DNA of 33,614 nt from Patescibacteria group bacterium. GTDB taxonomy: Bacteria; Patescibacteriota; Patescibacteriia; XYB2-FULL-38-15. A model generated the notes under the pieces. It did no database searches and was not told the origin of the DNA. It worked only from the letters and a program-made list of their open reading frames with translations. Shown here piece after piece: positions 1 through 33,614 of the stretch (its first letter is position 1; every line of letters starts with the position of its first letter). The DNA lies in NCBI GenBank assembly GCA_018818855.1, contig JAHIRI010000076.1:1-33614 (forward strand), given 5' to 3'. The position numbers and the translations under genes are program-made.

Positions 1-105
1 AAAAATGAATTTTTATTTCTATATTTTTTATTCTCCCGAGCGAAAACGAATTGTGCATAAGTATTTTTAATTATACTGTTTAATTTTTATAAATGCTTCC
101 CCCCT

Positions 106-164
106 GTGTTATCTGCGCTCGCTCGGAAATGAATAAATTCATTTCACTCACTCGCTTGATAATA
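106..164. repeat. Repeat family A, copy 1 (conserved arms gtgttatctgcgctcgctcggaaat ... ttcactcactcgcttgataata)
   Basis: Aligns by eye with 19594-19660. It has an internal 9-bp hairpin gaaatgaat-aa-attcatttc (126-145). Its right arm overlaps the last 7 codons and the stop of the GT4 gene. Confidence 0.7.
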
Positions 165-1292
165 GACATTTTCTGTCTCCAAAACTATTTTTTCCCAATT
201 AAAATTTTTCCTGATAAACCCCTTCCCCCGCTCGCCCCGCCCGACCACAATTTCCGGAACATTCAGAAGATAAACTATTTTTTCATAAAGATCATCAATA
301 TTTTTTGTTTCAAAAGAAAATCCGGAGTGATCAATTGTTTCCAAATTTTCCGGAATATTGCTGATCAAGACGCAAGTGCCGTATGACATTGCTTCCATAA
401 TCGTGATAGAAAGTCCCTCGGCTTCAGAAGGATGGATATAAAGATAGGTATTCGCAAAAAGTTGTTTCAATGTATCTCCAACCTGAAAACCGGCAAAAAT
501 AATGTTTGGACTCTGTTCGGCAAGTTTATTTAAATAAGCGAAATAATCATCGGTAAAACTCGGCGCTCCGGCAATTACCAATTTTTTTATTTTTCCGCCC
601 GGCCAATTTTTGGGATCATCGCCAAAAGTTTTTTCCATTTTGCGATAAGCCTGAATCAAATAATGGATTCCCTTATGCCGGATAAGCCGCGCAACCGTCA
701 GAATATAAGATTTTTTTTCTAAACCAAACTTTTTTAATTCATCTGCCTCGCTAACTTCTTCCACTCGAACGCCATTTGGAATATAAACAACATCTTTATT
801 AAATTTTTCTTTACAGTATTTTTTAATTGATTCCGAAACGGCAATGGTTTTGTGCGCAAAGTGGCAAGCGGTCCATTCTCCCCAACCGAGATAAATTCTG
901 GCAAATCGTCCCCATTTTTTATGAAAACGATCAATGCTGTGAAAAGTAACAATAATTTTTGCCCGCGGTTTAAAAATTCTTGGAATCCAGGCAAGAGTTG
1001 AGGGGCCAACGCCGTGATAATGAATGATGTCAACTTTTTTAAAAAGAACATGAATTGTCGCCAAAAAAGTATGGGTAATTGTGTCTAAATTTTTTGTCGG
1101 GATTGATGGTAAAGAAATCAACTTAACCCCTCGGTAAATTTTTTTATTTTTTATAATAAAACGAGGCCGGACATAAGCCGAGACTTCATGGCCGCGTAAA
1201 ACTAAATCTGATGATAATTCTTCCACGTGGCGCTCCACTCCTCCATCCCGAATAAAAGGAATGCCCTTTTGGCCAATCATGGCTATTCTCAT
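144..1292 (-). CDS. Glycosyltransferase family 4 (GT-B fold)
   Basis: 382-aa ORF. N-terminal MRIAMIGQKGIP...GGVERHV and C-terminal EGLSITIMEAMSYGTCVLISN (E-x7-E region) are typical of GT4/GT1 retaining transferases. Confidence 0.85.
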   Translation of the reverse strand: MRIAMIGQKGIPFIRDGGVERHVEELSSDLVLRGHEVSAYVRPRFIIKNKKIYRGVKLISLPSIPTKNLDTITHTFLATIHVLFKKVDIIHYHGVGPSTLAWIPRIFKPRAKIIVTFHSIDRFHKKWGRFARIYLGWGEWTACHFAHKTIAVSESIKKYCKEKFNKDVVYIPNGVRVEEVSEADELKKFGLEKKSYILTVARLIRHKGIHYLIQAYRKMEKTFGDDPKNWPGGKIKKLVIAGAPSFTDDYFAYLNKLAEQSPNIIFAGFQVGDTLKQLFANTYLYIHPSEAEGLSITIMEAMSYGTCVLISNIPENLETIDHSGFSFETKNIDDLYEKIVYLLNVPEIVVGRGERGKGFIRKNFNWEKIVLETENVYYQASE

Positions 1293-1299
1293 AAAACCC

Positions 1300-1328
1300 T
1301 TGCCAAAAATAAAATGCCTTGTTATTAT
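1300..1328 (+). promoter_or_regulatory. Candidate sigma70-type promoter upstream of tRNA-Lys
   Basis: TTGCCA (1300-1305), 17-nt spacer, TATTAT (1323-1328), about 65 nt upstream of the tRNA. Confidence 0.3.
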
Positions 1329-1392
1329 TATATCAAATTAAGACTAAAACAGCCATTAACGACTAAATCCGTTATTTTTTAATTTTATTTAT

Positions 1393-1465
1393 GACCCGGT
1401 AGCTCAGCTGGTAGAGCAACTGCCTTTTAAGCAGTGGGTCCTGGGTTCGAGCCCCAGCCGGGTCA
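1393..1465 (+). tRNA. tRNA-Lys (anticodon UUU)
   Basis: 73-nt cloverleaf. Acceptor GACCCGG/CCGGGTC, D arm GCTC/GAGC, anticodon stem ACTGC/GCAGT with loop CTTTTAA, T arm CTGGG-TTCGAGC-CCCAG, discriminator A. CCA is not encoded. Confidence 0.93.
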
Positions 1466-1489
1466 TTTTTTATTTGTTTAATTATTTTC

Positions 1490-1517
1490 AAAACCATCAA
1501 GTCGATGGTTTTTTGTT
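1490..1517 (+). terminator. Rho-independent terminator after tRNA-Lys
   Basis: Stem aaaaccatc (1490-1498) / gatggtttt (1504-1512), followed by a T-rich tail. Confidence 0.55.
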
Positions 1518-1521
1518 TATC

Positions 1522-1550
1522 TTGACAAAATCTATATATTATCCTAAGAT
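1522..1550 (+). promoter_or_regulatory. Sigma70-type promoter of the GGDEF gene
   Basis: TTGACA (1522-1527), 17-nt spacer, TAAGAT (1545-1550). GAGGAGG SD at 1573-1579, 5 nt before the ATG at 1585. Confidence 0.6.
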
Positions 1551-1584
1551 TAAAAGTTGCAAAAGACAACACGAGGAGGTAATC

Positions 1585-2217
1585 ATGTCGTCTTCGCTGG
1601 AAAACCTTTCGGCCGCGCAACTGCGGATTGCTCTTGCCGCGGCGTACGCGGGGATTGCGGCGCAGGAAGTGGAGATCAGAAGTCTCCGGGGAGCGATGGC
1701 TCTGCTTTGGGACGAAGGAGAACAATACAAGACCGAGGGGCGGACAGATCACCTGACGGGAGCACTGAACCGCAAAGGTGTCGAGATTGCTCTTGCCGAG
1801 GAAATGTCCTTCGCTCAACGCTTCGAGTCCCCTCTCAGCGTGATCGCGATTGATGTCGATCAGTTCAAAGAAATCAACGACACGTACGGCCATCCCGCCG
1901 GAGACGCCGTCCTGCAGAAACTCGTCAAGCGTTTTCGCAAGGTTCTTCGCCCCTACGACCTGATCGGACGGATAGGAGGAGATGAATTTATCATTATCCT
2001 TCGGGGAGCGACTCCTGAAAACGCGGCTTTGGTCGCCCAACGTCTCTGCGCGGCCGTAGCGCTAAATTCCTTTTCTTTCGACGGATTTACTTTTCCGGTG
2101 ACGATCAGCCTAGGCGTAGATGAGGCAGGGGGGAAGCAGCCCCTCGCGGCGGCGGACAAGGCACTCTACGAGGCCAAGCGCGGAGGCCGCAATCGCGTAG
2201 TCACAAACAAGCGCTAG
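1585..2217 (+). CDS. Diguanylate cyclase: GGDEF domain with a short N-terminal helical segment, no sensor domain
   Basis: Internal ATG of ORF 1474-2217, preceded by a strong SD. Motifs DHLTGALNRKG, IDVDQFKEINDTYGHPAGD, RIGGDEFIIIL, ADKALYEAKRGGRNRV. An RxxD (RPYD) lies 5 residues before GGDEF (I-site). Markedly G+C-rich compared with its flanks. Confidence 0.9.
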   Translation: MSSSLENLSAAQLRIALAAAYAGIAAQEVEIRSLRGAMALLWDEGEQYKTEGRTDHLTGALNRKGVEIALAEEMSFAQRFESPLSVIAIDVDQFKEINDTYGHPAGDAVLQKLVKRFRKVLRPYDLIGRIGGDEFIIILRGATPENAALVAQRLCAAVALNSFSFDGFTFPVTISLGVDEAGGKQPLAAADKALYEAKRGGRNRVVTNKR

Positions 2218-2226
2218 ACACCCCGC

Positions 2227-2285
2227 AAGGACAGAAAAACCCTCCCGGGAGGAAGGGTCAAAAAATTTCTGTCCTTGTTTTTTTA
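2227..2285. terminator. Nested hairpin, bidirectional terminator between the GGDEF gene and murG
   Basis: Outer stem aaggacagaaa (2227-2237) / tttctgtcctt (2266-2276) followed by a T-run. The inner palindrome cctcccgggagg (2241-2252) has a T-run on the minus strand. Confidence 0.6.
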
Positions 2286-2286
2286 T

Positions 2287-3357
2287 CTATTTCAAAATCT
2301 CATCGACTATTTTTTGCGCCGCATCAGCCGACATTGTCTCCCCGATGTTTCTGCTTAAACTCTCCAATTCCACTTTATTATTCAGTAATTCCCGAACAGC
2401 CGCGGAAAAATTTTCCGGCGTTAAATTTCGTTCATCCCAAAGTACGACCGCGTTTTGTTTTTTAAAATAATATGCATTATCTTCTTGATGGCTCCCGGAA
2501 ATCGGAATCAAAACCGTCGGTTTGCCGAGTACGGCTAGTTCGGTTAGGGTCGCCATACCAGCGCGGGAAATCATGAGATCCGCCACGGTAAAAACATCTG
2601 GCAAATCTTTTCCTAAAAATTCAACGCTATGATACCGCGCCGTCTCTCTTTTTATGTTTTCAATTCCCGCCCGTAACGATTCGTCAACCCTCCCCCCGGT
2701 CATATGAATAACCTGACAAAATTTTACAAGCTCACGCGCCGCCGCAACAACTATCTTATTTAAACTCGTTGCTCCTGTCCCACCGCCTAGAATAAAAATC
2801 GTCGGCAAATCTTTTTCCAAATTAAAATTTTCCGCCGCGCGATCTATGCTCCCAGAAAAAATTTCTTGCCGCACCGGATTCCCGGTTACAATTGCTCGAG
2901 GAAAATATTTTAAAGAATCAGAAAAAGTGACGGTAATAATTTTCGCAAACCGCGCCGTAAGTTTATTTGCCAAACCCGGCCGCAAATCTTCCTGATGAAC
3001 TAAACTGGACACGCGTAAAATCCAACCGGCCCAAATTACCGGCACGGCGACAAACCCACCGGCGGACAAAATCATCTGCGGCTTAAATTTAAAAATCAAC
3101 CAAAGAGATTTAAAAAATCCTGCCGCGAGCAAAAATGGCATTAAAAAATTCCAACCGGAAAAATATCGGCGCAACTTCCCTGCCGGCACACTTCTAAATT
3201 TTATACCAAACGATTCAACAACTTTTTTCTCCGGTCCGCTTTTCGTCCCCAACCACAAAAATTCCGCGCTCGCCTCGCGTTTTTTTAATTCTTCTGCAAC
3301 GGCCAATAGCGGCGTCACTGAACCCATTGTTCCCCCGCCAGTCAAAATTATTCTCAT
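2287..3357 (-). CDS. murG: MurG, UDP-GlcNAc:lipid I N-acetylglucosaminyltransferase
   Basis: Start chosen at MRIILTGGGTMGSVTPLLA, 4 nt after the ftsW stop. C-terminal motifs ISRAGMATLTELAVLGKP and SHQEDNA. Sits in mraY-ftsW-murG order. Confidence 0.9.
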   Translation of the reverse strand: MRIILTGGGTMGSVTPLLAVAEELKKREASAEFLWLGTKSGPEKKVVESFGIKFRSVPAGKLRRYFSGWNFLMPFLLAAGFFKSLWLIFKFKPQMILSAGGFVAVPVIWAGWILRVSSLVHQEDLRPGLANKLTARFAKIITVTFSDSLKYFPRAIVTGNPVRQEIFSGSIDRAAENFNLEKDLPTIFILGGGTGATSLNKIVVAAARELVKFCQVIHMTGGRVDESLRAGIENIKRETARYHSVEFLGKDLPDVFTVADLMISRAGMATLTELAVLGKPTVLIPISGSHQEDNAYYFKKQNAVVLWDERNLTPENFSAAVRELLNNKVELESLSRNIGETMSADAAQKIVDEILK

Positions 3358-3361
3358 AAGT

Positions 3362-4459
3362 TTATTCCCTAGAATATTTTGAAATGTTTGCCATGATTCC
3401 CGCCGCGGCAAGACAAACCGTGAGCGCCGTCCCGCCATAACTTACAAAAGGCAAAGGGATCCCGGTCAAGGGCAAAATCCCGACCATGGCTCCGATGTTT
3501 ATAAATGATTGAATAACAAACCAACTTGTAATCCCGATCCCGAGCAATCGACCGAAACCATCTGGCGCGTTCTTGGCAATTTTAAATCCGCGAATAGCCA
3601 AAAAAACCAATGCCGCGACAAACAAAATCATAAAAATGAAACCCAGCTCTTCGGCCATCACGGCAAAAATTGAATCGCCAACAACTTCGGGCAAGTATTG
3701 AAATTTTTGTCTCGAAAGCCCAAGACCCAATCCAAAAAATCCGCCCGAACCAATCGCAAGCAACGCCTGATTGATATGATAACCAACTCCCTGCGGATCA
3801 AGCTCCGGATGGAGGAAAGTCATCAAGCGCGCCGTCCGATACGGAGCAAATTTTACCAAAAGAAAAAGCAAAAACATCCCCACTCCCGAAATCCAGGCAA
3901 GATGAGAAAGGGGCGCTCCGGCGGAAAAATAAACAATAATGGAAATCATCGCGATAATGGAAAGAGTGCCAATGTCCGGCTGTAAAACCATTAAAACGGC
4001 GATTATGCCAAAAACAACGACAAAGGGAATAAAACTCGCGCCCGCCTCTTGCATATCCCGCCCGCCGCGCTTTGGACCAAGCCAGGCCGCAAGATAAATT
4101 AAAAAAGTTAATTTCACAATTTCCGACGGCTGAAGCGACATCCCAAAAATATTTATCCAACTTTTTGCTTTTCCATACCCCGCTCCAAGACCGGGAATAA
4201 AAACCAAAAGTAAAAGAACAACAGAAACAACCAAAAATGGCAGCGCATATTTTTTCCATTTCCGATAATCAAGCCGCGACATTAAAAAAAAAGCAAGAAG
4301 TCCCGGAAGCAAGCCAAAAAGCGCCTGATGTTTTAAATACCAATAGTTATCACCAAATTTTTCATAAGCCGCCGGCGAACTGGCTGAAGAAAGCATCATT
4401 AAACCAAAAACCAAAAGCACGCCAACAATTCCGATAAAAACATAATCAGGTTTTTTCAT
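3362..4459 (-). CDS. ftsW: SEDS-family peptidoglycan polymerase FtsW/RodA (FtsW by context)
   Basis: 365 aa, polytopic. Motifs SEIVKL, QPDIGT, LPLTGIPLPFVSYGGTA. Lies between mraY and murG. Confidence 0.88.
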   Translation of the reverse strand: MKKPDYVFIGIVGVLLVFGLMMLSSASSPAAYEKFGDNYWYLKHQALFGLLPGLLAFFLMSRLDYRKWKKYALPFLVVSVVLLLLVFIPGLGAGYGKAKSWINIFGMSLQPSEIVKLTFLIYLAAWLGPKRGGRDMQEAGASFIPFVVVFGIIAVLMVLQPDIGTLSIIAMISIIVYFSAGAPLSHLAWISGVGMFLLFLLVKFAPYRTARLMTFLHPELDPQGVGYHINQALLAIGSGGFFGLGLGLSRQKFQYLPEVVGDSIFAVMAEELGFIFMILFVAALVFLAIRGFKIAKNAPDGFGRLLGIGITSWFVIQSFINIGAMVGILPLTGIPLPFVSYGGTALTVCLAAAGIMANISKYSRE

Positions 4460-4477
4460 AACTTAAATTTGGTATTT

Positions 4478-5527
4478 TTATCCAAGCCCAACGTCCATGA
4501 GCGAGATAATTAAACCAACGACCGCCGCCACTCCGGCAATAACCCAAAAACGCATTACGATTTTTGGCTCAGACCAACCCTTTGCTTCAAGATGATGATG
4601 AATCGGAGCAGAAAGAAAAATTTTCTTTTTCCTTATTTTTTTGGAGAGAATCTGGACAATCACAGAAATTGATTCTACTACGAACAAAAATCCAATAACC
4701 GGCAAAAGCAAAACCGAATTTGTAAGCATGGCCACAATACCAAGCGTTACGCCGAGCGACATTGCCCCCGTATCGCCCATAAAAAATCTCGCGGGATTGA
4801 TATTAAACCAAAGAAACGCCAAAAGCGCGCCGACGATCACACCACAAAAAGCCGCCAAATCCATTTTTCCTTGAGCAAAAGCGATCGCACCGTATGTGGC
4901 AAAAGCGGCCAGAAGCAATCCTCCGGCCAAACCATCTAAACCATCGCTCTCATTTACAGAAAATGATGTCGCAACAATTATAAAAATAAAAATGGGAATA
5001 TACCACAAACCAATATCAAAATTTCCCAAAAACGGAACATGGATCGTGTGCCAATCAAGTTTGAAATAAAACCACCACGCGCCAACTACCGCGATCAAAG
5101 TGTACATTAAAAGTCTGTGACGCACTCTAAATCCCCCGCCGTTCGGCCCAATTCCCCGAGCGTTTAGATAATCATCAACCAAACCGACTAGCGCCGAAGC
5201 AACAAGCGCCCCGAGGGGCAAAAGAGTCTGAGAGCGTGTCAAAAAATTAAATTTTTTCAAAAATTCCAAACCAGTCCATTCCCCAAGATAAAAAACTAAC
5301 AAAGCCAAGAATAAAACCGTCACCCATATCAAAACTCCGCCCATGGTCGGTGTGCCGGATTTTTCCTTGTGGAGTGCGGACATTATCGGCGCCGATTTTT
5401 CATCCCTGATTTTTTTCCCTAATTTATATTTAAATAAAAAATAAGTCAGCCCCGGCGTCCAAGACATGGCTACGACAAACGAAAGGGTTGTTAAAATAAA
5501 AATTTTAATAATGGAAAAGTTATCCAT
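4478..5527 (-). CDS. mraY: MraY, phospho-N-acetylmuramoyl-pentapeptide transferase
   Basis: 349 aa. Motifs VGLVDDY, NESDGLDGLAGG, FMGDTGAMSLG, PIHHHLEAKGW. Confidence 0.93.
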   Translation of the reverse strand: MDNFSIIKIFILTTLSFVVAMSWTPGLTYFLFKYKLGKKIRDEKSAPIMSALHKEKSGTPTMGGVLIWVTVLFLALLVFYLGEWTGLEFLKKFNFLTRSQTLLPLGALVASALVGLVDDYLNARGIGPNGGGFRVRHRLLMYTLIAVVGAWWFYFKLDWHTIHVPFLGNFDIGLWYIPIFIFIIVATSFSVNESDGLDGLAGGLLLAAFATYGAIAFAQGKMDLAAFCGVIVGALLAFLWFNINPARFFMGDTGAMSLGVTLGIVAMLTNSVLLLPVIGFLFVVESISVIVQILSKKIRKKKIFLSAPIHHHLEAKGWSEPKIVMRFWVIAGVAAVVGLIISLMDVGLG

Positions 5528-5529
5528 AA

Positions 5530-5922
5530 TTATTGATTAATCATAACAATTGAGTAGGCAGCCAAAAAAATTAAAACTTGAGCAAAGGCCCCCGCTCCGG
5601 TTAAAAAATAACTTGTGATTTTATCGCGCAAATAAATTATATCCGCCAAAATAAAATTTATAACAATAAAAAAGAATCCCACAAGCGGCATGATAAATAT
5701 TTCATACCACTTACCAATAAAATCAACTCCAAAATAAATATTATAATGTAGGGGGTAAATTCCTCCCACTGATTGAAAGGGGGAAAACTTAAAATAAAGA
5801 AAACCCCAAATAAGTAAATTGACAACTATGGAAAAAATAAATAAAAATCTAAAAAATCCGTCTTTAAAAATTAAGGCGGTGAAAAATCTGAAAAAATTTT
5901 TAATGGCACTGAAAAATTTCAT
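5530..5922 (-). CDS. Small polytopic membrane protein, unknown function
   Basis: Internal start MKFFSAIKNFF of ORF 5530-6156. The longer ORF overlaps the cysteine desulfurase gene by more than 220 nt. About 130 aa, F/I/L-rich, with 3-4 predicted TM segments. Confidence 0.6.
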   Translation of the reverse strand: MKFFSAIKNFFRFFTALIFKDGFFRFLFIFSIVVNLLIWGFLYFKFSPFQSVGGIYPLHYNIYFGVDFIGKWYEIFIMPLVGFFFIVINFILADIIYLRDKITSYFLTGAGAFAQVLIFLAAYSIVMINQ

Positions 5923-5932
5923 CGAACTGCAA

Positions 5933-7132
5933 CTAATTTTTAATAGGTGACATCTTACGCAATCTTTCCACGATGCCGGGAAAAACCTTAAGTAAGCGGC
6001 GCATTTCTTCCTCAGTATTATTTTTTCCCAAAGTGACGCGCAAACTTCCATGGGAAACAATAGGAGAAATCCCCATAGCCGAAAGAACGTGCGACGGTTC
6101 AAGCGACCCCGAGGAACAAGCCGAACCAGTGGAGACGGCGATTCCCTCCATATCAAGCATTAGTAAAATACTTTCCCCTTCAACATTTTTAAAACAAAAA
6201 CTCGCGTTTCCGGGGATGCGTTTTTCCGGATCACCGGAGAAAATCGCGTCGGGAATTTTCTTTAATATTTCTCGCATCAATTTATCGCGTAATTTTTTTA
6301 TTTTCAAATTTTGGCTTTTGACCTTTGCTTTTTGATTCAATAATTCCACCGCCTTACCAAGTCCGACTATGCCGGCAACATTTTCTGTGCCCGAACGAAT
6401 TCCCCGTTCCTGATGACCGCCAAAAATTATTGGATAAATAGGCGTTCCTTCCCGCAGAAAGAGAATGCCGGTTCCTTTTGGCCCGTAAATTTTATGCGCC
6501 GAAAGCGACAACATATCAACCCCCAAAAAATCGACCCGACAATCGCAGAAATTTGCCGCCTGAACCGCGTCGGTATGAAAATGAATTTTTTCCTGTTTAC
6601 CTCGGCTGGCGTTAATTTTTTTAATTAATTCTCCAATTTCCCGGATGGGTTGGATTGTTCCTATCTCATTGTTAACATACATTATAGACACAAGAACCGT
6701 TTCCGGCCGAATAGTTTTCTTAACGTCCCCCACCCTCACTAAACCACTTTTTGTAACTGGTAAATATGTCACCTCAACTTCTTCCTTTTTCAATTCCCGA
6801 AAAACTTCAAAGACGGCCGGATGTTCAATCGCAGAAGTAATTACATGAATTTTTCTTTTTGGATCAAGCGCTCTCGCTCGCCGGACAAATCCTAAAATTG
6901 CAAGATTGTTGCTCTCCGTCGCGCCAGAAGTAAAAATAATTTCCTTCGGGTCGCATGACAAAAATTTTGCTACCTCTTCCCGCGCCGCCTCAACTCCTGC
7001 CCGCGCCGCCTGCCCAAAACTATGTAGCGACGATGCGTTCCCAAAATCATTTTTCAGATACGCCAACATCACCCGCAAAACCTCGGGGTCTATCGGAGTA
7101 GTTGCTGAATGGTCAAAATATATTCGCTTCAT
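5933..7132 (-). CDS. iscS: Cysteine desulfurase (NifS/IscS class)
   Basis: 399 aa. PLP-lysine context SLSAHKIYGPKG, catalytic loop STGSACSSGSLEPSHVL. Adjacent to the iscU and nfu genes. Confidence 0.92.
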   Translation of the reverse strand: MKRIYFDHSATTPIDPEVLRVMLAYLKNDFGNASSLHSFGQAARAGVEAAREEVAKFLSCDPKEIIFTSGATESNNLAILGFVRRARALDPKRKIHVITSAIEHPAVFEVFRELKKEEVEVTYLPVTKSGLVRVGDVKKTIRPETVLVSIMYVNNEIGTIQPIREIGELIKKINASRGKQEKIHFHTDAVQAANFCDCRVDFLGVDMLSLSAHKIYGPKGTGILFLREGTPIYPIIFGGHQERGIRSGTENVAGIVGLGKAVELLNQKAKVKSQNLKIKKLRDKLMREILKKIPDAIFSGDPEKRIPGNASFCFKNVEGESILLMLDMEGIAVSTGSACSSGSLEPSHVLSAMGISPIVSHGSLRVTLGKNNTEEEMRRLLKVFPGIVERLRKMSPIKN

Positions 7133-7138
7133 AATATA

Positions 7139-7363
7139 TTAAACTGCCAACACTTCTTTTACGCCCCGAACTTTTGCTTTCAGGGCTCTCGCAATCCCCT
7201 GCTCAAGAGTCATCGCCGCCATGGGACAATGGTGGCAAGCGCCGACAAGTTTTACTTTCACCACCCCGGATTTTTCATCAACATCAACTAATTCAACATC
7301 GCCGCCATCGGCCTGGAGCGACGGCCTTATTTCGTCTAAAATTTTTTTAACTTTATCTTTCAT
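7139..7363 (-). CDS. NifU C-terminal (Nfu-type) Fe-S carrier domain protein
   Basis: 74 aa. Contains [11 protein letters not shown]...[13 protein letters not shown] (CxxC of the Nfu domain). Confidence 0.85.
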
Positions 7364-7373
7364 AAAATAAAAA

Positions 7374-7769
7374 TTATTTATTTAATTTTTTAATTGCATC
7401 ATGCAACGCTTCGATCGCAAGCACTGAACAATGAAGTTTAATCGGTGGCAAACCGCCGAGCGATTCCGCGATATTTGCTTTTGTCACTTTAGCCGCAACT
7501 TGGAGCGGTTGGCCTTTCACTAAATCCGTGATCATGGACGATGTCGCAATAGCCGCCGCGCAACCCAAGGTTTCGAATTTGATGTCCTTAACATAATCAA
7601 TCATTTTTCCGCCAATTTTTTTCTTATCAATTTTCAAATACAACTTCATCATGTCGCCGCAAAGAGGATTTCCCGCTTCTCCCACCGCAGTAGGATTTTT
7701 TATCACCCCTTGATTATGCGGGTTTTTAAAATGATCAATAACTTCTTTTGAATATATAATTTGACTCAT
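7374..7769 (-). CDS. iscU: IscU/NifU N-terminal-type Fe-S scaffold
   Basis: 131 aa. Three conserved Cys contexts: [27 protein letters not shown]. Confidence 0.9.
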
Positions 7770-7771
7770 AA

Positions 7772-7811
7772 AACTTACAAACTTAATAACTTAATAACTT
7801 ACGAACTAAAA
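7772..7811. repeat. Five tandem 8-nt units (aacttaca aacttaat aacttaat aacttacg aactaaaa) filling the spacer between the 180-aa gene and iscU
   Basis: Read directly from the sequence. Same architecture and same terminal unit as 8753-8792. Confidence 0.75.
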
Positions 7812-8354
7812 TTAAGCTGCTTCCTCTTTTTCTTCCATTCTTGGCCTCAAATTATCCAACTGCAAGCGAAAATTTCTAAGGTCATTCGCTCCGCTTTTAT
7901 CACTTCTCATCAAAATATCTTCATTTTCTTCCAAAAATTCTTCTATCTCCTTTGCGATAGTTTCGCGAGTCTCGGGATCTTTTTCAACCTCTAGACGATC
8001 AAACATTTTTTCTGCCGTAGTAAAAACCGCTACTCTCTTTTTCCCTTCAATAATCAATTCTTTTGGCAACTCTCCTTCGCCTTCTTCGGATGGAACAACT
8101 TCCTCGAGCGTTTCTCCAAAAGCGCGATTAAGTTGTCTATAATATTTTTCTACGCCCCTACTCCCAACTTCCATTTCTAACTTGTCCAAGAGCGGTTTAA
8201 TATGCCTGGCCAATTCTACGCGCAAGTCAGGATTTTTCGCGTCCTTAAGTTGTTTGAGCAATACTTCAATTTCTTCTTCCCGCATGCCTATTTCTCTTTC
8301 TTTATCTGCCATCTCCCAAGCCTCTGGCGGAAATAATTCTCCAAGATTTTTCAT
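7812..8354 (-). CDS. Hypothetical acidic, Glu-rich helical protein
   Basis: 180-aa ORF in the operon, with a 10-nt gap to the upstream gene. Shares an ELAR-x-I motif region with the 86-aa neighbour. Ends in -EEAA. Confidence 0.6.
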   Translation of the reverse strand: MKNLGELFPPEAWEMADKEREIGMREEEIEVLLKQLKDAKNPDLRVELARHIKPLLDKLEMEVGSRGVEKYYRQLNRAFGETLEEVVPSEEGEGELPKELIIEGKKRVAVFTTAEKMFDRLEVEKDPETRETIAKEIEEFLEENEDILMRSDKSGANDLRNFRLQLDNLRPRMEEKEEAA

Positions 8355-8364
8355 AAAAATAAAA

Positions 8365-8625
8365 TCAAGCTGCTGATTTTTCTAAAGCTTTTTTAAGTCT
8401 TTCACTATAATCTTCAATAAAATCTCCGGCGTGTTCCTTGCTGTGAAATAGCTGATGATGTCTTTCTAAAGCTTGTCTAATACCACGAGCCAACTCTTCT
8501 TGCCGGTCTTCGTTTGCTCCGCCACCTTCCAACTCCCGAAACAACCGCTCAAGCTCCTGAAATATTTCCACTTCTGCTTTCGCCTCAGCAGACATTGTTT
8601 CCCTGACATTTTTAGGCATTCCCAT
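8365..8625 (-). CDS. Hypothetical acidic helical mini-protein (likely a distant paralog of the 7812-8354 product)
   Basis: 86-aa ORF, first gene after the promoter at 8662-8690. Ends in -KSAA. Confidence 0.55.
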   Translation of the reverse strand: MGMPKNVRETMSAEAKAEVEIFQELERLFRELEGGGANEDRQEELARGIRQALERHHQLFHSKEHAGDFIEDYSERLKKALEKSAA

Positions 8626-8661
8626 ATAAATTACCCTTAAGACTTAATCCTCCATTTTCCA

Positions 8662-8690
8662 ATTATAATTCATTTGTGCTTTAAATTCAA
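8662..8690 (-). promoter_or_regulatory. Near-consensus sigma70 promoter for the minus-strand 86aa-to-murG string
   Basis: On the minus strand: TTGAAT (8690-8685), 17-nt spacer, TATAAT (8667-8662). Confidence 0.65.
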
Positions 8691-8709
8691 GCAGTGCGCT
8701 AAAATGGGG

Positions 8710-8738
8710 TTGACAACCTCGGGACGCCTTGGTAATAT
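8710..8738 (+). promoter_or_regulatory. Near-consensus sigma70 promoter for rpmA
   Basis: TTGACA (8710-8715), 17-nt spacer, TAATAT (8733-8738). Divergent from the 8662-8690 promoter. Confidence 0.7.
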
Positions 8739-8752
8739 ACAAAACAACTGGG

Positions 8753-8792
8753 AACTTATTAACTTATCAGCTTATTAGCTTATAAACTAAAA
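8753..8792. repeat. Five tandem 8-nt units (aacttatt aacttatc agcttatt agcttata aactaaaa) ending 1 nt before the rpmA ATG
   Basis: Read directly from the sequence. Same period, copy number and last unit as 7772-7811. Confidence 0.75.
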
Positions 8793-8793
8793 T

Positions 8794-9072
8794 ATGGCTC
8801 ATAAAAAAGCAGGCGGTTCTACTAGTTTAGGCCGCGATTCACAAGCTCAACGGCTAGGCGTAAAAATGACCGAAGGCCAAATGGCTCATCCTGGTTGTAT
8901 TTTAGTCCGCCAACGCGGAACAAAAATCCATGCCGGGAAAAATGTTCGCCGAGGTAGTGATGACACCCTATATTCAGTTGCCGACGGGTTGGTCAAGTTC
9001 TCTACCAGAAAGAAAACCAAATTTGACGGACATTTGCGCATGACTAAAATTGTGAACGTCATGCCTAAATAA
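8794..9072 (+). CDS. rpmA: 50S ribosomal protein L27
   Basis: 92 aa. [24 protein letters not shown]...[16 protein letters not shown] is the canonical L27 signature. Confidence 0.95.
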
Positions 9073-9086
9073 ATGTAAAAATCTAC

Positions 9087-9117
9087 AAAAAAGAAGGCCA
9101 ATCTCGGCCTTCTTTTG
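9087..9117. terminator. Bidirectional rho-independent terminator
   Basis: Stem agaaggcc (9092-9099) / ggccttct (9106-9113), flanked by an A-run and a T-run. Lies between convergent rpmA and the lipoprotein gene. Confidence 0.7.
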
Positions 9118-9128
9118 TTATCTATATT

Positions 9129-9968
9129 TTATTTTTCCACAACAACCATTACCCGCGCGCCCGTTCTCATGTCCGGTTCTGGCCGCGGGTCCTGAAACTC
9201 GCGATCTCCGCCCACCCAATCATGCACCGCCCAAAGCAAGTCGCCATATAAATAACGATATGCCTCGCCGCGTTTTGTTCCCGGATCATTTGTAATAAAT
9301 TCATCCTCATCAAATCCGCGGATCAAAAGCATGTGGTAGAGCGGTCCAGGCTGATGATAAAATGGGTTGCCAATATCCCGCCCGGCAAGCGGCACAATAA
9401 TCAAATTACCCGCTACTAGATTTTTTTTGATCTCTGGTTCTGATACCATTTTATCCAAATATGCTTTTAGGCCAAAATATTTCTGAAGCACTTCAACGGT
9501 TTGCGCTGCAGTCAAGTCTAGTGGGTAACCATTATCTTCTTCCCACTTCACTACTTTCAAAATTTCTTGATCCATGATGTTGGCGTCTAATTTTTCATTT
9601 TTAAAATATTTCGCCGCCATGATCATTGATGCTTCTTCACAGGCCTCTTGATACGGGAGACTCCAATCGCCAAGCGGTGCCTGCGAAGCAAAAGCTACTT
9701 TGATATCAAATTTTTCCGGCAAAGTCAGCTCCGGCGTAGTCTTGTCAGCATTTGTATTTACATTTACATTAGTTGCTGGAACTTGTTTTTGTGCGCTATT
9801 AGTGTTCTCGTTTACATTTGTATTTACACTTGTATTAGTGTTAATCAAAGGTTCACTGTTTTGATTTTCCTGATTATTAATAAGCGTCGGCTGTAATCCA
9901 CAGCCGGCGAGAAATAAAATTGAGATTATCGGAAAAATTAAACGTTTCATGGATTTTAATAAAACCAT
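9129..9968 (-). CDS. Lipoprotein with a C39-like cysteine peptidase domain (Peptidase_C39_2-like) and an Asn/Thr-rich linker
   Basis: Signal peptide plus lipobox LFLAGC. A possible alternative start is MKRL at 9950. Cys context PYQEACEEASMIMAAKYF and His context YHMLLIRGFDEDEFITNDP resemble C39-like peptidases. Linker sequence is NTNTSVNTNVNENTN. Confidence 0.65.
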   Translation of the reverse strand: MVLLKSMKRLIFPIISILFLAGCGLQPTLINNQENQNSEPLINTNTSVNTNVNENTNSAQKQVPATNVNVNTNADKTTPELTLPEKFDIKVAFASQAPLGDWSLPYQEACEEASMIMAAKYFKNEKLDANIMDQEILKVVKWEEDNGYPLDLTAAQTVEVLQKYFGLKAYLDKMVSEPEIKKNLVAGNLIIVPLAGRDIGNPFYHQPGPLYHMLLIRGFDEDEFITNDPGTKRGEAYRYLYGDLLWAVHDWVGGDREFQDPRPEPDMRTGARVMVVVEK

Positions 9969-10002
9969 ATTTTTAAAATAAAGTCAACCCCCTCCCCCAA
10001 AA

Positions 10003-11628
10003 TTACCCGCGATACTTTAAACAAGCGGAAATAAATTCTTTAAAAAGCGGATGTGGGTTCAGCGGCCTTGATTTAAACTCAGGATGAAACTGTACTCCAA
10101 CAAAAAACGGGTGATCTTTAACTTCAATAATTTCTACTAAACTGTTGTCTGGTGAAGTACCGGCGATGACTAATCCCGCTTTTTCAAATTGATCGCGATA
10201 GATATTATTAAATTCATAACGATGGCGATGACGTTCGGAAATGTTTTTCTGGCCATAAGCTTTATAACTCAAGGATTTTTTATTTAAAACGCAGGGGTAC
10301 GCGCCAAGCCGCATAGTCCCGCCATATTTTTTATTTTTTACCAAATCACTCTGATCTTCCATGATATGGATGATCGGATTTGTTGTTTTTGGATTGATTT
10401 CCGCTGTATTGGCATCCGCGAGCCCGCAAATATTCCTCGCAAATTCCACTACTGCCATCTGCATGCCGTAACACAATCCAAAATAAGGGATTTTATTTTC
10501 TCGACAATATTGGATCGCTTTAATTTTTCCTTCCACACCGCGCGAACCAAAACCGCCCGGAACGATTACCCCGTCAAGTTGTTTTAAATCTTTAAGTTTA
10601 GACGAATCTTTTTCATATTCTTCAGAATTTAACCAAGTCAAAATCGGTTTACGATTATGCGCCCAAGACGCATGTTTAATCGCTTCAATCACGGAGATGT
10701 AAACATCAGACAAAACAAAATCACCGGTGGTAAAATATTTTCCGACAATTCCGACGCGCACCTCGCCTTTCGCCGTTTTAATGGTTTTGATAAGTTTCCG
10801 CCACTCCACCAAATCTTTTTGCCGAGCGCGCATGTAAAATTTTGAAAGAATTCTCTGACCCAGCTGCTCTTTTTCAAAATTAAGCGGCACTTCGTAAATT
10901 GAATCAATGTCTGGCGCGGAAATAACGTCCCGTTTGTCCACATTACAAAAAATTGAAATTTTTCTTTTTCTCGGCTCGTCAATCGGCCGCTCGGCCCGGC
11001 ACAAAATAAAATCCGGCTGGATTCCCGCTGAGTTTAAAAGTTGAGTCGCCTGTTGAGTCGGCTTGGTTTTCATTTCCCCGATTTTTGACGGAATCGGCAA
11101 GTAACTCACCAAAACAAAAAGGACGTCATCCGGACGCCGCTGATGAAGCATTCTCGCCGCTTCCAAAAATAAAACGTTCTGATATTCTCCGACCGTGCCG
11201 CCAACTTCTACAATAACAAAATCCGCTTTTGCCTTTTTCCCTGCGCGGCGAATTCTTCTAATTACTTCTTCCGGAACATGTGGCACAACTTCGACGCACT
11301 TTCCGCCATATTCCAAATTTCTTTCTTTAGCAATTACCGTCTGATAAACCCGGCCGGTTGTCATGTAGTTATCGGAATAAATATTTTCGTCCAAAAACCG
11401 CTCGTAATTACCTATATCCTGATCACATTCAAGACCGTCTTCGGTGACAAAAACTTCTCCATGTTCAACTGGATTCATTGTTCCGGCATCAACATTAATG
11501 TAAGGATCAATTTTCACGGCTGTCACGCGAAAACCTTTTCCCTGCAAAATTTTTCCGATGGAGGCCGAAGCCGTTCCTTTCCCTACCCCGGACATCACGC
11601 CGCCCACGACAAAAATAAATTTAGACAT
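10003..11628 (-). CDS. pyrG: CTP synthase
   Basis: 541 aa. N-terminal GGVMSGVGKG, glutaminase domain GLCYGMQ...HRHRYEFN. Confidence 0.95.
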   Translation of the reverse strand: MSKFIFVVGGVMSGVGKGTASASIGKILQGKGFRVTAVKIDPYINVDAGTMNPVEHGEVFVTEDGLECDQDIGNYERFLDENIYSDNYMTTGRVYQTVIAKERNLEYGGKCVEVVPHVPEEVIRRIRRAGKKAKADFVIVEVGGTVGEYQNVLFLEAARMLHQRRPDDVLFVLVSYLPIPSKIGEMKTKPTQQATQLLNSAGIQPDFILCRAERPIDEPRKRKISIFCNVDKRDVISAPDIDSIYEVPLNFEKEQLGQRILSKFYMRARQKDLVEWRKLIKTIKTAKGEVRVGIVGKYFTTGDFVLSDVYISVIEAIKHASWAHNRKPILTWLNSEEYEKDSSKLKDLKQLDGVIVPGGFGSRGVEGKIKAIQYCRENKIPYFGLCYGMQMAVVEFARNICGLADANTAEINPKTTNPIIHIMEDQSDLVKNKKYGGTMRLGAYPCVLNKKSLSYKAYGQKNISERHRHRYEFNNIYRDQFEKAGLVIAGTSPDNSLVEIIEVKDHPFFVGVQFHPEFKSRPLNPHPLFKEFISACLKYRG

Positions 11629-11706
11629 AATATCTTAAAACTTACAACTTAAAATCTATAACCCGCATACCAAGGTTATAAATTTTAAATTCTAAATTAT
11701 TAAAAA

Positions 11707-12153
11707 CTATTTTTTCTCCACCACCCTCACCAACAATTTCGCCTCCAACCCTCCTCCTAATTTTACCACAATTTCATGTCCGCCGACATCTTTAATGGGT
11801 TTGTCCATTTTGAGCTGGCCAGACTCCACCGCAAAACCCTTTCTTTTCAATTCACGCGCCACGTCCTCTACTCCAACTGATCCATAAAGTTTTCCGCCCT
11901 CGCCGACTTTTGCCGCGATTTTTATTTCCACGCCAGAAAGTTCTTTAGCCATTTTCTTCATCCTTTTTCCTTCGTGAATAACTTTTTCCGCCGCCGCTTT
12001 TGTCTTTGCCTCAATTGCCGACACTACCCCGACCGTAGCCAGCCGCGCCAACCCTTTTGGTATCAAAAAATTTCGGGCGTAGCCTTCGGCCACCTCTTTT
12101 GTCTCTCCTACTTTTCCAACTTTATCCACATTTTTTAAAAGGATAACTTTCAT
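11707..12153 (-). CDS. rplI: 50S ribosomal protein L9
   Basis: Start taken at MKVILLKNVDKVGKVGETKEVAEGYARNFLIPKGLA (internal Met of ORF 11707-12186). Confidence 0.9.
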   Translation of the reverse strand: MKVILLKNVDKVGKVGETKEVAEGYARNFLIPKGLARLATVGVVSAIEAKTKAAAEKVIHEGKRMKKMAKELSGVEIKIAAKVGEGGKLYGSVGVEDVARELKRKGFAVESGQLKMDKPIKDVGGHEIVVKLGGGLEAKLLVRVVEKK

Positions 12154-12339
12154 ATCAATATAGTATAACAGAAAACAAACTAACAAAATAACTAATTTAC
12201 CTTTCCCCTATTTTCTTTTGACGTTTATTTTAAATTTCTATTATTTTACCACTTCCTAAATTATCGCACAAACCCACTCTTCATCTTCTCGTCATAAAAA
12301 AGGATTATAATAAATTGTGGAAATTTAAATACAAATATT

Positions 12340-12612
12340 ATGGACCAAGATTTGTGCTATTGCGGAGAACGAGCCACTCGCGGTGAGGGGTTGCTTCGAA
12401 ATACAATGGCCTGCCAGTCTTGCGGAAACGAATGGGAAATTACCCATTGCTGGAATTGCGGCGAACAAATTGATGGAAGATTTTCTTCAACCTGCCGCGC
12501 CTGCGACTGGTATCTTTGTGCTAAATGCGGCGCCCATGAGCCGGACTGCACTCACACCTTAAACGCAAGAAGAGTCAGTAGTGCCGCTAATTTCGTCAGT
12601 ACAACAGTTTAA
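12340..12612 (+). CDS. Cys-rich zinc-finger mini-protein (N-terminal zinc ribbon plus ZZ-type-like finger)
   Basis: 90 aa with CxC, four CxxC pairs and extra Cys/His. The segment HCWNCGEQIDGRFSSTCRACDWYLCAKCGAHEPDCTH resembles the ZZ zinc-finger pattern. A terminator follows. Confidence 0.6.
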   Translation: MDQDLCYCGERATRGEGLLRNTMACQSCGNEWEITHCWNCGEQIDGRFSSTCRACDWYLCAKCGAHEPDCTHTLNARRVSSAANFVSTTV

Positions 12613-12626
12613 TTTTTCAAAAAATG

Positions 12627-12653
12627 AAAAAGAGGCAATGCGGCCTCTTTTTG
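12627..12653. terminator. Bidirectional rho-independent terminator
   Basis: Stem agaggc (12631-12636) / gcctct (12643-12648), flanked by an A-run and a T-run. Lies between the convergent zinc-finger ORF and the S41 protease gene. Confidence 0.6.
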
Positions 12654-12657
12654 TATT

Positions 12658-13905
12658 TTATTTCGCCTGATTATTTATAATTTCAACTGCTTTATCCATC
12701 TGCGGATCACGGTTAGCGTTGTAATCTTCTTCAGTTAATTTTATTTCTATATCCGGGGCAATTCCCTCTTTATCAATATGCCTGCCTTTTGGCGTCAGCC
12801 ATTCGGCCACGGTAATTTTTACCGCCGATCCGTCGGTGAGCGGTTCCAAAGTTTGCACCGAGCCTTTGCCAAAAGTTTTTTCTCCAACGAGCGTTGCCTT
12901 ACCATAGTCTTGGAGCGCTCCGGCGACAATTTCCGAAGCCGAGGCAGAACCCTGATTTACCAAAACCACGGTTTTCAAATTGGCAAATCTCGCAAGACCG
13001 CTCGAACGTTCCTCGTTTTTTACTCCATCATCCATCTGCTCAACCACAACAATATCATTTTCTACCCATTCCCCGGCCACCTCCACCGCCGTATTCAAAA
13101 ATCCTCCGGGATTATTTCTTAAATCTAAAATCAAACCTTTGGGATTTTTCGCGAGGAGTTCTATCGCGGCCTGATTAAATCTTCTTTCTGTGTCTTCGTT
13201 AAAATGATTTATTTCAATGTAGGCAATATCATCTTTCATCTCCCATTTTACGCTTGCCACCTCAATCTTATCGCGCGTAATTTTAATATCACTTGTTTTT
13301 TCCCAACCTTCCCGCCAAATTGTTAGAGTGACGTCTGTCCCTCTTTCCCCGCGGATAATACTCACGGCATAATCCAACGACATATCGGTTGTGTCCTCGC
13401 CGTCAATAGATAAAATTTTATCACCCGCCATAAGTCCGGCTCGAGAAGCCGGCGTTTCGGGTAATGGCGCAATAATTGTTAGTTGATTATTTTTTATGCC
13501 AAGCTCAGCGCCGATTCCGGAAAAAGTCCCTTCCAATTCTTGTTTAAAATCTGATGCGGTCTTTGGATCAAAAAAAACAGAATACGGATCATCAAGCGAA
13601 GAAACAATTCCCGAAAGAGCTCCATAGAAAAGTTGTGTGTCAGCCACGGGCTGATGAACATAATTGGTTTTTGCTAAATTCCAAACTTCCCAAAAAAGAT
13701 TAAAATCAACATCCTTGGATAAATAATCCGGAATTTTTTCTGTGTTTTTAACTTCTCCGCCGTAAAATTCTTTTTCCGCTCCGGCTTTTCCCTGACGCGC
13801 TCCGAGCGCCATGCCGCCCAAAAATCCGCCGAGCACTAAAACTATTACTACATAAAATGCAGTATATTTAAAAACAAACTTGTACTTTTCTAATTTTATA
13901 TCCAT
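12658..13905 (-). CDS. ctpA: Carboxy-terminal processing protease (peptidase S41, with PDZ domain)
   Basis: 415 aa with an N-terminal TM segment. PDZ region GDKILSIDGEDT, catalytic contexts NQGSASASEIVAGALQD and TFGKGSVQ. Confidence 0.9.
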   Translation of the reverse strand: MDIKLEKYKFVFKYTAFYVVIVLVLGGFLGGMALGARQGKAGAEKEFYGGEVKNTEKIPDYLSKDVDFNLFWEVWNLAKTNYVHQPVADTQLFYGALSGIVSSLDDPYSVFFDPKTASDFKQELEGTFSGIGAELGIKNNQLTIIAPLPETPASRAGLMAGDKILSIDGEDTTDMSLDYAVSIIRGERGTDVTLTIWREGWEKTSDIKITRDKIEVASVKWEMKDDIAYIEINHFNEDTERRFNQAAIELLAKNPKGLILDLRNNPGGFLNTAVEVAGEWVENDIVVVEQMDDGVKNEERSSGLARFANLKTVVLVNQGSASASEIVAGALQDYGKATLVGEKTFGKGSVQTLEPLTDGSAVKITVAEWLTPKGRHIDKEGIAPDIEIKLTEEDYNANRDPQMDKAVEIINNQAK

Positions 13906-13920
13906 ATATAAAAATTTAAA

Positions 13921-15174
13921 TTAAATTCTTTTAATATCCGCGCCAAGTTCCCGGAGCCGCTCATCAATTCTTTCATAGCCGCGGTCAACAATTTCCGCCT
14001 CATTAATTACTGTCTCACCCGACGCAATTAAGCCGGCAATAATCAAAGTCGCACCGGCGCGCAAATCAAAACTTTTTATTTCTTGGCCGCGCATCGGAGT
14101 TGGTCCAGTAATAATGACGCGATGAGGGTCCGCAACAATCGCGTTCGCCCCCATTTTCACAAGCTCTCCAATGTAACCCATCCTTCCTTCAAAAAGCGGG
14201 TCGGCAATTAAAGTCGTGCCATTACACTGCGTAGCCAAAACTCCAAACGGCGCCTGAAGATCAGTCGGAAAACCGGGATATGGCATAGTTTGCAAACGAA
14301 AAGCGCGCAAACTATCTGACGGTTTAATTTTCAAAAAATTTTCACCAACCTCCAATTTCACTCCCGCCTCTTGCAATTTTAATAAAATTATTTCAAGATG
14401 CTCTGGTATGACATTTTCAATTTGGACTTCACCTCCGGTAACTGCCGCGGCTACGGCTAAAGTTCCGATTTCAATTTGATCGGAAATCAAGGTGTGGCGC
14501 GCGCCGTGCAATTTTTCCACGCCGGAAATTTTTAGGGTATGTGAACCCGCGCCGGAAATTTTTGCCCCCATACTCCCCAAAAATTTTATCAAATCCTGAA
14601 CATGCGGCTCGGCAGCGGCCAAATGTATTTCTGTTTCGCCCTCGGCCAAAGAAGCGGCCATCAAAAGATTCTCTGTTGCCGTAACGGAAAATTCTGGTAA
14701 AATAATAAGTGTGGCACTAAGAGTGCTCGCTTCTAAATGAAAATGACCGTTAGTCCTCTCCACTTTGGCGCCCAATTTTTTTAGAGCATAAAAATGAGTG
14801 TCCGGCGGCCGGTTGCCGATAATACAACCGCCCGGTTCCGGAATCGTAACTTTTTTGAACCGAGCGAGCATCGGCCCCAAAAATAAAATTGATGAACGCA
14901 TGCACTTCACGGACTTCTCATCAAGTAATTTTATATCGGCATCCCTGGTACAAATTGTTACTTCATGATCCCCGGTCCACGCCACCCTTGCTCCCAAGCT
15001 CTCTAAAATCTCAAGCATTCTCATCACGTCGGAAATTTTTGGAACATTTTCTATCACGCATTCTTCCGGAGTTAAAAGAGTCGCCGCGATAATTGGAGTC
15101 GCCGCGTTCTTCATACCGCTCGCCTCTATTTTCCCGTTTAATTGTTTACCTCCTCTAATGATAAATTTGGACAT
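13921..15174 (-). CDS. murA: UDP-N-acetylglucosamine 1-carboxyvinyltransferase
   Basis: 417 aa. SGMKNAATPIIAA and active-site loop PGGCIIGNRPPDTH. Confidence 0.95.
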   Translation of the reverse strand: MSKFIIRGGKQLNGKIEASGMKNAATPIIAATLLTPEECVIENVPKISDVMRMLEILESLGARVAWTGDHEVTICTRDADIKLLDEKSVKCMRSSILFLGPMLARFKKVTIPEPGGCIIGNRPPDTHFYALKKLGAKVERTNGHFHLEASTLSATLIILPEFSVTATENLLMAASLAEGETEIHLAAAEPHVQDLIKFLGSMGAKISGAGSHTLKISGVEKLHGARHTLISDQIEIGTLAVAAAVTGGEVQIENVIPEHLEIILLKLQEAGVKLEVGENFLKIKPSDSLRAFRLQTMPYPGFPTDLQAPFGVLATQCNGTTLIADPLFEGRMGYIGELVKMGANAIVADPHRVIITGPTPMRGQEIKSFDLRAGATLIIAGLIASGETVINEAEIVDRGYERIDERLRELGADIKRI

Positions 15175-15252
15175 ATTACAATAGTTTAACTTTTTATAAC
15201 AAAAAAATCAAGCTAATTTCTTTAAATAATTCCCAATTAACAATCCCTCAAA

Positions 15253-16407
15253 ATGACTCTTCCTTATCGCCGCATCGTCTACATTTCGTTTATCGCAATC
15301 TTTCTCATCGTCACTCCGATTGTAATCCTCTACACCACCGGATATCGTTATAATTTTCAAACAAATAAGCTCCAAAAAACTGGAATTTTAATTTTGAAAT
15401 CAAGTCCTCTGGGAGCAAAAATCTATCTAAACGGTGAATTAAGAAAAGAAACAACGCCGGCGAGAATCACAAATCTTTTTCCCAACGACTACACCATTAA
15501 AATCGAAAAAGAAAATTTTTATCCCTGGCAAAAAAACCTGCCCATAGAAAGTAGCCTTACGACTTTTGCGGAAAACATCACTCTCTTTGAAAAACTTTTA
15601 CCCGCCGAAGTTGTAGAAAACAATTCTGAACTATTCAGTCTCGCGCCCAATAAAGAAAAAATTATTTACCTGGATAAAAAAGAAACCGGGGATGAAGTTT
15701 GGCTTCTGAATTTCAAAAATAACAAAAGCAGTCTGATTTATAGAATTTCCGAGGGAAAAAATGATATTGTAAATTTAGAATGGAGTAATGACAACCAAAA
15801 AGTTTTACTTACGGTTAATTTTTCCGACGCGACTGACTCACACAAATATATAATGATAAATACTGAAACCAATGAAATTTCTGTTTACCAAAAACTTTCT
15901 GATTTTTATTTTACTTTCTCCGGCGTTCCTATAAATATTGCCGATGCCAATCTCCTCCCCGATCTTGACGTCGCAACCGGATATTCCGGCGCGGTCGCCG
16001 TTTTAGATAAAAAAACAAAAAATATTTCAGTAGTCAAACCGACTTCGCTGGATGTTATCTTTGAAACAAAAGCCGATCAGGCGGCCTGGTCATCTGACGT
16101 GAAAAAACTTCTCTACACCACTGACTTTGAAATTTGGATTTATAATTTTTCCACCGAAGAAAAAACACTTATCAGCCGCTACAGCCAGGAAATAAAAAAA
16201 GTAGATTGGGTTAATGAAAATTATATTGCCGCTCTTTTAGGCGGGGCTGTAAAAATTATTGAACTTGACGAACGCGATCAAAGAAATGTAATTGATCTCA
16301 TAGCTCCGGGAGAAATTAATAATTTCTTTATTGATTCAGCCAAACAAAGCATTTATTTTTCCGGCGTCATCGGAAACAAAAAAGGAGTTTTTGAACTCCC
16401 GTATTAA
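15253..16407 (+). CDS. Membrane-anchored PEGA-domain protein with a C-terminal beta-propeller-like region
   Basis: N-terminal TM (IVYISFIAIFLIVTPIVILYT). PEGA-like segment ILILKSSPLGAKIYLNGELRKETTPARITNLFPNDYTIKIEKENFYPW. Repeated W-S-x-D-x-K-type strands in the C-terminal part. Confidence 0.7.
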   Translation: MTLPYRRIVYISFIAIFLIVTPIVILYTTGYRYNFQTNKLQKTGILILKSSPLGAKIYLNGELRKETTPARITNLFPNDYTIKIEKENFYPWQKNLPIESSLTTFAENITLFEKLLPAEVVENNSELFSLAPNKEKIIYLDKKETGDEVWLLNFKNNKSSLIYRISEGKNDIVNLEWSNDNQKVLLTVNFSDATDSHKYIMINTETNEISVYQKLSDFYFTFSGVPINIADANLLPDLDVATGYSGAVAVLDKKTKNISVVKPTSLDVIFETKADQAAWSSDVKKLLYTTDFEIWIYNFSTEEKTLISRYSQEIKKVDWVNENYIAALLGGAVKIIELDERDQRNVIDLIAPGEINNFFIDSAKQSIYFSGVIGNKKGVFELPY

Positions 16408-16424
16408 AATAATTTGCTGAACAT

Positions 16425-17495
16425 TTACAATTCCACCACTGAGTTATCACCAATTATCATTTTGTGGCCGAGCGGCAAACTGTCGCACGAAGAAGCAACA
16501 ACCGCGTTATGACCGATCAAACTATCAACGATTCTTTTGCCGCATTTTATTTCTGCATTATCAAAAACAATTGAGTGTTCAATTTCCGTATTTGTGATTT
16601 TTGTATTATTGCCGATTGAAGTGTATGGTCCGATATAACTGTCGTTGATCATACAATTTCTCCCAATCACGACCGGACCGCGAATCAACGATCTCCCCCC
16701 AATATAAGTTCCTTTTTCAATTTTTACTTTTCCTTGAATAATTACTCCTGGGGCCATATTGGCCTCATTTTTTATATCATTCAAATCATGCAAAATCAAC
16801 TGATTTCCTTCAAGCAAATCTTCCGGTTTTCCCGTATCTTTCCACCAACCGGTAATTTCCTCATATCCAACATTAAAACCTTTTTCAATCAAATAAGTGT
16901 TGGCGTCAGAAATTTCAAATTCACCGCGATCCGACGGCGAAATATTTTCCACTGCATCGAAAATATGCTGATCATAAATATAAATCCCGGTCTGAGCAAA
17001 ATTACTCTGGGGCCTGGCCGGCTTTTCTTCAACGCGAATAATTTTTCCGTCCCGGATCACTGGCACACCAAATCTTTCAGGATCGCTCACGCGGGCAAAC
17101 GCAAGAAGAACATTTAACCGGTCATTTAAAAATTTTTCTACGAATCTTTTAATGCTTCCCAAAATAATGTTATCGCCGAGATAAAAAATAAACGGTTCAT
17201 TCCCTAAAAAATCTTTTGCATTTCGAACAATATGAGCCAACCCCTTCGGGCCGCCAGCTTGCTCAATATATGAAATTCTTAAACCCCAGCGGCTGCCATC
17301 ACCAACTACCGGCTGAATTTCTTTTTCACCGGGATTAATATTGATACCGACTTCTTTGATCCCCGCCTCAGCAATTTTTTCCAATGCATAAAAAAGCATT
17401 GGCTTGTTGGCAATGGGAATTAGATGCTTATTAATTGTATAGGTAATCGGCCGCAATCTCGTCGCTCTCCCTCCGGCCGTAATCAAAGCTTTCAT
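16425..17495 (-). CDS. rmlA: Sugar-1-phosphate nucleotidyltransferase, long RmlA-like form with a C-terminal left-handed beta-helix
   Basis: Start at MKALITAGGRATRLRP (internal Met; the rmlD stop is 6 nt upstream). Contains GLAHIV...YLGDN. The C-terminal hexapeptide repeats are isoleucine-patterned. Confidence 0.8.
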   Translation of the reverse strand: MKALITAGGRATRLRPITYTINKHLIPIANKPMLFYALEKIAEAGIKEVGININPGEKEIQPVVGDGSRWGLRISYIEQAGGPKGLAHIVRNAKDFLGNEPFIFYLGDNIILGSIKRFVEKFLNDRLNVLLAFARVSDPERFGVPVIRDGKIIRVEEKPARPQSNFAQTGIYIYDQHIFDAVENISPSDRGEFEISDANTYLIEKGFNVGYEEITGWWKDTGKPEDLLEGNQLILHDLNDIKNEANMAPGVIIQGKVKIEKGTYIGGRSLIRGPVVIGRNCMINDSYIGPYTSIGNNTKITNTEIEHSIVFDNAEIKCGKRIVDSLIGHNAVVASSCDSLPLGHKMIIGDNSVVEL

Positions 17496-17500
17496 AAATT

Positions 17501-18343
17501 TTATTTTGTTTTTAAATAATCTGCCAACGCTTCCTCCCACTTTCGGATTGGCGGCAATTTTGTATTTATCAGTATTGAATATTTTGGTCTTTTGGCAGGC
17601 CTTGGAAATCTATCCGCGCCTACCGGTATTAACTTAACACTTTTGCCGGATAATTCAAATGTTTTCTTGGCCCAGCCATACCAAGTGCAAGAACCCTCAT
17701 TTGTCACATGATAAATACCAAATGGTTTTTTCCATTCAATAATCTCTCTTGTTCGATGCGCCAAATCGCAAACATAAGTCGGAGAACTCACTTCTTCATC
17801 GACTAACTCCAAACAATCTTTCTCTTCGGCACATTTTAACATTACATCAACAAAACTTTTTTTCGCTCCAACACTCTGCGCCTGTTTTCCAAAAAGCCGC
17901 GAAGTTCTAATTAAATAATATTTTTTATTTTTAATTTGTTGTTCGCCTAACAATTTTGAACTGGCATACAAGCTCTGCGGATTTGGCATGGCGTCTTCCT
18001 TGTACCCGTCAATTTCTTTTCCATCAAAAATATAATCGGTACCATAGTGAACAAAAATTGCGTCAACGGCTTCAGCTGCCTCGGATAAATTCAAAACGGC
18101 ATATCCATTAACTTGATCAGCAAAATCCTTTTCCCCTTCTTCAATTTTGTCCACTGCGTTGTACGCCGCGGCATTAACAATAATTTCCGGCTTCAAATCG
18201 GAGATTCTTTTGCTGACCTCTTCTTTTTTTGTAATATCAATTTCTTCCTTATCCCAGGTTGTCACTTCGTAGCCATTCTCCGCAAATTCCCGCGCCAATT
18301 CCTGGCCCAGCATTCCCTTTGATCCAATGATTAGAACCTTCAT
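17501..18343 (-). CDS. rmlD: dTDP-4-dehydrorhamnose reductase
   Basis: Start at MKVLIIGSKGMLGQEL. Contains YASSKLLGEQ (YxxxK) and RTSRLFG. Confidence 0.85.
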   Translation of the reverse strand: MKVLIIGSKGMLGQELAREFAENGYEVTTWDKEEIDITKKEEVSKRISDLKPEIIVNAAAYNAVDKIEEGEKDFADQVNGYAVLNLSEAAEAVDAIFVHYGTDYIFDGKEIDGYKEDAMPNPQSLYASSKLLGEQQIKNKKYYLIRTSRLFGKQAQSVGAKKSFVDVMLKCAEEKDCLELVDEEVSSPTYVCDLAHRTREIIEWKKPFGIYHVTNEGSCTWYGWAKKTFELSGKSVKLIPVGADRFPRPAKRPKYSILINTKLPPIRKWEEALADYLKTK

Positions 18344-18422
18344 AAATAAGCTAAATTTAAACATTTACTACTCTATTTACTTTACTAAAAACACTGCTTT
18401 TCGTCAATCCTTGTCCATAAAT

Positions 18423-18466
18423 AAAAAAACACCGTTCTCCACAGCGGGTGCTGCAAAAAACGGTGT
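18423..18466 (-). terminator. Terminator of the G+C-rich two-gene cassette
   Basis: On the minus strand, stem acaccgtt / aacggtgt (18459-18466 / 18429-18436) with an inner mini-hairpin, followed by a 7-T run (complement of 18423-18429). Confidence 0.6.
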
Positions 18467-18492
18467 GGTTGTCCTCCTTGTTCTTCTCCGGA

Positions 18493-18723
18493 TCAGATCG
18501 ACGTGTGTTCCACCGGCTTGGCCGATCTGGCCTTTTGCGCCTCCTCGGCCATCATGACACGCCGCTCATCGGCAGAGAGAATATCCCACTCCCTCACGAG
18601 CCGATCTTCCTCCCGCTGAGTTTCGGCGGAAAGAATCGCTCGCGCGATCTCCCTCTTCTTCCTCTGGATCGTGGGGAGATCTCTCTCCACCACTGCTCTC
18701 CTCTTCTTGCGTCTCCTCGCCAT
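18493..18723 (-). CDS. Hypothetical highly charged 76-aa protein (RRRKKRR N-terminus), cassette gene B
   Basis: AGGAGG (18735-18730) lies 6 nt upstream of the ATG. High G+C at third codon positions. No family recognised. Confidence 0.6.
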   Translation of the reverse strand: MARRRKKRRAVVERDLPTIQRKKREIARAILSAETQREEDRLVREWDILSADERRVMMAEEAQKARSAKPVEHTSI

Positions 18724-18744
18724 AGCTCGCCTCCTATGATCGAT

Positions 18745-19218
18745 CTACAGCCCGGCCTTGCACAGAGCCGCGAGCGCCATACCGTCCTCAGTCTCGTAAA
18801 TGAAGTCGGCAAGCCCCATCCAATTGCCGCCATCTTCGGCATGGAGCCGAACAACGACCACGCCGACCTTGCCGGTCATGCGCGCCGAGTCGGGCCGGAA
18901 GTAGCCGATGGGCTCGACCGCGGGCACTTCGCCCTTGGAGACCGAGCTGCGATCAGCCTCGAGCACTTCCTTGCCGGCGCCCGGACGCCACGGCCGCACC
19001 ACCTTGATCTTCGTGCCGCAAACCTTGAGCGTCACCGCGCCGATGACCTTGTCCGGATCGCCTCCTTCCTGGAGCACGAGCGGCTGGATCCACTTCTTGC
19101 CGCCTTCGGGGCCGACCTCGCCGACCCGGACGGCGAAGAACTTGCCGTCGGCCCGTTCGAGCTGCCTCGTCTCGGGATTCCACTGCCACCCACCACCAAG
19201 TTCCTGCACTTCCGGCAT
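18745..19218 (-). CDS. Hypothetical 157-aa protein, cassette gene A; possible single-domain relative of NDP-hexose 2,3-dehydratase / Nudix-like fold
   Basis: Purine-rich SD-like tract (19235-19221). Third codon positions are almost all G/C. The motif GWQWNPETRQLERADGKFFAVRVGEV...KKWIQPLVLQ resembles the conserved core of the Hexose_dehydrat family, judged from memory and not searched. Confidence 0.6.
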   Translation of the reverse strand: MPEVQELGGGWQWNPETRQLERADGKFFAVRVGEVGPEGGKKWIQPLVLQEGGDPDKVIGAVTLKVCGTKIKVVRPWRPGAGKEVLEADRSSVSKGEVPAVEPIGYFRPDSARMTGKVGVVVVRLHAEDGGNWMGLADFIYETEDGMALAALCKAGL

Positions 19219-19267
19219 CTCTTCCCTTCCTTCCCTGAAGCCCCCTTGGCTTCTTGTTGATATTGAT

Positions 19268-19296
19268 AGGTTAAATTACAAAATGAAAAATGTCAA
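19268..19296 (-). promoter_or_regulatory. Candidate promoter of the G+C-rich cassette
   Basis: On the minus strand: TTGACA (19296-19291), 17-nt spacer, TAACCT (19273-19268). AT-rich and host-like in composition. Confidence 0.45.
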
Positions 19297-19300
19297 TATC

Positions 19301-19323
19301 AAAAAAGCGGCCTTTCCGGCCGC
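19301..19323 (-). terminator. Rho-independent terminator after the 69-aa ORF / fdtA unit
   Basis: The minus strand reads GCGGCC-GGAAA-GGCCGC followed by TTTTTT. Confidence 0.7.
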
Positions 19324-19341
19324 CTTTCTAAAATCAACTCT

Positions 19342-19551
19342 CTATTTTTTCTTTTTTTTCGCTTCTCTCTGTAATTCCACAATTAAACCCACTGCTTGTT
19401 GACCAAATTCCCTAATCAAGACTTTTTCGGCGTCCCGACCTTGCCTTCCGCCCCTCAAAATCATTCCCTTTAAACTTAAAACTCGATCTTGTATTTTTTG
19501 TTTTTCGTGCAAATCGTCCTGTATTCTTTCGAACCCCAAACCTTCTTCCAT
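19342..19551 (-). CDS. Hypothetical 69-aa protein with a poly-Lys C-terminus
   Basis: ORF with host-like composition, followed by a clean terminator. No recognisable domain. Confidence 0.35.
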   Translation of the reverse strand: MEEGLGFERIQDDLHEKQKIQDRVLSLKGMILRGGRQGRDAEKVLIREFGQQAVGLIVELQREAKKKKK

Positions 19552-19593
19552 ATTTTTATAATTAATTTTTATTTTGCACCCTGATAATACTTC

Positions 19594-19660
19594 GTGTTAT
19601 CTTCGCTCGTTCGGAAATTCAAAAACTTCATTTTTGATTTCACTCACTCGCTTAATAATA
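19594..19660. repeat. Repeat family A, copy 2
   Basis: The arms gtgttatcttcgctcgttcggaaat and ttcactcactcgcttaataata match copy 1. The right arm carries the fdtA stop codon. Confidence 0.7.
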
Positions 19661-20059
19661 AGGGCTCACTTTTTTAAATTCTTCATAATCTTCAATGTAG
19701 TCGCTCCGGTCGGGATTATAGTTTGTAGATGAAAGCGCCAAAAGAATGGCGTCCGGAGAAAAATCTTTAAAATGATGCCAAACAAAATTCGGGACGTACA
19801 TCGCGCCGGTTGGACCAACAAGCGGAATTTCCTCAACCCCCTGGCCCTTATCAACTACCGCCGTGCAAGTTCCCTGAATCATAACAAATAATTCCTCTTC
19901 GACTTTATGGCAATGCGCGCCGGTCGGCGACATGGGCTTGGTAATAAAATAAACGCGCTTCACGGGAAAATCAATATACTCTTTAAGTTCCATTGGACTC
20001 ATTATAAACTTTGGCGTTTCAATTTTCTTTAATTCAAAAACTTTAAATTCTTTTTCCAT
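19652..20059 (-). CDS. fdtA: dTDP-4-keto-6-deoxyglucose 3,4-ketoisomerase (FdtA/WxcM-like cupin)
   Basis: 135 aa. Contains RVYFI...GAHCHKVEEELFVMIQG...VPNFVWHHFKDFSPDAILLALSSTNYNPDRSDYIEDYEEF, typical of the FdtA family. Confidence 0.8.
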   Translation of the reverse strand: MEKEFKVFELKKIETPKFIMSPMELKEYIDFPVKRVYFITKPMSPTGAHCHKVEEELFVMIQGTCTAVVDKGQGVEEIPLVGPTGAMYVPNFVWHHFKDFSPDAILLALSSTNYNPDRSDYIEDYEEFKKVSPYY

Positions 20060-20060
20060 A

Positions 20061-21074
20061 CTATTTTATATGCGGGTTTAATTCTTCTTTTCTTTTTTGT
20101 ATTTTGCCAACCCATTCCTTATTCGCCAAATACCAATCCACCGTTTCCCTCAATCCTTGCTCAAATTTATCTCGGCTATATTCCGGCTTCCATCCCAAAG
20201 CCATGATCTTTGCCGCATCAATTGCGTAGCGCCGATCATGCCCCGGCCGATCAGTCACGTGTTCGATCATTTCTTCACCCTTGCCCATAATCTTTAGCAT
20301 CATTTTGGTAATTTCCATATTACTACGTTCATTGTCAACGCCAATATTGTAAACTTCACCCGGCACGCCTTTATGGAGCAACAAATCTAGCGCCGCGGCG
20401 TGGTCAGTCACATAAATCCAGTCGCGAACATAAAGTCCGTCGCCGTAAACTGGAACTTTTTCTCCCCCGAACAGCCGAAAAATAAAATACGGAATTATTT
20501 TTTCCGGAAACTGATATGGCCCGTAATTATTGGAGCAATGCGTCACGACAACCGGAACTTTATGCGTAACAAAATACGCGTTGCACATCAAATCTCCGCC
20601 TGCTTTGGCCGCGGCATATGGCATATTCGGTAAAACCGGAGTTGACTCAGTAAATTTTCTATCATCATCAAGCCCGAGCGCGCCGTAGACCTCATCAGTT
20701 GAAACATTTACAAATTTTTCTATATTATTGACTCGCACCGCATCCAAAATCATCTGCACACCAAGAGTATTTGTCATCACAAAATCTTTGCAGCCGCCGT
20801 GGATGGAGCGGTCAACGTGCGTTTCAGCGGCGAAATTTATGACGTGATTGATTTTATGCTCGGTAATAACTTGGTTTAATTTTTCCAAATCACAAATGTC
20901 TCCTTGGACAAAAGTATAGTTCGGATTATTTTCTACATCACGCAAATTATCCAGATTTCCGGCGTAAGTCAGCTTGTCATAATTTACGATTTTGTAATCC
21001 GGATATTTTTTTAACATTTGCCGGACGAAATTTGATCCAATAAATCCGGCGCCTCCACAAACTAATAAATTCAT
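20061..21074 (-). CDS. rmlB: dTDP-glucose 4,6-dehydratase
   Basis: 337 aa. Motifs GGAGFIGSNFV, STDEVYG, YAAAKAGGD, HCSNNYGPYQFPEK. Confidence 0.93.
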   Translation of the reverse strand: MNLLVCGGAGFIGSNFVRQMLKKYPDYKIVNYDKLTYAGNLDNLRDVENNPNYTFVQGDICDLEKLNQVITEHKINHVINFAAETHVDRSIHGGCKDFVMTNTLGVQMILDAVRVNNIEKFVNVSTDEVYGALGLDDDRKFTESTPVLPNMPYAAAKAGGDLMCNAYFVTHKVPVVVTHCSNNYGPYQFPEKIIPYFIFRLFGGEKVPVYGDGLYVRDWIYVTDHAAALDLLLHKGVPGEVYNIGVDNERSNMEITKMMLKIMGKGEEMIEHVTDRPGHDRRYAIDAAKIMALGWKPEYSRDKFEQGLRETVDWYLANKEWVGKIQKRKEELNPHIK

Positions 21075-21085
21075 ATCTACATTTT

Positions 21086-21167
21086 GTCATTGCGAGGAGT
21101 CCCGACTTTAGTCGGGCAACGTGGCAATCCCACCGTTATGAGATTGCTTCGCTTCGCTCGCAAAGAC
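21086..21167. repeat. Repeat family B (palindromic gtcattgcgag ... ctcgcaaagac element), copy 1, intergenic
   Basis: Inverted termini, internal hairpin cccgac-ttta-gtcggg, and shared blocks gcaatccca and atgagattgc with copy 2. Confidence 0.75.
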
Positions 21168-21177
21168 ATTCTTAAAA

Positions 21178-21705
21178 TTATTTAAAATATTTTCTCACCA
21201 TCGCCCAAGCGGCCATGGTCTCGCCACCCCAGATTTCGTTACTTTCAATCATTTTATCAATCTCTTCCGGCGTCTTTAATAAAATCTCAATTTCTTCTGT
21301 TTCTTCTGGATGACTTTCCTCTTTTTTTAAATTTTTTACTAAAAAAACTCTTACTAATTCTTTTGAAAAACCTTGCGAAGAGGCAAACTCTCCAATAAAT
21401 TTCAAATCTCCCTGATAACCGGTTTCTTCTTCAAGTTCAGCTCGGGCTGCCCCCTCGGGAGTTTGTCCATCTTCAATACCACCCGCACAAAATTCTATAC
21501 CGTCCTTATCAAAAAGATAACGATATTGCCGCACCAGAATAATCCGCCCGTCGTCCAAAATTGGCACGACCATACTCCCGCCGGGATTATCAAAATAATA
21601 ATAATCCCCCTCTTTTCCGTTTGGCAATTGGAATTTATCGTGTTTATAAGTCCACCACGGATTTTTGTGCAAAATTTCTTCACTTAATTTTTTGTATCTT
21701 TTCAT
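21178..21705 (-). CDS. Nudix hydrolase
   Basis: 175 aa. Nudix box GGIEDGQTPEGAARAELEEETGY. Confidence 0.88.
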   Translation of the reverse strand: MKRYKKLSEEILHKNPWWTYKHDKFQLPNGKEGDYYYFDNPGGSMVVPILDDGRIILVRQYRYLFDKDGIEFCAGGIEDGQTPEGAARAELEEETGYQGDLKFIGEFASSQGFSKELVRVFLVKNLKKEESHPEETEEIEILLKTPEEIDKMIESNEIWGGETMAAWAMVRKYFK

Positions 21706-22139
21706 ATAATTTTATATTCAATTGTCTTCTCTGAAGATAGTGACTCGCCACTCAAGACAACCAAAGGAGAAAAATCATTTCCTGGGTTTCGTACTGCATG
21801 AGCAATTCCCGTTGGAACATAATACATCGTATATTTTTCTTTATCTCCGAGCGACATCTCTATTTTTTCTTTTCTTCCGGTTTTAGGATCTTCCAAATAA
21901 AGCTCCATCGGACCCATCGGGCAAAAAAATTCTCCTTTTGTAATGTGATAATGATTGCCGGCCACATCCCCGGGACCAAGGTAATTTAAATAAGCAAATT
22001 TGGGTGTAAACGATTCATCAATCTCTTCATCAGTCGGCCACAAAAAATTAAACCAACGATTGCCTTTGTTTGACCGTCTTCCACGAATCAACTCCCAATA
22101 TAAATCGTATTTTATAATTTTCAAATCTTGTTCGTTCAT
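21702..22139 (-). CDS. Cupin-fold protein, unknown specificity
   Basis: 145 aa. GNHYH...G...VPTGIAHAV pattern typical of cupins. ATGA overlaps with both neighbouring genes. Confidence 0.6.
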   Translation of the reverse strand: MNEQDLKIIKYDLYWELIRGRRSNKGNRWFNFLWPTDEEIDESFTPKFAYLNYLGPGDVAGNHYHITKGEFFCPMGPMELYLEDPKTGRKEKIEMSLGDKEKYTMYYVPTGIAHAVRNPGNDFSPLVVLSGESLSSEKTIEYKII

Positions 22140-22543
22140 ACAATTTCTTTTTTAATTTTTTCCCCGATTTCTTCCATTTCCCCCTCTTTATATTCTTTTC
22201 TGGACCATGGCTCTAAACCATCATTTTCAAACCGCGGAATAATATGCCAGTGCAAATGCGGCACAACTTGGCCGGCGATCGCGCCGTTATTTTGCCCAAC
22301 ATTAAAACCCTTCAAATCAAGTGCTTTCGTAATTCCCTGGGCAACTTTTTTTATCGTAAGCATTATCTCTTTCAAAATTTCATCGCCGCCGTCAAGCAAA
22401 TTTTCAAAATGCTCTTTAGGCACAACAAGCGTATGTCCGGGATTTGCCGGGTTAATATCCAAGAATGCCACGGTTTTATGATTTTCATAAACTTTTACCG
22501 ATGGCACTTCCCCATTAATTATTTTGCAAAAAATACAATCCAT
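22136..22543 (-). CDS. HIT-family (histidine triad) nucleotide hydrolase/transferase
   Basis: 135 aa. CIFCKII...AFLDINPANPGHTLVVPKEH...VPHLHWHIIPR. Confidence 0.9.
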   Translation of the reverse strand: MDCIFCKIINGEVPSVKVYENHKTVAFLDINPANPGHTLVVPKEHFENLLDGGDEILKEIMLTIKKVAQGITKALDLKGFNVGQNNGAIAGQVVPHLHWHIIPRFENDGLEPWSRKEYKEGEMEEIGEKIKKEIV

Positions 22544-22547
22544 ATTT

Positions 22548-22748
22548 TTATTCTTTAATTTTTTGTTTATCTAATAGTATTGTCAGGATACCAGAAATTA
22601 ATGGAATTATCAAGAGTAAATTAAAGCTGATATAAAAACTTACAAACCCCGGCTCAAACCACTCCAAAAGACCAAAAATAGTAAGGGTGATAAAAGAAAT
22701 CACAAACGCGTCTCTGAAAATTCTATAAAAAAATTCTTTTATTGTCAT
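22548..22748 (-). CDS. Small 2-TM membrane protein
   Basis: 66-aa ORF with two hydrophobic segments. Its start overlaps the upstream stop by 4 nt (ATGA). Confidence 0.5.
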   Translation of the reverse strand: MTIKEFFYRIFRDAFVISFITLTIFGLLEWFEPGFVSFYISFNLLLIIPLISGILTILLDKQKIKE

Positions 22749-23338
22749 AAAATTATATTCAGTCGTTCAATTATCTCCTCTAAAACCCTGTTGGCTACTT
22801 CTTTTTCTGTCATTGGCTTCCGAATAAAAAGTGCTCTAATTTTATAAATTTGAATATCGCCCGCTAAAAATCCTGGCGCGGAAAATCCAAACCTAAACTT
22901 TTTCCCTTCGGGAGAAAGTTTCCCTAATTCAAAAATTTCCGTTTTTGTCTGAAGAGCTCCGGCAGTCGGCGGCAATTCCCGAAAATCGAAAACCCAAGAA
23001 TCTTTATCTGCAAGACCGCCGAACTTAAACGGCACATCTCTTGAATTTTTATATCTTATTGTCACGGCCACTTCCGAGAAATTGCTATTTGGACTTAAAT
23101 CAAAATAAACTGGCTCATCTTTTAAAACCCGATAAACTTCCTGGTCGGCATCTTGTTTAATCTCCGAAACACGATCCTTTGGATAAAGTTTGGAAACAAA
23201 CGGTGACTCGCGAGCCATATCATAAGTCGCCTCCATTCTTCCGTTCGGCGCAATCGCTTTTGCAGCAAGCCACCCAAAAGTAATAATGGGAATAAAGATT
23301 AAAATCACGCGAATAAATTTATGCCAAAAAGAAAACAT
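22745..23338 (-). CDS. Membrane-anchored hypothetical protein
   Basis: 197 aa with a single N-terminal TM (VILIFIPIITFGWLAA). Starts 3 nt after the upstream GT-C gene. Confidence 0.6.
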   Translation of the reverse strand: MFSFWHKFIRVILIFIPIITFGWLAAKAIAPNGRMEATYDMARESPFVSKLYPKDRVSEIKQDADQEVYRVLKDEPVYFDLSPNSNFSEVAVTIRYKNSRDVPFKFGGLADKDSWVFDFRELPPTAGALQTKTEIFELGKLSPEGKKFRFGFSAPGFLAGDIQIYKIRALFIRKPMTEKEVANRVLEEIIERLNIIL

Positions 23339-23341
23339 AAT

Positions 23342-24967
23342 CTATTTTAAATACTTCAATTGATAAAGCGTTTCCGCCCCGAAATTTTTTATTTCAACTA
23401 TTTCTATTTCTTCACGATTTATTCTGCCGTCATAAAGATAATCCATTTCCTTTTCCGCCAAAGGCAAACCATAATAATAAAGCGGCAAAATTTTTGCGAG
23501 CTCGGGAATTGCGGTGTAGGTGCTTTCTTCGCGAAGCGGAGTAATTACCCGATGCTCCGGAAAAAATATTTTGTCAGCGCGGTCGACAATGATCACAGCT
23601 TCTGAAGGAATTGTCACGTTCACCGTTTCGGCAATCGCGGCATAGTCCCAAACATTTTTATAAATATAAGCCAATCCGTCATTTTTATCAAAAAATGTAA
23701 GATTCACTCCAAAAAGAATAAAAATTAAACAAAGCAGGGCGGCAAAAAATTTTTCTTTCAGGGGGCGGATAAAATCAACCAACTTTATAAGAGTAAACGC
23801 AACGAGCGGCAATGACAAAATATAAATCGGCAGCCAATAGCGCGCGTAAGATGTTCCGATCGACGCCTCTTTCGCCGGATTATCATAAAAAAACCAACTG
23901 CCATAATACAAAAATAAAAACAAAGAAATAAATCCGCCGAGCGACAAATAAACTATAATTTTTTTATCCAATTTTCCGGCAACCAATTTTTTTATAAAAA
24001 CTGACGCGCCAAAAGCCGCGGGAATGGCAAACCACCAAAACATTCCGACAAAATACGTGGAGAAATTTTTCAAAACATTTTTAATCTGGAGACCGAAGGG
24101 AAAAATAAATTTCAAGGCCGTAGCAAACCACGCCGTTCCCCCGCCGACCGCCGCACCTTGCCCCAAATTATAAGCTGTTGTGAACGGATCGCCGTAAATC
24201 ATCCGATTATAAAGAAAGACTGGAACAAAAGCTACGCCCGCGGAAAACAAAAAAATAGCTACCTCAGACCATTTTAAATTTTTTCTATAAATTAAAAATA
24301 ATAAAAACAACGCCGCGCCAACCCAAATTACCTCTGACAACCGGACAGCCATGGCCAAACCAAAAAACAAACCGGACAAAACAAAATTAACATAATTCCA
24401 AGATGCCGTTCCCGGTTTTTTACGACCCACTAAAAAATAAAACCCCGCGAGCAACAATGAAACAAATAAAACATTCGGAAAAAATCCGCGGCTCGCGTAA
24501 TACCAAAAGGCCGGATGAACCAAAAGCAAAAAAGAAGACCAAAGAGCAATCCGCCGGTCAAAAATACTTTTTACAATTCCGTAGAGAAAAAAAACTGCCG
24601 CACCGGCAAAAAACGGCGTGAGCCACCAAATCACACCTAACGTAAAAATTTTTGCCAACCAACCATAAATTAAAATCAATCCGAGAAAACTCCCGGGAAT
24701 AAGATTTCCGCCCGCTGTCGTAATGCTTCGAGGATGGATTATCCCTCCGGTCGTAAGATTCAACGGCTCAAAAACTTTTAGCGACCCCTCCGCAACATAA
24801 TTTTTTATAAAAAAATAATTAGCCGCTTCGTCCGGCGAATTAAACTTAGCCGATTCAGCCGCCGTCCCTAAATAAAACCAAGAATAAATAAAGAAAAAAA
24901 TAACTGCCAAAAAGATTAGCCCCGCCTCTGCCCTATTTTCCTTTATCCATTTTGTGATAGAATACAT
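23342..24967 (-). CDS. Polytopic GT-C-fold glycosyltransferase (GT39/GT83-like, ArnT/PMT family)
   Basis: 541 aa with more than 10 TM segments. An acidic motif in the first extracytoplasmic loop (FNSPDEAANYFF) and a C-terminal soluble domain. Confidence 0.65.
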   Translation of the reverse strand: MYSITKWIKENRAEAGLIFLAVIFFFIYSWFYLGTAAESAKFNSPDEAANYFFIKNYVAEGSLKVFEPLNLTTGGIIHPRSITTAGGNLIPGSFLGLILIYGWLAKIFTLGVIWWLTPFFAGAAVFFLYGIVKSIFDRRIALWSSFLLLVHPAFWYYASRGFFPNVLFVSLLLAGFYFLVGRKKPGTASWNYVNFVLSGLFFGLAMAVRLSEVIWVGAALFLLFLIYRKNLKWSEVAIFLFSAGVAFVPVFLYNRMIYGDPFTTAYNLGQGAAVGGGTAWFATALKFIFPFGLQIKNVLKNFSTYFVGMFWWFAIPAAFGASVFIKKLVAGKLDKKIIVYLSLGGFISLFLFLYYGSWFFYDNPAKEASIGTSYARYWLPIYILSLPLVAFTLIKLVDFIRPLKEKFFAALLCLIFILFGVNLTFFDKNDGLAYIYKNVWDYAAIAETVNVTIPSEAVIIVDRADKIFFPEHRVITPLREESTYTAIPELAKILPLYYYGLPLAEKEMDYLYDGRINREEIEIVEIKNFGAETLYQLKYLK

Positions 24968-25017
24968 AAAAGTAAGTCTTTTTACTTTCTATTTTCTAGA
25001 TCTCACTTGCTAACCAA

Positions 25018-27153
25018 ATGACTCTCAGATTACCTTATTGTATCATCATTTCTTTGATTTTAATAGTCGGCTTGCTCGGCAATTTTTTCCTTTGGGAAAG
25101 CCCGCTTATCGGCCTGACCTTCGGTCCGGCTTACCTTATTTTTTACGGATTTTTACTGGGTTTTATCCTCTTCCGCGGCCGGCCTGATCTTTTTAAATTT
25201 ATCTACGGACTTTTATTTTTTATCGCCGGTCTTTCTCTTTTTGGCGCCCTGATTTACTTTTTTTATAAATTAAATCCTTTGGCGCTCGGAACGCTTGTCC
25301 TTCTCCCGCCGTTTGTCCTTCTCCCCTTTTTACGTTTTGGAAATCATCCTGAATCAGAAAAACATTTCAATCCCCTCCAAATCAATCCTCATATTTTACG
25401 GACGACGCTGCTTCTAGCGGCATTTATTTTTTTAACGGTTCTAAACGTCCGCTATCTTTTGGCCGGGGGCACAGTGGAGGCCATCCGCAGCCCCTGGAAA
25501 ATTTTACCTTTTGATTTTTTCCTCACTTATTTTGCCGCCACCCTCGTTCTCCTATATTTTGTTTTAAAAAGCCAAAAAGAAGGATTAAATTTAATTTTAA
25601 TTTCCGCCCATACTTTTGTCACAGTCGCCCTCGCGCTTTTTGTCTACCGTATCGGCTATGGCTTTGATCCTTTCATCCACCAGGCCACGGAAAAAATTAT
25701 TCTCACCCAGGGTTTTATTTTACCAAAACCATTTTATTATCTAGGCCAATATTCGCTTGTTGTATTTTTGGCAAAAATTTTTCACACGTCAGTCGTCTGG
25801 GTGGATCGCCTGCTTTTGCCGACCTTGATTTCTGTTTTTCTTCCAGCCACAATTTATTTTTCTCTTCGGCCGTTTACCGAAAGAAACAAAACTCCGGGCG
25901 CAAGTTTGGCCGCCCTTTTTATTTTTCTTCTGCCCTTCACTTCTTTCCTTGTCACAACGCCGCAGGGTCTGGCTAATTTTTTTCTTCTTATTATAATTTT
26001 CTTCGGCATTCTTGTTTTGCGCCGTGAATTTTCCCTCGCCGCTCTTTGGTTTTTGGGCTTTGTTACACTTTTAACCCATCCTCTGGCTGGCATTCCTGCG
26101 TTAATTTTTCTACTCCTTCTCACTGTTTTTACTTTTTTCAAAAAACAGCAGGGAATTTTTGAATTTGTCCGCCATGTTGTTTTTATAATGAGTACAATTC
26201 TTGCCGCCGTGGCCATTCCTCTCGTTTTTCTCGCGACGCTTTTTTTACTTAGAGGCCCGGCCTCAATTATTTCTTTAAAAACGATCGCAGGCGCAGGAAA
26301 TCTCCTTGGCGCGCTTGGCTGGTCAATGTCAATTTGGGTAAATCATTTTCGTCCCCTCTATGATTTGGTCTACACCTATGGAGAGATTATTCCTTTTATC
26401 CTTCTTGCCGTCGGGCTCGCCGGCTATTCTTTATTCAAAAAAACTCTACCAACTGTTTTAGTATACCTCACTGCTTTTTCCGCCCTGATTACAAACTACG
26501 CTCTCTTAAAACTTTTTGTTGATTTTCCTTCACTCATCAAATACGAGCAAGGAATTTATCCCGGTCGCGTTTTGGAAATAAGTTTTTATTTTCTGATTCC
26601 CCTTTTTCTCTTTGCTCTTTATAAATTTTTTGAAAAGTTGATGGAAGGCAAGAGTCGCGGACTGAAATTCTTTTTTATTTTAATTTTTTCCGTATTTTTA
26701 ACTTTTTCTCTTTATTACTCTTATCCCAAAGACGACGGCGAAGATTATCCGATCGACCGCGGATATTCTGTTTCAATTTTTGATTTAAATACTGTTCATA
26801 AAATTGACGAAGATGCCGCCGGTGCGGACTATGTTGTTTTAGCTAATCAAAGCGTTTCTGCCGCGGCAATAAGAGAATTTGGATTCAATAAATACTACGG
26901 TCCATATTTTTATTATCCAATTCCGACCGGCGATCCGCTTTATCAATATTATTTGGATATGGTTTATCAAACGCCCTCGCGCGCCACAGTTGCCGAAGCC
27001 GCCAATTTAACCGGCGCAAAAACAGTCTATTTTGTCTTAAATAAATACTGGACTGATTCAGATAAAATCTTAGAATCCGCTCGCCCCACTGCCGACGAAA
27101 CCATAGAAATCGGCAACGGAAAAATTTGGATTTTCAAATATCAATTAAAATAA
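25018..27153 (+). CDS. Very large polytopic membrane protein with a C-terminal soluble domain (possible GT-C/polymerase-like)
   Basis: 711-aa ORF with about 15 or more hydrophobic segments. Divergent from the GT-C gene. No signature motif recognised. Confidence 0.6.
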   Translation: MTLRLPYCIIISLILIVGLLGNFFLWESPLIGLTFGPAYLIFYGFLLGFILFRGRPDLFKFIYGLLFFIAGLSLFGALIYFFYKLNPLALGTLVLLPPFVLLPFLRFGNHPESEKHFNPLQINPHILRTTLLLAAFIFLTVLNVRYLLAGGTVEAIRSPWKILPFDFFLTYFAATLVLLYFVLKSQKEGLNLILISAHTFVTVALALFVYRIGYGFDPFIHQATEKIILTQGFILPKPFYYLGQYSLVVFLAKIFHTSVVWVDRLLLPTLISVFLPATIYFSLRPFTERNKTPGASLAALFIFLLPFTSFLVTTPQGLANFFLLIIIFFGILVLRREFSLAALWFLGFVTLLTHPLAGIPALIFLLLLTVFTFFKKQQGIFEFVRHVVFIMSTILAAVAIPLVFLATLFLLRGPASIISLKTIAGAGNLLGALGWSMSIWVNHFRPLYDLVYTYGEIIPFILLAVGLAGYSLFKKTLPTVLVYLTAFSALITNYALLKLFVDFPSLIKYEQGIYPGRVLEISFYFLIPLFLFALYKFFEKLMEGKSRGLKFFFILIFSVFLTFSLYYSYPKDDGEDYPIDRGYSVSIFDLNTVHKIDEDAAGADYVVLANQSVSAAAIREFGFNKYYGPYFYYPIPTGDPLYQYYLDMVYQTPSRATVAEAANLTGAKTVYFVLNKYWTDSDKILESARPTADETIEIGNGKIWIFKYQLK

Positions 27154-27162
27154 GACTCAAAC

Positions 27163-27189
27163 AAAAAACCGTCGGAAAACTTCCGACGG
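27163..27189 (-). terminator. Hairpin with a T-run on the minus strand
   Basis: Stem ccgtcggaa (27169-27177) / ttccgacgg (27181-27189), preceded by the A-run 27163-27168. Confidence 0.5.
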
Positions 27190-27195
27190 CTACTC

Positions 27196-27223
27196 GCCAC
27201 CAACTCGCTTGGTGGCTTTTTTT
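27196..27223 (+). terminator. Rho-independent terminator of the 711-aa gene
   Basis: Stem gccaccaa (27196-27203) / ttggtggc (27209-27216), followed by a T-run. Confidence 0.7.
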
Positions 27224-27260
27224 ATTTTTAACTCCACCCGAAGGCGAAATAAATTTATGG

Positions 27261-27307
27261 CCTGAGCTTGTCGAAGGCCCTTCGACTCCGCTCCGCTACG
27301 CTCAGGG
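27261..27307. repeat. Repeat family C: imperfect palindrome cctgagcttgtcgaagg / ccttcgac ... gctcaggg
   Basis: Nested inverted repeats cctgagc/gctcagg and gtcgaagg/ccttcgac. The right end carries the stop and last codons of GT4 27302-28504. Confidence 0.6.
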
Positions 27308-28504
27308 AATATATTTTATTAGCTGTTGGATATAATTTTCAATCCCAAAATCCTCTACCGACTTTGCGGCTACTTGCCGCATTTTTTGTAATTCGTCGCG
27401 GCTTGCGGCGGCGTGCTTTAAAACACGCGCTAAATCTTCGGCGTTACCGGCCCGAAATGTAAATCCGTTTTCACCGTCTTTCACTAATTCCGCCACGCCT
27501 CCGATTTTTGCGGCCAAAACCGGCACGCCGGCAGCTAAACTTTCGTAAATCACACTCGGTGAATTTTCGTAGCAAAGCGACGGAACAACCGTCAGATCAA
27601 CTAAATTAAAAATCTTCACCGCTTCTTCGCCAACCAACTTTCCGTGAATCACAAATCGGCTATCTAGACCGACCATTTTTTTGAGCGTCTCCATTTTCGA
27701 TCCATCACCGGCGATATGAAGTTTAAAATCAATATCTATCTCTTTCAAAACATCAACTAAAAACAAGCTTCCTTTATGCTCTTCTATCTGACCAAGATAT
27801 AGAAGTTTTAAAATACTGTTATCCATCGGAATACCGGCCGGATAAATCCGCTCCACTGGGTTTGGCAGCACTTCTTTTTTTGATTTTTTGAAAAATCCCT
27901 TTTGCGCGTAAAAATCCAAAAGCCATTTTGACGGCGAAACAACGACATCCGGTGAATTAAACAATAACCGACAAATGGCTTCATAAATTTTTCGAAGCCA
28001 TGTCCTTTGCTCCCAATTATTTTCTTTACCCCTCAAAATCAAACCGCTCGGCACAGCCAATTGCACATCATGAAGCGTGTGAATATGTTTAATCCCAAGC
28101 CCGCGGATCATGCGCGGCAATAAAAACCCGATTCCCATTAAATTGTGCGTTATTACAACATCGGGTTTTTCTTCTTTTAAAATCTTTTTCACGACAGCGC
28201 GGCTGTGACAATTAAACATATCCAAAAAATGCCACTTCACGCGCCAAAGAACATTATGTTTATGGCCATCCAGATAATAATAAATATTGGCCGGATAAAA
28301 TCGATAAACTTTTATTCCATTCTCTTCGGTCGCGGCGGGTTTAAAACTTTTTCGTCCAGACCACTGTTTTGTGGAAATAACAAAAACCTCATGACCAGCG
28401 GCGGCTAAACCTTGCGCCACCCGTTCGGCAATTTTCTCTGCTCCCCCGCGATAAATCGGCGGATATAAATTTGAGATGAGACAAATTTTCATATTTTTGG
28501 TCAT
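27302..28504 (-). CDS. Glycosyltransferase family 4
   Basis: 400-aa ORF. The true start may be MKICLIS at 28492. Contains GGAEK..., and the C-terminal ENSPSVIYESLAAGVPVLAAKIGG motif. Confidence 0.85.
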   Translation of the reverse strand: MTKNMKICLISNLYPPIYRGGAEKIAERVAQGLAAAGHEVFVISTKQWSGRKSFKPAATEENGIKVYRFYPANIYYYLDGHKHNVLWRVKWHFLDMFNCHSRAVVKKILKEEKPDVVITHNLMGIGFLLPRMIRGLGIKHIHTLHDVQLAVPSGLILRGKENNWEQRTWLRKIYEAICRLLFNSPDVVVSPSKWLLDFYAQKGFFKKSKKEVLPNPVERIYPAGIPMDNSILKLLYLGQIEEHKGSLFLVDVLKEIDIDFKLHIAGDGSKMETLKKMVGLDSRFVIHGKLVGEEAVKIFNLVDLTVVPSLCYENSPSVIYESLAAGVPVLAAKIGGVAELVKDGENGFTFRAGNAEDLARVLKHAAASRDELQKMRQVAAKSVEDFGIENYIQQLIKYIP

Positions 28505-28584
28505 TGCGAGGAGCCGAGCGACGAAGCAATCCCATTGTCATCAGCGGAATGAGATTGCCGCGCACCTACGGCGCTCGCAATGAC
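28500..28584. repeat. Repeat family B, copy 2, embedded in the 3' end of a GT4 gene
   Basis: Termini gtcattgcgag (28500-28510) and ctcgcaatgac (28574-28584). Shares blocks with 21086-21167. Confidence 0.75.
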
Positions 28585-29682
28585 ATTCTCCAACTTCTCC
28601 CCCACTTTTTTTAAATCATATTTTTCCAAAACTATTTCCCGGCCATGCTTGCCAAAATCTTTCGCCTCTTCCGGATGATCTAAGAAATAGTTTATTTTTT
28701 TTGCCAACTCTTTGGCGTTGCCCGGCATTACTGTAAATCCATTTACACCATATTCAACTACACTCCGCACGCCAGGAAGATTTGAAGCAATAACTGGTTT
28801 ACCACATGCCGCCGCTTCAATTAAAACTATGCCAAACGCCTCAGACTGATCAAGCGAAGGCAAAACCACAACATCTGCCAGATTATAATAATTGGGTAAA
28901 TCTTCCGCCGCCACCGACCCGGCAAAAATTACTTGATCGCCTAAATTCAATCCTTCTACCATTTTTTCATAATGCGACCGAAGATCGCCGTCGCCCACCA
29001 CTAAAATTTTTGCGTTTTTAATTTCTGCTTTTGCTTTTATTAAAACTTCCAAACCTTTAAAATAATGTGCCCGATCTAGACCACCGACAAATAAAACCGT
29101 CCGTCCTGCGGCCAGACCAAATTTTTCCGCAAGATCTTGCCGCGGCTCGGCTGGTGTAAATTTTTCCGCATCCACGCCAAAGGGCACTTCAAAAAACTTC
29201 TCCGGATTTTTTTCTAAAATATTTTTGGTGTTTGAATTTTTCGCGTAATCCAACGAGGAAACAATAATTTTATCCGCCCGGCCCAAAATTTTTGGCATCC
29301 AATTTTTCGTGTGCCAACGAAATAATTTTCCAAGCCACCCGCTTCCCACAACATCATGATGATAAGTTATTATTAATTTAAATTTTCCCCTTACAACTTC
29401 TGCTCCTCCAAAAAATGGATAATGAAGATGGACTACATCGAAGCCATTTAATTTCCACCAAAGTTGCGGAAGAAAAGCCGCGTTGCCATATTTTAAAAAC
29501 GGCCTCAAGCGAAAAAGGCGGAAATTATTTTCTTGTTCTTTATTTTTTTCTCCCGGCCGACGCGGCACAAAAACTGAAATATCATGACCGCGACGCGCCA
29601 ATTCCCGCGCTTCAGTATAAGCCGCTGTTCCAATTCCGCCGCGATACGGCGGAAAAACCGGTGAGACAATCGCGATTTTCAT
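28501..29682 (-). CDS. Glycosyltransferase family 4 with a repeat-encoded C-terminal tail
   Basis: 393 aa. MKIAIVSPVFPPYRGGIG, and SEAFGIVLIEAAACGKPVIASNLPG. The last 27 aa (VIASAVGARQSHSADDNGIASSLGSSQ) are read from repeat B. Confidence 0.85.
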   Translation of the reverse strand: MKIAIVSPVFPPYRGGIGTAAYTEARELARRGHDISVFVPRRPGEKNKEQENNFRLFRLRPFLKYGNAAFLPQLWWKLNGFDVVHLHYPFFGGAEVVRGKFKLIITYHHDVVGSGWLGKLFRWHTKNWMPKILGRADKIIVSSLDYAKNSNTKNILEKNPEKFFEVPFGVDAEKFTPAEPRQDLAEKFGLAAGRTVLFVGGLDRAHYFKGLEVLIKAKAEIKNAKILVVGDGDLRSHYEKMVEGLNLGDQVIFAGSVAAEDLPNYYNLADVVVLPSLDQSEAFGIVLIEAAACGKPVIASNLPGVRSVVEYGVNGFTVMPGNAKELAKKINYFLDHPEEAKDFGKHGREIVLEKYDLKKVGEKLENVIASAVGARQSHSADDNGIASSLGSSQ

Positions 29683-29685
29683 AAC

Positions 29686-30744
29686 TTACCAAAAAATTAA
29701 CTGACGAATAATCTTCCAATAAACATTGAGGACTGGATTTACAAAATATTTTAAAATGGGGTTGGCGATTTCTTGAAACTCTAATTTCCCAACAATTAAT
29801 TTCGCCAACTGCCTGTCCGACACCTTTCTTAACTTCACCTTTGTCTTTTTATTTTTAATCATCCGTTGCCAATTCTTCCAGTGGAAAAAATATCCATAAA
29901 CTTTCAACTTTGTCGTAAACAATCCGCGAAGCGCCGCGTAAAAAAGCAGTCCCAACTCCATAACGAAAAATGCCGGAAAAATTAAAATCAATGTGCCAAG
30001 CCGAAAATTTTCAAACATCATAATCAACCGATTTCGCTCCATATAATAAAACTGCAAAATACTCCGGGAGAATTGATATTTATGAAACATTACTGATTTT
30101 TCTGTAAGAACTATTTTATATCCCGCCTGCCGAATCCGCCAGGACAAATCCGTATCCTCGTGATACATAAAAAATTCTGGATCGAAAAGCCCTACTTCGC
30201 GCAAAACTTTTGCAGGATAAATAGCAGCCGCTCCTGATGCGTAGAAAAACTGTCTTGCGACCGGTATTTCTAAATCAGAAATTTTTTCTCCATAACCTTC
30301 GCAAAATCCAAATCCCAAAAAATGCATCTCATTTCCCAACGAATTAATTTTTTCCGTTTCCGGATGAAGCCGGATTAATGATTGAACTGCGCCAATATTT
30401 TTATCTGCCTCAGCCGCGGTGACTAACTCTTCCAACCAACGCGGATCGGCGATTGTGTCCATATTAAAAAGAACTATGTAATCATAGTTCGCATCTATCG
30501 CCTTTTGCATGGCCAAATTACTTCCCAAAGCAAACCCAGTATTTTTTTCTTCCAAAATAATTTCCGCTTCCGGCGCAGTTTCTCTCAAATATTTTTCGGT
30601 TTCAGCTGACGTTGCATTATCAACTATAAAAATCTTAAAGCTATCCTTGGGATAGCTTTGCTTACGTAGACTCGCGATACATTCCGGCAGATATTTTTTC
30701 GCGTAGTCTTTATAATTTATGAGAATAACTGCAACTCTTGGCAT
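29686..30744 (-). CDS. Glycosyltransferase family 2 (rhamnosyltransferase-like) with a C-terminal membrane segment
   Basis: 352 aa. VAVILINYKDY...FIVDNATS, and YHEDTDLSWR. Confidence 0.85.
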   Translation of the reverse strand: MPRVAVILINYKDYAKKYLPECIASLRKQSYPKDSFKIFIVDNATSAETEKYLRETAPEAEIILEEKNTGFALGSNLAMQKAIDANYDYIVLFNMDTIADPRWLEELVTAAEADKNIGAVQSLIRLHPETEKINSLGNEMHFLGFGFCEGYGEKISDLEIPVARQFFYASGAAAIYPAKVLREVGLFDPEFFMYHEDTDLSWRIRQAGYKIVLTEKSVMFHKYQFSRSILQFYYMERNRLIMMFENFRLGTLILIFPAFFVMELGLLFYAALRGLFTTKLKVYGYFFHWKNWQRMIKNKKTKVKLRKVSDRQLAKLIVGKLEFQEIANPILKYFVNPVLNVYWKIIRQLIFW

Positions 30745-30759
30745 AAATTAACTTACAAT

Positions 30760-31119
30760 CTATTTTTTTTCATCAGTCATCTGCTGGCCGTTGTTTTCCG
30801 TCTCGTCTTTCATGGCCACAGTCCTGACGACTTTTGTAATATTTCTTTCAATTTTTTCTATTTTAATCGTCATCTGAAAAATAATATAGAAAATCAAAAC
30901 GATCGAAAGATAAACAACAAGATCAGCCCCGCGGCCCACACCGACAAGATCTGCCATGAAGCTCGTAGTATCGGGCAACAAAATTATTATTCCCACTACA
31001 AACCAAAATCCGATCCAAAAAAATAAATCTCTAGATGTTAAAATCCCCTGCCGCCACTTTATAACCACGCGGTAGATGATTAACAAAATCAAAAAACTCA
31101 AAAGATACTGGATGAACAT
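30760..31119 (-). CDS. DUF2304-family small membrane protein
   Basis: 119 aa with 3-4 TM segments. Sequence style and its position directly downstream of a DPM-synthase-like GT2 match DUF2304. Confidence 0.7.
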   Translation of the reverse strand: MFIQYLLSFLILLIIYRVVIKWRQGILTSRDLFFWIGFWFVVGIIILLPDTTSFMADLVGVGRGADLVVYLSIVLIFYIIFQMTIKIEKIERNITKVVRTVAMKDETENNGQQMTDEKK

Positions 31120-31126
31120 ATAAAAA

Positions 31127-31792
31127 TTACTTTATATTTTTTCCTAAGAATAAATCAAATAAAATTTTCAAATAATCAGGCAATCTCTGACCGCGCCGAA
31201 TTTGAGGCGAAAAATATTTAACCGTTACCGGCACTTCCTCATAGCGTAAACTATGCCGTCCGATTTTTTCTAAAATTTCCGAGGCGTGCGCCATGCGATT
31301 TTGCTCAATCGTAATTTTTTTTGCCGCCTCGCGAGAAAAAGCCCTAAATCCGTTATGCGTATCCGACAATTTTAGACCCGAAGTCATTCTAGTGAAAATT
31401 GTTGCCCCCCTCAAAAAAAACTTTTTAATCGGCGGGATTTCAGACTTCAAAAATCGAGCTCCCAAAACAACGTCTGCCCGGCCTTCTCTCACCGGCTGAA
31501 TAACATGAGCGATTTCTTCAGCGACAAATTGTCCGTCCGCGTCATAAGTCACAACAACATCAGCTCCGCGAAGAAGGGCTACTCTTTTCCCGGTTTCCAG
31601 CGCCGCGCCCTGGCCGCGATTTAAAAAATGAGAACAGACAACCGCGCCCGCTCTTTTCGCGTGTTCAATGGTGTGATCAACCGAACCATCATCAACTACA
31701 ACCACTTCACTGACATATTTTTGCACTTCCATCACAACATCAGCGATCGTTCTTTCTTCGTTGTAAGCGGGAATTATCGCAATTGTTTTCAT
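31127..31792 (-). CDS. Glycosyltransferase family 2, polyprenyl-phosphate sugar synthase-like (DPM1-like)
   Basis: 221 aa. IIPAYNEERTI, VVVDDGSVDHT, DADGQF. Confidence 0.85.
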   Translation of the reverse strand: MKTIAIIPAYNEERTIADVVMEVQKYVSEVVVVDDGSVDHTIEHAKRAGAVVCSHFLNRGQGAALETGKRVALLRGADVVVTYDADGQFVAEEIAHVIQPVREGRADVVLGARFLKSEIPPIKKFFLRGATIFTRMTSGLKLSDTHNGFRAFSREAAKKITIEQNRMAHASEILEKIGRHSLRYEEVPVTVKYFSPQIRRGQRLPDYLKILFDLFLGKNIK

Positions 31793-31796
31793 ACCA

Positions 31797-31831
31797 AATT
31801 ACTAATTACTATTTACCAATTACTGATTACT
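31797..31831. repeat. Five tandem 7-nt units (aattact aattact atttacc aattact gattact) in the spacer between the SDR gene and GT2
   Basis: Read directly from the sequence. Confidence 0.7.
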
Positions 31832-31837
31832 CGATTT

Positions 31838-32863
31838 TTATCTTTCATCAACCACGCCCTGCTGTCTAAGAAGCGGTTTATATGCCTGGGTATAATCAAT
31901 TGATTTTTGCAAGCCGTCTTCAAGCCGAACCAGCGGCACCCAGCCCAGCAATTCTTTCGCCCGACTTGTGTCAGGCAAACCCAGAGCGGTCATAAAGAGC
32001 AGCGGTTTTTCAAAAATCATTTTTGATTCCGAGCCGGTCATAGAAATGATTTTATTTGCTACATCCAAAATTTTCAAATCTTCATTACTCCCGAGATTTA
32101 TTGGACCAATATCAGACGGCGCGGCCATAAGTTTAATAAGTCCGGAAACAATATCATCAACATAACAAAGTGAAGTGGAAAAACTTTCATCACCGTAAAT
32201 TATCAAATCCTTATTATCCAGGGAATCAATAATAAAATCCGGAACCATTTCTCCATCAAATAATCTTTCGCGCGGGCCGTAAGTTCTGAAAATTCTCGCG
32301 ATCTTTGCATCAAGCCCGTGCATCTGGCGATACGTTTCAACCATTGTTTCGGCAAATCTTTTTCCTTCATCATAGGAACCGCGCGGCGTAAGATGATTAA
32401 CGCAACCAAGCGTATCTTCCTTAAAAGATTCTTTATCTTCCTGCCGCGGGCCATAAACCACAGACGATGAGGCATGAACAACTTTTGCTTTATACTTCGC
32501 CGCTAAATCCAAAACATTTTTCATTCCCACGGAGTTAGCTTCAAGTGTCGCCGCTTTAAATTTATCAAAATTTTTTGCTGAAGTTGGACAAGCTAAGTGA
32601 TAAATTTCAGCAATTCCTTGAAATTTCACTTTAAAACGCTCGAGCTCGGGAAGAGTTTCAAAATCAACAGGTTCACAAATATCGTGTCTAATAAAAACAA
32701 AATCCGGATGCTGGAGAAGAAAATCAATATTTGAAACATTGCCCGTAGAAAAATTATCTAAACAAATCACTCGACTGGTTTTAATTAATTTTTCACAAAG
32801 ATGCGAACCAATAAACCCCGCGCCGCCGGTTACCAGAATATTCTTTTTTTCAAGATTTTCCAT
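31838..32863 (-). CDS. UDP-glucuronate decarboxylase-like NAD-dependent SDR (UXS family)
   Basis: 341 aa. GGAGFIGSHLCEKL, SSSVVYG, YDEGKRFAETM. Confidence 0.8.
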   Translation of the reverse strand: MENLEKKNILVTGGAGFIGSHLCEKLIKTSRVICLDNFSTGNVSNIDFLLQHPDFVFIRHDICEPVDFETLPELERFKVKFQGIAEIYHLACPTSAKNFDKFKAATLEANSVGMKNVLDLAAKYKAKVVHASSSVVYGPRQEDKESFKEDTLGCVNHLTPRGSYDEGKRFAETMVETYRQMHGLDAKIARIFRTYGPRERLFDGEMVPDFIIDSLDNKDLIIYGDESFSTSLCYVDDIVSGLIKLMAAPSDIGPINLGSNEDLKILDVANKIISMTGSESKMIFEKPLLFMTALGLPDTSRAKELLGWVPLVRLEDGLQKSIDYTQAYKPLLRQQGVVDER

Positions 32864-32890
32864 ATTTATTTTTTTTATTTAAATCTTTAA

Positions 32891-33614
32891 TTACCTAATT
32901 ACCCCAACATTTACTCCTCCTCTAAAGTCCTGACCAAAAGCAAAAAACTCGCCGCGTAAATTTCCTTTGCTGTTGTAAACTTTAATATGCGGTCCGCCGC
33001 CCGGTCCGGCGCCCACAATAATTTCTGAAACCTTATCACCATCCAAATCTCCCAGGGTGAGCGTCACTCCACCGGCCAAATTGGCAAAGGGTGAAAACTT
33101 TAATTTCAAAGTCATATACTGACCATAAACTCTGACCTCGCCACTGCCACTCATCTTACTTACGGCTATCTCGGCAACCTTATCGCCATCAATATCACCA
33201 ACCGCCAAACGGACGCCGTTATTATACTCTTTCTCAAAAGCCAAAAATTGCGTGTTCAAATTTCCTTTGGAATCAAAAACTTTAATCATGGATTCTGAGC
33301 CATTACCAGGGGTAGTCACGATGTCGGCTCTGCCATCACCGTCAACATCGCCCACAGCGACATTTACTCCGCCGCGGAAAGTTGTGGTATAAGCCATAAA
33401 TCCTCCGATCGGCGTTCCATCCTGACGGAAAATTCTGACATGCGGCCCGCCGCCTGGTCCGGCACCAGTGACAATTTCACTTTTACCATCACCGTCAACA
33501 TCGCCCACAGCGACATTTACTCCGCCGCGGAAAGTTGTGGTATAAGCCATAAATCCTCCGATCGGCGTTCCATCCTGACGGAAAATTCTGACATGCGGCC
33601 CGCCGCCTGGTCCG
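32891..33614 (-). CDS. FG-GAP/VCBS-repeat protein, 5'-truncated by the window edge
   Basis: Repeated F-x-GGVNVAVGD(V/I)DGDG-x-x-EIV-x-GAGPGGGPH(V/I) units. The reading frame stays open upstream of the tracked Met at 33550, through to position 33613. Confidence 0.8.
   Translation of the reverse strand, partial: GPGGGPHVRIFRQDGTPIGGFMAYTTTFRGGVNVAVGDVDGDGKSEIVTGAGPGGGPHVRIFRQDGTPIGGFMAYTTTFRGGVNVAVGDVDGDGRADIVTTPGNGSESMIKVFDSKGNLNTQFLAFEKEYNNGVRLAVGDIDGDKVAEIAVSKMSGSGEVRVYGQYMTLKLKFSPFANLAGGVTLTLGDLDGDKVSEIIVGAGPGGGPHIKVYNSKGNLRGEFFAFGQDFRGGVNVGVIR
33333..33614. repeat. 153-bp-period tandem duplication inside the FG-GAP gene
   Basis: 33333-33461 is identical (129/129 by direct comparison) to 33486-33614. 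The second copy is cut by the window end. Confidence 0.9.

Follow-up and report, generated by a model that had tools for sequence, protein, structure and literature searches.

A compact G+C-rich block lies within the dTDP-sugar genes of a Patescibacteria group bacterium, in the 33,614-nucleotide stretch of DNA analyzed here (the window). We favor, with moderate confidence, reading this block as an allele of an accessory cassette that varies between strains, occupies a fixed slot in a dTDP-6-deoxyhexose locus and has a first gene, gene A, whose product would bind a dTDP-sugar in a role other than that of a dehydratase. Patescibacteria surface chemistry probably governs host attachment, and the A family is embedded in the core deoxy-sugar locus of these organisms. 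A literature search found no description of the family or of its locus.

Layout and coding content of the cassette

In this Patescibacteria lineage the rml locus has the gene order HIT, NUDIX, RmlB, FdtA, small ORF, slot, RmlD and RmlA, and the cassette occupies the slot. It extends over window positions 18423-19300 on the minus strand and consists of a promoter, a 5′-UTR hairpin, gene A, gene B and a terminator. A first-pass annotation of the window had described a complete minus-strand transcription unit with ORFs of 157 and 76 aa, and we recovered its coordinates, promoter motif, Shine-Dalgarno sequence and terminator as described. The promoter (19268-19296, minus strand) was read from the sequence as a -35 element TTGACA (19296-19291), a 17-nt spacer and a -10-like TAACCT (19273-19268). 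The claim of a promoter held as far as the motif is concerned: of the 16 listed type I-III cassettes, 15 have TTGACA at this position (locus L043 does not), and an empty site, L018, lacks it. It did not hold in the consensus scan, which left the promoter uncalled because its -10 element agrees with the consensus at just 3 of 6 positions.

An inverted-repeat search detected a stem-loop in the 5′-UTR (RNA GAAGCC-AAGGG-GGCUUC; 19237-19253, minus strand), directly 5′ of the Shine-Dalgarno tract. This hairpin folds at the equivalent place in all 16 type I, II and III cassettes, with at least four distinct stem sequences, and a compensatory A-U to C-G change distinguishes the two type III loci; these comparisons are of individual folds and not a column-wise covariation count, since MAFFT shifts the register between hairpin variants. 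The purine-rich Shine-Dalgarno tract of gene A, GGGAAGGAAGGGAAG, follows at 19221-19235 (minus strand), and a AAGGAAGGAG-type tract before the ATG is kept in related loci.

Gene A (18745-19218, minus strand; 157 aa) is a type I allele of a single-domain, Nudix-fold family related to EvaA/PF03559, and gene B (18493-18723, minus strand; 76 aa) belongs to the B1 subtype of an orphan family. The two genes share one reading frame, with TAG and 21 nt between them, and this spacer holds the Shine-Dalgarno sequence of gene B, AGGAGG (18730-18735, minus strand), 6 nt ahead of the gene. Spacer and Shine-Dalgarno sequence are identical in L009, and a 21-nt gap is also present ahead of the B2 subtype in L017. 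The unit is closed by a terminator (18423-18466, minus strand), supported by both a terminator scan and an inverted repeat, in which an imperfect 17-pair hairpin (18466-18429) is followed by a T-run. Cassettes that lack gene B, e.g., L001, end in the same terminator hairpin.

Both neighboring signals lie outside the cassette. On the left is the terminator hairpin of the conserved upstream 69-aa ORF, GCGGCC-GGAAA-GGCCGC plus a T-run (19301-19330, minus strand), and on the right a promoter scan identified an rmlD promoter-like site, TTGACG-17-TAAAGT (18379-18407, minus strand). At the empty site L018 the small-ORF terminator hairpin runs straight into the rmlD promoter region, and the rmlD promoter-like site of the window aligns with L018 sequence 3′ of that terminator.

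Gene A is a genuine protein, and its constrained frame is the sense frame. Variability was highest at third codon positions (0.33, compared to 0.17 at first and 0.12 at second positions), dN/dS values ranged from 0.11 to 0.43, and pN/pS was 0.33 in the sense frame vs 1.20 in the frame of an antisense 270-aa ORF (18448-19260). The latter ORF, which the first-pass annotation had named as one alternative that would overturn its reading, is rejected as a real gene: in addition to its pN/pS value, it is broken in L008 and L011. This codon-antiparallel frame stays open because GC3 is high, and in annotation this long antisense ORF should be regarded as a composition artefact. A structured-RNA interpretation of the G+C-rich island was also rejected, given a folding z-score of +0.48, protein-like substitutions across codon positions and no relevant Rfam match. 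Compared with Rfam (gathering threshold or E<=1), neither the full window nor the region 18300-19400 gave a match, except for one chance sRNA outside the ORFs.

Cargo of the slot in related genomes

A-family genes were found within the rml cluster in 22 Patescibacteria contigs, 21 of which carry them in the same slot as the window. The exception, L016, belongs to a different lineage and has its A-family gene between RmlD and RmlA. These contigs, one of them 886 kb long, come from independent assemblies and show the same kind of cassette with the same junctions; a chimeric assembly, against which the first-pass annotation had warned, is thereby rejected. The content of the slot differed between genomes: some had a type I allele, others type II, with an identity of about 30-38%, and others type III, which is a genuine PF03559 protein of one domain; still others had a degenerate Nudix protein resembling ADP-ribose pyrophosphatase, or no cassette at all. 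The search for an empty site in relatives, proposed in the same annotation, yielded L018, and the existence of this site implies that the unit is a true accessory cassette. A scan of genome contigs with the family profile A1 gave a single locus, which was already among those considered here.

The slot census included the cargo of L019 and also sugar-unrelated genes of host-like composition, namely a HepT/MNT toxin-antitoxin pair and HD proteins, so that position alone is weak evidence of function. Two cargo proteins, of 232 and 184 aa, had no Pfam match. The slot content of L028 was moderately G+C-rich.

Over 6.3 kb the window shares 95.7% identity with L009, and dS of rmlA is 0.05, yet their gene A alleles are 38% identical, and the two sequences are unalignable only across window positions ~18787-19204. 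Genomes that are otherwise nearly identical have thus exchanged alleles, and the breakpoints lie where the coding sequence of gene A begins and ends. Given that strains otherwise 96% identical differ at the slot, it is a candidate for determining surface or metabolic differences among strains.

This arrangement recalls O-antigen and capsule switching, which is allelic replacement by recombination in conserved flanks. Common features are a fixed slot between conserved sugar-nucleotide genes, divergent alleles exchanged among close relatives and a composition different from that of the genome. In contrast to those loci, the cassette swaps one small gene (with or without gene B) rather than a multi-gene glycosyltransferase block, its breakpoints hug the coding sequence, and its composition deviates toward G+C, where the classical deviation is toward A+T. 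Integron cassettes and small genomic islets are comparable in being compact units, ORF-sized or running from promoter to terminator, that a given fixed site may have or lack. Unlike integron cassettes, however, the slot cassette has its own promoter and a terminal hairpin followed by a T-run instead of a GTTRRRY core, and no integrase is nearby; nor is there a target-site duplication beyond the T-run. No integrase, transposase or recombinase was present among the called genes within 6 kb on either side in 12 loci, all of which were housekeeping or sugar genes, and no flanking direct repeats were detected, the two cassette ends having in common just a hairpin and then a T-run. The absence of an integrase and of direct repeats noted at first pass therefore stands.

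Base composition and origin of the alleles

The sharp composition break reported in the first-pass annotation is real. G+C content in 300-nt windows across 18601-19200 was 0.61-0.68 vs 0.414 for the whole window, with sharp edges (0.24 at 18350-18399 and 0.22 at 19250-19299). Gene A has a G+C content of 0.66 (GC1, GC2 and GC3 of 0.71, 0.45 and 0.82) and gene B of 0.59 (GC3 of 0.73). GC3 of the 31 other long ORFs in the window was 0.394 +/- 0.052, which places gene A ~8 SD out. Strong G+C richness was present in every Nudix-fold cargo allele, whatever its type or genome background: A alleles across relatives had G+C contents of 0.62-0.69 and GC3 values of 0.72-0.92 in backgrounds of 0.40-0.46, and even in the 58% G+C genome of L016 the A allele had a GC3 of 0.91 vs 0.71-0.74 in adjoining genes.

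Majority-rule polarization of substitutions gave 44 GC-to-AT vs 0 AT-to-GC changes and was rejected, being judged biased when one state is rare; a likelihood model was therefore used. This model, which is crude (two states, NJ tree, midpoint root, no rate heterogeneity, recombination ignored), gave root GC3 values of 0.95 and 0.90 and equilibrium GC3 values of 0.62 and 0.79 for types I and II, respectively, with flanking genes at 0.36-0.48. A host-like equilibrium GC3 of 0.40 was rejected for both types, marginally for type I (p=0.025) and more clearly for type II (p=0.0012), and type I alleles were found to be losing G+C (non-stationarity p=6e-5). These estimates suggest that the alleles inherited their G+C richness from ancestors very rich in G+C (GC3 about 0.90-0.95) and that something besides host mutation bias may have preserved it, such as recurrent import from a pool of G+C-rich genes, or selection or gene conversion favoring G+C at a recombination hotspot.

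One explanation of the block that differs from ours was proposed in the first-pass annotation: a recent foreign two-component module from a high-G+C donor, e.g., an actinobacterial host of an episymbiont, which landed by chance in the rml genes and is now ameliorating. The G+C content, GC3 and even GC1 of gene A resemble those of a high-G+C proteome, and the very high ancestral GC3 and the ongoing loss of G+C in type I are expected under this explanation, as is the existence of the empty site. In addition, the G+C-rich block of L003 is longer and includes an N-terminal fragment of PilB/GspE, suggesting a piece of a G+C-rich cellular genome, and the characterized PF03559 enzymes are actinobacterial (PMC8987622). 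However, a cassette of the same composition is present at the same site in most relatives, an outcome close to one (presence in all relatives) that the annotation had itself counted against its reading, and the flanking genes of relatives sharing the slot have diverged to dS >1. The slot is filled in 21 related contigs, and the alleles at this single site fall into three to four types that are deeply divergent. When 1.84 billion representatives were searched exhaustively by profile, just 37 relatives emerged, and those named relatives that were looked up came from Patescibacteria MAGs, except for one 'Deltaproteobacteria' MAG. The promoter and 5′-UTR are host-like and common to types I and II, the allele is still an outlier in a 58% G+C genome, and type II does not fit a host-like equilibrium. 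Thus, a fresh insertion of an actinobacterial module is not supported, and we consider the foreign-donor explanation as a whole unlikely.

An equally tentative proposal is that the high G+C, instead of being a relic, is actively maintained, by biased gene conversion or nucleic-acid-level selection, in a mostly-Patescibacteria family of single-domain EvaA-like proteins with remodeled catalytic sites and in its small basic partner. At a recombination hotspot, the two would form a module for conflict or for sensing nucleotide sugars that varies between strains. The selection could act, for example, on mRNA stability together with the conserved 5′ hairpin. Should G+C prove to be maintained in this way, the cassette would be an unusually clean natural case of a locally raised G+C equilibrium in a bacterial genome, and the locus would offer a tractable natural test case for biased gene conversion or nucleic-acid-level selection.

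Relationship of gene A to EvaA and possible roles of the two genes

Gene A is a reduced single-domain member of an unnamed, almost Patescibacteria-only branch of the EvaA/PF03559 2,3-dehydratase superfamily. Its AlphaFold model had a pLDDT of 88.2 and a pTM of 0.78 with a 57-sequence alignment, and was used instead of a model from a shallow 13-sequence alignment (pLDDT 47). In a Foldseek search of the PDB with this model, the best 50 matches were all Nudix proteins, and 15 matches had E <= 1e-3. The best E-values (8e-5 to 1e-3) were to NDP-sugar Nudix hydrolases, including ADPRase (5i8u, 8e-5), GDP-mannose hydrolase (3o69) and NDP-sugar hydrolase (5c7t), and EvaA (4j7g_B) was matched with E=2.1e-3, TMq 0.64 and rmsd 4.3. 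The Nudix-like fold and the kinship to the EvaA domain, both proposed at first pass, are thus supported by structure and by sequence profiles. PF03559 matched gene A below threshold (14.7 bits, cutoff 25; E=0.02), with residues 11-52 aligned to model positions 30-71, and sub-threshold matches were obtained for 5 of 36 A-family members. Type III proteins in the same slot scored 74-75 bits on PF03559 and aligned to both EvaA halves, and hhalign connected the A-family profile to a type III protein with E=1.2e-4 at a probability of only 55%. Profile searches of the PDB with the family profiles gave no significant match (EvaA at E=0.79 with profile A1 and nothing relevant with profile A2).

Similarity to the EvaA/TylX3 enzymes extends to the N-terminal motifs W..(d)..tG...R.dGkFF...W.QP, to a ...G..l...P..SS.S..E region and to genomic association with RmlB, which makes the substrate of these enzymes; in relatives farther removed from the window, the slot itself holds a true PF03559 protein. 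Differences are equally clear. EvaA has 471 aa, with two tandem Nudix-like domains per subunit that provide an active pocket A and a vestigial pocket B, and its catalytic residues Glu139 and Glu190 are essential (PMC8987622). In contrast, A-family proteins have ~157-215 aa and one domain, gene A being about one third of the EvaA length as first estimated, and they are hypervariable accessory proteins of Patescibacteria core-sugar loci rather than members of actinobacterial antibiotic clusters.

It is possible, but in our judgment improbable, and somewhat more so than a foreign origin, that gene A encodes an active miniature 2,3-dehydratase, whose homodimer would imitate the two domains of EvaA and turn the RmlB product into dTDP-3,4-diketo-2,6-dideoxyhexose, so that a 2,6-dideoxy sugar would be made by strains with the cassette. 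The homology of gene A to EvaA and its similar fold, the presence of RmlB ~0.8 kb away and invariant acidic and basic residues in the A family, including E51, E87 and D145, are consistent with such an activity, and type III keeps the EPGN glutamate that corresponds to EvaA E139 and passes the PF03559 threshold. Catalytic residues can also migrate within a fold. However, the region equivalent to the essential Glu139 reads RPWRPG (residues 75-80) in type I and R-K-A-K-G in type II, and gene A has no acidic residue within +/-2 positions of the mapped site, as judged by an alignment chained via type III (hhalign probability 55%). For E190, motif analogy alone points to an Asp (D110) as the type I equivalent and to an Asn as that of type II. 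The low PF03559 score of gene A and the lack of a 3-ketoreductase or other deoxysugar tailoring gene beside the cassette also speak against a dehydratase.

Nudix NDP-sugar hydrolases bind nucleoside-diphosphate sugars and act as homodimers. Those that gave the best Foldseek E-values (ADP-ribose pyrophosphatase, GDP-mannose hydrolase YffH/NudK and a Bdellovibrio NDP-sugar hydrolase) resemble gene A in their single-domain size. Unlike them, however, the A family lacks the Nudix box: the core motif E-U-x-E-E-x-G-U, strict or relaxed, was found in none of 93 family sequences scanned, and PF00293 matched none of 36 members. As a positive control, the canonical NUDIX gene of the cluster has the core ELEEETGY and a PF00293 score of 55.8 bits. 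No sequence relation between gene A and this neighbor was detectable, and an origin of gene A as its diverged duplicate was rejected (hhalign probability 0.2%).

The preferred reading therefore assigns gene A, as its most likely function, to a strain-variable dTDP-sugar-binding accessory protein, since neither the Nudix box nor Glu139 is present in types I and II, which do retain a sharp set of invariant polar residues. The ligand could be a dTDP-sugar from the pathway of the neighboring genes, either the RmlB product or a downstream 6-deoxyhexose, and by analogy with other NDP-sugar Nudix proteins gene A is probably a homodimer. Acting as a binder, a sensor or an enzyme of altered chemistry, and not as a dehydratase, it may make surface-sugar metabolism vary between strains. 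Non-catalytic Nudix-fold sensors, such as the Nudix domain of NrtR and TRPM2 NUDT9-H, bind ADP-ribose-type ligands without hydrolase motifs. Types I and II likewise keep the fold without these motifs, and by analogy a sensor of this kind is the favored model for both; however, the NrtR and TRPM2 domains are parts of fusion proteins that also have a DNA-binding or channel domain, whereas gene A stands alone or at most has a separate gene B. With its fold now confidently assigned, the A family (types I and II) has no Pfam, NCBIfam or PHROGs model.

Gene B encodes a small basic protein (pI 10.8) with 4 close homologs. As stated in the first-pass annotation, it has no recognizable family, with searches of Pfam, NCBIfam, PHROGs, PADLOC and the PDB all negative. 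A second subtype, B2, was found 3′ of gene A in L017, L022, L072 and L003/4, and precedes rmlD in L040, a contig that does not include the A region. BLASTP gave no match between B1 and B2, but profile methods connect them (hhalign E=1.1e-4, 17 invariant positions); the combined B profile gave chance WD40-like matches only in the PDB and Pfam. The suggestion that A and B form a two-component pair was not borne out as an obligate association, since roughly half of the cassettes have no B. Combinations of A1+B1 (the window), A2+B1 (L009 and L023), A2+B2 (L017 and L022) and A1+B2 (L072 and L003) were all observed, and gene B is an optional, modular partner of gene A. Its product might bind nucleic acids.

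The least probable explanation, to which we give little weight, is that the slot is a general accessory or defense hotspot in which A, with or without B, serves in conflict, whether as a toxin-antitoxin-like or anti-phage module or as a 'sponge' for nucleotide sugars or ADP-ribose, and that its adjacency to the rml genes is incidental. Such a role would agree with a hypervariable, sometimes empty slot, the presence of the HepT/MNT pair and HD-domain proteins in it, allele swaps between near-identical genomes, a dN/dS of gene A (0.2-0.4) that exceeds that of its neighbors (0.05-0.1) and a tiny, basic gene B that pairs modularly. However, searches of NCBIfam, PHROGs and PADLOC found nothing for gene A, gene B or the antisense ORF (one non-significant PHROGs match, E=0.038), no type I or type II relatives were present in IMG/VR viral contigs, and the frequent occurrence of A without B does not fit a conflict pair. 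In addition, each of the four G+C-rich types of cargo has a Nudix fold of the NDP-sugar/ADP-ribose kind, and the location of the L016 family member, in another lineage, again inside the rml cluster at a different position argues for a functional link.

A swappable slot in the rml cluster

The cassette (18423-19300, minus strand) is not the one-off insertion proposed in the first-pass annotation; its site, between a small 69-aa ORF and rmlD in the rml (dTDP-6-deoxyhexose) cluster, is a conserved, variable slot. An A-family gene was detected on 22 contigs from independent assemblies, thus excluding an assembly chimera as the source of the cassette. In every context examined, this family was located inside the rml cluster, usually in the order HIT-NUDIX-RmlB-FdtA-small ORF-(A)-RmlD-RmlA-PEGA-EPSP synthase-S41 peptidase; in one 58% G+C lineage (L016), gene A was found between RmlD and RmlA.

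To assess slot content without bias with respect to A, metagenome contigs were scanned with RmlD as the anchor and analyzed with HMMs and tblastn; the census covered loci with RmlD at least about 74% identical. Some of these loci contained the window-like allele (type I), and others a divergent allele (type II; 187-195 aa, 30-38% identical to type I). In L019, a G+C-rich block coded for a 237-aa protein resembling ADP-ribose pyrophosphatases (E=0.003-0.018) with a degenerate Nudix box. Empty sites had been worth seeking in relatives, and one was found: in L018, the rmlD promoter comes directly after the small-ORF terminator, and the composition is host-like. In more distant relatives, the slot contained a type III protein (a bona fide PF03559 single-domain protein) and genes of host composition (a HepT/MNT pair and an HD protein). 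Nudix-fold cargo of four different types was repeatedly associated with the rml cluster, and both the A family of proteins and the swapping of slot content are solid findings.

The host-composition genes (L043, 2802-3878; L027, 1165-2664) include an HD-domain protein, an MNT nucleotidyltransferase in both loci, and HepT RNase, which completes the toxin-antitoxin pair with MNT, in L027 only. HD proteins were found in two further loci, L008 and L011. Taken together, these genes make the slot a general hotspot for accessory content. The small ORF itself (19342-19551, minus strand), between FdtA and the slot, has a Lys-rich tail and its own terminator, and no family match was found for it. Every related locus had it, even the empty site, and it was more divergent than its neighbors.

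G+C content was 54-74% in 50-nt steps over 18500-19250, compared to 41.4% for the window and 22-24% immediately outside. These steps and the ORF calls confirmed the sharp composition break and the two minus-strand ORFs noted previously, gene A (18745-19218, 157 aa) and gene B (18493-18723, 76 aa). All regulatory signals claimed for the cassette were also present: promoter, purine-rich SD (gene A), AGGAGG (gene B) and a terminal hairpin with a T-run. The promoter (TTGACA-17-TAACCT) has a weak -10 that matches at only 3/6 positions, and because of this a promoter scanner made no call. Additional features are a common reading frame for genes A and B, which are separated by TAG and 21 nt, and a stem-loop (19253-19237) directly 5' of the gene A SD. 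The -35 TTGACA and the 5'-UTR with this SD-abutting hairpin are common to types I and II; the hairpin was kept through at least four different stem sequences, one of the differences, between the two type III loci, being compensatory.

The cassette is bounded by the T-run of the small-ORF terminator on one side and by TATTTATGG...TTGACG (the rmlD promoter) on the other, such that each end reads as a hairpin and T-run and then (A)TTGAC. This short end similarity could mediate cassette loss; neither a recombinase nor any further terminal repeat was found. Two further elements were observed. An AAGGAGG motif (18470-18480, minus strand CAAGGAGGACA), located just 5' of the terminal hairpin, is conserved in the window, L001 and L009 and has no start codon downstream; it may belong to the terminator structure or be left over from a lost ORF. 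The second is an imperfect 24-nt inverted repeat (19254-19305, 75% complementary; TTGTTGATATTGATAGG... / ...GTCAATATCAAAAA) that brackets the cassette promoter; its right arm (ATCAATATCAA), but not its left arm, is conserved in most cassettes, and it may be an operator or a coincidence.

Over 6.3 kb (window 18786 to 12486; rmlA dS=0.05), the window and L009 had 95.7% nucleotide identity, and identity was 78% over the segment from the small ORF to the end of the promoter and 5'-UTR. The two could not be aligned only in the body of gene A (~18787-19204), where L009 contains a type II allele. Across loci, similarity of gene A to the window allele did not track flanking-gene similarity. In addition, dS was lower for gene A (0.4-0.8) than for flanking genes (1.3-2.4), which is consistent with exchange having made its alleles coalesce more recently; codon bias could also play a part. 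Judging by these comparisons, gene A alleles are exchanged between relatives.

Base composition of the cargo

The persistent G+C richness of A alleles is genuinely odd. Within the window, gene A had GC1/2/3 of 0.71/0.45/0.82, and GC3 of 31 other long ORFs was 0.394 +/- 0.052. One reading of such a break is a recent foreign acquisition of the cassette; the same richness was seen in all A-family alleles (0.62-0.69, GC3 0.72-0.92; backgrounds 0.40-0.46), within a slot conserved among relatives, and in the 58% G+C genome A-family GC3 was 0.91 versus 0.71-0.74 for its neighbors. Gene B and the extra cargo of L003/L004 were likewise G+C-rich, whereas HD genes were not.

A two-state likelihood model, which is crude and ignores recombination, was fitted to third codon positions. 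For type I, root GC3 was 0.95 and equilibrium GC3 0.62, with both stationarity (p=6e-5) and a host-like value of 0.40 (p=0.025) rejected; for type II, these values were 0.90 and 0.79, and the host-like 0.40 was again rejected (p=0.0012). Flanking genes had root GC3 of 0.29-0.46 and equilibria of 0.36-0.48, with stationarity p values of 0.09 for rmlA, 0.55 for fdtA (not rejected) and 0.026 for rmlD. The fit is suggestive of descent of A alleles from extremely G+C-rich ancestors, with type I losing G+C under a substitution process that would not be simply that of the host. There are two candidate explanations: such sequences may have been imported repeatedly from a G+C-rich pool, or a force favoring G+C may act on them, through selection at the nucleic-acid level or through biased gene conversion if the slot is a recombination hotspot.

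Several other G+C-rich segments were observed. In L003 (6706-8132) and L004 (1829-2974), an extended block follows type I gene A and contains a 232-aa ORF (no Pfam match) and the B2 subtype of gene B. A 64-aa ORF is present in L004 only, and the N-terminal 121 aa of a PilB/GspE-type ATPase (61% G+C) in L003 only, which points to former occupancy of this slot by a larger segment from a G+C-rich cellular genome. In L016 (7001-8049), from a Patescibacteria-like genome, where FdtA is lacking, the A-family gene is followed by ~570 nt of 55-72% G+C, in which no gene was called and no convincing ORF was found. In the window, a GGDEF diguanylate cyclase gene (1474-2217, plus strand; PF00990, 130 bits) lies immediately after a tRNA gene (1393-1465, plus strand). 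With G+C of 0.53 and GC3 of 0.59, ~3.8 SD above the other ORFs, it is a second compositionally foreign gene, possibly acquired at a tRNA site.

Gene A and its relation to EvaA

Gene A is a real protein, neither an RNA nor an antisense ORF. Across eight alleles of type I, dN/dS was 0.11-0.43, and variability at codon positions 1/2/3 was 0.17/0.12/0.33. The alternative coding frame, a 270-aa antisense ORF, was rejected: pN/pS was 1.20 in this codon-antiparallel frame versus 0.33 in the constrained sense frame, and the ORF is broken in two relatives. A structured RNA was rejected as well, as the gene A region had no Rfam match and its folding was no better than shuffled (z=+0.48).

In a direct library search, gene A matched PF03559 (NDP-hexose 2,3-dehydratase) below threshold (14.7 bits, cutoff 25), and NCBIfam, PHROGs and PADLOC searches gave no match. 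A word-indexed search identified 13 close homologs (73-100% identical). Profile searches widened the family to 37 proteins of about 170-200 aa when run exhaustively against 1.84 billion representatives, and to 59 with a 5.8-billion-sequence set. All were annotated as hypothetical and none contained a Pfam domain; named sources were Patescibacteria MAGs and one "Deltaproteobacteria" MAG. Common motifs are W..R.DGKFF, GGW.QP..EE, LE.(K/D)(P/R)SS.SKGE, N/D..R..G and DG(R/M).LAAL.K.GL, with the strongest conservation at R22, D24, E51, S92, S94, K95, R113, G116 and D145. A literature search found no prior description of this family or locus.

The AlphaFold model was confident (pLDDT 88.2, pTM 0.78; 57-sequence alignment), and Foldseek assigned it to the Nudix fold, with best E-values for NDP-sugar hydrolases (ADPRase 5i8u; GDP-mannose hydrolase 3o69; 5c7t) and the best TM-score, 0.64, for EvaA (4j7g). 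A Nudix box was absent in all A-family members scanned and present in the canonical NUDIX gene of the cluster (21178-21705), to which gene A is unrelated in sequence. A link to EvaA is provided by the G+C-rich 210-aa type III protein in the slot of L043 and L027 (RmlD 65% identical), which passes PF03559 (74-75 bits), aligns to both EvaA halves (E=5.8e-8 and 8.8e-3) and is matched by the A-family profile through common motifs (E=1.2e-4 over 88 columns). The likeness to Nudix-like NDP-hexose 2,3-dehydratases proposed from the sequence was thus borne out.

EvaA consists of two Nudix-fold domains, with the active site in pocket A and a vestigial dTDP-sugar-binding site in pocket B, and both E139 and E190 are required for activity (PMC8987622, review). 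By residue counting in the alignment, the EPGN glutamate of type III corresponds to Glu139. In contrast to EvaA, this position lies within R75-P-W-R-P-G80 in gene A and R-K-A-K-G in type II, with no acidic residue nearby. At the Glu190 equivalent, assigned by motif analogy only (SEEGGRF / KDGGRF / DSARM / NPQRI), type I has Asp and type II has Asn. Gene A would therefore resemble a stand-alone, catalytically remodeled sugar-nucleotide-binding domain more than a dehydratase. A rival reading, that it is an active mini-dehydratase, shares the homology to EvaA and is opposed by the missing acid.

The best-supported reading is that gene A is a strain-variable accessory protein that would bind a dTDP-sugar made by its neighbors, without EvaA-type dehydration; it draws on fold, homology, loss of the catalytic motifs with invariant polar residues kept, and the four Nudix-fold cargo types at this cluster. 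An incidental conflict module is the least favored reading, with a toxin-antitoxin pair in the slot of L027 on its side and the constant rml context of the A family against it.

Gene B and other neighbors

Gene B, which is basic (pI 10.8), indeed had no recognizable family (Pfam, NCBIfam, PHROGs, PADLOC, PDB). Subtype B1 was present in the window, L009 and L023, and B2 in L017, L022, L040, L072 and L003/L004; the two are linked by hhalign (E=1.1e-4), a match of the B1 HMM to B2 (4e-4) and 17 invariant positions. Gene B was always downstream of A, usually with a 21-nt spacer, except for L040, in which the A region is not on the contig. Genes A and B did not form an obligate pair: gene B was absent in about half of the cassettes (L001, L006, L010, L014, L015, L021 and L041), and all four A-type and B-type combinations were present. 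It is therefore an optional, modular partner of gene A rather than half of an obligate two-component system.

In L017 (7001-7648 and 7485-7589), type II gene A is frameshifted near the C-terminus, with the conserved ...STDGRSLAALAKAGL end in another frame and an intact B2 gene downstream; either the gene has decayed to a pseudogene or the MAG contains an assembly error here. The ADPRase-like protein of L019 is followed by another G+C-rich ORF (1743-2297, 184 aa) without a Pfam match, which could be a functional analog of gene B or an unrelated partner. Finally, a 145-aa ORF (21702-22139, minus strand) adjoins the NUDIX gene in the window, between it and an upstream 135-aa ORF, and has weak Cupin_2 and Polysacc_synt_C matches, the same as FdtA. 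In L001, L012 and L014, HIT directly abuts NUDIX, and thus this ORF may be an additional FdtA-like cupin that is particular to the window genome.
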